Shown here one piece after another: positions 1-51,015 of a stretch of 51,015 nucleotides of DNA. The translations under genes were made by a program, and so were the position numbers. Source of the stretch: Fibrobacteria bacterium (GTDB lineage: Bacteria > Fibrobacterota > Fibrobacteria > UBA11236). Under the pieces are notes generated by a model that had not been told where the DNA came from, did no database searches, and saw only the letters and a program-made list of their open reading frames with translations. The number at the start of each line of letters is the position of its first letter. Positions within the stretch are counted from its first letter, which is position 1. The DNA lies in assembly GCA_041746255.1 (NCBI GenBank), contig JBGTHM010000035.1:1-51015 (forward strand). The letters run 5' to 3'.

Positions 1-1
1 C

Positions 2-1690
2 ACCAAGCCGCTGCCTCTGAACCCCGGCACCACTAATTTGGAGTTCAAGTATTCGCATACCTTTCAGGATACGACCTTTTCCCCGCCCCTCATCAGGGAC
101 ACAATCGTGACGCACAATCTGAAAGTCACCCGAAGCCCCACGGGGACAATCGGGCAAGGCTATACCAAGACCTGCCGGGAGCAATACGGCCTCTCTCTTT
201 TTTCAGGGGTCACAGAACTTACAAAAGTGATCGCAAGCCAGATAAACCTCGAAGCCCGACTCACACCCACTCCGGGAGGCCCCTGTGATAATTGCACCGT
301 GGAAGCAAAGCCCTCTGCCGGTCCCGACCGGGAAGTGCTGCCGTTGGTCTCCGCCGGTCCCTATTTATCGGCGCCTTTTCCGAGATCGGAAAACCTCAAC
401 CCACTTCCCAATGACGGGATCCTCCAGCACAGCGCGTCGGACAGCATCGTGTTGGTATGGACCAATCCGGAGAATCCCTTGGACTTTGTAAGGAAAGCCT
501 ATCCCTACGAACCGCTTCCCGCATCCTTGGAGTTATTTGCCGGAAATACCCGGATAGACGCCATTACGTCGGATCACCGTGAATTGGAAGCGCGTCTGAC
601 GCTGGCCTCGGGAGTTATTTGCAATGATTGCAAGGTGCAGGTCACCACTAAGTTCGGCACCGACAAAGAAACCATTGCGCTTAAACCTTCGGGACTGACT
701 CACAACGGCGGATTTATCCGCGTGGGAAGCAATACTCCCATCCCCGGGGACGGCATCATTCAGCATCTTTCCCCTGACAGCATCATCCTGGTTTGGACCA
801 ACCCCGTCAATAACACGGAAGTTATCCGAAAAAGCTATCCATTCACATACATCGCTCCGACTCTGGCTTTATTTTCAGGCGGCAAGGAGCTTGATACGGT
901 TACGGCTGGGCATAAAGTATTGGAAGCGCGCCTGACTTTACCGAGCGGAGAGATCTGCAATGACTGCGTCGAAGTTCTGCTATCGGGTAGTACGGATCGG
1001 GAAAACCTGTCTATGACCCGTTCGGGACCTTACTACTCGGATACTTTCAAGCGGGAGGTAGGACTCAATCCCACCATGGACAATGGAATCTTGGAGCACC
1101 GCGCCGACGACAGTATCATCCTCATTTATCGGAACCCTCTCGTTCCCTCCCAAGAGATACGCAGAAGCTATCCCTACATACATTTTGAAAATATTGTGAA
1201 TGTCACTCCGCATAACACCGTCGCAGAGCCGACACCAGGCAACGTAACCGGTCCCCAATGGATCATTTCCGGGGCCCCCATGAACAATATCCCCGGATTC
1301 ACGAATACCGGCCCATGCTGCAGCGTACAGCCCACGCCCTTCAACTCACAGAATCCGGACTCGATCAAGATGGTCGGTTTGATTTTGGAGGCATCACGTG
1401 AATTCCGTGCCGAGGTAAAAATATTTTCGAACCTGGGGGAATTTGTAAACCAAATCAATTTTACCGTTCCCAAGTCGGAATTTTTAAACCTTTCTCCGGT
1501 AAAAGACTCGGAGTCACGTACGTTGCGCCTTTTGTGGACTGGTTTAACCAGCAAAGGAACTCTCGCGGGAACAGGCGCCTATATCATCAAGTCCAGGGTA
1601 ACCCTATTGCCGATACCTGGAATCACACAGGGTCCACCGCCTGTCGAATCGGTGCGAAAGATAGGCTTAATGCGTTCTGGGTCTAATTAG
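2..1690 (+). CDS. 5'-truncated large extracellular protein with three ~112-aa tandem repeats and a fibro-slime-type C-terminal domain
   Basis: The frame is open from base 2, so the TTG at 38 is not a true start. Repeats LxLFxG...LEARLT...CxxC...D[RK]E...DGIxxH...DSIxLxxxNP...RKxYP[YF] start near 188, 524 and 860. The C-terminus (IFSNLGEFVNQ...GTGAYI) matches that of 4970..7126. Confidence 0.75.
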   Translation, partial: TKPLPLNPGTTNLEFKYSHTFQDTTFSPPLIRDTIVTHNLKVTRSPTGTIGQGYTKTCREQYGLSLFSGVTELTKVIASQINLEARLTPTPGGPCDNCTVEAKPSAGPDREVLPLVSAGPYLSAPFPRSENLNPLPNDGILQHSASDSIVLVWTNPENPLDFVRKAYPYEPLPASLELFAGNTRIDAITSDHRELEARLTLASGVICNDCKVQVTTKFGTDKETIALKPSGLTHNGGFIRVGSNTPIPGDGIIQHLSPDSIILVWTNPVNNTEVIRKSYPFTYIAPTLALFSGGKELDTVTAGHKVLEARLTLPSGEICNDCVEVLLSGSTDRENLSMTRSGPYYSDTFKREVGLNPTMDNGILEHRADDSIILIYRNPLVPSQEIRRSYPYIHFENIVNVTPHNTVAEPTPGNVTGPQWIISGAPMNNIPGFTNTGPCCSVQPTPFNSQNPDSIKMVGLILEASREFRAEVKIFSNLGEFVNQINFTVPKSEFLNLSPVKDSESRTLRLLWTGLTSKGTLAGTGAYIIKSRVTLLPIPGITQGPPPVESVRKIGLMRSGSN

Positions 1691-1808
1691 GGACGATAAG
1701 ATAGGCCGGTTTCGCCAATAAAGTTCCCGGCGAACCGCAAATGACGTTAATATATCCTTTGGAAGCCGACTCCAACCCCAAACGGGGTTGTGAGCTTCTG
1801 GAGGTGCT

Positions 1809-3341
1809 ATGCAAAAACCCAACCCTCTCCTTTTTCAACTACCCTGCTTCATCCTGCTCGGTTTGGCGCAGGTCTTAGCCGCCACAACCTATCGCGTCGG
1901 TCCCGGACAACCGCTGGCTTCCATCGGGGAGGCTCCCTGGGCAACCCTCATGCCCGGCGACTCGGTGCTTATCTACCATCGCAACGAACCCTACCGGGAA
2001 AAGTGGGTCATCAATCGGCAGGGAACCGCATCACAGCGAATCGTAGTAAGCGGAGTGCCGAATGTGGCCGGACACTTGCCGGTTATCGAAGGAGAAAATG
2101 CGGTGCAACCTTCCAACCTCAATTATTGGTCGGAAACGCGTGGACTTATCAAAATAGGGGGATCCAATGTACCGGCCGACGGCATGCCGGCTTTCATAAC
2201 CTTGGAAAATCTGGAAATCCGCAACGCGCGCCCTCCCTTTACCTTCACGGGGCGTGACGGCGAAATCGCCTATGCAGGAAATGCGGCTTCCATTTTTTTG
2301 GAAAAAGGTCGTGATATCCTGATCCGCAACTGCGTGTTGCGCGGTTCGGGGAACGGCTTCTTCAGCGCCTCACAATCCGAGCAGGTGGTGGTGGAGCGCT
2401 CCCATATTTTCGACAATGGGAAAGCAGGCAGCATCTACGAACACAACAATTACACTGAATCCAAGGGCATCACCTTCCAGTACAACCTGTTCGGACCTTT
2501 GCGCGCAGGTTGTCCCGGTAACAATCTTAAGGATCGCTCCTCCAGATCCGTTATCCGCTATAACCGCATTGAGGGCGGTAACCGCCAGCTGGACTTGGTC
2601 GATTCGGATCATGCCGCCATTGGCGGTTCACCGGAGTATCGAAACACTTATGTGTATGGAAATGTTCTGGTCGAGCCGGAGGGGGCAGGCAACCGCCAAA
2701 TCGTGCATTATGGAGGCGACAGCGGCAATGAGAGCGCTTATCGCGGAGGTGTCCTTCACTTTTTCCATAATACCGTGGTTTCCACCCGGCCCGATCGGAC
2801 GGTTATGTTCCGACTCTCCAGCGCGGGGGAATCGGTGGATGCCTGGAATAATCTCTTTTATGTTTCCGCCGCCGGTACAACTCTTTTCATACTGGAAGAC
2901 GGCGGTAAGGCGCGTCTGTCTGGCAATTGGCTGAAATCGGGATGGCAAAAAAGCGTCAGCCTTGCCGGTGCCGATGTAACGGAATCCGGAAAAAATCTTT
3001 CCGGCGCCGACCCGGGCTTCGCGAATGGAGAAACTTTCCATTTGTCGTCGGGTTCTCCCGCTATCGACCTAGGCCAGGTACTTCCCGGTAATTTGGCGGT
3101 TACCCATGGCGTATCCGGCGAATATCTCGGTCCAGGCTTAAGCGGCACGCGACAAGATGTCGGCAGTCCCGATGCGGGCGCCTTCGCTTTTGTTTCGGCA
3201 ACCGGAATCGGGGGGCCGGGAGCAATGCATTTACGAAAAGGCGAAAATATTTCGCGTTCGCATCCCACTCTAACCCGCTGGATGTGGGCAACCCGCCAAG
3301 GATGGCGGAATTTGCTGGGCGTTTGGTCGGGACCGGAATAA
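1809..3341 (+). CDS. Secreted right-handed parallel beta-helix (pectate-lyase-like fold) putative polysaccharide-degrading protein
   Basis: Signal peptide (...LAQVLA). N/G/I-rich beta-helix patterns (ITLENLEIRN, ILIRNCVL, VYGNVL, FFHNTV) and a C-terminal FHLSSGSPAIDLG...PDAGAF motif. Confidence 0.65.
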   Translation: MQKPNPLLFQLPCFILLGLAQVLAATTYRVGPGQPLASIGEAPWATLMPGDSVLIYHRNEPYREKWVINRQGTASQRIVVSGVPNVAGHLPVIEGENAVQPSNLNYWSETRGLIKIGGSNVPADGMPAFITLENLEIRNARPPFTFTGRDGEIAYAGNAASIFLEKGRDILIRNCVLRGSGNGFFSASQSEQVVVERSHIFDNGKAGSIYEHNNYTESKGITFQYNLFGPLRAGCPGNNLKDRSSRSVIRYNRIEGGNRQLDLVDSDHAAIGGSPEYRNTYVYGNVLVEPEGAGNRQIVHYGGDSGNESAYRGGVLHFFHNTVVSTRPDRTVMFRLSSAGESVDAWNNLFYVSAAGTTLFILEDGGKARLSGNWLKSGWQKSVSLAGADVTESGKNLSGADPGFANGETFHLSSGSPAIDLGQVLPGNLAVTHGVSGEYLGPGLSGTRQDVGSPDAGAFAFVSATGIGGPGAMHLRKGENISRSHPTLTRWMWATRQGWRNLLGVWSGPE

Positions 3342-3378
3342 CTTAGCCGGTGAAATCGGGAATAACTTATTTAGGGGA

Positions 3379-3882
3379 ATGCCGCGGTTCCCAATCTTTG
3401 CTCTAGTCCTGTTTTTCTGCCAGGCCAGCCCGTCGCAGCCTCCGGGGAAGCTTCTCCCTTATACAACCGCCGCATTGCATACCCTTTTGCCCATAGCCAC
3501 GGGCTACTATCTCCATCATCGCTCGCATGAAACCGTGCAATCTTTTGGCACTTTGCTTGGCGCTTATGGTTTCATCGCCGGCCCTTCCATGGGAAATTAT
3601 CTACTCAACGACAATGCGCGGGGCATGGCCGGAGTGGTTTTCCGAACGGCGGGAGCCGCTTTTTCGGGAGTGGGCCTCTTTCACAATCTCTACCCTTCAC
3701 CCAATAGACAAGACGACCCGGGTCATGGGGCACTGCTCTTCGTTGGCCTCACCTCCGCAATTTGGAATGTGCTTTCCCTGGAACAATCCAGGAAAGAATT
3801 CCAGGAATCAGGGTTATTCCGGTTTAGCATCGCTCCCTATGGATTGCGAGGCTCGGAAATATCCTTAAGATTGGGTTTTTAA
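3379..3882 (+). CDS. Hypothetical exported/membrane protein
   Basis: 167-aa ORF with signal-like N-terminus, hydrophobic segments and C-terminal ...ISLRLGF. Confidence 0.55.
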   Translation: MPRFPIFALVLFFCQASPSQPPGKLLPYTTAALHTLLPIATGYYLHHRSHETVQSFGTLLGAYGFIAGPSMGNYLLNDNARGMAGVVFRTAGAAFSGVGLFHNLYPSPNRQDDPGHGALLFVGLTSAIWNVLSLEQSRKEFQESGLFRFSIAPYGLRGSEISLRLGF

Positions 3883-4055
3883 GCGGGAAACGTCCTTTTT
3901 TCGCTTAAAAAAACCAAAGATTTCCGGTCTCAACCCGATAGGTGTTATTAGAATGAAATGAATCGGGTCCAGAATGAGTTTAATTGAGCCATTTAGTGCG
4001 GCAATATGCGGTAGTTTGGAAGAAATCGCATTGGTTCGAAAATAAGGAGTAGGGC

Positions 4056-4841
4056 ATGTACTAGGTGACTTTGGCAATGGGAGCGACACTTATTTTGTCG
4101 GCTCCCATCGAAGCCCAGAATAACCCAGGCGCGAAATCCGTCCCGATTATCCTTCGCGACTTCAACAGTTCGCATCCCGACTTCGAAAGACCTCCTTGTT
4201 TCGGAGGCGAGGGTATGGTACAACCCCAACTGAATTCCAATGGAAAGCCATATAATACACCGGATAATGTTTGCCCCAATTCCGACATCGAGGGATGATT
4301 CACCGATGACCCCCAAAATACGCGCTATGAGCGTGAACTGGTCTTGACCCCTGTTCCCGGGAGACCGAATCACTTTGAACACGTCAATCCGACCTTTTTC
4401 CCAATCGATGACGCTCCCACCAACGAAAGAATTTTCCGGGATGCGGATTTCAATCAAATCCGGAATTTCCATTTCTGCCTGGAAATGAACGCCTCATTCC
4501 AATACCGAGGTGGTGAGGTTTTCGAATTTTTGGGAGATGATGATATCTGGGCTTTCATCAATAGAAAACTCGCCGTGGATATCGGCGGAGTACATGCCGC
4601 CCGGGCCGGCTCGGTCAACCTGGACCAGGACGCCGCCAAACTGGGGATAACCGTGGGGAACCATTACGATTTAGACTTTTTCTATTGCGAAAGAAACACG
4701 GGCACCGGCGCATACATCGCTCGTGGCTGGGTGGAGACCAAAGGGGAAGCTACCGCAGGCCCCTTAGGTGAGCCGGTAATCGTGGACCCCTCCAAACAAC
4801 TCATCCTCCACCGCTTCGGATACGTGCAAAAAACCCAATAA
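4056..4841 (+). pseudogene. Disrupted, internally deleted fibro-slime paralog
   Basis: RBS AAGGAG then ATG 4056. In-frame TAG 4062-4064 and TGA 4296-4298; the TGA aligns with Trp of DIRGWFTD in the intact paralog. ORFs 4065..4298 and 4344..4841 are in one frame. CERNTG is joined directly to TGAYIARGWVET. Confidence 0.85.
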
Positions 4842-4969
4842 CCGTACTCACTTGGGAACAGTTTCTTTAAGTCCCTTCGATTATTGGCCAGCGGAATCGC
4901 CCAGACGCGGTAGATTCGAGGATTAGGATTCTCCGAAGTATCCTGTCGACGAACCCAAAGAGGCATTCT

Positions 4970-7126
4970 ATGCAAAGAATCGTGGTGGGAATTGGATCGG
5001 TAATGTTGTTATGGGTAGCGGGTGTGGCTCAGATTACGGAAAGCGTGAAAACCATGCCCGTGGTCATCCGGGATTTCAACTCTTCCCACCCCGACTTCGA
5101 GAATAGCGCCTGTCGAGGCGGCGTAGGCATGGTGCAGCCCACGCTCGGACCGGACGGAAAACCTTTCAATACTCCGGCAAATGTCTGCCCCGAAGCCGAC
5201 ATCCGGGGATGGTTCACCGACGGCCCCGATAACACCCGCTATTGCACCGACCTCCCCTTTACCCCCGTTTCCGGGAACGATCATTTCTATCAGCATAAAA
5301 ACCCCCTGTTTTTCCCCATCGATGACGTTCCCACCAGTGAAAACACCTTTCGGGATACGGATACCAAGCAAATCCGAAATTTTCATTTCTGCATGGAGAT
5401 GCACTCCAGCTTCCAATATCGGGGAGGTGAGGTTTTCGAATTCACGGGTGATGACGATATCTGGGTCTTCATCAATAAAAAACTGGCCGTGGATATCGGA
5501 GGTATTCATCCCGCCTTGCAAGGCAGTGTCAACCTGGATGAAAAACGCACCGAACTCGGCATCGAAGTGGGTAAGCATTATGATCTGGATTTCTTCTACT
5601 GCGAGAGGAAGACCGGCCGCTCCCAATTCCACCTCACCACCAGCATCGACTTGGTGCCTCCGGAGCCGCCCCGGCTCCATATCGGAAATGCCACCGGTGA
5701 TCCCTATCCCGCCGGGAGTACGGTGACGGTGGATGGCGCGACGGGTGTGGCCGTATTTACCGGCATGGCCACCCGCAAAGTAAGAGAGAGCAAGGATTGC
5801 AACACCACGGAGGTGGAGAAATCCGGGCTCACCGAAGGCAATTGGACTTTCGCGGGTCAGACCTTGCCAAAATCCAACCGTGCCGAAATCGATCCCTCGC
5901 TGTTTCCGGAAGGCGTCCATGAGCTCGTCTTCACCACCGATGGCCAGCAAGCCAGCCAACTTGTTTTGATCAAATGGATTCCCTCCCGCGCCATAACCGG
6001 TTATTATCAGGATCGCGACGGTGATGGCCGTATCGAAACCGCGGTTCTTCACTTCGACGCCAATTTTAAAGCGGCTCCCGCGTCGATAACCTTCACGGAT
6101 CCATTCGCTCCGAAAACAGCCCTGACGCCCCTATCTGCTGAAACTTCAGGCCAGGTGGTAACCTTTTCGCTACCTCCCTTCGCTCCCGGAACGGGATTTC
6201 CTGCGGACAGCCTGGCCTCCATCCTTGCTCAAGCGGGATTTTTCGAGGCGCATCGCGCGGTAATGCATGATTCCGTCGGCCCAGTGGCAATAACGGCGAC
6301 CACTCACCCCTCAACCAGGCCCTATTCTCCCTCCGTTCTGGAAGTGAGGTTCTCCGAAGGGGTGACGTTGGCTCCCAATCTGTTTCCTTTTGAGATCATC
6401 CGGGCCGGAGTTCCCATACCCGCGAATGAAATCATACTCGTCGACGTTACACTGCTCGCCCCCGGCCGCTACGGTTTTACCTTCGCACCCGGATCCAAAT
6501 ACCCCGTGCCGGGAGATAGTCTACGGGTTCTGGACGCCGCCGCGCAAGACCCGCATGGCACTCCCAGCCGTATGCGTACTTACATTCCCATTGGCGGAGA
6601 GCCGGCCCGATTGGAGGCAAAGGTGGAGGTAGAACTGCAAAAACCTTATGTCAATGGACCCCATTTCACAACCCGTCCCTTGGCCAACCCGGTTGTTTTC
6701 CATGGCGGCGGCACCTGCATCAATTGCGCAGAGCCCCGTTTCGCGGGATTGACACCCATTTTAGATCCGGCCACTTTGCCGACATGGGGGCCTACCTGGA
6801 CCATTAACACCGAGTTTCCCTTTCGCTACAACTTTTTCTTTTATGACAATCTCGGCCAGTATATAAACCAGGCGCAGGGTGAGATCCTTGCCGACGCGCT
6901 TCAATCCATACGGAATGCCACGAATTCGGGGGACACGGTCTCCTTATCGATGACCTTTCTCCCGGTCAGTTCGGGTGGCCGCTTGTTGGGAACCGGAGCC
7001 TATATCGCACGAGGGTGGGTGGAGACTGCAGGAGAACTTACCGTTGGGGCGCAGGGCGAACCCGTGCACATGGTCCCGGATCGGAAGCTCGTCCTGCTTC
7101 GTTTCGGCTATGTACGCAAGGAATGA
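4970..7126 (+). CDS. Fibro-slime (PA14-related) domain secreted protein
   Basis: Signal peptide. Motifs IRDFNSSHPDFE, FFPID, NFHFCMEMH, FTGDDDIWVFINKKLAVDIGGIH and LDFFYCER. C-terminal FYDNLGQYINQ...LGTGAYI. Confidence 0.9.
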   Translation: MQRIVVGIGSVMLLWVAGVAQITESVKTMPVVIRDFNSSHPDFENSACRGGVGMVQPTLGPDGKPFNTPANVCPEADIRGWFTDGPDNTRYCTDLPFTPVSGNDHFYQHKNPLFFPIDDVPTSENTFRDTDTKQIRNFHFCMEMHSSFQYRGGEVFEFTGDDDIWVFINKKLAVDIGGIHPALQGSVNLDEKRTELGIEVGKHYDLDFFYCERKTGRSQFHLTTSIDLVPPEPPRLHIGNATGDPYPAGSTVTVDGATGVAVFTGMATRKVRESKDCNTTEVEKSGLTEGNWTFAGQTLPKSNRAEIDPSLFPEGVHELVFTTDGQQASQLVLIKWIPSRAITGYYQDRDGDGRIETAVLHFDANFKAAPASITFTDPFAPKTALTPLSAETSGQVVTFSLPPFAPGTGFPADSLASILAQAGFFEAHRAVMHDSVGPVAITATTHPSTRPYSPSVLEVRFSEGVTLAPNLFPFEIIRAGVPIPANEIILVDVTLLAPGRYGFTFAPGSKYPVPGDSLRVLDAAAQDPHGTPSRMRTYIPIGGEPARLEAKVEVELQKPYVNGPHFTTRPLANPVVFHGGGTCINCAEPRFAGLTPILDPATLPTWGPTWTINTEFPFRYNFFFYDNLGQYINQAQGEILADALQSIRNATNSGDTVSLSMTFLPVSSGGRLLGTGAYIARGWVETAGELTVGAQGEPVHMVPDRKLVLLRFGYVRKE

Positions 7127-7137
7127 AATCCGATCCC

Positions 7138-7791
7138 TTAAATTTCGGCTGCGGCGGCCTTATCCAGAATAAGAATGGGATTGGCATGCCCCTTAAGCGC
7201 CCGCGTGATCGGCAAGCTCAGGTCTGCGTCGACCAGCCTTTTCACCAACGAGGCCTTGCCCGCGCCCAATACCACCGTGATAAGCTCCCGCGCATCCCAT
7301 AACACACGTAACCCCAAAGTGACCCGAGGGACGGGAGGCTTGGGACTGGAGGTTTCCAATACCAACGTTTGGGTATCGTCCAGCGCCTTGTCTCCCGGGA
7401 AGAGCGAAGCGGTATGGCCGTCGTCACCCATACCTAGAAACACCTGATCGAATATCACCCTATCTCCGAAATTCGTAAGCAGCAGGCTGTGAAATTGCGT
7501 GCCCGAGACCGCTAAATTTTCCTTTTGCTCGCGAATGCCCAAGGGCGCGAAAAGGCGATCGAAGGCCACTTTCCAATTGTTGCCGGGCTCTTCGAAACCC
7601 ACCTTCCGTTCATCGACGGGATAGAAGTGCAGGTTTTTCACTTCCGGCCCTCGCTTCAGCAGTTCTTTTTTCCAAATGTCGAAGAGTTCGGCATAAGTGC
7701 CGCCGCCGGAAAGGGCGATATTGGGACCGCGCAGAAATTCCAGGGACTTTTGCCCCACTTCTTCCAGTGTATCAAAAACAAAGGTTTGCAT
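7138..7791 (-). CDS. pgl: 6-phosphogluconolactonase
   Basis: ALSGGGT, VDERKV, LGMGDDGHTASLFP and PKPPVPRVTL motifs. Confidence 0.9.
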   Translation of the reverse strand: MQTFVFDTLEEVGQKSLEFLRGPNIALSGGGTYAELFDIWKKELLKRGPEVKNLHFYPVDERKVGFEEPGNNWKVAFDRLFAPLGIREQKENLAVSGTQFHSLLLTNFGDRVIFDQVFLGMGDDGHTASLFPGDKALDDTQTLVLETSSPKPPVPRVTLGLRVLWDARELITVVLGAGKASLVKRLVDADLSLPITRALKGHANPILILDKAAAAEI

Positions 7792-7940
7792 ACGGATTCC
7801 TGTCGCGAGGCGTTTAAAAGGGGAATATAAATTTTATCCTACCTCTCCGGAGCGGCAAAAATTCCCGCTCATCGCATCCGGAATTTGGGCCTGGGAGCGA
7901 CCTGGAATTACCTTTCCTTCCAAGGAATTTACGGCTGACT

Positions 7941-8273
7941 ATGTTTCGATTTCTCGCAAGCGCCCTCTCCTCTCTTTCGCTGCTGGCCAGCGGAGTGCTG
8001 ATCTGGGCCTCGGATATTTTTCCGCAAAAATTACCCGGCACGGCCGCGGGATGGGTGAGCACCTGGTTCGATCTTTTTCAGAACCCCATTTTCGCCTTTT
8101 TTATTTTCGTACTGGCGCTGACGGTGGTGATGGGCAGTTGGTTCATCACGGAAATCGTACTGGGACTTGCATACTCCCTGGTAGCCGCTACCTTGGCATT
8201 CGTATGCTTTCTCGGTTTTCTTTCTTTGCACTACCCCGCCCTGGAATTCACGCTGGTCAACCTGCTGCGATGA
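7941..8273 (+). CDS. Hypothetical small membrane protein (about 3 TM)
   Basis: 110-aa strongly hydrophobic ORF; its stop overlaps the next start (ATGA). Confidence 0.7.
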   Translation: MFRFLASALSSLSLLASGVLIWASDIFPQKLPGTAAGWVSTWFDLFQNPIFAFFIFVLALTVVMGSWFITEIVLGLAYSLVAATLAFVCFLGFLSLHYPALEFTLVNLLR

Positions 8274-8605
8274 ACTTGCAGATTTTCGGCCGCCGCGATT
8301 GCCCAGAAACCCGCAAGGCCGAGCGCTGGTTCAAAGAGCGCCACATCCCTTTCCAATTCGTCGATTTGAAGCTGAAGGGCCTCTCGAAAAGGGAACTCGA
8401 AAGCGTGGCCCGCCCCATCGGTTGGGACAACCTGATTGACAGGGAGGGACGTCGCTTCCGTGAAAAAGGCTTGGCGCATATGTCGCCGGGACGCGTGCAG
8501 GAAGTGCTTTTGGACGACTCGCTTTTGTGCAAAACCCCGATAGTCCGCAACGGCGCCCAGGCGACCTTGGGGTTCACGCCCGAAGAGTGGAAGCAGTGGA
8601 AGTAA
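8270..8605 (+). CDS. ArsC/Spx/MgsR (YffB-like) family protein
   Basis: MNLQIFGRRDCPETRKAERWFKER...KTPIVRNG...LGF. The start is ATG 8270, within the longer 7697..8605 ORF. Confidence 0.85.
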   Translation: MNLQIFGRRDCPETRKAERWFKERHIPFQFVDLKLKGLSKRELESVARPIGWDNLIDREGRRFREKGLAHMSPGRVQEVLLDDSLLCKTPIVRNGAQATLGFTPEEWKQWK

Positions 8606-8609
8606 CCGA

Positions 8610-9695
8610 TCAAACTTCCGGCTTGGCTTCAGCCCGTTTTTTCACCGCCTCTTTCACATCCTCGCGGAATTTTCGCAAAGCCATGGCCGTGGTTTCCCAG
8701 CCCAAACACGGGTCGGTGATGGAAAGGCCGTATTGCAAGTTTTTTACATCAGCCTGTAGCGGCTGATTCCCCGGCTGCAAATTACTCTCCACCATTACTC
8801 CTATCACGGATTGATTTCCACTCCGGATTTGGCGGCCCAATTCCTTGAGCACGTCCGCCTGATGTTCGGGCTGCTTATGCGAATTGCCGTGGCTGCAATC
8901 CACCATGATGTTGATGGGTAACCCGGCCTTACGCAGCGCCTTCTCGCACGCGGAAATGCTTTGAGCGTCGTAATTGGGACCCTGATCCCCTCCCCGGAGG
9001 ATGATATGCGTGTGCGGATTTCCCTTGGTGCGGATAATCGCGACATTCCCTTCGGGGTTCACGCTGAGAAAGTTGTTGGGCGATGCCGCCGAAAGCATGC
9101 CGTTCACCGCCGCGGCGATGTTCCCGGTAGTTCCGTTTTTGAAACCAACCGCGCAGGAAAAGCCGCTGGCCATTTTGCGGTGCGACTGCGACTCGGTAGT
9201 CCGGGCGCCGATGGCCGTCCACGAGAATAAATCCTGCACGTATTGGGGCGTGACCAAATCCAGCGCTTCGCCCGCCGCGGGCAGCTCGAGTTCGGCCAGG
9301 TCCAAAAGCAGCTTGCGCGCCAAATACAAACCTTCGTCGATGCGGCACGTCCCGTCCAGACGGGGATCGTTGATGAATCCCTGCCAGCCCACCTGAGTAC
9401 GGGGCTTTTCAAAATACACGCGCATCGCCACCAGCAGGGTGTCTTCCACTTCTTCGGCCAGGGTTTTAAGGCGCAGGGCGTAGGCATAAGTGGCTTCCAC
9501 ATCATGCACCGAGCAGGGACCTACCACCACGAATACACGCGGATCTTTTCGCTCGAGGATTTCCTTTACCGCGCTCCGGCCTGATAATACCGTTTGCGCG
9601 GCTTTCTCCGTCAAAGGCAGGCGCCGCTTCAGCTCTGCGGGCGTGAGGATGGCGTCTTCGGAAAAGACGTGGAGATTCTCGATGCCTGTGTCCAT
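8610..9695 (-). CDS. 3-deoxy-7-phosphoheptulonate (DAHP) synthase, class I-alpha (AroF/G/H type)
   Basis: GPCSVHD, MRVYFEKPRT, IGARTTESQSHR, GFKNGT, VDCSHGNS and SITDPCLGW. Confidence 0.95.
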   Translation of the reverse strand: MDTGIENLHVFSEDAILTPAELKRRLPLTEKAAQTVLSGRSAVKEILERKDPRVFVVVGPCSVHDVEATYAYALRLKTLAEEVEDTLLVAMRVYFEKPRTQVGWQGFINDPRLDGTCRIDEGLYLARKLLLDLAELELPAAGEALDLVTPQYVQDLFSWTAIGARTTESQSHRKMASGFSCAVGFKNGTTGNIAAAVNGMLSAASPNNFLSVNPEGNVAIIRTKGNPHTHIILRGGDQGPNYDAQSISACEKALRKAGLPINIMVDCSHGNSHKQPEHQADVLKELGRQIRSGNQSVIGVMVESNLQPGNQPLQADVKNLQYGLSITDPCLGWETTAMALRKFREDVKEAVKKRAEAKPEV

Positions 9696-9751
9696 GCCGG
9701 CCCTCCGGGGGAGCTACCGGTATTGGCGCTTCCCACATAGCCTTTATGGTA

Positions 9752-11824
9752 TCACATCCCGACCTTTTGTGCATCACGCCGGAAAAGAATTCCTGCACCT
9801 TCCCGATTAAGCAGCTTTCCGGAGAAAACCTGATCGATTCCGTTTTCCGAGCGCACTACCAGCCTCGCCAGCAACATGCCCGAATCGGTGGGAAGTTCCA
9901 ACTCCAATTGCAATCCCGCATTGCTTCCCCGGTGCTTTTCCTTTCCCTTCACATCGAGTAGGCTCAATTCCCCTTCCCAACCGCGGGGAAGATCCAGCCG
10001 CAAAACACCCTGTCGTACCGAGCCTTTTAGCGCGTAAACATCGCCTGTGCGCGGCCGGGAAGACCTTATCGATGCAAGCCCCTGTCCCGTATAGACCGCC
10101 TCCAGCATGCCCGTCAGATAAACCAGAGGGGCGTTCCAATTGATGGTCACTTCGTTGGAGGCATAACTGCAATAGTGATCGAGGTACGCCGCTGCGGGCA
10201 GGGTGGAGGGATAAGCGGGGCAATACTCCTGGTCTTGCCTTCCGGGGTTGGGGCCGCCCACCAGAAATCCCGGTACGGGAGGCGCTATCCCATCGGCCTC
10301 GGAGGGACGGTGGTGGGGTTTGAAAGGAGACTTTCCACCAAATCCGGTAACATAGCTGTAACCCGTGCCGTTTCGTCCCAGCAGGTAATCCAGGCTACCC
10401 ACCGCGGCGCGAAGCAGCACACTGTCTCCGGTAGCGATGAATCCTTGCAGCATGAGCATGCCTTGATTCGCGGCCGCCGAATTACTGCCCCAGTTAAAAT
10501 CGGTGGCATTCATGCTGGCGGCGAAAGGATTGGTTTGTTGTCGGGAAGCCAATGCCTGCGCGGTAGCCGAAATCTTTTCCTGCGCCGCTTTTCTAAGCGC
10601 TGGGGAAGCGCCGGAGCCGGGCGCCATCAAGCTATATAATCCCAGCGATGCGACGGATTGCCAGGAAGGAGTTCCATACTCTCCGGCCAGATTCAGGGAT
10701 CCGTTGTTTCCTTCCGTGAAGAATTTTTCCTCTCCCGTCGCGAGGTAAAGCTCGATTCCCGCCCAGAGAAATTCATCGGCGACGCGGGTGTCGCCGTACT
10801 GTCCGGTTTTGATGGCCGGGGTATGTATGGTGTTGATTTGATCCTGGTTATAATAAACAGTAGGATTGGCTCGAGCCCAGGTCCAGGCTTTTTTCGCCGC
10901 CACCAAAGTGCTGTCGGCCAATCCCGGAAATTTCGCTTCGAAAGCACGGAAGATGCGTGAGGATTGGGCCATGACGGCGGCGAAATTCAAGGTGGCTGCG
11001 GTGCTTTTCTGCACCACGAAGCGAACGCCGACATCCCCTCCGGGCATCACGGTTCCGGAAAAATCCGGAGTGGTCAATTTATGGTATACACCCCCATCGC
11101 CTGGATCCTGCATGGTCAACATCCATCGCAAATTCCACAAAACCTCGTCCAGTAAATCGGGTACGCCATTGCCGCTTTCGGGAATGTTCAATTCCAGAGA
11201 GGCAAACGAGTTGGGAGAGTGCTGGTACGCAGCCAAAAGGGTATAGACGGAGATTCCGGAATTTACGATGTACTTGCCATAATCGCCGGCATCGTACCAT
11301 CCCCGGGCACTATAGATAAACGCGCCCTCGGGCCTACCCGGCGAAGCTGCGGAACCATGTACGATAACGCGATCGTCGGGATGACCTGATGACCGGGCCC
11401 ATTGACCGGCATGTTTAGGCTGAAGGTCGGTGGAAGCGCGATTATAGTAATAGACTTTGATGGCGCCCTTGAGTAAATCCCGATGCACCGAAGGGTCAAT
11501 GCGGAAAGCATACGAATGCCCCAGACCTGGAACTGCGACGACAAATTCCCCCGCTTGGGAGAAATCCCCGAAATCTGCCAGCCGGGCTTTTTCCCCAGAC
11601 GGGGCCCAAACGGCTTCGGCCCCCAGGGTTCCCGTAAAAAGGGTGTCGGCCAGATTGCGGGAAAGAATATGGAATTTATCGGTGGATGCACCGACAATTG
11701 CGGCTTTCTTGGGGGCATGAGGGTAATAGCCCACTTGGTTGAGGCGTATGTTTCCCGTGAAATCGGCGGTGGAAAGGACTGGAAGCCCCAAAAAACACAG
11801 GGCAAGGCTAAGATATTTGGGCAC
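9752..11824 (-). CDS. Glycoside hydrolase family 9 endoglucanase with N-terminal Ig-like domain and C-terminal sorting-like domain
   Basis: Signal peptide, IRLNQVGYYP, GWYDAGDYGKY, PHHRPS and YASNEVTINWNAPL (GH9 signatures). Confidence 0.93.
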   Translation of the reverse strand: MPKYLSLALCFLGLPVLSTADFTGNIRLNQVGYYPHAPKKAAIVGASTDKFHILSRNLADTLFTGTLGAEAVWAPSGEKARLADFGDFSQAGEFVVAVPGLGHSYAFRIDPSVHRDLLKGAIKVYYYNRASTDLQPKHAGQWARSSGHPDDRVIVHGSAASPGRPEGAFIYSARGWYDAGDYGKYIVNSGISVYTLLAAYQHSPNSFASLELNIPESGNGVPDLLDEVLWNLRWMLTMQDPGDGGVYHKLTTPDFSGTVMPGGDVGVRFVVQKSTAATLNFAAVMAQSSRIFRAFEAKFPGLADSTLVAAKKAWTWARANPTVYYNQDQINTIHTPAIKTGQYGDTRVADEFLWAGIELYLATGEEKFFTEGNNGSLNLAGEYGTPSWQSVASLGLYSLMAPGSGASPALRKAAQEKISATAQALASRQQTNPFAASMNATDFNWGSNSAAANQGMLMLQGFIATGDSVLLRAAVGSLDYLLGRNGTGYSYVTGFGGKSPFKPHHRPSEADGIAPPVPGFLVGGPNPGRQDQEYCPAYPSTLPAAAYLDHYCSYASNEVTINWNAPLVYLTGMLEAVYTGQGLASIRSSRPRTGDVYALKGSVRQGVLRLDLPRGWEGELSLLDVKGKEKHRGSNAGLQLELELPTDSGMLLARLVVRSENGIDQVFSGKLLNREGAGILFRRDAQKVGM

Positions 11825-12034
11825 AGTTCAACTCCAAGGGTTTCGGGGACAACACTACTCTCTTTGTAGTTAAACCCGGACATGGCGTTTTCCGCGACGA
11901 GCGCTTTCCATTACCTTTTTGGTCCCCACCCGCCCAAAACGGCCCGGGACCCGATGGGGGGTAGGGAGATGGGTCGGGAATTTCTAAATTAGGCGCGAAA
12001 TCAAGCTAAAACCAGCCTTTTCAAGGAGAGACAC

Positions 12035-13918
12035 ATGACGACGGCCGCACCCGAAAAAATGGAATTTCAAACCGAAGTCAAACAACTGCTCAACCTGATG
12101 ATCCATTCCTTGTACTCCCACAAGGAAATCTTCTTGCGCGAACTCATTTCCAACGCTTCGGACGCAATCGACAAGGCGCGCTACGACTCTCTCACCAATC
12201 TCGAGATTCTCGGTGAGGATAAAACCTTCAAAATCCGTATCGTCGCCAACAAGGACAAGAAAACCCTGACCCTTTCGGACAACGGCATCGGCATGACCCG
12301 CGAGGAAATCATCCGCAATATCGGCACCATCGCCAGCTCGGGCACCAAGCAATTCGTGGAAAAACTGACCGGCGATCAGAAGAAAGACATGAGCCTTATC
12401 GGCCAATTCGGCGTGGGCTTCTATTCAGTTTTCATGGTAGCCGACAAGGTCACGCTCACGACCAAAAGACTGGGTTCCGACGAACCCGCCATGAAATGGG
12501 AGTCGACGGGTGATGGATCCTACACGCTCGAAGAAGCCGAGAAGGCCGAGCGGGGAACCGAACTTGTCATCCATATCAAGGATGAGGAAAAAGATTACCT
12601 GGAAGATTATAAGCTCCGTTCCATCATCCGCAAATACAGCGAATACGTTCCCCATCCCATCGCGCTTACCGATAAGGAAGGCAAAGAGGAAATCGTCAAC
12701 ACCAAAGCGCCCATTTGGCGCCGCTCCAAGGCCGAGATAACGCCGGAGCAATACCAGGAATTCTATAAGCACATCAGCTACGATCAGGAAAACCCTCTCG
12801 ACTGGGCGCATACCCAGGTAGAGGGAACTTTGGAATATTCCGCCCTGTTGTACATTCCGTCCAAGGCTCCTTACGATCTCTTCCAACCCGAAAAAACCAA
12901 TGGCCTCAGCCTGTACGTAAAGCGTGTCTTCATCACCAGCGATTGCAAAGAACTGTTGCCCACTTACCTCCGCTTCGTAAAGGGTATTGTTGATTCCGAA
13001 GACCTGCCGCTTAACGTCTCGCGCGAGATTTTACAGCACAACGCCATCCTGGGCAAAATCCAGAAGGCTTCCACCAAGAAGGTTCTGAACCTGCTGGAAA
13101 CCATGGCCAAGGAGCGTCCGGACGATTACAAAAAGTTCTGGAAGGAATTCGGTTCGGTGATGAAAGAGGGCTTCCACATGAACTGGGAGAACCTCGACGA
13201 ATTGAAGCGGCTCATCCGTTTCGAATCGAACAAAACCGAAGCGGGCGGCTATGCGGGACTGGAAGAATACGTTTTGCGCATGAAGGAAGAGCAAAAGGAC
13301 ATTTATTATATCTCGGGCGAAAACCGCCAGGCGGTGGAAAACAGCCCGCATATGGAAGTGTTCAAAGACAAGGATGTGGAAGTGCTTTACCTCATCGACC
13401 CCATAGACGAATGGGTGGTGCAAAGCCTGACCGAATTCGACGGTAAAAAGCTTGTGAACGTGACCAAAGGCGATCTCGACCTGGGCGAGCTTTCCAAAGA
13501 AGAGAAAAAGGCCAAGAGCAAAAAGCAATCCGAGTTCAAGAAATTCATGGAGAGCATGGAAAAGTCATTCCCCGAAACGCTCAAGGAAGTGCGCGTCACC
13601 ACGCGCCTCAAAGAAAGCCCCACCTGCCTGGTGGCCGATGAAACCGACATGGGGGCCAACATGGAACGCATCCTCAAAATGGCCAATCAGAAGGTGGAAG
13701 CCGGCAAGCGGATTCTTGAAATCAACCCCGAACATCCCATCATCGTCAACCTCCATAAGAAATTCGAGGCCGACGAAAACGATCCGCAACTGAAGGAATG
13801 GTACGGCGTGCTGGTGGACCAAGCGCTTCTAGCCGAAGGCTCGGAGGTGAAAGACCCTGCGGGTTACGTGAACAAAGTAAACCGTTTCCTGGCCGAAGTG
13901 CTGCAAAAGCAGGGCTGA
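12035..13918 (+). CDS. htpG: Molecular chaperone HtpG (Hsp90)
   Basis: YSHKEIFLRELISNASDA, DNGIGMTREE, IGQFGVGFYS and LPLNVSREILQ; RBS AAGGAG. Confidence 0.98.
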   Translation: MTTAAPEKMEFQTEVKQLLNLMIHSLYSHKEIFLRELISNASDAIDKARYDSLTNLEILGEDKTFKIRIVANKDKKTLTLSDNGIGMTREEIIRNIGTIASSGTKQFVEKLTGDQKKDMSLIGQFGVGFYSVFMVADKVTLTTKRLGSDEPAMKWESTGDGSYTLEEAEKAERGTELVIHIKDEEKDYLEDYKLRSIIRKYSEYVPHPIALTDKEGKEEIVNTKAPIWRRSKAEITPEQYQEFYKHISYDQENPLDWAHTQVEGTLEYSALLYIPSKAPYDLFQPEKTNGLSLYVKRVFITSDCKELLPTYLRFVKGIVDSEDLPLNVSREILQHNAILGKIQKASTKKVLNLLETMAKERPDDYKKFWKEFGSVMKEGFHMNWENLDELKRLIRFESNKTEAGGYAGLEEYVLRMKEEQKDIYYISGENRQAVENSPHMEVFKDKDVEVLYLIDPIDEWVVQSLTEFDGKKLVNVTKGDLDLGELSKEEKKAKSKKQSEFKKFMESMEKSFPETLKEVRVTTRLKESPTCLVADETDMGANMERILKMANQKVEAGKRILEINPEHPIIVNLHKKFEADENDPQLKEWYGVLVDQALLAEGSEVKDPAGYVNKVNRFLAEVLQKQG

Positions 13919-13928
13919 GCTCGTCTGA

Positions 13929-15200
13929 GTGCCTAAGCTGAACGGTCCGGGAGGGCGCTGGTTCCAGGGTCTTTCCATTAGGACCCGGCGCACCTTTTTT
14001 CTCGATTGCCTACGCGGCATTTTCGCCGGCATCATCGACACCGGGCCTAAAACCTTCTTCCTCCTCATCGCGGTCAAGCAATACGCGGCCGGCGATTTGG
14101 CCAAAAGCCTGATCGCCGTGCCTACCGCCGTGGGCATGCTTTTAGCGGTTTTGCTAATTCCGTTTTATGGAAGACTGCGCGCCCGCAAAAGCGCCATCGC
14201 GGGCTGGGGACGGCTCCTGGCCGCTTTCTGCTTTTTTCTCGCGGCTATAAATCAAGGCTTGCAAGGCTATATCGTATGGATATTCGCAGCCCTGGTTTTT
14301 CATCCCATAACCATACCGTTACTCACTTCTGTCTACCATGAAAATTATCCCGCCCATGTGCGCGGCAAACTCTTTGCCGTCGCCACCACGCTCAACCTTA
14401 CCGTGAGCGCATTTTTCCATTGGCAAATCGGCCGTCTTCTCGACGCTCATATGGAGTATTACCGCCTGGTGCTCGTAGGGTTCGGAATCCTGTCGCTTTT
14501 TACGGCATGGGCTTTATGGCGTATGCCCTCCATTCGCCCCAAGTCTCCTGCCCGCGGAAACCACCGTGGCATGGCAGCCTTCTTTTCTTTCTTTCAAGCC
14601 TTTCGTTGGATCAAACGGGATAAAGCCTTTGCCTACCTCCTGTTGGTCTGGTTCCTTTTCGGTTTCGCCAGCCTAATGACCCTGCCGCTCAAGGTACTCT
14701 ACCTTTCGGAAGCGCGCTTCGGTCTGGTCTTCGCCACCGCCACCATTGCATTACTGATAGGCGTGATACCTGATTTGCTGCGATTGGTATCCACTCCCAT
14801 TTGGGCTTATTTCTTCGACCGCTACAATTTCATCGGCATCCGCATCGTCATGAATTTTTTCCTGTTGGCCTCGCTGGCGCTTTTTTTCCACAGCCGTACC
14901 CTGCCCTTTCTGGCCGCAGCCCAAGTATTGGAAGGGATATTCTTCGCGGGCGGCAATCTGGCCTGGAGCCTGTGGGTAACGCGATACGCTCCCCCGGGGC
15001 GTACCTCGGAATACATGGCCGTGCATCAATTCTTTACCGGAGTACGCGGCATTTTGGGTGTGTTTATAGGAATCAACATCGCCGGAAGGGTGGGAGTCCA
15101 GCCGGTGGCATGGCTGGCCATCGGATTGGTGGCGCTTTCCATCATCCTCATGCTTCCCATGCGCCACTTCGGCTCAGCGGGAGCGCGGGCTCCCCGATAA
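13929..15200 (+). CDS. MFS-type transporter
   Basis: 423 aa with about 12 hydrophobic segments in two halves; YPAHVRGKLFA loop motif. Confidence 0.75.
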   Translation: MPKLNGPGGRWFQGLSIRTRRTFFLDCLRGIFAGIIDTGPKTFFLLIAVKQYAAGDLAKSLIAVPTAVGMLLAVLLIPFYGRLRARKSAIAGWGRLLAAFCFFLAAINQGLQGYIVWIFAALVFHPITIPLLTSVYHENYPAHVRGKLFAVATTLNLTVSAFFHWQIGRLLDAHMEYYRLVLVGFGILSLFTAWALWRMPSIRPKSPARGNHRGMAAFFSFFQAFRWIKRDKAFAYLLLVWFLFGFASLMTLPLKVLYLSEARFGLVFATATIALLIGVIPDLLRLVSTPIWAYFFDRYNFIGIRIVMNFFLLASLALFFHSRTLPFLAAAQVLEGIFFAGGNLAWSLWVTRYAPPGRTSEYMAVHQFFTGVRGILGVFIGINIAGRVGVQPVAWLAIGLVALSIILMLPMRHFGSAGARAPR

Positions 15201-15257
15201 AATTTCCTGCTTTCGCAACGCCACGTAAATAGCTTTTTTATCGAAGGGGATACCCGC

Positions 15258-15752
15258 ATGGATTTCAGCAAACTACAACAACAACGTTCTGTATGGATAG
15301 CCCTGTTGGCGCTCACCGCGGCTATCCTCGCCTATCTGACCTTCGTCAGCGTATCGCGGGAAAGACGGATGCAGGCCTTGCAGGAGGAACTCGCGGTGCT
15401 TCGTGCCGAATTTACGGATGCGAGCCACGGTTTGGAAGACTGTCGAGCCATACGCGAAAATCTACCGGTATTGCGCGACGACGAAGTGGAAAGATTACGC
15501 AGGCGAGGCTTGGAACAACCCATTGGGTGGATTAAAAACAGCCTGCGGAATAATGCTCAGTTGATCCCCTATCAGGGCGTCCAAGGGGGGGAAATGCGTT
15601 TCCTGTCGGATCAAAACATCCATGTGCTCACTCCCCGATGGGTACTGGCCGAATTCGAAGACGGCCATATGGCCGGAAGAATACTGTTGGAATACCACGT
15701 TGCCGACAACGCGGGCATAGCCTGGAAGGTGATCGATTCCTATCTGGAATAA
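15258..15752 (+). CDS. Hypothetical protein with N-terminal TM anchor and short coiled coil
   Basis: RBS AAGGGG; single hydrophobic helix; C-terminal WVLAEFEDGH...WKVIDSYL. Confidence 0.65.
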   Translation: MDFSKLQQQRSVWIALLALTAAILAYLTFVSVSRERRMQALQEELAVLRAEFTDASHGLEDCRAIRENLPVLRDDEVERLRRRGLEQPIGWIKNSLRNNAQLIPYQGVQGGEMRFLSDQNIHVLTPRWVLAEFEDGHMAGRILLEYHVADNAGIAWKVIDSYLE

Positions 15753-15808
15753 CGGCTCGAACCCCGTATTCCGTATGATACGTATGCGCTTCGGTAAGCG
15801 AATCTTTC
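15753..15808. repeat. Degenerate direct-repeat copy of the pyrE 3' end (left boundary of an inserted cassette)
   Basis: 44/56 ungapped identity to 22252..22307 by manual alignment, with a 23/24 core CCGTATTCCGYATGATACGTATGC. Confidence 0.85.
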
Positions 15809-17549
15809 AGGGAATATATCGCAATTTTTGGACGAAGTGCGCATTCTCTGCCCTTAGACTGAGAATGAAAATTCCCGTAGAATGCGCCTTCACGTCGAAG
15901 AATACCCCGTTGTGCGTTGTGGAAACCGGTAGGATTTCCCGGTTCAACACATCGTATAACCTCACCTGGAAGGCTTCTGCACCCTGATAGGAAACATGCA
16001 GTTTTCCATGCGTAAAATCGGTAACGACATTCTTTTCGAGTGAAATGGGTTTACGGGTTACGACAGGTTTGTCGGTGGAATGGATTACCACGCGCCGATA
16101 GTCCGTCAAGGGGGCGATAGGGCTCCGATCGGTGACTTCCAGAATAATGTGCATTTCTTTTCCCAGCGACCCCTCGGGAACGGTTATGGACACAGAGGGT
16201 TTATCGGAATTTACGAGCGTGAGCGGCTTTTCCCAGGGGTTTTGGCCGGCCTCAAGATAATGCCACCAGGAAAAGTCCAACTCATCGTTGTCGGGATCAC
16301 TTGAAGCGGAAGCGTCGAAGTTCAGCTTATCTCCCGGCTTGGCGTAAACCTTGATGATGGCGTTAGTCGTGTCGCCATTGATCGCCGCGCGTGGGTGATG
16401 GTTCGCCTTCTCAAAAGGCTCTACGCTCCAGTCCATGCGCGCTTTGAAATCGTTCCACATCGCGGCCCGCCAGCGCCATCCCCCGGCATACACGTTGTCA
16501 TAGGTTTTTCCATCGACGGGATCCTTCCATTTGTCGGATATGTCGGAATGATCGGAATACGCCGCGAAGGGTTGGTATTGCTTCTCATGTTGACTGACTA
16601 TGGAGCGGGTGGAAAGCGGGTTTTTGTGTTTCACCCGCGAAAACCGCCCGCTCCAACCTCCCCAGGCGGGCTCAGACGGATCGGCAAGTCCGCGCGCGAC
16701 ATGCCGCATGAAAGGCGAGGTGCCGCCGCCTTCGATGAAGTGCATTCCACCCACCTTGCGCTGAGGATAGAGCGCGCCGAGTGCGCCATGGCCCGTTCGG
16801 ACATGCTCCTTGGCCCAATCATCCTGACCCTGAGCCGTGTTCGCATAAGGCTTCCATACATGGGAGGGGCCGAGTTCGGAATTGGTCGGGCCACCATAGG
16901 TGCGATTCTGATGGGAACTCCGCACCCAGTGGATATCGGGAAACTGATTGCATATCCAGGCGCCCGACTCATCCTGTGCACCGTTATCCATCACGCGGAT
17001 TTTCGAAACGAAGGCCTTCACCTCCGCTTGCGAATGCGACTCCCGATAATCAAATAGCGCTTGGGCCAAAGTGTTCGACCCCGAGTTTACGATGATATGC
17101 AGGGGACGCGGATCGTTTTTCAAAACGGCGGCCGTAACCAGTTTGGATCCCGGCGACGATTTTCCCTTGCCGACATCCGACATGCCCGTTCCCGCCTGGC
17201 CTTGCGAGACGATGCTGCGTAAATATTCGGGAGTCTGCCACCCGGAAGCGTGTTTCATCAGATTGGGGTACACTTTCGCATAACCGTCTATCAATTGAAG
17301 AAACAGATGGGGCCAAAGTTCCTTGGGATGAGAGGGTGGGTCAGCGCGGAAATAATATCCTGTAACGGCAATGAGACCCTCGAGTTCAAATTCATTCGAG
17401 CAGGCCAGCAAATGGACTATTTGTTGTTCTTCGTCGGGGTCGTGACCCATGTCGGCGAAAATGATGAGGCGATCCTTGTCGGATTGGGAGTATGCCGCGG
17501 TATTAAAAAGGACCGCCGCCAATACCATAACAAATATGAAAACTTTCAT
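15807..17549 (-). CDS. Secreted DUF1593 / nucleoside-hydrolase-like domain protein with C-terminal Ig/PKD-like and sorting-like domains
   Basis: Start moved to MKVFIF (signal peptide, RBS GAAAGG). Motifs DMGHDPDEEQ, GSNTLAQAL, EGGGTSPF, WGGWSGRF, DFKARMDW...ANHHP and DASASSDPDND. Confidence 0.75.
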   Translation of the reverse strand: MKVFIFVMVLAAVLFNTAAYSQSDKDRLIIFADMGHDPDEEQQIVHLLACSNEFELEGLIAVTGYYFRADPPSHPKELWPHLFLQLIDGYAKVYPNLMKHASGWQTPEYLRSIVSQGQAGTGMSDVGKGKSSPGSKLVTAAVLKNDPRPLHIIVNSGSNTLAQALFDYRESHSQAEVKAFVSKIRVMDNGAQDESGAWICNQFPDIHWVRSSHQNRTYGGPTNSELGPSHVWKPYANTAQGQDDWAKEHVRTGHGALGALYPQRKVGGMHFIEGGGTSPFMRHVARGLADPSEPAWGGWSGRFSRVKHKNPLSTRSIVSQHEKQYQPFAAYSDHSDISDKWKDPVDGKTYDNVYAGGWRWRAAMWNDFKARMDWSVEPFEKANHHPRAAINGDTTNAIIKVYAKPGDKLNFDASASSDPDNDELDFSWWHYLEAGQNPWEKPLTLVNSDKPSVSITVPEGSLGKEMHIILEVTDRSPIAPLTDYRRVVIHSTDKPVVTRKPISLEKNVVTDFTHGKLHVSYQGAEAFQVRLYDVLNREILPVSTTHNGVFFDVKAHSTGIFILSLRAENAHFVQKLRYIP

Positions 17550-17594
17550 TTTAACCTTTCGAGGGATCAGGCGCCGGTATCGCCGGTGCATCAG

Positions 17595-17608
17595 GGAAAT
17601 CGTTTCCA
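17595..17608. promoter_or_regulatory. Possible LacI/GalR-type operator
   Basis: GGAAATCGTTTCCA fits TGNAANCGNTTNCA at all but the first base; it lies between divergent secreted-protein genes. Confidence 0.3.
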
Positions 17609-17811
17609 ACTAAGAACAAAGATCCCGGTAAAAGAATAGTTTCACTACAGCAGAAATCGAAACCTGTGGGTATTTTTACGGGGGAAGTGATCCTCATGGA
17701 GTTGAGGTTTTTTGGGATAGGGAATACGGTCCAAAAATGGAATGTGAAAATCGAATTGCTCCGAATCCGTTTGCGAATTGGACTAGTCATAAAGTTAAGC
17801 TGGCTAAGGCT

Positions 17812-20280
17812 ATGCAACGCCAGTTGCCATCCCTTGCTACAATTTACTTCGGATGCCTCGTTTTCGGGTTAGATATTCCACACGCCCAACCCGTCGGGAT
17901 TTTTCATGATTCCCTCATCAGCCAACACGCTTTCGCCGCCAAAGAAATCCGGGCGGCCCTCGAAGCCAAGGGCCTTCAGGCCGAAATGCGCACTTTGGGA
18001 GAATTCTCCCCAACCTATCCCAACCGGAAAATCGTAATTGCCCTGGCTGCCAACTCCACGATAACCGCCGCGCTTGCCGCCGCGGGAGGCGACCCGGTAG
18101 TCGGATTGGGCGAACAAGCTTATGCAATACGCACCACCACCACGGGAAATTTTTCGCATTGGGTGATTGGCGGTGACGTGAATGGAGCCATGTATGGTGG
18201 ATTGCAAGTCTCCGAAAATATCTCCCACCGAGGTTTTGGCCCTACCGTCAACACTCAGGAATCCCCCCATATTCTCTACCGTGGCATCAAGTTCAACGCC
18301 CCCTTGGATGTTCGAAGCCCCGTCTACTATAGCAGCGGGTTTTCCGCGAATGATTTCCGCGGAACCGCCGCTAAAAAAGCCATACCCCATGTCTGGGATG
18401 TGAATTTCTGGTCGGAGTGGTTTGATGAAATGGCCCGACACCGGTACAATGTCCTTTCTCTTTGGACCCTACACCCTTTCACCTCCATGATCAAAATGCC
18501 GGAATATCCCAATGTCGCTTTGCAGAACGTGCAAGGATTCGACGGCTTTACCAAAAACCTTTCTATCGATCAGAAAATCGCCTATTGGCGGCAAGTGATG
18601 ACGCTCGCTCGTAATCGGGGATTCGAGTTTTACATCTTCAATTGGAATATCTACACCTACGGCGCCACCGGAAAATATGGTATCGACAACAGCCCGAATA
18701 ATTCCGCAACCGTCGAATATTTTCGAAAAAGCATGACCCAATTGCTGGATACCTATCCGGATCTCACGGGATTCGGAGTGACCGCCGGCGAGAATATGGG
18801 CGATATCAACGAAGCCGCCAATGCCAAATGGATGTGGAGCACTTATGGCAGGGGAGTTGCCGACTTCGCGAACGCGAACAAAAACCGGAAGGTTGTTTTC
18901 ATCCACCGCTACCATGGGGCAGGTGCATCCTCCGTGATGGCAAATTTTGGGGATCTCATCGCTTTACCGAATGTGCGATTCGACTTTTCCTATAAGTATG
19001 CCATTGCGCATATGTATTCCACGCCATCCCCGGCCTGGATTACCACTATCGACGGGAATGTTCCCGCCCAACTCGATCAATTCAAGGCCAAAACCTGGTT
19101 GGAATTGCGTAACGACGATTTTTACATGCTGCATTGGGGCAACCCCGATTTCGCAAGGAAGTATATTGCCGCCTTCCCGGATAAGGACCGTTATATCCGC
19201 GGGTTTTTCATGGGATCCGACGGATTCACTTTCACCCGGACATTCGCCGGTAAATCCCAGTGGTCCAAGGATATGCTGGAAATCAAAAGGCACTGGTATA
19301 CGCAAATGATTTGGGGAAGGTTAGCCTATAACCCCGCGCTTTCAGACGATGTTTTCCGGAACCACATGGCGGCCAAATATCCCGGTATCAGCTCAGGCAC
19401 CTTATTCTCCGCATGGAGCAAGGCCTCCGAAGCCGTGCCCCTCATGACCGAATTGGTGCAGGGAACTTGGAAGTCGGACTTCTTGTGGTGGCCGGAGGCG
19501 AGCTTGTCCCGAAGAGAGGGGTTCATCACCATCACGCAAATGGCGGAAACCGAACCTACTCCGGGTTCGGATAAATGCAGTATCGCCAAGACCGCATCCG
19601 GTGGTTGCGGGAATAAAATTTCCGCTGTAAAAGTCGCGGAGCAAATGGAATCCGCCGCCATGGGCGCGCTGAATCTGGTGGGAACCCAAGGGGCTTCGAC
19701 TCAAAACGAAATGCAAACCAATCTCGCGAATATCCGGGCCCTCTCCTACCTGGGCCTGTATTATGCCGAAAAAATCAGGGGAGCCGTTTTCAAGTCCTCC
19801 GGTAAAAACGCGGAAGCGCGGGAAGTCATGGGGCAAGCCTATTGCTACTGGAGCACTTACAGTTCGCTGATGAACGAAATGTATACCGGAATGGAGATGC
19901 AACGGACCAGCGCCTTTGCCAATTGGCTGGCCTTCGACTCCAAAGCTTTGGCGGAATACACTGCGCTCGGCGGAAAGGGAAACCCGGTTTGCAAAACCAT
20001 CACGGTATCTCTTGAGCGCGAGGGCAAGCTTAAGCCTCCGCCTTCGTTCCTCTCCCTTTCCCCTGAGGGACTTTCCCTTAACTTGCCGTCCCAGGGAACC
20101 CTTTCCCTTTCGATTTATTCGCTAAGAGGGGAAAGAGTCTCCCATATCGTCGCCTACACCGGCATTGCCGGAAAGCAATCCATTCCCCTGTCCGGAAATC
20201 TCGCCAATGGAGTGTATTGGGTAAGGATTAACTTCGATGGCGCAACCCTCACCCGAAAAATGAGCACCGTAGGCCGATAA
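17812..20280 (+). CDS. Secreted putative glycoside-hydrolase-like protein (GH20/GH67/GH115-like N-domain, barrel, helical domain) with T9SS-like C-terminal domain
   Basis: Likely start MQRQLP. IGGDVNGAMYGGLQ and P..LYRGIKFN pattern of GH20-superfamily N-domains. C-terminal LSIYSLRGE...LANGVYWVRI. Confidence 0.6.
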   Translation: MQRQLPSLATIYFGCLVFGLDIPHAQPVGIFHDSLISQHAFAAKEIRAALEAKGLQAEMRTLGEFSPTYPNRKIVIALAANSTITAALAAAGGDPVVGLGEQAYAIRTTTTGNFSHWVIGGDVNGAMYGGLQVSENISHRGFGPTVNTQESPHILYRGIKFNAPLDVRSPVYYSSGFSANDFRGTAAKKAIPHVWDVNFWSEWFDEMARHRYNVLSLWTLHPFTSMIKMPEYPNVALQNVQGFDGFTKNLSIDQKIAYWRQVMTLARNRGFEFYIFNWNIYTYGATGKYGIDNSPNNSATVEYFRKSMTQLLDTYPDLTGFGVTAGENMGDINEAANAKWMWSTYGRGVADFANANKNRKVVFIHRYHGAGASSVMANFGDLIALPNVRFDFSYKYAIAHMYSTPSPAWITTIDGNVPAQLDQFKAKTWLELRNDDFYMLHWGNPDFARKYIAAFPDKDRYIRGFFMGSDGFTFTRTFAGKSQWSKDMLEIKRHWYTQMIWGRLAYNPALSDDVFRNHMAAKYPGISSGTLFSAWSKASEAVPLMTELVQGTWKSDFLWWPEASLSRREGFITITQMAETEPTPGSDKCSIAKTASGGCGNKISAVKVAEQMESAAMGALNLVGTQGASTQNEMQTNLANIRALSYLGLYYAEKIRGAVFKSSGKNAEAREVMGQAYCYWSTYSSLMNEMYTGMEMQRTSAFANWLAFDSKALAEYTALGGKGNPVCKTITVSLEREGKLKPPPSFLSLSPEGLSLNLPSQGTLSLSIYSLRGERVSHIVAYTGIAGKQSIPLSGNLANGVYWVRINFDGATLTRKMSTVGR

Positions 20281-20319
20281 CGCTCCAACCGCGAAACCTT
20301 CATCCCAAGTTAAAGCAAC

Positions 20320-22236
20320 CTACAACTTGACGAAATGGAAGGGCTGCCGTCCGGGTAGAGCGGCGAAATAGGAGCCGGAAGGCAAAAAGCGAAGATCATT
20401 CATTGAACCGGCTTGTGCGTGATGAACCTTTTTCCCATCCAAATTATAAATCGTGACTATCGTTTCGGTTCCGATATCTCCGATATGTAAATATCCCAGA
20501 CTAAAATTCATTTCCGCCGGCATGCCCCCGCTCGATAAAAATCGGATCTGGCGGGTAGTGGGCTTCTGAACGGTGGGAATGACATTGTAATAGGGTACGG
20601 TCTTGCCGACACTGCTGGGAGAAATATGGTCACGATACCACTCCCCCGTTGCATTGAGTTTTACGGGATTCATGGAGGTGAATAGCGCGCGACCCGATCC
20701 CGGCACAAAGCTGAAAATCGAGTGGCGCTCGACATATTCCAAACCGTCCATAACCTTCACGATTTGTTGTATGGCCGAATGTGTCTCGGCTTGGGTCACA
20801 TTCCGGCCCCAGGGGCCCCCGAAATTCCATTCCGTAATCCAAATGGGTAATTTATAACGATTCCAGAGATCGGCTAACTTTGTGGCGTAATTCGCCGCAG
20901 GCGATGACTGATATATGTGGACCGCGATAAAATCCAGACGGTGTCCCCGTGACTTAGCCGCTGTAACGAAAGTATCGAGAGCCGCCCAACCGTGCCCATT
21001 GTCGGTGTAGGCGGGGCTCCCGGTTCGCAATCCGAAGCGAAGGTACTGGGGCAGCGAGTCGATCGCTTTCTTCATGGGCGTGTCGCCCTGGTTGGCGCTC
21101 TCGGGCTCGTTGAGATAGAGTAAATGGGGGTTCGATTGTTGCGTAACATCGGACCAATTCGCGTCGCTGCGATTCCATTCATAGGGACGGCTTCCCTTAA
21201 TCATATGGACGAATTCTCTGTCCGTACCGGACCAACCCTTGATTTCCCACTCGTAATACCAGTCCGCTTCCAAGGCGTTTACCAAATCGTTTCTGTTGAC
21301 GAAACAAGCGCCCTTTTTGGAGACATATCTCCAGCGAACCAGACGTATGGAGGAAACTTGCGCCTCAAGATTCGCAGGCAGGCGGTTCACAACCAAGTCA
21401 TCGTCGACGGCCATGTAAACGGCACTGTTACCGCCACCATTATCGTCGGCACTGAAGGTGGCCATCCAACCTTTTTTCAGTCGAAAGGAACGTGCCGCAT
21501 CGTTCCAGCTACCGAGCTCCTGGGAATAGGACCATTTAGAGGAAATGTCCAGACTTTCACCCGTCGAGTTCTGTTGCCGGTAAAGTGTAAGCGGGGCGGC
21601 GGGTGTTGCCGTAATAGCCGCGCCCTGATTGTATTGGTAAAGATCGGCATTTTTACCGTTGCCGCTCAATACCAGCGGTTTTCCGTTGATAAGAATTTGA
21701 GCCAGCAAAGCTTCGGGAATTTTGGAGGGTTTGATATGGATGAAATAAATCCAACTGTCTTCGGATTGTAAATCCACCATACTGCCATCGAGAGTACGCG
21801 CCTGCCCGTAAAGATAAAGATGAGACTTCCCCCGCAGCGTGGCCTTGGTATTGTGAATAAAGGAGGAATATAAATTCGCCCCAGCCAAAACCAGCGAGTC
21901 AGCGCCTCCCTTCATGGCGATACCGGCGTTTTGAGAAATGTCCATCAGCATGGAAGAAGCCGTTATTTTTAAGCCTCCCTGATGCAAGGCAATGGTTGCC
22001 CGTACTCCCTGGTTTCCGCCGATTTGCACCTGACTATTCGCAATGTGCAAACTCCCTTGAATCGGACCGGCCGCATTCAGATAACCGGCATCCAGGACTT
22101 GGCCTGTTGCCGTATTCACCCAATTCTTGTTGTTATAGAATTCGTTGGAAACGGGTTGGGCGCTCCAATGTAAATCTTGTCCTATGGCCGCCTGTAAGGC
22201 GCATAAAAAGGCTACAGCGAATCCCTTGTTTTTCAT
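20320..22236 (-). CDS. Secreted GH128-like (clan GH-A) glycosyl hydrolase with crystallin-like domain and sorting-like C-terminus
   Basis: Start MKNKGF with RBS AGAGGAG. WYYEW, LYLNEPE (acid/base), DFIAVHIY, PIWITEWN (nucleophile) and WNDAARSFRLKKGW. C-terminal IYNLDGK...LPSGSYF. Confidence 0.75.
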   Translation of the reverse strand: MKNKGFAVAFLCALQAAIGQDLHWSAQPVSNEFYNNKNWVNTATGQVLDAGYLNAAGPIQGSLHIANSQVQIGGNQGVRATIALHQGGLKITASSMLMDISQNAGIAMKGGADSLVLAGANLYSSFIHNTKATLRGKSHLYLYGQARTLDGSMVDLQSEDSWIYFIHIKPSKIPEALLAQILINGKPLVLSGNGKNADLYQYNQGAAITATPAAPLTLYRQQNSTGESLDISSKWSYSQELGSWNDAARSFRLKKGWMATFSADDNGGGNSAVYMAVDDDLVVNRLPANLEAQVSSIRLVRWRYVSKKGACFVNRNDLVNALEADWYYEWEIKGWSGTDREFVHMIKGSRPYEWNRSDANWSDVTQQSNPHLLYLNEPESANQGDTPMKKAIDSLPQYLRFGLRTGSPAYTDNGHGWAALDTFVTAAKSRGHRLDFIAVHIYQSSPAANYATKLADLWNRYKLPIWITEWNFGGPWGRNVTQAETHSAIQQIVKVMDGLEYVERHSIFSFVPGSGRALFTSMNPVKLNATGEWYRDHISPSSVGKTVPYYNVIPTVQKPTTRQIRFLSSGGMPAEMNFSLGYLHIGDIGTETIVTIYNLDGKKVHHAQAGSMNDLRFLPSGSYFAALPGRQPFHFVKL

Positions 22237-22251
22237 CGCTTCTCCTCTAAG

Positions 22252-22307
22252 CGGCTCAGGTACCGTATTCCGCATGATACGTATGCATGGCGGCAAGCAA
22301 ATCTTTC
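22252..22307. repeat. pyrE 3' end: right copy of the direct repeat
   Basis: Matches 15753..15808 at an offset of 6499 bp. Confidence 0.85.
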
Positions 22308-22936
22308 CGATTGATTCCCGTCTTGGCCAAGGAGGCGTCTCCGGATCCGGATTCCAAATAAGCGACCAGGTCGAGAAACGATACGATGGCCGTGGTTTTC
22401 AAGCCAAATTCCCCGCGCAATTCCTCCAAGGCATTTTTACCTCCCGGGCCCTTTTCCATGCGGTCCACCGAAACCACCAATCCGATGACTTTGGCGCCGA
22501 CCTGCTTATGGATTAAGGGAACACTTTCACGCACCGAAGTTCCCGCCGTGGTGACGTCTTCGATAAGCACCACCCGGGTCGGCGCATCGTATGGGTAGCC
22601 TACCAGCACCCCCCCTTCACCGTGCTCTTTGGATTCCTTGCGATTAAAAGTATAAGTGACCTCATGTCCCCGACCGCTCAGGGCAATGGAGGCCGTAACC
22701 GCCAGGGGAATGCCTTTATAGGCCGGGCCGAAAAGATTGTCGAAGTCGCGCCCGAAATCCCGTTCCAGCGTCGCGGCATAGAATTCGCCCAGCCGGCGCA
22801 TTTGCGCTCCGGTTACATAATGACCCGTATTGATGAAGTAAGGCGACTGACGCCCACTTTTGGTGGTGAAGCGTCCAAATTTAAGTACGCCGCATTCCAG
22901 CATGAAATCGATGAAATCTTTTTGATGGCTTTGCAT
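22256..22936 (-). CDS. pyrE: Orotate phosphoribosyltransferase
   Basis: FTTKSGRQSPYF, FGPAYKGIPL, NRKESKEHGEGG and IEDVTTAGTS; likely start MQSHQK. Confidence 0.96.
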   Translation of the reverse strand: MQSHQKDFIDFMLECGVLKFGRFTTKSGRQSPYFINTGHYVTGAQMRRLGEFYAATLERDFGRDFDNLFGPAYKGIPLAVTASIALSGRGHEVTYTFNRKESKEHGEGGVLVGYPYDAPTRVVLIEDVTTAGTSVRESVPLIHKQVGAKVIGLVVSVDRMEKGPGGKNALEELRGEFGLKTTAIVSFLDLVAYLESGSGDASLAKTGINRKDLLAAMHTYHAEYGT

Positions 22937-23142
22937 GGCGTTTCCCTGTGAAGGCATTAATAAATAGCAAAAGGCGCCCACGCTTCCGTCCAGTCCCTCC
23001 GGCAACCCCCAAATAAAAAAGTGTGCACTACAAAAAACGATTTCTTTCTAATGGTCCGTTACGAACGGATATTGGAGCTATTTGGGCTAAACTGGAATCG
23101 CACTTTTGTTATTTTGACCCTTCAGCCTTACCCGGAGCCGAA

Positions 23143-25002
23143 ATGTCCAACCCCTCCCCCCTTCCTGCGTCCAAAACCTCGTTGCTGGATGAGTTGAATC
23201 AGAACTACCTGTCCATCCATCGAAGCAAAGAAGAGGCCTTTTGGCGGGATAAAATGGATTTGCAAAGCAAAAAGCCGGGCGAATTCGAGGAAAAGGAAAT
23301 CGCTTTTCAACGCTTCGTCTCCGACACCTCTCTCCCGCCCAAAATCCGGCGGGAATTGGAGCGGACGGATTTGGATGCGCGCGAGCGCGAGGGTCTGGAA
23401 GGATGGCGTCGTTTCTACGAAGTCAACGCCATGGAAAATCCCGAGGCGCAGCGGCTGCAAGATCATATCGTGGGCCTGGAAGGCAAGCTCGCCGAAGCCC
23501 GCCAACGCATGCCGCTGGGCTATACCGATCCCCAAAGCGGCGCCCATGTCCCCGCCAGCTCCATCCGGCTGGGGCTGCTGCTGCGCACCTCGGCGGAAGA
23601 ACCGCTGCGTCAAGCCGCCCATCAAGGTCTGCAAAGCATTGAAAGACATGTGCTGGAAAACGGCTTCCTCGAAATCGTCAAGGAAAGAAATCGTCTGGGC
23701 CGTATGCTGGGCTATGAAGACTATTACGACTATAAAGTGAGCCGCAACGAAGGCTTCTCCAAACAAAAACTATTCTCGGTGCTCACCGATCTCGCCGAAC
23801 ATACCCGCGACGCTTGCCGTTCGGCCTTGGGCGCGCTCGAAAAAAAACACGGACCGGGCGCCCGCAGGGGTTTCAATGTCCCCTACTTCATCTCCGGCGA
23901 TCTCACCGCGCAATTGGATCCCTATTTCGACTTTGCGGCCTCGCTGGGGCGCTGGGGCCAATCGTTTACGGCGCTCGGAATTCGCTATAATAATGCCCGG
24001 CTCACCCTGGACCTGCTCGACCGCAAGGGCAAATACGAAAATGGTTTCATGCACGGACCCGTTCCCGCCTATCAAAAAAACGGCGACTTTCTTCCCGCAT
24101 CCATCAACTTCACCGCCAACGCCATACCGGGCCAAATCGGCAGCGGGCATCGCGCCCTCGAAACCCTGTTCCACGAAGGGGGACATGCCGCCCATTTCAG
24201 CAATATCCGCATGCCCGCCCCCTGTTTCTCCCAGGAATACGCTCCCACCTCGGTGGCCTTCGCCGAAACCCAGTCCATGTTCCTCGACAGCTTTATCGAA
24301 GACGCCGACTGGATGGTGCGTTATGCCAAGGACAAAAACGGCAGCAGCATTCCCCAGGAACTGATCTTCAAGAACATCGAATCCAAACACCCCTACCTCG
24401 CCTTGCAAGTGCGCGGCATGCTCACGGTTTGTTTCGTGGAGAAGGCCCTCTACGAAATGCCCGAAACCGAACTCACACCCGACAACGTGTTACGGACCAT
24501 CCGCGAAATCGAAAAAGACATGCAATTTTTGGAAGAAGGCACGCGCCCCGTCCTCAGCGTCCCGCATCTTTTATCGGGAGAATCTTCCGCGTATTATCAC
24601 GGTTACGTCTTGGCGCAAATGGCGGTACACCAAACCCGGCGTTTCTTTCTCCGCCGCGATGGTCACTTGGTGGATAACCCCGCCATCGGTCGCGACCTGG
24701 CGAAACATTATTGGAAACCCGGCAATTCGCGCACCTTCTTCGAATTCATTGAAGCGCTAACCGGCGAAGCCTTTTCCGCCGAGGCCATCGTGGCGGACAT
24801 CAGCCGCCCTCTAGCCGAGGTTTTACGTCAGGCCGAAGCGGCCGTGGCCTTCGAAAAGGAAATCCCCCATCTGAAAGGTCCCGTAGACCTGGATGCCCGC
24901 ATTCGCATCGTACACGGCGACGAGATTATCGCCGAAAACGACAAAGGCGACCCGTTTGCGGAGATGGAACGCCGTTTCGCGGTTTGGATTGCCGCAAAAT
25001 AG
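23143..25002 (+). CDS. M3-family zinc metallopeptidase (oligopeptidase-like)
   Basis: LDLLDRKGKY, TLFHEGGHAAH (HExxH), AETQSMF and YYHGY; likely start MSNPSP. Confidence 0.85.
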   Translation: MSNPSPLPASKTSLLDELNQNYLSIHRSKEEAFWRDKMDLQSKKPGEFEEKEIAFQRFVSDTSLPPKIRRELERTDLDAREREGLEGWRRFYEVNAMENPEAQRLQDHIVGLEGKLAEARQRMPLGYTDPQSGAHVPASSIRLGLLLRTSAEEPLRQAAHQGLQSIERHVLENGFLEIVKERNRLGRMLGYEDYYDYKVSRNEGFSKQKLFSVLTDLAEHTRDACRSALGALEKKHGPGARRGFNVPYFISGDLTAQLDPYFDFAASLGRWGQSFTALGIRYNNARLTLDLLDRKGKYENGFMHGPVPAYQKNGDFLPASINFTANAIPGQIGSGHRALETLFHEGGHAAHFSNIRMPAPCFSQEYAPTSVAFAETQSMFLDSFIEDADWMVRYAKDKNGSSIPQELIFKNIESKHPYLALQVRGMLTVCFVEKALYEMPETELTPDNVLRTIREIEKDMQFLEEGTRPVLSVPHLLSGESSAYYHGYVLAQMAVHQTRRFFLRRDGHLVDNPAIGRDLAKHYWKPGNSRTFFEFIEALTGEAFSAEAIVADISRPLAEVLRQAEAAVAFEKEIPHLKGPVDLDARIRIVHGDEIIAENDKGDPFAEMERRFAVWIAAK

Positions 25003-25110
25003 GCATTTTTCTAAGATATCCCCTGAATTCACGGCCTGTCTCGGCCGATGTCAAACTCTTTTTCCAAGCGTTAATCGGGACCTGGATCCGGGCGTCAAGC
25101 GAGGTGTTTC

Positions 25111-27357
25111 ATGGCGAATATCAATATTAAAAGCTTATACGAGAAACTGGACGAGAAGCATTCGCACGCCCGTAAGGTGTTGGGGCACCCTCTGACGCTG
25201 GCCGAAAAAATCATCTGGTCCCACCTTGACGATCCCAAACAGGGCAAACTCGAACGGGGTAAATCCTTCGTACTACTTAGACCCGATCGAGTGGCCATGC
25301 AGGATGCCACCGCCCAGATGGCCATTTTGCAATTCATGCAGGCCCGCAAGGCCAAGGTCGCGGTGCCTACTACCGTGCATTGCGATCACCTTATTATCGC
25401 GCATAAAGGCGCGTCTTTCGACGTGCAAATCGCCAACCACGAGAATAAAGAAGTCTTCGACTTTCTCAGCTCCGCTTCGCAAAAATACGGAATGGGTTTT
25501 TGGAAGCCCGGCTCCGGAATCATCCACCAGGTGGTTTTGGAAAATTACGCCTTTCCCGGCGGCATGATGATAGGCACCGACTCGCATACGCCCAACGCGG
25601 GCGGGCTCGGCATGGCGGCCATCGGCGTGGGCGGCTCCGACGCCGTCGACGTCATGGTGGGCATGCCCTGGGAAGTGCTCTATCCCCGCGTCGTAGGCGT
25701 ACGCTTGATAGGTAAACTCAGCGGCTGGACTTCGGGCAAAGACATCATCCTTAAAATGCTGGAACTGTTGACCGTCAAAGGCGGCACCAACAAAATCGTG
25801 GAATATTTCGGCCCAGGCGTCGAAAGCCTGTCCTGCACCGCGCAGGCCACCGTCACCAACATGGGCGCCGAATTGGGAGCCACCTGCTCCATCTTCGCCT
25901 ACCATAAAGCCATGGGCGACTACCTGGCCGCCACCCGTCGTCAAGACGCGGCCGACCTCGCGGAAAAGTATGCCGACCGATTGCGGCCCGATCCCGAAGT
26001 GATGGCCGACCCGGGAAAATATTACGACGAGGTTATCGAAATCGATCTCGACAAATTGGAGCCGTATATCGTCGGACCGCACACTCCCGACAAAGCCCGT
26101 CCCATCTCCGCCTTCGCGGCCGAAATCGAAAAGGAAGGCTATCCGGAACATCTCTCCGCGGCGCTAATCGGCTCGTGCACCAACTCCTCGTACGAAGACA
26201 TCGGCCGCGCCGCCGACGTGGCGCGTCAGGGCATGAAACATGGAGTGAAAGCCGCCACGCATTTTTACGTCAGCCCGGGTTCCGAACAGGTATTCGACAC
26301 CACCAAGCGCGACCATTTCCTCGACAACCTGGGCGACATGGGCGCGGTCGTGATGGCCAACGCCTGCGGCCCCTGCATCGGACAGTGGAAACGCGAAGAC
26401 ATCCTACCCGGCTCGCACAACTCCATTATCACTTCCTTCAACCGTAACTTCCGCGGGCGCAACGACGGCAACGCCGAAACCCTGTCCTTCATCGGCTCGC
26501 CGGAACTGGTCACGGCCATGGCCTTGGCGGGAAGCCTTAAGTTCAATCCCCTTACCGACGAACTCAAGGGCCAGGGCGGGGAGCCCTTCAAACTGAAAGC
26601 GCCCGTAGGCGACGCCCTTCCGAAAAACGGCTTCGCTTTCAACGACGGAGGCTTCGTGGCTCCCGCCGAGGACGGCGCGAAGGTAGAGGTCATCGTCAAG
26701 CCCGATAGCGAGAGGCTGCAAGTCTTGGACCCCTTCACCCCCTGGCATGGCGAGGATTACATTGCCATGTTGGTGCTGGCCAAAACCGCCGGAAAATGCA
26801 CGACCGACCATATATCGCCGGCGGGAAAATGGCTGCGCTTCCGCGGCCACCTCGATCGCATTTCCGACAACATGCTGCTGGGCGCCACCAATGCCTTTGG
26901 TGATGAAATCGGCAAGGGACGAAACGCCCTCACGGGCGAATCCGGCCAGACCTTCTCCGAAATCGCCCGCGCCTATAAGGCCAAGGGCTTCGGCTGGGTG
27001 GTTTTCGGCGAGGAAAATTACGGAGAAGGTTCTTCCCGCGAGCATGCGGCGATGTCTCCCCGCTTTTTGGGCGGGCGCGCCGTCATCACCAAGAGCATGG
27101 CGCGCATTCATGAAACCAATTTGAAAAAGCAGGGGCTGTTGCCGCTTAAATTTGTGGACCCCGCCGATTACGACAAGGTTCGCGAAGACGACAGGGTCTC
27201 CATCACGGGACTGAAGGAATTCGCTCCGGGTGCGAATCTGGAAGTAATACTGCGGCATGCCGACGGCACGCGCGATACTTTTGAAGTCAGCCACACCTTC
27301 AATCAAGAACAGATTGAATGGTTTAAGGCCGGCAGCGCTTTGAATTTGATGAAATAG
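25111..27357 (+). CDS. Aconitate hydratase (mitochondrial-like subfamily)
   Basis: [55 protein letters not shown] and [12 protein letters not shown]. Confidence 0.96.
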
Positions 27358-27374
27358 CCTTTTCCAAAACCCAC

Positions 27375-27407
27375 AAAAAGGCCTGGTTTCACAACCGGGC
27401 CTTTTTT
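27375..27407. terminator. Rho-independent terminator after aconitase (bidirectional-looking)
   Basis: AAAAAGGCCTGGTT-tcac-AACCGGGCCTTTTTT. Confidence 0.85.
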
Positions 27408-27422
27408 AGGCCAATTTTGGAG

Positions 27423-27452
27423 TTGACTAAGTTCATGACTAAGTCTTATATT
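27423..27452 (+). promoter_or_regulatory. Sigma70-like promoter overlapped by TA operator repeats
   Basis: TTGACT-N18-TATATT. TGACTAAGT occurs twice (27424, 27436), and the second copy contains the palindrome GACT-A-AGTC. Confidence 0.65.
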
Positions 27453-27459
27453 AATAGGT

Positions 27460-27717
27460 ATGGAATACGAATTGCCGAAGGAAAGCTATACCAGCTCCGT
27501 TCACGAGGCCAAAACCCATTTATCCAGGCTATTGCAGCGTGTGGAGGCCGGAGAGGAGATCATAATCGCCCGGGGCAACAAACCCGTAGCCAAGCTGGTT
27601 CCCTTGCAGGCCAAACGCCAACCTCGGATTCCCGGCAGGGACCGGGGTAAAATCTGGATTGCGGAGGATTTCGATGGTCCCCTGCCCGAAGATTTACAGG
27701 CGGAATTTGAAAAATGA
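27460..27717 (+). CDS. Type II TA antitoxin, Phd/YefM family
   Basis: VHEAKTHLSRLLQRVEAGEEIIIARGNKPVAKLVP...IAEDFDGPLP. Confidence 0.93.
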   Translation: MEYELPKESYTSSVHEAKTHLSRLLQRVEAGEEIIIARGNKPVAKLVPLQAKRQPRIPGRDRGKIWIAEDFDGPLPEDLQAEFEK

Positions 27718-27724
27718 GCGCAAA

Positions 27725-28120
27725 GTGAAGCTGCTCCTCGATACCCAATGCTGGTTATGGTGGCACGCTGACTCGGCAAGATTGGGCCCGGCGGCAAAGA
27801 GCTTAATTTCAGATTCCGATAACTCTATTTACCTTTCGGTGGCCAGCATTTGGGAAATTGCCATCAAGTTCAGCATCGGCAAATTGGATTTGCCCGAACC
27901 TCCGAAAAATTTTGTCTTGACCCGGCTTTCCGAAGACGATATTACTCCGGTACCCATCACCGCCCTGCACGCCGCCGAAGTGGCAACCTTGCCTCACCTG
28001 CACAGGGATCCCTTCGATCGCCTGATTATCGCTCAAGCCATGGCGATGTCTTACCCCATAATGACTTCCGATTCCCAATTCAACCGCTACGCTATCCAAG
28101 TCATTTCGGCAGAGGCTTAA
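27725..28120 (+). CDS. vapC: Type II TA toxin, VapC/PIN domain
   Basis: GTG start; KLLLDT, SVASIWEIAIK, HRDPFDRLIIAQA and MTSD (PIN acidic residues). Confidence 0.92.
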   Translation: MKLLLDTQCWLWWHADSARLGPAAKSLISDSDNSIYLSVASIWEIAIKFSIGKLDLPEPPKNFVLTRLSEDDITPVPITALHAAEVATLPHLHRDPFDRLIIAQAMAMSYPIMTSDSQFNRYAIQVISAEA

Positions 28121-28299
28121 GAGTGTCTAACAGAATGGGGTTCTACTACAGCCGGCTACGAAAGTCCAGGGCGTCGTTCTCGACCTTTCAAACCCATCGA
28201 CGTGGCCTCCAGCCACGCCTTCAGGGTTCTCAAGGCCTCGGGCCTCGCCCTGAACTTCCTCGCTCGCCCTCGCTACAAACCCCATTCTGTTAGACACTC
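28121..28299. mobile_element. MITE (non-autonomous, IS5-family-like ends)
   Basis: Perfect 22-bp terminal inverted repeats GAGTGTCTAACAGAATGGGGTT (28121-28142 / 28278-28299), flanked by TAA on both sides (28118-28120, 28300-28302). No transposase. Confidence 0.88.
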
Positions 28300-28374
28300 T
28301 AAACCGGGGTCGTGCGGTTGTCAGACCTCCCGCATCCACCGCGAAGGCTTCCCCCCGCTGGTAGGAACAGGCCG

Positions 28375-28965
28375 TTACTCGCTCAGGACCAGCAAATCCG
28401 GGTGGGCCTTGCGCTGAATGGCGCCTTCGATATACATGAGGGTGCCGGAGGTGGCGCTGGGGCAGCTTCCGCAAGCGCCTTCGTAATGAATGCGGACCGT
28501 AGAACCATCGATTCCAAGCAACTCCAAACCTCCGCCGTCTCCCGCCAATCCCGGGCGTACCATCACATCGAAGATGCGGTCGATATGCGCCATTTGTCCG
28601 ACTAAGGGAAGCGCGAAAAAATCGGCCGGCGCCTCGATATCCGCTCCGGGAGCCGAGGGGTCCTCGTCCGGTGTGGTCATGGGGGTTAGCTCGGGAGGCT
28701 TCAGGGTCTCTTCCAGGATATCGGCTATGGGCGTTATCAATTCCTCCCAATAACCCTCTTCCGACTTGTTCACCGTTACGGTTGAGCCGACATAAAATAC
28801 GGAAGTCACATTGGGCAAAGCGAACAGCGCCGCCGCGGCGGGATCCGATTGCGCCGAAACGGCATCCGGATAGGAGCGTGATCCCGATGCCACCACATTG
28901 CAATCGATATGAAAGCGAATGGCTAATGGGTTGGGAGTTTCGGAGGTTTTCAAAACTTTAGGCAT
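28375..28965 (-). CDS. NifU/NfuA-like Fe-S cluster carrier (Nfu_N plus NifU C-terminal domain)
   Basis: ETPNPLAIRF N-domain; VRPGLAGDGGGLEL...YEGACGSCPSATSGT. Confidence 0.9.
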   Translation of the reverse strand: MPKVLKTSETPNPLAIRFHIDCNVVASGSRSYPDAVSAQSDPAAAALFALPNVTSVFYVGSTVTVNKSEEGYWEELITPIADILEETLKPPELTPMTTPDEDPSAPGADIEAPADFFALPLVGQMAHIDRIFDVMVRPGLAGDGGGLELLGIDGSTVRIHYEGACGSCPSATSGTLMYIEGAIQRKAHPDLLVLSE

Positions 28966-29172
28966 GTACGACTCGAATCTTGGAAAGACGGAATAAACCT
29001 ATAAAATAATGAGTTCAATCCTTAAGACAAGCCCGTCCCGACGGCGCGGAATAGTCCAAGCAGATCCACCCGCCAACCGCACAATCTCCTGCCCTTTTAA
29101 GTACTTTTTGTCCAATTCTCTTACACCGGCAATTTTCCTTGGAAAGGTGCTACGGATACCGATTAGGCCCCT

Positions 29173-30345
29173 ATGCCCGAAACTCCTAAAATGAACGACC
29201 CTTTGCAGGAAGAACCCGATTACAGCCGTTCCTTGAGCGATTGGATGCTTGAGCGGGGTAAATCCCTCATTTCCAATCCGGAAACGCGGCATGACGGGTT
29301 GAGCCGATTCGCGTCAATTTCCAGCGCCCTCCCGCCCAAGTACTCGCCACACCCCATCCTGGAAAGATTTGTCCATTTTCACGATCGCAGCCTGCCAATT
29401 CGCATGGCTTCGCCGATTATGTTGGCGGCCGGCGCAAACAAGTACGGAATCAACCTGCCTGCCTTCGCCTCCCTCGGCTTCGGTGCGGTCACCGTTGGTT
29501 CCGCCACCCGCGAGGCCCGTCTCGGCAACCCCGCCCGACCTCGTATCGGCATGCTGCCACTCGACCGCGCCATGAGTAATTCCATGGGGTTGCCCAATCC
29601 GGGCATAGACGCTTTGGCGGCCCAAGTCGACAGTGTTTTAGGTCAATGCCATAAGCGGCGCATGAGCGTGGGAATCAGCGTCGCCGACTCACCTGAATTG
29701 GAAGATGGAGATGAAAAGATCCGGGACTTGGTAGCCACCTTTCGGAAAGCCTACCGTGCCGCCGATTACATCGAATTGAACGTAAGCTGTCCCAATACCG
29801 GCTCCGACCGGTTGGATACCTATTCGGATTTTCTCGCCGAATTGTTGGACGAAATCATGGAAATCCGAAAGTCCCTTGCCCCACGCAAGGCCGTGCTGGT
29901 CAAACTCTCCCCCGATCTAGGCAGCAAGGCGCTTGAAGGCATATTGCGCACGGTTTCCGATGCCGGCATTACCGGCCTGGTCCTTTTCAACACCTTTCCA
30001 GCTACGCGGGCGAAGTACCTTAATTTGAAAACGCCGGAAGCCGACATCCCCATTTTAAGGGCGGACGGCTCCAAAGGGGGATTATCGGGACGGCCCTTGT
30101 ACCAAAACACCTTACCTGCCGTGCGTTTCATCCATAAGGAACTTCCCCACCTCACCTTAATCGCCAGCGGCGGCGTCGATTCCGGGCAGAAAGCCCTGGA
30201 CCTCCTCGAAGCCGGGGCCGATGCCGTGCAATGTTACACCGTGTTGGCCTATCGATGGCAAGCCGTGCGCAAGATGAATAAGGAATTGGTGCAGGCCATG
30301 GCCACCCGAGGCCTCACCACCCTGGAAAAAGATCCCCTTCCCTGA
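29173..30345 (+). CDS. pyrD: Dihydroorotate dehydrogenase
   Basis: LAAGANK, GNPARPR, NSMGLPNPG, ELNVSCPN, VKLSPD, GGLSG and IASGGV. Confidence 0.85.
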   Translation: MPETPKMNDPLQEEPDYSRSLSDWMLERGKSLISNPETRHDGLSRFASISSALPPKYSPHPILERFVHFHDRSLPIRMASPIMLAAGANKYGINLPAFASLGFGAVTVGSATREARLGNPARPRIGMLPLDRAMSNSMGLPNPGIDALAAQVDSVLGQCHKRRMSVGISVADSPELEDGDEKIRDLVATFRKAYRAADYIELNVSCPNTGSDRLDTYSDFLAELLDEIMEIRKSLAPRKAVLVKLSPDLGSKALEGILRTVSDAGITGLVLFNTFPATRAKYLNLKTPEADIPILRADGSKGGLSGRPLYQNTLPAVRFIHKELPHLTLIASGGVDSGQKALDLLEAGADAVQCYTVLAYRWQAVRKMNKELVQAMATRGLTTLEKDPLP

Positions 30346-30372
30346 CATCTCCGATTTTGTAAACTGGGTGAT

Positions 30373-30945
30373 ATGCCGCTGCGCCTTATCGTCTTATTCT
30401 GCTTGTCCTTTGCTCTATTATCGGTTCAAGCCCAACCGGAATGGCTGAATTCCCCCACCGAAACCAACCTGGAGCCGAAAAAGCCTCCGGCTCCCCCCAC
30501 CTTATCTCTCGGCTTCGACTGGCCGAACGAATTGCGGGCGCAGGGGGCGCTTTTTTGGGCTCCGGCATGGCAGGCTTCCCTTCATGCCACCTTGGAAAAG
30601 CGGAAGGGAGTGGATGGCCTTAACGCCATTTCAGGGATAGGACTGCATATTCTGAGGATATGGTTCGACGAGAGCAACGAACATCCTCTGGAAAACAGCG
30701 AATTCCTGTTCGCCGCCTTCAATCTGCATCACAATTATCAGGAGTCACTGGGGCATCTGCGCCCCCAGTTGGGTCTGGGCCTGGGAAAATATTGGAAACC
30801 CTTCGACAACATTCCCCTGGGACTCGATCTCCAGGTCGAATTGTCGCGGGTCTTTTTCGGAGTGCTGCGGCCCGAAGCAGATAGTTACGAAGTGCAAAAG
30901 ACCCGCTTGCGTTTCGGAGCCTTGCTCTTCCACCCGTTCGATTAA
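30373..30945 (+). CDS. Hypothetical exported protein (beta-strand rich)
   Basis: Signal peptide ending VQA; alternating hydrophobic strands. Confidence 0.55.
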   Translation: MPLRLIVLFCLSFALLSVQAQPEWLNSPTETNLEPKKPPAPPTLSLGFDWPNELRAQGALFWAPAWQASLHATLEKRKGVDGLNAISGIGLHILRIWFDESNEHPLENSEFLFAAFNLHHNYQESLGHLRPQLGLGLGKYWKPFDNIPLGLDLQVELSRVFFGVLRPEADSYEVQKTRLRFGALLFHPFD

Positions 30946-30949
30946 AAAG

Positions 30950-32281
30950 CTAGTGCCCTCGGGCCAACGCGGCTTTATGGACTCGATCCACTCCCACCAC
31001 GAATGCGGCTTCGCGCAAACTGAGATTGTGCTGCTGTGCAAGCCGTGACACTTCCGCAAAAGCCTCGGACAAATGCCGGTCCAGCTCCATATGATGCTCG
31101 GTTTTCTCCCATTGATGCACTTGGATGTTCTGGGCCCATTCGAAATAGGAGGCGATGACGCCGCCCGCATTGCAAAGAATGTCCGGGACCACGACCACGC
31201 CCCTGTCTCCCAGAAATTCGTCGGCTTCGGGAGTGACCGGACCGTTGGCGCCTTCCAGCACGTATCGAGTCTTAATTTGGGCCATATTGCCCCCATGGAT
31301 CACATTTCCCAATGCGGCCGGAACCAGGATATCGCAGGCCTGGTTGAGGATTTCCGTCGTATCCTGCGAGGAGGATTTTTCCGCTTCGGGAAATCCGGCT
31401 ACGCCTCCGGTATTTTGAGCGTAGAGCATGAGCTTGGGAATGTCCAGCCCGGACTTTTCATATAACGCCCCCGAGGCGTCGGCCACAGCCACCACGCGCG
31501 CGCCCATATTACTCATGTGCAGCGCGGCATAACTCCCGACATTTCCGAATCCTTGTACGACTACGGTTTTGTCGCGGATATCCTCGCCCTTCTCTTCCAA
31601 AACCCGTCGCGCCACCATGGCAACCCCCAATCCGGTGGCATCAAGGCGACCGGGCGTTCCGCCCAAGGGAATCGGTTTTCCGGTAACGATGGCCGGGGTA
31701 TAGCCGTGCAGGAGTCCGTATGCATCCATCATCCAGCCCATAATCTGGGGATTGGTGCCCATATCGGGAGCCATGATATCTTTATAAGGTCCGACCATTT
31801 TCTTCAAGCTATGCATGAATCGGCGCGTGAGGGTTTGCAACTCCCGCATCGAGAGCGTATGGGGATCCACCGCGATTCCCCCCTTGGCCCCACCGAAGGG
31901 AATATCCACCAGCGAGCATTTCCAGGTCATCAAGGAAGCCAGCGCCCGCACCTCGTCCATATCCACCTGGGGATGGTAGCGCACGCCGCCTTTGTAAGGT
32001 CCGCGCACGCCATTATGCTGAACCCGGTAGCCTTCGAACAAGCGCAGCTCGCCCTTATCGTCCAGCATAGGGAGAGCCACTTTCACTTCACGCCAGGGCG
32101 TGGTTAAAAGCTTCCGGTAGTTTTCCTTGATTTCCAGGATATCGGCGGCTTTGTGCACCCGTGCATTCACCGCAGCAAAAGGATTCAGCTTGGGATTGGC
32201 ATGGGCATCGTGGGCATCATGGGTGGGCGCCGGATTCGGAGCGTTCGGAAACGGGTTTACTATGGGTTTGGATGGGATCAT
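30950..32281 (-). CDS. gdhA: Glu/Leu/Phe/Val dehydrogenase (glutamate dehydrogenase)
   Basis: GPYKGGVRYHP, MTWKC, PFGGAKGG, APDMGT, VTGKP, VQGFGNVG, EGANGP and NAGGV. Confidence 0.93.
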   Translation of the reverse strand: MIPSKPIVNPFPNAPNPAPTHDAHDAHANPKLNPFAAVNARVHKAADILEIKENYRKLLTTPWREVKVALPMLDDKGELRLFEGYRVQHNGVRGPYKGGVRYHPQVDMDEVRALASLMTWKCSLVDIPFGGAKGGIAVDPHTLSMRELQTLTRRFMHSLKKMVGPYKDIMAPDMGTNPQIMGWMMDAYGLLHGYTPAIVTGKPIPLGGTPGRLDATGLGVAMVARRVLEEKGEDIRDKTVVVQGFGNVGSYAALHMSNMGARVVAVADASGALYEKSGLDIPKLMLYAQNTGGVAGFPEAEKSSSQDTTEILNQACDILVPAALGNVIHGGNMAQIKTRYVLEGANGPVTPEADEFLGDRGVVVVPDILCNAGGVIASYFEWAQNIQVHQWEKTEHHMELDRHLSEAFAEVSRLAQQHNLSLREAAFVVGVDRVHKAALARGH

Positions 32282-32388
32282 GAAGTGACCTGCCTTTTGC
32301 TTGCTTCCATTATACCAAGTGGACGGCCCTGAAGCGCAATAGAGCTTTTTTTCGCAATAGACATGAGAAAAAAGCGGAAGTTATGGAT

Positions 32389-33231
32389 TCAGCGTTGACC
32401 TGGAAAAGCAGCGGGAACGAAACGGCGCGAAAGGGGATCGAGTTCGGCATAGGATTGCATCCAAAAGATCGCAGCCTTATCTCCTTGCATTCCGGCAGCC
32501 AAAAGCATAGCCTCCAGTACAGAAACCGGGTGCGCGGCCAAGAGTTTTTCCACATCGGGCCAACCCGGAGCCGAGCGCGCTATGATGCGGCGCGCGGCTT
32601 GCCGGTTCGCGAGCGATGCATCCGAAAGCGCAAAGAACAGCCGCCGCCAGTCGGAAACCCTGTCCTGTTCGCCCAAGGCCCAGAGTCTTTGGTGGAGTTC
32701 CGGTCCGGAGGTTTTTTCGATGCCCTTCAGAAGCAGGGGAATGTGGCTTTGGTTAGGATAGGCGCCCAGGCTGCGCACGGCATTGCGGCGCACCTCTTCG
32801 TTGTTAGAATCCAGGTACTCGCGCGCCACCGAGGCGAACGCGGTATCTCCCAAACGGGATCCGATATACAGCAATTGCGATTTGACGCTGTCGGGAACTT
32901 CCGGTAATCCCTTCCGTAAAAACTCGCGAGGCGCCACGTTTTTCCCGGAATCGGAAATCGCCGCGAAGAGTTCCCGGACATAATGGCTTTGACGCGCGGT
33001 TTGGTTGACCAGCCTATAGTTCAACAAATAAGCGAGGGTGGAAGTATCGGATTCGATAAGCGCGTGGCGGCAGGAATCCCGCAGGATAGAAAATCGTGGT
33101 TCCCCAGTGGCTGCGACGATGAACAGCGAGTCAAAGCGGGTAAAAGCAGGCATTCCTTGAGCCGGGGCCGACGAGAAGACTATCCCGATAAGCAGCAGGG
33201 AAGGAAGGATGCGAAGAGCAGTCAGTCTCAT
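32389..33231 (-). CDS. Exported HEAT-like repeat protein
   Basis: Likely start MRLTAL with signal peptide; LDSNNEEVRRNAVRSLG and LSDASLANRQAARR HEAT-like units. Confidence 0.65.
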   Translation of the reverse strand: MRLTALRILPSLLLIGIVFSSAPAQGMPAFTRFDSLFIVAATGEPRFSILRDSCRHALIESDTSTLAYLLNYRLVNQTARQSHYVRELFAAISDSGKNVAPREFLRKGLPEVPDSVKSQLLYIGSRLGDTAFASVAREYLDSNNEEVRRNAVRSLGAYPNQSHIPLLLKGIEKTSGPELHQRLWALGEQDRVSDWRRLFFALSDASLANRQAARRIIARSAPGWPDVEKLLAAHPVSVLEAMLLAAGMQGDKAAIFWMQSYAELDPLSRRFVPAAFPGQR

Positions 33232-33244
33232 AAAGGTCGCTTTG

Positions 33245-35104
33245 TCAGTGGGATGGGGAACCGGCGGGTTGGCCCCGGCCACGTCTGTCCAGCCCTAACC
33301 CGTTTCCCTTGCTTTTACCGTCGAAGGCGCGCCAGCCCCTTCCATTGGCAAAACCACCTGAATAGTGATCGTCGCCATGGCCGTCGAAGAAAAACCCGAA
33401 GCTGCCCCGATCGCGTCGTTGGTCGGCATGACCCAGGGTCATCGACGGATTGAGACCCAGATAAAAGTCGTTGCCGGTCCCATCGAAAAGCAGGCCGATA
33501 CCGTTGGCGCTGCCTGCTCCCAGACTCATATCGGTAGCGACATAGGTGTCGCTTCCTTCTCCGTCATATAAAAGGCCCAAGGCCAAATCGTGGCCGCAAC
33601 CCTGGCTCACTCCTTTGGAAAACCGGTGGTCATCACCTCTCTCGTCCCAGGAAATACCCACCGCCATATGCACACCCGCGCCTTGGGCATATTGAAAAGC
33701 CTGATAGCGATCATTTCCGGCCTCGTCCAGCAATAAACCCAGAGAATACCAATAGGCCGATCCTTGTCCATAGATATCGCTCACATAAGTATCGTTACCC
33801 TCCTGGTCCCACAGCACCGCCACGCCACCGGAATAGTGGGGCCGGAATCCGGTGGAAAATCCCTGGGACATACTGAGATTGCGATCCCGGTAACGTAAAT
33901 CATCTAAAAAAGTAGGGCGCACGACGTATTGATCCGATCCTTTACCGTCGCGTAAAAAGCCCATGCCCCGGGTCGAGGAAGCGCCCTGGCTGAGCAGGCT
34001 CGCGCTGTAGAGATCGTTTCCGGTTTCGTCTTCCAGCATGCCCAACCCGAAAAACCCGAAACCCTGCGTTCCCAGGCGAGCGTGGTATTGGTTGTTGCCG
34101 GCCGCATTGTAGAAATGGGAATAGCCGAACAGCGAGGAACCGAAGGCGAAGTTACGCCCCAGATAAGTGTCGTCGCCCCCCATATCAAAGGCCAGCAGCA
34201 TTCCCATATGACCCGGCCCTTGCGGCAGACTGTCGTCGCTCACATAGCGATCGCGGCCCTGCATATCGATAAGGATGGCGATGTCGCCCGGTCGGGCCTC
34301 ATCGGAAAAAACATATTCATCATCGCCGCCCACGTCGATATACAATCCCCTGCGCACGACATGCTTGTCCGGGCCCGGTCCACCCAAGGTGACGGGGCCG
34401 ATAGGGGTATTTTCCAGGCCTTCGAACCATTGCGTTCCCTCGCGGCGCGTTTTTTCCACTAACCTACGCTGTAAGGCAAATGCCCTTTGTCCCGCCTTGG
34501 CCAACAAACCGAGATCGAGCCGTTGCGCGGTGGTGAAAACCCAGTGTTGCCGCTTTTCCAGATAAAGCCGCTCCAAATCCGAATCGATGGGGGAACGCGT
34601 CGTATCCACTTCATCCATCAAGAGCAGCTCGCCCGCTCTCCGCAAGAGCGAATCGCGCTCCGAGGGTTCAAGGGGTGAGAGAAAGGCCTGCATATCGCGA
34701 TGAACTTGATCGAGTTCACGCAGCAAGGCGTCCTTATCCAAATCCAGTAGCCCGGAGGTATCTCCTGACCCTTTCGAATCCGCATCCACCACCACGTCAA
34801 GCATATTCCATAATCCGGCCGGTGATGTTGCGAAGGGAAGGGTGTCACTTGCGGCGGAGGGCCGCAAGGCGCGCACTTCATCAATGATTTCCGCCGCACG
34901 TAGCGGTTGATGCAATAGATTTTGCAGGCGAGATAACCGGAAGGCATCCGGAGATTTGTCCCTTACGCGCAAATCCAAATCCGCTTGCGAGACGCCGTTG
35001 GGTTTGAGAAGATAATGGTACAAGGTGTCGAGTGGAGAAGCGGAAAACCCCGCCCAGGAGCAGAATGCGCATAAAGCGGCAATTTTGACCACGAGCGGGG
35101 ACAT
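33245..35104 (-). CDS. Exported protein with 12 tandem G/D-rich repeats (probable beta-solenoid)
   Basis: Signal peptide from MSPLVV. Repeats of hhhhDxxGxDxY followed by [QS]GxG-like segments across about 33360-34355. Confidence 0.7.
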   Translation of the reverse strand: MSPLVVKIAALCAFCSWAGFSASPLDTLYHYLLKPNGVSQADLDLRVRDKSPDAFRLSRLQNLLHQPLRAAEIIDEVRALRPSAASDTLPFATSPAGLWNMLDVVVDADSKGSGDTSGLLDLDKDALLRELDQVHRDMQAFLSPLEPSERDSLLRRAGELLLMDEVDTTRSPIDSDLERLYLEKRQHWVFTTAQRLDLGLLAKAGQRAFALQRRLVEKTRREGTQWFEGLENTPIGPVTLGGPGPDKHVVRRGLYIDVGGDDEYVFSDEARPGDIAILIDMQGRDRYVSDDSLPQGPGHMGMLLAFDMGGDDTYLGRNFAFGSSLFGYSHFYNAAGNNQYHARLGTQGFGFFGLGMLEDETGNDLYSASLLSQGASSTRGMGFLRDGKGSDQYVVRPTFLDDLRYRDRNLSMSQGFSTGFRPHYSGGVAVLWDQEGNDTYVSDIYGQGSAYWYSLGLLLDEAGNDRYQAFQYAQGAGVHMAVGISWDERGDDHRFSKGVSQGCGHDLALGLLYDGEGSDTYVATDMSLGAGSANGIGLLFDGTGNDFYLGLNPSMTLGHADQRRDRGSFGFFFDGHGDDHYSGGFANGRGWRAFDGKSKGNGLGLDRRGRGQPAGSPSH

Positions 35105-35157
35105 AACGCCAAGGTACCAAATTTCCACGGCCTTTCCTTTTTCCTATTTTGCCAGAC

Positions 35158-35970
35158 ATGCGTATCGGTGTATTCGACTCCGGGTTCGGTGGACTGACGA
35201 TTTTCCAGGCATTGGCGGCCAGGCTTCCGGATTACGATTACCTCTACCTGGGCGACAACGCGCGCACCCCCTATGGCAACCGTTCCTTCGAGACCATCTA
35301 CCGCTTTACTCGCGAAGGCGTGGACTTTCTCTTCTCGCGCGGGTGCAAGCTGATAATCATCGCTTGCAATACCGCATCGGCCAAAGCCTTGCGCGCCATT
35401 CAGCAAAACGTGCTTCCGACTCAGTATCCCGGAAGGAACGTACTCGGTATCATCCGCCCTTCGGTGGAAGAGTTGGCCAAGCAATCCAAAACCCGGGTGG
35501 TTGCTTTATGGGGCACCGAAGGCACCGTCAAATCCGACAGTTTCGCGTTGGAACTGGCGAAGTCGGCGCCGCAAATCCGGCTTTTCCAACGGGCTTGTCC
35601 CATGCTGGTTCCCCTGGTGGAAGCCGGGGAGCTCGCGGGAGGGGGAACCGACTTTTTTATCAATCGATACTGGAGTGAAACCCATGCTCTCCATCCCGGC
35701 ATCGATACGCTGCTTCTGGCCTGCACCCATTACCCCCTGCTTTATGCGCGCATACGCGCGCTCGTTCCTCCCGAAGTGAACATTCTCATACAGGGAAATT
35801 TCGTGGCTCCCAGTCTCGCGGATTATTTGACGCGCCACCCCGAAATCGACTCGGATTTGACCCGCGACGGATCCCGCGCCTTCTTCACCACCGATAGAAC
35901 CGAAGGCTTCGATAAATTGGCCGAGGCGTTTCTCGGCCATAGCGTGATATCCGAAAAAATCACGCTGTAG
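35158..35970 (+). CDS. murI: Glutamate racemase
   Basis: IGVFDSGFGGLT, PYG, IIACNTAS and LACTHYP. Confidence 0.96.
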   Translation: MRIGVFDSGFGGLTIFQALAARLPDYDYLYLGDNARTPYGNRSFETIYRFTREGVDFLFSRGCKLIIIACNTASAKALRAIQQNVLPTQYPGRNVLGIIRPSVEELAKQSKTRVVALWGTEGTVKSDSFALELAKSAPQIRLFQRACPMLVPLVEAGELAGGGTDFFINRYWSETHALHPGIDTLLLACTHYPLLYARIRALVPPEVNILIQGNFVAPSLADYLTRHPEIDSDLTRDGSRAFFTTDRTEGFDKLAEAFLGHSVISEKITL

Positions 35971-36014
35971 CATGGGAATAAAGGTCGAAAACCTTGGGTC
36001 AGGAGCCCTTTTAC

Positions 36015-36043
36015 TTGACTTCATCCTGAGGGTTCCCTATATT
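36015..36043 (+). promoter_or_regulatory. Sigma70-like promoter
   Basis: TTGACT-N17-TATATT about 190 nt upstream of the 36230 ATG. Confidence 0.55.
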
Positions 36044-36229
36044 GGATAATCAGTGAAAACTTCGCAAATAAGATTCATCTGGCGCAAATCGATGCCCATA
36101 CGGTGCTCAATGAGTTCCCCTTCCTCCGCTATCCCCTGAAAACATCCACAGTCAGCTGTGGCTCGCAGAATTTTCGAATTTTCCCATATGGCGTATCCGG
36201 TACGATGATTAAAACAAAGAGGGTCGAAC

Positions 36230-36895
36230 ATGTTCAACACTGAAAATTGGCAGGATTATCGTGGAAAAGGCGAAGGCGTGCTGATCCACCTGGATTCCAC
36301 CAAGCTTCACGAGCTGCCTGTCCGGGATCCTCTCGACGCCGAGGGCAATCCGGTGCTCGAGCCCAATTATGAAACCAAAACTTACGGATTCATGCAATGC
36401 GTGAACGCCAAGACTCTGCTGTCCACGTTTCGGAACCGGCGACGTTACCTGCTTTTCGGTACCCGTTATCAAGGCAAGTTGGAAGCCTACCTCGGTCGCT
36501 TCCTCGTCATCGGCTATATGCGTCTGGACAAATCGCTGGAAGTGCGCAAGCGATATTCTCATCGATGGGTCGAGCAGCCGGCGGGTTCCAAAAGCCCCGA
36601 ATGGCTCGAAATGGAACAGTGCTACGCTTTTTACAGCGAGGACATGAATTTTTACGCGCCGGAAGACGCGTATGAATTAAGCGAAGCGATCATGAAGGAC
36701 TGGGGGTACAAAGGTAAGATTACCAAACAGATGAAGCTGACTTTTCCGGAGGATCGGCTTCAGCAAATTCTTGCGCACTTCCATGGCAAAGTTTCCTGCA
36801 ATGAGAAATACTTGGAGGCATTGAAGGAAGTGGCAGCGGACCTCGAAGCCAACCGGGCCAAGGAGCAGCAGGTCCAGAATCAGCCCGAGTGGTAG
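36230..36895 (+). CDS. Conserved-looking hypothetical cytoplasmic protein
   Basis: RBS AGAGGG; LPVRDP...EPNYETKTYGFMQC...YLLFGTRY...VIGYM. Confidence 0.75.
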   Translation: MFNTENWQDYRGKGEGVLIHLDSTKLHELPVRDPLDAEGNPVLEPNYETKTYGFMQCVNAKTLLSTFRNRRRYLLFGTRYQGKLEAYLGRFLVIGYMRLDKSLEVRKRYSHRWVEQPAGSKSPEWLEMEQCYAFYSEDMNFYAPEDAYELSEAIMKDWGYKGKITKQMKLTFPEDRLQQILAHFHGKVSCNEKYLEALKEVAADLEANRAKEQQVQNQPEW

Positions 36896-36901
36896 TTCGA
36901 A

Positions 36902-37282
36902 CTATTGCTTGCCGTGCTTCTGCAGCAGGGCGCCTACCCGCGCGAGCAGCTCCTCTTTTCCGAAGGGCTTGGTGATGTAGTCTTCCGCCTTCATCACGTG
37001 CAGGCCCACCATCAAATCCACGGACTTGTTGTTGCTCGTTAGAAAAGCGATGGGGGTTTTCGCCAGCGCCGGCTGTTCCCGTAACTCGCGAAATACGTCG
37101 AAGCCGTCTACATTGGGCATGACTACGTCCAACAGGATGAGATCAGGATCCAATTCCAATGCGGTCGAGACCGCCGAGTCCGGATCCGTCACCACCGTCA
37201 CCTCGTGGTTTCCAATGCCCAGCACCAGCTTAACCAACTCGGCCATATCTTTTTCGTCGTCGATGACAAGCACCTTAGCCAT
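36902..37282 (-). CDS. Single-domain response regulator (receiver)
   Basis: VLVIDDE, DLILLDVVMP (phosphoacceptor Asp), FLTS and YITKPF. Confidence 0.93.
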   Translation of the reverse strand: MAKVLVIDDEKDMAELVKLVLGIGNHEVTVVTDPDSAVSTALELDPDLILLDVVMPNVDGFDVFRELREQPALAKTPIAFLTSNNKSVDLMVGLHVMKAEDYITKPFGKEELLARVGALLQKHGKQ

Positions 37283-37285
37283 GCT

Positions 37286-37594
37286 TCAGCCCTTTCTCAA
37301 TTCGCGGGGGAGCCATTCCCAATAGAACATAGTCACCGCGAAGCCCGCCGCCAAAGCGGTAAAATTCAGAATCAGGGCGGTAGCGCCCAGATAAGGCGAA
37401 AAATCCAATTCCATTCCCGCCAAGTTCAAGACCAGCGACACCGCCAATAGGGCGCACGAGAGGTAATAGACGCGATAAACGGGTTTTTTCTTTTGGGCCA
37501 TGCCGAAAATCCGGCTCAGGGATCCCAGCACGATAAACGCGGTTATGAAAGTCATATGCCAGATAACCAAGGTGACGACGGTAATGGATATCAT
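37286..37594 (-). CDS. Small membrane protein (about 3 TM)
   Basis: 102 aa, hydrophobic, with a basic loop (AQKKKPVYR) and C-terminal YWEWL; 3-bp gap to the next gene. Confidence 0.75.
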   Translation of the reverse strand: MISITVVTLVIWHMTFITAFIVLGSLSRIFGMAQKKKPVYRVYYLSCALLAVSLVLNLAGMELDFSPYLGATALILNFTALAAGFAVTMFYWEWLPRELRKG

Positions 37595-37603
37595 CGCTTC
37601 ACC

Positions 37604-37891
37604 CTACCCTATGCTCATCATGGTCCGGTAAAGATGGAAGGAGAGGACTGAAAAGGCGATGCCCCCTATGCAAATCAAAGCCGCGGAAAAATGGAAGGGG
37701 ATACCCGGAACCAGACCGCTTTGCAAAACCAGGCCGGCCACCAGCAAGGCCAGACTGGCGGTCATGATGCGGTTGTCGGGTCCTTTCTTGAACTTCATGC
37801 GGTAGAATTTGGCGATAAGGGACAAATACCGGCCCACTCCCGCGAAGAGCAGAGCCAGGGCAATCATTCCGGCTGATTCGAAAAAAGCCAT
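37604..37891 (-). CDS. Small membrane protein (about 3 TM)
   Basis: 95 aa, hydrophobic, with a basic loop (MKFKKGPDNR); RBS AGGGAG; 9-bp gap to the next gene. Confidence 0.75.
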   Translation of the reverse strand: MAFFESAGMIALALLFAGVGRYLSLIAKFYRMKFKKGPDNRIMTASLALLVAGLVLQSGLVPGIPFHFSAALICIGGIAFSVLSFHLYRTMMSIG

Positions 37892-37898
37892 CTCCCTA

Positions 37899-38681
37899 TC
37901 ACTTCCCTTTTTTCAAGGATGCCGGCGCGAAAACCTCGAGGAAGGTGTCGGCATCGGTTTTGACCGGCGAGCCGCTCATCACGCCTTGGCGGCCGACGAA
38001 TTTCTCCATGATTTCGATTCCGTTGGAGGTGATGTTGAACTGGCGGATATCTTTGGCATGTTGGCTACCCCTCATCTTGAGAACCAGAATTGCCTTGGAG
38101 ATGGAGCTGTCGATTTCGACATAGCGCAATATGAAAAAGTTGTCGGCGATGAATGGAGCCTGCGAAAGGCTGGAGGTGTCGCCCAGCAGGTTGTTGTTCT
38201 CACGCAGAAAAAGAGCCGTGATGTCCTCGCGCTTCAGGCTGTTGATGAAAGTGTATTCCATCTCGCGAAGCTGGTCCTCTTCTTCGGCGGCGTATTCGAA
38301 ATGCGTCAGCGAATCGACCAGGCAGCGTTTGATGCCCATTTCGTCGATGAGGGTTTCCAAGGTTCCGCCCAATTCTTCCATTTCACGCAAAACCCCTTCG
38401 GGTTCGGAAAAAATGATTTTCAACATGCCCTCTTCTTCATACTTGCGGAGATCCCATCCGAAGTTGAGGGCGTCGTGGTAATACTGGCTGGGAAATTCCT
38501 CGAAAGTGATGATGAGGCCGGGCTCTTGAAATCGCTCGATGCCGTTCACGATAAACTGGATTCCCAGCGTGGTCTTACCGGTGCCGGGAGCACCTTCGAT
38601 TACGGTGGCGCTTCCGCGCACGACGCCTCCGTCTATCATCTTGTCCAGTGCAGTTATGCCAAATGGGCTTCTTTCCAGCAT
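37899..38681 (-). CDS. Single-domain KaiC/RAD55-family ATPase
   Basis: FGITALDKMIDGG, Walker A GAPGTGKT, ITFEE, Walker B LVDSLT, IAD and LKMRGSQH...FNITSNGI. Confidence 0.9.
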   Translation of the reverse strand: MLERSPFGITALDKMIDGGVVRGSATVIEGAPGTGKTTLGIQFIVNGIERFQEPGLIITFEEFPSQYYHDALNFGWDLRKYEEEGMLKIIFSEPEGVLREMEELGGTLETLIDEMGIKRCLVDSLTHFEYAAEEEDQLREMEYTFINSLKREDITALFLRENNNLLGDTSSLSQAPFIADNFFILRYVEIDSSISKAILVLKMRGSQHAKDIRQFNITSNGIEIMEKFVGRQGVMSGSPVKTDADTFLEVFAPASLKKGK

Positions 38682-38784
38682 GTACCGTCCTATTTGAAGT
38701 CCGCTTTATTGTCGGATAATTCGCCGCCCGAATCCATCCTTGTTATCCTCAAAGGCAAGATGGCACATTCAGGGTCCATCGAAC

Positions 38785-39720
38785 TTATTTCTTGAGCAGG
38801 GCGAGCAACACCGCTTTTTGCGCATGCAGACGATTTTCCGCTTCATCGAAACAAACGCAAGCCGGCGATTCCATTACGGCATCGGTAATTTCCTCCCCGC
38901 GATGGGCGGGCAGGCAATGCGACACCAGACAGCCTTTCGGCGCCTTGGAAAGCAATTCCTCGTTAACTTGAAAGGCCTGGAAGTGATCTTTTTTTTCGGC
39001 TTCCCGGCCCTCTTCGCCCATGCTCACCCACACATCGGTATAAATCAAATCCGCATTGGCCACGGCCGCAACCGGCTCATGCACAGTGCGATAGGACGTT
39101 CCTTTTTTTTCAAAGAGCCGGTTGATTTCCTTTTGAATGGCTTCGGGCTGTTCATAACCCCGAGGACAGGCCAAGGTGAAATTCATGCCGAGGTGCCCCG
39201 CCATGGCGGCGATGGAATTCGCAACATTGTTGCCGTCGCCTACGAAAACCAGATTAAGCCCTTCCAGGCGCTTTTTATGCTCCAGAAGGGTTTGCCCCAG
39301 CGCCAAGGCTTGGCAGGGATGGTATTTATCGGTCAGGGCGTTGATAACGGGGACGGAAGCATAACGGGCCAAATCTTCCACCATTTGATGCGAAAAGGTG
39401 CGGGCCACGATGACATCCACCCATCTCGAAAGCGCGTGAGCCGCGTCCGCAACCGTTTCCCGCTTCCCAAGGGCGATTTGACTCGGTGAAAGATAAATGG
39501 CCGCCCCCCCTAATTGCACCATGGCCACTTCGAAGGTGACGCGGGTGCGCAGGCTGGGCTTTTCGAAAATCAGAGCGGCGCTGCGGCCTTGTAATTCTTG
39601 CGAAGGCCCCATTTTTTGAAATTTCGCCTTCACTTCCACCGCCGAGTGAAGTAGCTCCAGGATGCCGGCAGCATCCATTTCCATTAAGGTGACCAGGTGT
39701 TTTGGATTTGCTTTCGCCAT
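38785..39720 (-). CDS. argF: Ornithine carbamoyltransferase
   Basis: FEKPSLRTRVTFE, HPCQAL, GDGNNV, TDVWVSMG, HCLPAHRG and EAENRLH. Confidence 0.96.
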   Translation of the reverse strand: MAKANPKHLVTLMEMDAAGILELLHSAVEVKAKFQKMGPSQELQGRSAALIFEKPSLRTRVTFEVAMVQLGGAAIYLSPSQIALGKRETVADAAHALSRWVDVIVARTFSHQMVEDLARYASVPVINALTDKYHPCQALALGQTLLEHKKRLEGLNLVFVGDGNNVANSIAAMAGHLGMNFTLACPRGYEQPEAIQKEINRLFEKKGTSYRTVHEPVAAVANADLIYTDVWVSMGEEGREAEKKDHFQAFQVNEELLSKAPKGCLVSHCLPAHRGEEITDAVMESPACVCFDEAENRLHAQKAVLLALLKK

Positions 39721-39841
39721 AGCGGATGGCCGTCCCGTAGCTGTTCCGGTTATTTCAAGGATGTTCTGGGAAGAGTAGCTATAATCCCCATGACATTAAA
39801 TGTTAAATTTAACGTCGTACGTCCACCCAAGGGGATACTTT

Positions 39842-40693
39842 TTGCTTCAGGCTCACTGTCCCGCCAAAATCAACCTGTTCCTCGAAGTGCAGGGCAAAAG
39901 AGCCGATGGCATGCACAATTTGGGAACCCTGTTCCAAAGCTTGGAAATTGGAGACGACTTGACGGTCGAGCCCGCGGTGGGGATCACTCTGATGTGCAAT
40001 GAAAAAATAACTCCCGACCCCGATGATAATCTGGTGGTGAGGGCCGCACGGCTCGTAAAAGAGAGCTATTCGCCTAAGGTGTCAGACGAGCAGGGTGCGC
40101 GCTTCACCTTGACCAAGCGCCTCCCCATGGGCGCGGGCCTGGGGGGCGGAAGTTCCAATGCCGCCGCCGCCCTGCGATTGTGTAATCAACTTTGGCGTTT
40201 GCAATTGACCGACGACGAGCTGTTCCCCATGGCGGCGAAATTAGGGGCGGATGTTCCTTTTTTTTTAATGCAAGGGTGCTTTTTCGGGGAAGGCAAGGGT
40301 GAAATCCTGAAACCCGCTCCCGAACCCTTTCCATTCCATGTGGTGGTGGGAACACCTTTTTGCAGCGTGGAAACCGCATGGGCCTACCAGCAACTCCCTC
40401 CCAAAACCGAATTTTCCTGGCCCCGGTTCAAGGCTTTATACATGACCCATAGTGATAATCCCGGGTTTTATCGTATGCTTCGGAACGATTTTGAAGTTCC
40501 CATGCGGTCCCGCCATCCCGAAATAGAGCGCCTTTTCGAAGCTATGGAGGCACTGAATCCCGTGAAATCCTTGTTGTCCGGCAGTGGCGCCAGCGTATTC
40601 GCTCTTTTTGAGGACCAGGCAGCGGCTCAGCGCTGCTTGGAAGGCATTTCCCCCCTATGCCGCTTCGCCTGCCTAACCCATTTTCAGTTATAA
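39842..40693 (+). CDS. ispE: 4-diphosphocytidyl-2-C-methyl-D-erythritol kinase
   Basis: PAKINLFL, LPMGAGLGGGSSNAA, GADVPFF, NDFE and LSGSGAS. TTG 39842 follows AAGGGG; an alternative start is ATG 39800. Confidence 0.93.
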   Translation: MLQAHCPAKINLFLEVQGKRADGMHNLGTLFQSLEIGDDLTVEPAVGITLMCNEKITPDPDDNLVVRAARLVKESYSPKVSDEQGARFTLTKRLPMGAGLGGGSSNAAAALRLCNQLWRLQLTDDELFPMAAKLGADVPFFLMQGCFFGEGKGEILKPAPEPFPFHVVVGTPFCSVETAWAYQQLPPKTEFSWPRFKALYMTHSDNPGFYRMLRNDFEVPMRSRHPEIERLFEAMEALNPVKSLLSGSGASVFALFEDQAAAQRCLEGISPLCRFACLTHFQL

Positions 40694-40713
40694 AGGCTTT
40701 GTTCGGCCCAACA

Positions 40714-40743
40714 TTGAAACTTTCTCCCCATGTTTTGTATTAT
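40714..40743 (+). promoter_or_regulatory. Sigma70-like promoter for tRNA-Gln/rplY
   Basis: TTGAAA-N18-TATTAT ending 21 nt before the tRNA. Confidence 0.5.
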
Positions 40744-40764
40744 TCACCGCTCAAAAAGCGCCGG

Positions 40765-40839
40765 TGGGGCGTCGTCAAGTGGTAAGACAACGGTTTTTGG
40801 AACCGTCTACCGTAGGTTCGAATCCTACCGCCCCAACCA
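40765..40839 (+). tRNA. tRNA-Gln (anticodon TTG)
   Basis: Acceptor TGGGGCG/CGCCCCA plus A-CCA; anticodon arm ACGGT-TTTTGGA-ACCGT; T-arm GTAGG-TTCGAAT-CCTAC. Confidence 0.97.
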
Positions 40840-40940
40840 CGTTTCAATCCAGCTGTAACCGGGAGCCCTGGGTTCCCACACCGCTTGGGATGGCGTCTTC
40901 CTGCTGGAGAAGGCGAATACCAAGACTTTAAGGAAATATC

Positions 40941-41507
40941 ATGGAAACCACTGCTCTTCCCGCCAAAATTAGACCGAAATCAAGCCGCGGCTATTTGAAC
41001 CAGATGCGTCGTGAAAGCCGCATTCCGGCCGTAATTTATGGCCTCAAAAAAGCGCCCGAACAAATCGAAGTCTCCTATGTCGATTTACGTCCCATGCTCA
41101 CCCAGCGGAACAAGCCGATTACCCTGGATATCGAGGGCAAAAAGCAGGACGTGCTCATCAAGGCCATTGAAAAAGAAGCCATCAAAAAAGATGTCCTCCA
41201 CATCGATTTTCTCCGGGTGGACGATTCGAGCCTTGTCATCGTGAACGTTCCCGTCGAAACCACGGGAATTCCGGTAGGCGTGAAAACCGAAGGTGGAGTT
41301 TTCTCCATCATGAAAAAATTCGTCACCTTGCGGGCCCGTATCAAAGATATTCCGGAGAAATTCGTTCATGACATCAGCGACATGCCTGCCGGAAAGATTT
41401 TCTACGTGCGTGATCTGGTTTTCGAAAAAGGCCGGATTCTCACCCCTGCCAAAACCGCTCTATACGGTATTGCGGGCGGACGCAAAGGCGAAGCACCCGC
41501 CGCCTAA
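40941..41507 (+). CDS. rplY: 50S ribosomal protein bL25 (Ctc)
   Basis: RRESRIPAVIYG, LHIDFLRV and GVKTEGG; precedes pth. Confidence 0.92.
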   Translation: METTALPAKIRPKSSRGYLNQMRRESRIPAVIYGLKKAPEQIEVSYVDLRPMLTQRNKPITLDIEGKKQDVLIKAIEKEAIKKDVLHIDFLRVDDSSLVIVNVPVETTGIPVGVKTEGGVFSIMKKFVTLRARIKDIPEKFVHDISDMPAGKIFYVRDLVFEKGRILTPAKTALYGIAGGRKGEAPAA

Positions 41508-41540
41508 ACCGGCTTTGGGCGATTAGGAGACGCTCCGGCG

Positions 41541-42110
41541 ATGTATATCCTCATGGGCCTGGGAAATCCCGGGCCTCGCTATGCCGGTACCCGCCACAAC
41601 ATCGGCTTCGAATTACTGGATTATGCAGCCTCGCACTGGGGTAGCGCCGGGGTCTGGAAGCAAGAATGCAAGGCTTTCACCCAAAAAGTAAGCGTGGATC
41701 AAAAATCCGTGCTCTTGGCTAAACCTCAAACTTTCATGAATCTAAGCGGAGAGTCGGCTCGCGCCCTACTTTCCTTTTATAAAGTTCCGCCTGAAAATCT
41801 GGTGGTGGTTTTTGACGACGTGTCTCTTGACCTGGGCGCCGTGCGTATCCGTCGCCAGGGTAGCGCCGGAGGGCATAACGGTATCAAAAGCCTTATTCAA
41901 CACTGTGGTTCGGACTTCCCCCGGATACGCATTGGAGTGGGCCCCTGCCCTCCCGGCTATGATCTCAGTAATTTCGTACTCGGGAAATTAACCCGCGCGG
42001 AAGAAGATATCCTGCGCGACTTGGGGGATTATTTCCTGGATTTAACCCGCCTGGGATTCTCGGAGGGATGGGACTCGGCCGCCTCTCGCTTCAATCGTCG
42101 CGGTCCCTAG
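41541..42110 (+). CDS. pth: Peptidyl-tRNA hydrolase
   Basis: GLGNPG..YAGTRHNIGF, KPQTFMNLSG and GGHNGIKS. Confidence 0.97.
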   Translation: MYILMGLGNPGPRYAGTRHNIGFELLDYAASHWGSAGVWKQECKAFTQKVSVDQKSVLLAKPQTFMNLSGESARALLSFYKVPPENLVVVFDDVSLDLGAVRIRRQGSAGGHNGIKSLIQHCGSDFPRIRIGVGPCPPGYDLSNFVLGKLTRAEEDILRDLGDYFLDLTRLGFSEGWDSAASRFNRRGP

Positions 42111-42146
42111 CATTCTCTACTCCTCGCAAGCCTCACCGGCACCGAC

Positions 42147-42175
42147 TTGCCTTCAGGCCTTGCCAATGCTATTTT
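42147..42175 (+). promoter_or_regulatory. Possible sigma70-like promoter
   Basis: TTGCCT-N17-TATTTT with an extended -10 TG. Confidence 0.4.
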
Positions 42176-42387
42176 ATCCCCGACTTCTTCTCGGGCCTCT
42201 TTCTGATAGACCGCCCGATAATTTCCGGATAACCTGCTCGATAAAGCAGGGCCCCATTGAGGAAGGACGCAGAAGTATTGGATGGATTGGGGTGATTTGC
42301 CCCCTCCAAGCGTGTCCGTCTTGCAAATTGTTATCTTTTTAAAAAATTGAACGAATTGAACGAGCTCGAAACGAATAGGAATGCACC

Positions 42388-43131
42388 ATGATCGAGGATT
42401 TAAACCTTCTCTTGGAAATGAATCAGCTGGAAAAAAAAGCCTATGAGCTACAGCTGACCAAAAAGGACTTGCCTTCCCGGATTGAGCAGCTTAAACTGGA
42501 AATCGCCCGGGAAAAAGCCCGTTTGGACCAGATCACCCACGCCACAGCCGAGGCGCGCACCAAAATCCAGGAAAACAAGGACTTGGCCGTTCAGGAGCAA
42601 ACCGCCCTGGACGAAAGCAATGCCCGTCTGGAAAATATCAGTACCAACCGCGAATACGACGCGGTGCATACCGAAATTGCCACCCATAAAAAAAACATCG
42701 ATATGGCTCACGCCAATGTCCTGCATTTCCAGCAAACCCTGGAGAACCTTGAGAAGGATTCGGAAGCCATTGAAACCGAGTACAAGCGCGTGCTTGAAGT
42801 CAACGAGCCGGAGTTGAAAAAACTGGAAGAGGAACTGAGTGGTATCGAAGGACGTATCGAAGCCCAACGTAAATTGTCCGAACTTCCGCGCGCCCGCATC
42901 CGCAAACGGATTTTGACTGTCTATGACAGGGTAGTGCAACGCCGCGAAACACCCAATATCATTTCCGCTCTCAACCGATCGAAAAAATACTGCGGCATTT
43001 GCAATCGGACGCAAACCCCCCAGCAACTCATTGAAATCAGCAAGCAAAACGCCTTGATTACCTGTGAGAGCTGCGGATCCATCCTGGTTTGGCAAGAAGA
43101 ATCGGTGCTTGAAGCCAGTGCGCTTCCCTAG
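42388..43131 (+). CDS. Coiled-coil protein with C4-type zinc ribbon (DUF164/CdsZ-like)
   Basis: Long heptad region, NREYDA, CGIC...CESCGSIL. Confidence 0.88.
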   Translation: MIEDLNLLLEMNQLEKKAYELQLTKKDLPSRIEQLKLEIAREKARLDQITHATAEARTKIQENKDLAVQEQTALDESNARLENISTNREYDAVHTEIATHKKNIDMAHANVLHFQQTLENLEKDSEAIETEYKRVLEVNEPELKKLEEELSGIEGRIEAQRKLSELPRARIRKRILTVYDRVVQRRETPNIISALNRSKKYCGICNRTQTPQQLIEISKQNALITCESCGSILVWQEESVLEASALP

Positions 43132-43147
43132 CCGTCGTCCCTAGCTT

Positions 43148-43828
43148 TCACGGCTCGGGTTCCTCTTTGGCTTCCGGAACCGCTTCTCCTTCTACCTTCG
43201 GCGCCTCCGTCTCTTTAGGATTCAGTACTTCCCCTATGGCGCGGGCGGATTCCAAAGCCAGCGACCTTCCCAATTCCTGAAGCACTTCATCGCGAAGCTT
43301 GGGGTCGATTTCGCTCCAACGCGAATAAGCGGAAAGGCTATTCACTCCAATCTGCTTTTCCGCTCTTATGTCCTGACCCGACGACAGCTCCCCGCTTGCC
43401 ATGTCGGAAACTCGAAGTTCGACCACCTGAGAAAAGGTCACTTTCATATGCCAAGGCATCCAAAGCACCCTTTTACTGGCAATATTCACCGGCAAAAGGC
43501 GTCCGTATGCGGCATATTGGCGATTCACCCGCTTGTGTACTTCCTTTAATTCATAAATGTTAGGCACAGGCCCACTCAATATGCCCTGAGTGATCAATGC
43601 CGCAACTTCGTCCATGGATTCCACCTGTATTTCCTTGTCGGCAGCGAGATGCCAATGGATGCTACGGGCCAATTCACCCCCCATAAGGGGTACATCCTTA
43701 TATTCGACTCCCAGAAAAACCAGCGAAGCGGAGGAGGCGGGCCAAAGCCAGCCCAGCAAAAAAATAAAGCAAAGGACTCGGAAGCGGGGACGGCTTCCCT
43801 GCGACATAGAAGTGAAGGACATGGACAT
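43148..43828 (-). CDS. Hypothetical exported protein
   Basis: Signal-like N-terminus and acidic Pro-rich tail; start uncertain. Confidence 0.55.
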   Translation of the reverse strand: MSMSFTSMSQGSRPRFRVLCFIFLLGWLWPASSASLVFLGVEYKDVPLMGGELARSIHWHLAADKEIQVESMDEVAALITQGILSGPVPNIYELKEVHKRVNRQYAAYGRLLPVNIASKRVLWMPWHMKVTFSQVVELRVSDMASGELSSGQDIRAEKQIGVNSLSAYSRWSEIDPKLRDEVLQELGRSLALESARAIGEVLNPKETEAPKVEGEAVPEAKEEPEP

Positions 43829-43875
43829 GCGGTAAGTATCGCGTAATTTTAGGGCTAAGGGAAGCCCAACGGCCG

Positions 43876-45753
43876 TTATCCCCGAAACTCCCTGATTCCG
43901 AAGCGACGCAGGATTTCTTCCAAGGTATATCGAAGTACGATGGTCGCTCCGGATGGGGAGACGTAGGGATTTTGCGTGGCGAAAAGGCTGTCGATAAGGG
44001 AGGTGATTTGCGCGTGATCCATCACGTCACCTAATTTGACTCCCGCCATGCGGGCATAAGCCTGGGCCATGCGCCCCAGCCACCCCTCCTCCGCGCCTCC
44101 TCCCCTGCGGTCCGCCATCAATTCGGTCACCATGGCCTGTATGACTTTGTTGGCGCGAGTGGGATTGATTTCCATGGGTAAACCGCGCAGCTGGAAAGTA
44201 TTGCCCCCGAAAGATTCCAGATCGAAGGCCAGGGATTGGAAATGCTGGAGATTCTCTTCCAGAAACCGGCTTTCGTCGGGTGTGAATTCCAGCACCTCGG
44301 GAAAAAGCAATTGCTGGGAGGCGAAGTGGCCCGGCTTGCGTAAACCCTCCAGCGATTTTTCGTAGATAACCCGTTCATGCGCGGCCTGCTGATTGACCAG
44401 CATTAACCCGCTTTGCACCGCGAAGCAGATAAACCCATTATGGACCTGTAAAAAAGGCACCGCGGAGAAGGCTCCCCATTCGGCGCCGCGCGGCACGGAA
44501 TCGGATGGCCGGAAGGGATAACCTCCGGGCTTCTCGTTTAGGGAAAGCGTACGCGCCGGGGCGCCGGTTCCGGCGGGTTCCGCGCTGAAGAGAAAGTTGA
44601 CCTCATGCCTATCGGCCCCGTCGCGCGCGGGCCCATCCCGTTCGGGCGACCCCCCCGCGACGAATGTGAAGGCGGGAGCGCGCTCATCCGGTTCCCGTGC
44701 CGGGTCTCCTTCCCCTTCTCCGGAAAACGCCCGTTTATCGTCAAGACGTAACGCCGGCGCTTCTACGGTCTTCCGCAACGCCTGACGCACGGCCTGGCTC
44801 ACCGCCCAGAAAATCTGGTTGTCTTTTAAAAAGCGCACTTCCTTTTTGGTGGGATGTACGTTGACGTCCACCTCATCCGGCGGAAACGTCAGGAACAATA
44901 CGCCCATGGGAAATCTTCCCGGCGGCAAGACATCGTAGCCTTGCGCCCACGCCCGGCTGATCAAGGGGCTTTGCACGGAGCGAAGGTTGACATAGAGGTA
45001 TTGATGGCTGTGTTTGGATCGTGCCTGCTGCAAAGTGGAAATGAAACCCTCAATGTGGATACGGCCATCGCTCCAATCCACCGGCACCAAATCGTTGGTG
45101 ACATTGAACCCCAGTACTTCCCCCGTTCGATGGCGCAGAGTTCCTTCGGTAAAACGCAAGAGGTCGCGGCCCTTTTCGCTTACGCGAAAGCTGGCTCCCG
45201 GATGGGCAAATGCTACACGGGTAACCGTGTTCAAAATTTTCAGGGTTTCCGATTTGCCGGTGCCCATGAATTTCCGCCGTACCGGATTATGGGCGAAAAG
45301 ATTCTTGACCGTAACCGTGGTTCCCCTGGTCCGCGAGATTTCCGACACCTGTCCCGCAACGGAATCGACCACCGTCAGCGACGAACCGGTCACTTCGTCG
45401 GCATGGCGGGTTTCCAGTGTCATTTCCGCCACGGCGCCGACGCTGCTTAAGGCTTCGCCCCGAAAGCCATAGGAATGGATACGAAACAAATCGTCTTCAT
45501 CGCGAATTTTGCTGGTACTGTGCGGCAACCACGCCAATTGCAACTCTTCCCGGGTCATGCCCGATCCGTCGTCAATCACGCGTACCAGTTCTTTTCCGCC
45601 GTCTTCCAGGAGAATGGTGATTTTTCGCGCTCCGGCGTCCAGGGCGTTCTCCACCAGTTCTTTAACGGCATTGGCCGGTCTTTCGATGACTTCACCGGCC
45701 GCTATTTTATGAACGGTGGCATCCGGAAGAACGGCTATGGAGGGGCTTTTCAT
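43876..45753 (-). CDS. mutL: DNA mismatch repair protein MutL
   Basis: IAAGEVIERP, KELVENALDAGA, GFRGEAL and VDVNVHPTKKEV; C-terminal NQQAAHER and QQLLFP. Confidence 0.96.
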   Translation of the reverse strand: MKSPSIAVLPDATVHKIAAGEVIERPANAVKELVENALDAGARKITILLEDGGKELVRVIDDGSGMTREELQLAWLPHSTSKIRDEDDLFRIHSYGFRGEALSSVGAVAEMTLETRHADEVTGSSLTVVDSVAGQVSEISRTRGTTVTVKNLFAHNPVRRKFMGTGKSETLKILNTVTRVAFAHPGASFRVSEKGRDLLRFTEGTLRHRTGEVLGFNVTNDLVPVDWSDGRIHIEGFISTLQQARSKHSHQYLYVNLRSVQSPLISRAWAQGYDVLPPGRFPMGVLFLTFPPDEVDVNVHPTKKEVRFLKDNQIFWAVSQAVRQALRKTVEAPALRLDDKRAFSGEGEGDPAREPDERAPAFTFVAGGSPERDGPARDGADRHEVNFLFSAEPAGTGAPARTLSLNEKPGGYPFRPSDSVPRGAEWGAFSAVPFLQVHNGFICFAVQSGLMLVNQQAAHERVIYEKSLEGLRKPGHFASQQLLFPEVLEFTPDESRFLEENLQHFQSLAFDLESFGGNTFQLRGLPMEINPTRANKVIQAMVTELMADRRGGGAEEGWLGRMAQAYARMAGVKLGDVMDHAQITSLIDSLFATQNPYVSPSGATIVLRYTLEEILRRFGIREFRG

Positions 45754-45760
45754 GGGCAAA

Positions 45761-45789
45761 AGGATAGTTTGTGCAGGGATTCCAGGCAA
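45761..45789 (-). promoter_or_regulatory. Sigma70-like promoter of mutL
   Basis: Minus strand TTGCCT-N17-TATCCT, 7 nt before the ATG. Confidence 0.5.
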
Positions 45790-45875
45790 TTCAAAAACAG
45801 CACTAAAATCTAAACCCTAAAATCAAAACTTCCTCCAAAAATGCCACTTTGTTTCCCTCTGATCCGGCCCATTAC

Positions 45876-45908
45876 CCTATTGAGCCGATAGGTTTGATAT
45901 GGTATATT
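45876..45908 (+). promoter_or_regulatory. Promoter and putative Rrf2 operator of the cys operon
   Basis: TTGAGC-N17-TATATT with extended TG; palindrome CCTAT-N7-ATAGG (45876-45892) over the -35. Confidence 0.55.
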
Positions 45909-45914
45909 AAAGGC

Positions 45915-46358
45915 ATGAAGGTGACCTCTAAAACCGTCTATGCCTTGCACTTCCTCTGCGCCCTGGCCATAAAGTCGCGCAATGGAGAAACGAAGCCGGT
46001 CCATTTACGCGAAATCGCCGAAGAATATAAAATTCCCTTCAAATTCCTGGAACAAATCGCCATCCTCATGAAGAGCGTAGGTTTGGTCAAGGGGGCTCGG
46101 GGAAAGACCGGTGGTTATCAACTTTCGCAAGAGCCGGAGGTGATATCCCTGGCTCACATTCTCAAGGCCACCGAAGGCGAGCTCTTTCCTTTAGCCGCGG
46201 TTGAAGGAGGCAGTGCGGTAGTGAATGCCTTGTTGGCCGAGACCTTCGCACAAGGGCGAAGATTGGTCGAGGAAAAACTGGGCGGCGTTTCGCTGGCGGA
46301 ATTGGCCGATAAGGCCCGCGCCGATATGGAACCGGCTTATATGATGTATTACCTATGA
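45915..46358 (+). CDS. Rrf2-family transcriptional regulator (CymR-like)
   Basis: YALHFL, EIAEEYKIPFKFLEQI, GLVKGARGKTGGYQL and EG; lacks the IscR Cys triad; ends YMMYYL. Confidence 0.9.
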   Translation: MKVTSKTVYALHFLCALAIKSRNGETKPVHLREIAEEYKIPFKFLEQIAILMKSVGLVKGARGKTGGYQLSQEPEVISLAHILKATEGELFPLAAVEGGSAVVNALLAETFAQGRRLVEEKLGGVSLAELADKARADMEPAYMMYYL

Positions 46359-47116
46359 TTACCACCTCCACCCCGTCCAGCAACAGGCAGCCTGCAACCA
46401 TGACCGTAGAATACACTCCGGAATTCGCAGAACGGCTCAATGCGGAGTTCGCCGCCTTGAGCGCCGACGAACGCCTCCGCCGGTCTTTCGAACTTTTCGG
46501 AGACGGGCTCATCGCCACCACCTCCTTTGGTCGCGACTCCGGCCTTTTACTCCATCACCTGTACCGCGCCAAAACACCTATCCGGGTTTATTTCATCAAT
46601 ACCACTTTTCATTTCACGGAAACCCTGGCCTATCGCGATACCCTCGTCTCCGCTTACGGCATCCGCCTCGAAGAAATGCATCCGGACGATCCCGACAATC
46701 GCCGATACGCCATGGAAGTCGCCAATATCACCCGAATCAGCGATACCACGGCCTGCTGCGCCATTAATAAAGTGGCCGTGCAGGCCCGCTTCATGGGCCG
46801 CAGCGACGTTAAGGCGGTCATTTCAGGATTAAGGCGCGATCAATCCGAAACGCGTAAAGACACACCTTTCGTGCAATTGCAGCGCAGCGGTAAATTCAAG
46901 CTTTGCCCCTTCGCCGACATGCCCATGCAGGATGTCGATTTATACCTGCGTCTGTGGGAAGTACCCGAGCATCCCTTGGCTGCCCAAGGCTATACCAGCA
47001 TCGGATGCAGTCCCATTACCTGCACCAGCAAACCCCTGGACGGCGACGCCCGCTCCGGGAGGTGGTCCGGTGAGCAAAAAACCGAATGTGGCTTGCATCT
47101 CGATTTCAACCTGTGA
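46355..47116 (+). CDS. cysH: APS/PAPS reductase
   Basis: TSFG, NTTFHFTET, CC pair, GLRRDQS, GYTSIGC, RSGRW and ECGLH. The start may be ATG 46400. Confidence 0.92.
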   Translation: MITTSTPSSNRQPATMTVEYTPEFAERLNAEFAALSADERLRRSFELFGDGLIATTSFGRDSGLLLHHLYRAKTPIRVYFINTTFHFTETLAYRDTLVSAYGIRLEEMHPDDPDNRRYAMEVANITRISDTTACCAINKVAVQARFMGRSDVKAVISGLRRDQSETRKDTPFVQLQRSGKFKLCPFADMPMQDVDLYLRLWEVPEHPLAAQGYTSIGCSPITCTSKPLDGDARSGRWSGEQKTECGLHLDFNL

Positions 47117-47146
47117 TTCAAACCGTAGCGAGGGAATGGAGTTAAA

Positions 47147-48073
47147 GTGAAAATTCTATCCGACATGACCGAGCGCGTGGGCCATACGCCCCTGCTCAAA
47201 CTCAACAAGCTGGTTCCGAACCCCGACTCCCTCTTTTTGGTCAAGCTGGAAAGCGATAACCCCGGCGGCTCGGTAAAGGATCGCATCGCCCTCAACATGG
47301 TTGAAGACGCCGAGCGTTCGGGAAAACTTAGGGCCGGCATGACCATCATTGAACCCACCAGCGGCAATACCGGTATCGCCTTGGCTTGGATTGCCGCCGT
47401 AAAGGGCTATCGCTCCATTTTGGTGATGCCCGAATCGATGAGCGAGGAGCGGCGCAATCTGCTCAAGGCCTACGGCGCCGAGCTCATTCTCACCCCGGCC
47501 GCCTTCGGTATGACCGGAGCCATTGAAAAAGCCATGGAAATCGTCGCCAATCGCGGAGACTGTTTCATGCCCCAGCAATTCGACAATCCCGCCAACCCCG
47601 ATATCCATCGACGTACCACGGCGCAGGAAATCTGGCATGATACCGAAGGCGGTGTCGACGTGTTGGTGGTCGGCGTGGGAACCGGAGGCACCATTACGGG
47701 AGTGGGTGAAATTTTGAAGGCCCGCAAACCCGGAATCAAAATCATCGCGGTGGAGCCCGAGTCGTCCAACGTGCTCAGCGGAGGCAAGCCGGGCCGCCAC
47801 GAAATCCAGGGCATCGGCGCGGGTTTCATTCCGCGCGTGCTGAATACGTCGGTGTACGACGAAGTGTTGACCGTCTCCAGCGAAGACGCCATGGATATGG
47901 CGCGACGCCTGGCGCGTGAAGAAGGCATTTTAGCGGGTGTTTCGGCCGGAGCCAACGTAAAGGCCATGATGACTCTAGGCGCACGCCCCGAATTACATGG
48001 CAAAACTTTCGTGACCTTCATTTGCGATACGGGCGAGCGTTATCTTTCCACGCCGCTGTATCAAACCCGCTAA
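47147..48073 (+). CDS. cysK: Cysteine synthase A (O-acetylserine sulfhydrylase)
   Basis: NPGGSVKDR, EPTSGNTG, QQFDNPAN, GVGTGGT, HEIQGIG and DTGERYLS. Confidence 0.96.
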   Translation: MKILSDMTERVGHTPLLKLNKLVPNPDSLFLVKLESDNPGGSVKDRIALNMVEDAERSGKLRAGMTIIEPTSGNTGIALAWIAAVKGYRSILVMPESMSEERRNLLKAYGAELILTPAAFGMTGAIEKAMEIVANRGDCFMPQQFDNPANPDIHRRTTAQEIWHDTEGGVDVLVVGVGTGGTITGVGEILKARKPGIKIIAVEPESSNVLSGGKPGRHEIQGIGAGFIPRVLNTSVYDEVLTVSSEDAMDMARRLAREEGILAGVSAGANVKAMMTLGARPELHGKTFVTFICDTGERYLSTPLYQTR

Positions 48074-48078
48074 GCCCC

Positions 48079-48891
48079 ATGCCGTTATTGAACGAGAGTC
48101 AATTGCGGAGATACAAGCGGCACCTGATGCTTCAGGGAGTCGGCTTCAAAGGGCAGATGAAGCTGATCCAATCCCGGGTCCTTTGCATCGGAGCCGGCGG
48201 GCTCGGTTCCCCCGCGCTCTATTATCTGGCCGCCGCGGGCGTGGGCACACTCGGTATCGTTGAAGGCGATACGGTGGACGACACCAATCTCCAGCGGCAA
48301 ATCCTGCATTTCACCGAAGACGTGGGCCGCCCTAAAATCGATTCGGCGCGGGAGAAAATCGCGCGCCTCAATCCCGACGTGAAGGTGGTGGAGCATCGGG
48401 AATTTCTGGGCGCGCACAATGCTTTGACGCTTTTTAACCAATACGATTTCATCCTGGACGGCAGCGACAACTTTCCCACCAAGTTCCTGGTGAACGACGC
48501 TTGCGTGCTTTCGGGCAAAGCCTTTTCGCATGCGGGGATGCTGCGCTTCGAAGGACAGGTGATGACGGTGGTTCCGGGCCAAAGCCGGTGCTACCGCTGC
48601 CTGTTTCGCGAGCCGCCTCCGGCCCATGCGGTGCCCAATTGCGCGGAAGCGGGGGTGTTGGGCGTGGTGGCGGGGACCATGGGTACCTTGCAGGCTACGG
48701 AGGCCATCAAGTATTTGCTGGGCGTGGGAGAATTGCTGACGGATAGGCTGCTTATCTATGACGCGCTTTCGTTGCGGTTCCGGGAGATTCCGGGGAGGCG
48801 GGATCCGGAGTGTCCGGTTTGCGGGGATAATCCTTCGATTACTGCTTTGACGGAGATTGCGGTGCCTGGATGCGGGGTTTCGGAGGAGTGA
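48079..48891 (+). CDS. MoeB/ThiF/HesA-family sulfur-carrier adenylyltransferase
   Basis: RYKRH, GAGGLGSP, TNLQRQ, DGSDNF, CYRC, NCAEAGVLG and CPVC; no rhodanese domain. Confidence 0.9.
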   Translation: MPLLNESQLRRYKRHLMLQGVGFKGQMKLIQSRVLCIGAGGLGSPALYYLAAAGVGTLGIVEGDTVDDTNLQRQILHFTEDVGRPKIDSAREKIARLNPDVKVVEHREFLGAHNALTLFNQYDFILDGSDNFPTKFLVNDACVLSGKAFSHAGMLRFEGQVMTVVPGQSRCYRCLFREPPPAHAVPNCAEAGVLGVVAGTMGTLQATEAIKYLLGVGELLTDRLLIYDALSLRFREIPGRRDPECPVCGDNPSITALTEIAVPGCGVSEE

Positions 48892-49146
48892 ATTATTGGT
48901 ACTTGGACCAGCGCTGCGGGTCGGCGGCTTGCCGTAGTTCCAGTTGTTGTGGCTCCAATTGTCGGAGTTCCCAGAGGCCCAATAGTTAGGGCATCAATGA
49001 TTACGGGCCTCATAAGTATGAACTGAACCGTGTCGGAGAAATCCCTCCCCCTCCGGGCGCCCCCAACCAAATCCTTTCTCTTCGCCTATTAGGTCGTCCA
49101 TTCGGCCACACTGAATTCCCGCCCACGGGACAGCCCACTCACAACC

Positions 49147-49875
49147 TCAGAAAAACAACAAGTGCGCCGAAGTCAATAAAAGCAAGGCGTAAACCAGGTA
49201 GTCGAATTTCTTTTGCGGAAGCGCACGGTTGATAAGCCAACCCGCCGCCACGCCCAGCGGAATGGCCGGAAGAAAAAACAGGTCTTGCTTGAGGGTGCTC
49301 CAATCGATGAGACCCGCATAAACATACGGCGGAGCCTTCAAAAGGTTATTCACCGTGAAAAAGAGCGCCATCGAAGCGACAAACACCTCCTTGGTCGGCT
49401 TTTGCGCCAACAAATAAATCGCCATAATCGGACCTGCGCCGTGGGAAATGGTGGAAGAAAAGCCGGCGAAAGCGCCGGTAAAAACGCCTTCCCACCACGA
49501 TGGATGGTATTTAGTTCCCGGTCTCCATAAATTGCGGAAAATGAGCAACGAAACCATCAATAAGCCGGTGGCGCCGATGGAAACTTTCAGGAACCGATCC
49601 GAAATGGTGGTGACGAAGGCCATGCCGACGGCAATCCCTAACACTACGCCCGCCAAGGGGAAGCGCACCAAACTGAAATTCCATTTTTTCCAGTAAGCGC
49701 CCAAGGTCATGAAATCGGCGACTATCAACAGTGGGAGAACTACGCCGATGGCAATTTTCGCCGGTATGGCGGTGGCCAATAGGGGCGTGGTGAGCATGCT
49801 GATGCCTGCGGCGAAACCCGCTTTCGAAAGGCCGATGATAAAGGCTCCCAATAAAGGGAAAAAGGAATACTCCAC
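49147..49875 (-). CDS. TSUP (TauE/SafE) family sulfur-compound transporter
   Basis: GTG start VEYSFF; GLSKAGFAAG, AGFSSTISHGAGP; about 8 TM. Confidence 0.85.
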   Translation of the reverse strand: MEYSFFPLLGAFIIGLSKAGFAAGISMLTTPLLATAIPAKIAIGVVLPLLIVADFMTLGAYWKKWNFSLVRFPLAGVVLGIAVGMAFVTTISDRFLKVSIGATGLLMVSLLIFRNLWRPGTKYHPSWWEGVFTGAFAGFSSTISHGAGPIMAIYLLAQKPTKEVFVASMALFFTVNNLLKAPPYVYAGLIDWSTLKQDLFFLPAIPLGVAAGWLINRALPQKKFDYLVYALLLLTSAHLLFF

Positions 49876-49876
49876 T

Positions 49877-50431
49877 TTACCGGCGCGCCACGATTTGGGA
49901 ACGCACCTTTTCAGCCGCCTCGAAGCCAAGCAACTTCGCCACCAATCCCAGGGCGAACTCCTCCGCCGTTCCCGCACCGCGCGAGGTCAGCAATTCCCCA
50001 TCCAGGACCACGCGCTCTTCGGAATAAGTTTCCGCCTCAGCTTCCACCTCTTCGCGGGAACCGGGAAAACTGGTGGCGCGCCTTCCCTTAAGGAGACCGG
50101 CCGCGCCCAGAATGGTGGGTGCGGCGCAAATGGCCGCTACGGTCTTTCCTCCTTCCATATAGGCGCGAGCCAGGGCGCGGATGTCGTCGCGCACCTTCAA
50201 GGCGCCCGTTCCGGGACCGCCGGGCAGAATGAGTGCGTCGCAGGGGTAACCCACTCCATCGGAAAGCAATACGTCGGCCAGGATAGGAATTCCGCGGCCA
50301 CCGGTGACAAGCCGGTCTTTTTCCACCGAAACCGTCACCACCTCGATTCCGGCGCGGCGCAGGATATCGATAGGCGTTACGGCCTCAATTTCCTCGAAGC
50401 CATGGCCCAGCAGAATCAACGCTTTCATCAT
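49877..50431 (-). CDS. DJ-1/PfpI (YajL/ThiJ) family protein
   Basis: GFEEIEA, ILPGG, AAICAAP and TSRGAGTA. Confidence 0.93.
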   Translation of the reverse strand: MMKALILLGHGFEEIEAVTPIDILRRAGIEVVTVSVEKDRLVTGGRGIPILADVLLSDGVGYPCDALILPGGPGTGALKVRDDIRALARAYMEGGKTVAAICAAPTILGAAGLLKGRRATSFPGSREEVEAEAETYSEERVVLDGELLTSRGAGTAEEFALGLVAKLLGFEAAEKVRSQIVARR

Positions 50432-50533
50432 GGTTTTTTATATTGCTTTCTTGCGCTGAAATTTCGCGGACGGCTTTTCCGACGCCCGTTGGGAGACCCC
50501 CTCCTGAGAAAAATAAACTGAGGACCCTCCATC

Positions 50534-51015
50534 GTGCAATCCAACGATAAAATCATTCGGGGAACCGGAGAAGTAGCCGAATTACGCTTCGTGATGGTGG
50601 ACGCCACCGCCACGGCCAATTCCATTGCCGACAAGCACGGCGCCAAGGCCTATACCCGCATCATGCTCGGAGAAGCGGTGGTTTCGGGCTTGATGCTGGC
50701 TTCCCGGATTAAAGGCAATGGAACCCTGCAATCGCAGTTCCGCTTTTCCGGAGAAATTTCGATGGTACGCGCGGATGCGACTCCGTTAGGCCTGGTCCGA
50801 GCCATGATACCCCTTGACGAAGTGCAAAAGGCGGGAGAATTCGAACCGCTGCTGCTTCCCCACCTCATTTCTGTACGCAGGGTGGATGAAAAGGGCGCCA
50901 CCGTATCCGAAGGCATTGTCGAAATGCCGGAGTTGAAAATCGGCGCTGCCACCGCCTACTACCTGCAACAATCCGAACAAGTAAAAGCTTTTGTGGATAT
51001 CCACACCGCTGTAAG
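50534..51015 (+). CDS. hslO: Hsp33 redox-regulated chaperone (3'-truncated by the window; absent from the ORF track)
   Basis: Manual translation: MQSNDKIIRG...DKHG...MLGEAVVSGLMLASRIK...FSGEISMVRADA..GLVRAM...EGIVEM...YYLQQSEQ; RBS GAGGA. Confidence 0.85.
   Translation, partial: MQSNDKIIRGTGEVAELRFVMVDATATANSIADKHGAKAYTRIMLGEAVVSGLMLASRIKGNGTLQSQFRFSGEISMVRADATPLGLVRAMIPLDEVQKAGEFEPLLLPHLISVRRVDEKGATVSEGIVEMPELKIGAATAYYLQQSEQVKAFVDIHTAV

Follow-up and report, generated by a model that had tools for sequence, protein, structure and literature searches.

The KaiC-like ATPases of archaea are said to have been proposed as signalling hubs by Makarova et al. in mBio in 2017. In bacteria, the only experimentally studied non-clock KaiC modules are, to our knowledge, cytosolic sets of a KaiC, a kinase and a receiver, and the KaiC homologues of environmental Pseudomonas reportedly consist of two domains. 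According to Terrettaz et al., the Pseudomonas KaiC-like proteins are phosphorylated and bind the neighbouring kinase and a single-domain receiver in two-hybrid and pull-down assays, and a histidine kinase is nearly always encoded within two genes of the KaiC (10.1101/2022.01.26.477890). A further KaiC-like fold forms the N-terminal domain of BcsE, which also carries a degenerate receiver and which a small protein, BcsF, recruits to the membrane (PMC7439463).

Here we characterize a four-gene cassette of Fibrobacterota, contained in a window of 51,015 nucleotides (the whole stretch of DNA analysed), in which two small membrane proteins are encoded between a KaiC-like ATPase and a stand-alone receiver. 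Judged from sequence comparison, from which we infer its function, the cassette appears to be a KaiC-like/two-component module of a known kind with a new membrane component.

Results

The first-pass annotation of this DNA had described four co-oriented genes separated by gaps of 7, 9 and 3 bp, and these coordinates were reproduced. A KaiC-like ATPase, two membrane proteins (TM1 and TM2) and a receiver, together about 580 residues, are encoded on the minus strand behind argF, which comes first in this direction of transcription and is separated from the KaiC-like gene, on its upstream side, by 103 bp (Table 1). In the public gene call TM1 starts at Met9 (87 aa), giving a KaiC–TM1 gap of 31 bp; the start codons of TM1 orthologues align with the longer, 95-aa form. 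The convergent gene at the downstream border matched nothing in Pfam, NCBIfam or PADLOC; it is conserved within family f1 and adjoins argF where the cassette is missing. Promoter and terminator counts in 36700-39950 were not above those of shuffled sequences, and the sole Rfam match in 36000-41000 was a tRNA at 40765-40836.

Table 1. Genes of the cassette and its immediate borders (positions in the window)
Feature	Coordinates	Strand	Remarks
argF-type ornithine carbamoyltransferase	38785..39720	-	PF02729 and PF00185 matches
Single-domain KaiC-like (RecA-superfamily) ATPase, 260 aa	37899..38681	-	PF06745, E 5e-53
TM1, three-helix membrane protein, 95 aa	37604..37891	-	no Pfam/NCBIfam family
TM2, TM1 paralog, 102 aa	37286..37594	-	no known family
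Stand-alone receiver, CheY-like architecture, 126 aa	36902..37282	-	PF00072, E 7.7e-25
221-aa gene, no known family, convergent	36230..36895	+	downstream border of the cassette, not a member

The ATPase, named 'RAD55 family ATPase' or 'circadian clock protein KaiC' in the source records, has one PF06745 domain (residues 7-227; 180 bits against a cut-off of 26.6), as the first-pass annotation had stated, and the motifs that it listed as intact are invariant in 42 orthologues from two phyla: the Walker A GTGKT, E61/E62, the Walker B D123, and K202/R204/G205 of KMRG. The protein thus looks catalytically competent. It ends in a tail of the form SGSP...DxF..xF, in which F247 and F251 are likewise invariant in the 42 sequences. 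The best solved relative is KaiC 8zn5 (E 2e-73), whose CI and CII halves score equally. In the alignment to solved KaiC, the CII stretch SHISTITD, which we take to hold the clock Ser/Thr phosphosites, faces SQAPFIAD, with P and F in place of S and T; the replacement noted in the first-pass annotation is therefore borne out.

Clock-KaiC equivalog models gave 178 bits where 408 are needed and 142 where 546 are needed. The best single-domain NCBIfam models were the archaeal KaiC_arch_3 (141 bits against a cut-off of 249) and thermo_KaiC_1. Neither the ORF list nor Pfam searches of the neighbours revealed kaiA or kaiB beside the cassette, in agreement with the earlier reading, and the only KaiB of the genome lies on another contig (C106), beside a double-domain KaiC. 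A circadian clock KaiC was rejected, as the protein has one domain rather than tandem CI and CII, no Ser/Thr sites and no kaiB partner. The genome also encodes a 45%-identical single-domain KaiC paralog without TM genes (contig C54), which ends without the DxFxxxF tail. A KaiC tree of 25 rows, with long outgroup branches, did not separate the TM-linked KaiCs, those of Anaerolineae and the paralog without TM genes from one another, and resolved no dedicated TM-linked clade.

The receiver matched PF00072 only (87.7 bits against a cut-off of 30.2), with no other domain; the nearest NCBIfam models, all far below their cut-offs, are the receivers of OmpR-type regulators. In 30 orthologues D9, D52, T82 and K105 do not vary, and the same holds for D89, V92 and G93 of a family-specific alpha4 segment, DxMVGLH(V/M)M. 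With its phospho-acceptor pocket intact, the receiver looks catalytically competent, and the first-pass description of an output-less receiver with a phosphoacceptor Asp and a distinctive segment is confirmed. A histidine kinase core was found neither in the 51-kb window nor in 107 fetched Fibrobacterota loci when three kinase cores were used in tblastn, in which the positive controls gave matches; Pfam searches of the flanks, in one set of which 30 of 82 ORFs were scanned, agree with this absence. Homologous loci are not always accompanied by a cognate histidine kinase, an association that the first-pass annotation had regarded as fatal to its proposal. At least 37 kinase cores are encoded elsewhere in the genome. 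A classical two-component system was rejected because no cognate histidine kinase lies beside the receiver.

TM1, a single-copy gene in the genome, carries the cytoplasmic motifs IAKFYRxKF, after helix 1, and LYRTMM, at the C-terminus, with conserved positions I26, F29, Y30, L87 and M91. In TM2 the cytoplasmic motif LSRxxGxAxKxxPxY spans the end of helix 1 and the loop, and a second one, YWxWLxxE, lies in the C-terminal helix; L26, S27, G31, Y91, W92, W94, L95 and E98 are invariant or nearly so in 130 sequences. All eight of these positions fall at the end of helix 1 or in the C-terminal helix of an AF2 model (pLDDT 95.9; helices 4-33, 41-62, 67-92 and 94-101). The transmembrane helices of the family hold no family-wide conserved residue, and conservation is confined to the cytoplasmic face: in both proteins, strong conservation is seen only where helices 1 and 3 end at the cytoplasm and in the short C-terminal helix. 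The two proteins resemble each other, as noted from the outset: a pairwise BLASTP match is weak (E 2e-4), and a 7% probability from hhalign with narrow profiles is superseded by 93.8% (E 1.7e-7, 98 columns) with broad ones. On these comparisons, TM1 and TM2 are true paralogs of an unnamed family of three-helix proteins of about 100 residues.

That the pair might belong to a known, unrelated family had been named as a finding that would count against the proposal; no such family was found in Pfam, NCBIfam or PDB folds. TM1 and TM2 matched nothing in Pfam or NCBIfam at E<=0.01, and 14 members of the family gave only scattered sub-threshold matches at E<=1. Foldseek of the TM2 model on the PDB returned no match at E<=0.001, the best fold matches being three-helix subunits (NuoK, Vtc1 and MrpF; E>0.5, nothing specific). 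A word-indexed sequence search returned only 3 clusters for TM1, and a TM2 profile search of 1.84 billion proteins, unrestricted in length, returned 166 representatives; among the 150 matches listed, all were 63-137 aa and none was fused to a larger domain.

The first-pass annotation had also made co-occurrence in other genomes a test of its proposal. As far as the contigs reach, the order KaiC–TM1–TM2–receiver is found in 48/48 Fibrobacterota loci examined, which comprise sets of 20 and 8 from the window's class (28) and a set of 20 (L091-L110), each uniform in order (20/20, 8/8 and 20/20); these loci come from related genomes and do not count as independent observations. Genes absent from the 48 loci are explained by contig ends, with one exception: in L105, TM1 escaped the profile. 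The median gap is 3 bp between KaiC and TM1 (range -4 to 28 bp; at most 25 bp in 49/50 loci), 5 bp between TM1 and TM2 (at most 25 bp in 51/51) and 3 bp between TM2 and the receiver (at most 25 bp in 44/45), and overlaps of 1 or 4 bp are frequent.

TM1 is present in 28/61 relatives and TM2 in 110/296 Fibrobacterota genomes, and in family f5 TM2 occurs in 0/151 genomes and KaiC in 0/41 sampled. In five genomes (98-100% complete) without TM1 and TM2, the KaiC orthologue is missing too and argF is kept in 5/5; their sole KaiC match is a 36%-identical double-domain KaiC in one of them. In 3/5 of these genomes argF adjoins the downstream gene; in such reduced relatives the whole block has gone. Across Fibrobacterota the quartet forms a single conserved unit, retained or lost as a whole. 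A cultured carrier of the cassette is strain ANBcel5 (PMC11700989). In the literature, no paper naming both Fibrobacterota and KaiC was found, nor did searches on KaiC-like proteins, the membrane and signal transduction turn up an account of this kind of membrane pair.

The housekeeping genes around the cassette (pth, rplY, ispE and murI) are also syntenic, and much of the synteny lies within a well-conserved neighbourhood. Such a neighbourhood would be expected if phylogenetic inertia had conserved the gene order without any shared function, and a weak PADLOC match between KaiC and mad8 (E 8e-6), confined to residues 6-123, could be taken to indicate an anti-phage defence island instead. We regard both as very improbable. 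The unit stays conserved in two classes even though the genes beside it differ (downstream either uvrA or a second receiver; other genes in family f2), and its KaiC–TM1–TM2 core recurs in a second phylum. Within family f1, conservation is higher for KaiC (~83%) and the receiver (~80%) than for argF (~66%). No mobile-element genes were found, and the other three proteins were matched to no defence family; apart from the partial mad8 match, PADLOC gave two weak matches for the receiver and none for TM1 or TM2. A known PADLOC anti-phage system was rejected, as matches to its component families went no further than these.

The argF gene, overlooked in the first-pass annotation, heads the same operon in most lineages. 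It lies directly upstream of KaiC in 27/28 loci of the window's class, the 28th (L022) being cut before the argF position, and in 17/20 of loci L091-L110, where it overlaps KaiC by 4-8 bp in L094, L095, L099 and L106 (ORF ends). L093 and L101, on the Chitinivibrionia side, carry the cassette without argF, and L092 gives no call either way. This adjacency, with its overlaps at the KaiC start, would suit a dedicated regulator of arginine or nitrogen metabolism, one by which the co-transcribed ornithine carbamoyltransferase is tuned in its activity or its expression. However, argF persists unchanged in genomes without the cassette, two loci have the cassette without argF, the operon contains no other arginine gene, and the counterpart in a second phylum, described below, is away from argF; we therefore think it quite doubtful that the cassette serves arginine metabolism. 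Its retention in genomes that lack the cassette marks argF as a neighbour or co-transcript and not as a core part.

The same TM pair occurs in Anaerolineae (Chloroflexota), sampled as 80 metagenome loci, usually behind an ArsR-like winged-helix gene and in an otherwise constant context, secA-wHTH-TM1-TM2-ada-MBL, in which ada encodes adenosine deaminase. A KaiC 50% identical to that of the window precedes the pair in 7/80 loci, and this KaiC–TM1–TM2 unit is not near argF. In the KaiC-bearing loci with enough flank, a GAF-HisKA-HATPase kinase follows the pair (4/4, two of them near-identical). The pair stands without KaiC in 54/80 loci, an arrangement that had been missed at first, and a kinase core accompanies it in 0/54 of these; the pair thus has a function of its own, which need not be the anchoring of KaiC. 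Whenever a KaiC of this type is joined to the TM pair, it comes together with a two-component part, namely a receiver in Fibrobacterota and a GAF histidine kinase in Anaerolineae. An orthologue of that kinase was not found in the genome studied here, in which matches span the kinase core only, nor was the ArsR-like protein with the query used. The first-pass label 'kinase-less' consequently fits the Fibrobacterota locus and not the system as a whole, given the Anaerolineae kinase and the kinase cores elsewhere in the genome.

These neighbourhoods bear on a reading of the cassette as an ATP-driven membrane machine, in which TM1 and TM2 (six helices per pair) would form a small conduit or a lipid- or protein-handling unit, a RecA-type ring would power it and the receiver would merely switch it on; the machine could move a compound related to the neighbouring enzymes, which would be ornithine, citrulline or arginine here and adenosine in Anaerolineae. 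An intact ATPase does adjoin integral membrane proteins, the tight translational coupling suggests a stoichiometric complex, and metabolic enzymes are neighbours in both phyla. ArsR-like regulators often control transporters, and it is behind such a regulator that the pair lies in Anaerolineae. Nevertheless, we consider a machine of this kind unlikely: conservation spares the transmembrane helices and is restricted to the cytoplasmic face, no transporter fold or family was matched, the pair mostly occurs without any ATPase, the presence of KaiC tracks a histidine kinase and not a transport gene, and argF stays after the cassette is lost.

The autonomy of the pair in most Anaerolineae loci also raises the possibility that two units share one operon, with KaiC and the receiver or kinase forming a cytosolic, Pseudomonas-like pair and KaiC inserted into the operon of unrelated membrane proteins that it never contacts. 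In its constant context, the Anaerolineae pair does seem to have had KaiC inserted on one side and the kinase on the other, and the KaiC modules of Pseudomonas need no membrane protein (10.1101/2022.01.26.477890). Against this, KaiC always lies immediately upstream of TM1 in two phyla, within the narrow spacing given above, the four genes are lost as one block, and the conserved KaiC tail is present where the gene is linked to the TM pair and absent from the paralog that has no TM partner. Moreover, KaiC comes before the pair and the kinase or receiver after it, not together, which would be odd for an independent insertion. Two separate units are therefore, in our judgement, an improbable explanation.

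Discussion

The reading that we favour, and to which we give an even chance of being correct, is that the products of the four genes make up a single signalling device, in which a KaiC-type ATPase switch is held at the inner membrane and plugged into a two-component phosphorelay. TM1 and TM2 would form a hetero-oligomeric anchor with the N-terminus out and the C-terminus in, as predicted by the positive-inside rule, and the cytoplasmic face of this anchor would recruit the KaiC-like ring. Contact is probably made through the C-terminal DxFxxxF tail, which does not vary among TM-linked KaiCs and is lacking in the TM-less paralog. The state of the ring would be set by ATP binding and hydrolysis and not by autophosphorylation. 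The receiver, presumably phosphorylated by a kinase encoded elsewhere, would bind the complex via its conserved alpha4 face and either modulate the ATPase or be sequestered by it, in the manner of a phosphate sink or source. As the external loops have only ~4-10 residues, a signal that enters via the TM pair would have to arise in the membrane interior or the cytoplasm.

Several observations speak against this reading: the TM pair stands without KaiC in most Anaerolineae loci, the Fibrobacterota cassette contains no output domain, DNA-binding protein or target gene, the 45%-identical KaiC paralog works without a TM partner, and much of the synteny falls within a conserved housekeeping region of related genomes. 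The position of argF at the head of the operon is a feature that the signalling model leaves unexplained.

A broader reading, which we put forward only tentatively, is that TM1 and TM2 represent a new and widespread small heteromeric membrane adaptor. Its conserved cytoplasmic face would receive exchangeable signalling partners, either the ArsR-like winged-helix protein by itself or a KaiC-type ATPase accompanied by a histidine kinase or a receiver. The Fibrobacterota cassette would then act as an ATPase timer or switch, gated at the membrane, whose output enters a phosphorelay. If this adaptor reading is true, the signalling architecture differs from those of classical two-component systems, ECF-sigma systems and chemotaxis.

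These results bear on the role of non-clock KaiC proteins in bacteria, to which they add a dedicated membrane component of a family unnamed in databases, and they indicate that across two phyla the TM-linked KaiC type always travels with a two-component part. That many Anaerolineae carry the pair after an ArsR-like gene points to an adaptor family of wider extent, one worth defining. As a minimal, unfused system of four proteins, the cassette could be rebuilt in Escherichia coli or in vitro. If it proves to be merely a local operon with a modest regulatory effect, the gain is one of annotation, that is, a new family of small membrane proteins and a named KaiC subgroup.

The statement in the first-pass annotation that no bacterial example had been characterised is not supported as worded and needs qualifying, and the cassette is best placed by comparison with the systems already described. 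Like the archaeal KaiC-like ATPases and ArlH/FlaH of the archaellum, its ATPase has a single domain, would act through partners and is not a clock. Unlike ArlH/FlaH, it is bacterial and has other membrane partners; the ArlH/FlaH families were rejected at 38 and 55 bits (cut-offs 215 and 194), with no ArlI/ArlJ neighbours. With the cyanobacterial system there is a resemblance in the partner kinase, which carries GAF domains in Anaerolineae, and CikA also carries GAF. The cyanobacterial KaiC, whose output passes via SasA/CikA to RpaA (10.1101/2022.01.26.477890), belongs to the same ATPase family, and the C-terminal SGSP segment is common to its CII domain. In contrast to that protein, the KaiC described here has one domain, P/F for S/T, no adjacent KaiA/KaiB and a membrane pair.

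The nearest worked example of the tethering that we propose is BcsE/BcsF of enterobacterial cellulose secretion, in which a small membrane protein encoded immediately downstream brings KaiC/RecA-like and receiver-type modules to the inner membrane (PMC7439463). BcsE is one fused protein of a degenerate ATPase, a degenerate receiver and a degenerate GGDEF domain that binds c-di-GMP (PMC7439463), whereas the proteins of the cassette are separate and look active, with no GGDEF domain and no cellulose genes, and the anchor would be a pair of three-helix paralogs. BcsE/BcsF itself was rejected as an identification, as there is no BcsE family match in Pfam, the ATPase motifs are intact and the neighbours include no bcs genes.

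Compared with the modules of Pseudomonas, the Fibrobacterota locus has no kinase, encodes two small membrane proteins between KaiC and the receiver, and contains a single KaiC domain in which the canonical phosphosites are replaced. A kinase within two genes of KaiC, which characterizes the Pseudomonas modules, is absent from the Fibrobacterota form and present in the Anaerolineae form (4/4 loci with flank). In both the Pseudomonas modules and the cassette, a non-clock KaiC is encoded together with two-component parts that include an output-less receiver, and the role proposed is the modulation of phosphotransfer; in Pseudomonas, physical contacts of KaiC with the kinase and with the receiver have been shown (10.1101/2022.01.26.477890).

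Results

A conserved four-gene cassette

Four co-oriented genes in the window, encoding a KaiC-like ATPase, two small membrane proteins (TM1 and TM2) and a stand-alone receiver, form a cassette. An ORF listing recovered them at the coordinates of the first-pass annotation, with the same intergenic gaps of 7, 9 and 3 bp. TM1 begins at Met9 in the public gene call, and the longer form is favoured by its orthologues. The convergent 221-aa protein, which is 56–81% identical within family f1 (f1–f18 denote families of the phylum Fibrobacterota), belongs to no Pfam, NCBIfam or PADLOC family.

Features of the window and KaiC-related loci elsewhere in the same genome (G000)
Feature	Position	Strand	Remarks
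HEAT-repeat protein gene	32389-33282		start overlapped by the 627-aa gene
627-aa protein	33245-35128	minus	no Pfam match; roughly twelve G-[GNDS]-D-x-[YF] repeats at regular spacing
221-aa protein	36230-36895	plus	converges on receiver gene
Receiver, 126 aa	36902-37282	minus	PF00072 alone, E 7.7e-25
TM2, 102 aa	37286-37594	minus	no family match
TM1, 95 aa	37604-37891	minus	no family match
KaiC-like ATPase, 260 aa	37899-38681	minus	single KaiC domain PF06745, E 5e-53
argF-type ornithine carbamoyltransferase	38785-39720	minus	103 bp upstream of KaiC-like gene
tRNA gene	40765-40836	plus	Rfam RF00005, 66.8 bits; between ispE and L25 gene
Double-domain kaiC, then kaiB	G000:C106:24780-26785		kaiB PF07689, 94 bits
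Single-domain KaiC paralog, 248 aa	L003:1483-2229 (contig G000:C54)		45% identical to window KaiC
KaiC fragment	G000:C117:19551-21571		at contig end, adjoining a histidine-kinase core

TM1 was found in 28 of 61 relatives, and the TM2 profile matched 110 of the 296 genomes of the phylum. By family, matches were obtained in 20/31 genomes of f1, 4/6 of f2, 1/1 of f3, 12/12 of f4, 4/4 of f11, 1/1 of f12, 40/46 of f13, 8/8 of f14, 7/8 of f15, 4/4 of f16, 7/7 of f17 and 1/2 of f18, and in none of the 151 genomes of f5 or of nine genomes of other families; a window-type KaiC was likewise without a match in 41 sampled f5 genomes. Gene order was read in 48 of the 110 TM2-bearing genomes (20 loci of f1, 8 of f1–f4, and 20 of f4 and f11–f18, one locus being from the unpublished genome G021), and the order KaiC-TM1-TM2-receiver recurred in all 48 wherever the contig reaches. 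Cassette genes were absent solely at contig ends, save in L105, where the profile failed to pick up TM1. Median gaps were 3 bp between KaiC and TM1 (range -4 to 28, 50 loci), 5 bp between TM1 and TM2 (-4 to 15, 51 loci) and 3 bp between TM2 and the receiver (-1 to 96, 45 loci). Within f1, identity was about 83% for KaiC, 80% for the receiver, 66% for argF and 50% for the TM proteins. The cassette extends to the cultured cellulolytic strain ANBcel5 (Chitinispirillaceae; described in PMC11700989), in which the KaiC of locus L094 is 100% identical to the named protein P0234.

Five genomes that are 98–100% complete (G005, G008, G010, G014 and G032) lack TM1, TM2 and a KaiC orthologue, the sole KaiC match among them being a 36% identical double-domain KaiC in G005. 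All five retain argF, and in G005, G008 and G010 the convergent 221-aa gene directly follows it, indicating that the four genes are missing exactly as a unit. With this loss as a block and the invariant gene order on one side, and the TM pair found without KaiC in other bacteria (see below) on the other, we consider it unlikely that the cassette is two unrelated units in one operon. argF heads the operon: it lies directly upstream in 27 of 28 loci of the f1–f4 sets, the contig of L022 ending short of it, and among the 20 loci of f4 and f11–f18 in 17 (L092 is cut; L093 and L101 are without argF), and by listed ORF ends it overlaps the KaiC start by 4–8 bp in several loci. An arginine-specific regulator could be read from this position; given also the retention of argF in genomes devoid of the cassette, we regard that reading as very improbable.

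The ATPase and the receiver

The closest solved structure to the window KaiC is KaiC 8zn5 (E 2e-73), and its domain scores 125 bits against both the CI and the CII half. In agreement with the first-pass reading, the SHISTITD stretch of CII aligns with SQAPFIAD, Pro and Phe standing in place of the Ser/Thr pair. The SQAPFIAD stretch looks closer to that of CI (EEFVADN). Across 42 orthologues from two phyla, the Walker A motif, the Glu pair E61/E62, D123/S124, R186, K202, R204, G205 and H208 are invariant, and the motifs earlier described as intact (Walker A/B, EE and KMRG) are thereby borne out. F247 and F251 are also invariant and lie in a C-terminal tail downstream of an SGSP-like segment in common with CII. 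Public names for the protein are 'RAD55 family ATPase' or 'circadian clock protein KaiC'. The organism also carries a conventional KaiBC pair, as the double-domain kaiC followed by kaiB shows, and the single-domain paralog on C54 has no membrane neighbours and stops before the Phe-containing tail.

Among 30 receiver orthologues, D9, D52, T82 and K105 are invariant, so that the phosphoacceptor Asp is indeed kept; D89, V92 and G93, which lie in a DxMVGLH(V/M)M segment ahead of the usual DYITKPF, are likewise invariant. The receiver has no output domain; its nearest NCBIfam models, all far under cut-offs, are OmpR-type regulator receivers. In 14 of 17 loci of f11–f18, a second stand-alone receiver (136–152 aa in L092-L110, confirmed by Pfam in 5 loci), slightly overlapping the first in ORF lists, follows it and precedes uvrA.

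The first-pass annotation had called the system kinase-less. This holds near the Fibrobacterota cassettes: tblastn with three kinase cores, in which two positive controls matched, found none in the window (51 kb) or across 107 Fibrobacterota loci (676,615 bases, many overlapping), and Pfam searches of flanks were also without a kinase in the window, 5 loci and the immediate neighbours in 12 more (30 of their 82 listed ORFs). Elsewhere in the same genome, at least 37 kinase cores are encoded. The term kinase-less does not fit the KaiC-bearing loci of Anaerolineae, where a GAF kinase follows TM2 in all four with enough flank.

TM1 and TM2 are paralogs

TM1 and TM2 each contain three hydrophobic helices. 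The positive-inside rule would place the C-terminus and the basic loop that follows helix 1 in the cytoplasm in both, and the pair would thus be parallel, not antiparallel. Pairwise BLASTP related the two at E 2e-4, hhalign with narrow profiles gave 7% probability, and broad profiles (42 rows against 130 rows) gave 93.8% (E 1.7e-7, 98 columns), which establishes as paralogy the likeness noted earlier. Neither protein has a Pfam or NCBIfam family, and 0 of 14 TM2-family members scanned reached a Pfam threshold. Among 1.84 billion proteins, the TM2 profile matched 166 cluster representatives at E<=0.001, and lengths of 63–137 aa indicate no fused form among the 150 of 166 matches listed.

The AF2 model of TM2 (pLDDT 95.9; helices 4-33, 41-62, 67-92 and 94-101) had no specific match in a structure search. 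Across 130 sequences, only L26, S27, G31, Y91, W92, W94, L95 and E98 are invariant or nearly so, marking the cytoplasmic end of helix 1 and the C-terminal helix, and TM1 is conserved likewise (I26, F29, Y30, L87 and M91). Judged from these alignments, the pattern is that of a docking surface, not of a pore or a periplasmic sensor. An ATP-driven membrane machine, to which an intact ATPase beside membrane proteins could point, is improbable on this pattern.

The TM pair outside Fibrobacterota

Many TM2-like representatives are outside the Fibrobacterota type, the nearest Atlas clusters being mostly from Chloroflexota. A metagenome contig scan with an alignment of these representatives yielded 80 loci (L111-L190). 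For the SecA encoded at L144, the nearest proteins (up to 84% identity) carry Anaerolineae or Chloroflexi labels. L145 lies on a 770-kb contig (JAESGX010000012.1) whose gene block is of Anaerolineae type and whose GC content near the locus is 61%. A public record assigns this contig to a Pleurocapsa minor MAG; this cyanobacterial label is doubtful and may reflect a binning error.

In 72 of the 80 loci the TM2-like gene is immediately preceded by a TM1-like gene, and most of the others are cut. The arrangement secA, a conserved 125-aa protein, TM1, TM2, adenosine deaminase and MBL hydrolase was seen in 54 loci; 7 carry a single-domain KaiC, 49–52% identical to that of the window, between the 125-aa gene and TM1; 15 are cut and 4 are arranged otherwise. 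All four KaiC-bearing loci with enough flank, two of which (L189 and L190) are near-identical, have a GAF-GAF-HisKA-HATPase kinase (about 860 aa) after TM2, and no kinase core was found in the 54 KaiC-less loci. None of the 80 loci carries a receiver resembling that of the window. The 125-aa protein, found in 63 of the 80 loci and not in the window's genome, is a predicted ArsR/MarR-like winged helix: its AF2 model (pLDDT 87.6) matched CadC, ArsR and SmtB in Foldseek (probability 1.0, E from 2.5e-4), and sequence searches gave sub-threshold matches at best and no Pfam family.

Discussion

Our results show that TM1 and TM2 make up an autonomous, older unit whose cytoplasmic face is conserved, and that in the loci compared a window-type KaiC on this pair always comes with a two-component part, a receiver in Fibrobacterota and a kinase in Anaerolineae. 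As the most economical mechanism, we propose that a KaiC-type ATPase ring may dock on a TM1/TM2 anchor, with contacts that we infer, and would there communicate with a phosphorelay. The KaiC tail with its invariant Phe residues, missing from the TM-less paralog, is a candidate docking element.

In the articles searched, we found no report of KaiC with Fibrobacterota taxa, and no comparable membrane pair in the KaiC-like literature covered. There are precedents for both proposed contacts. According to 10.1101/2022.01.26.477890, Pseudomonas KaiC homologues bind a neighbouring kinase and a single-domain receiver, a precedent for contact between the ATPase and a phosphorelay. In enterobacteria, according to PMC7439463, the small protein BcsF draws the KaiC-fold/receiver protein BcsE to the membrane, a precedent for the proposed tethering of KaiC. 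The cassette is akin to known KaiC-like/two-component modules, and what is genuinely new in it is the membrane pair.
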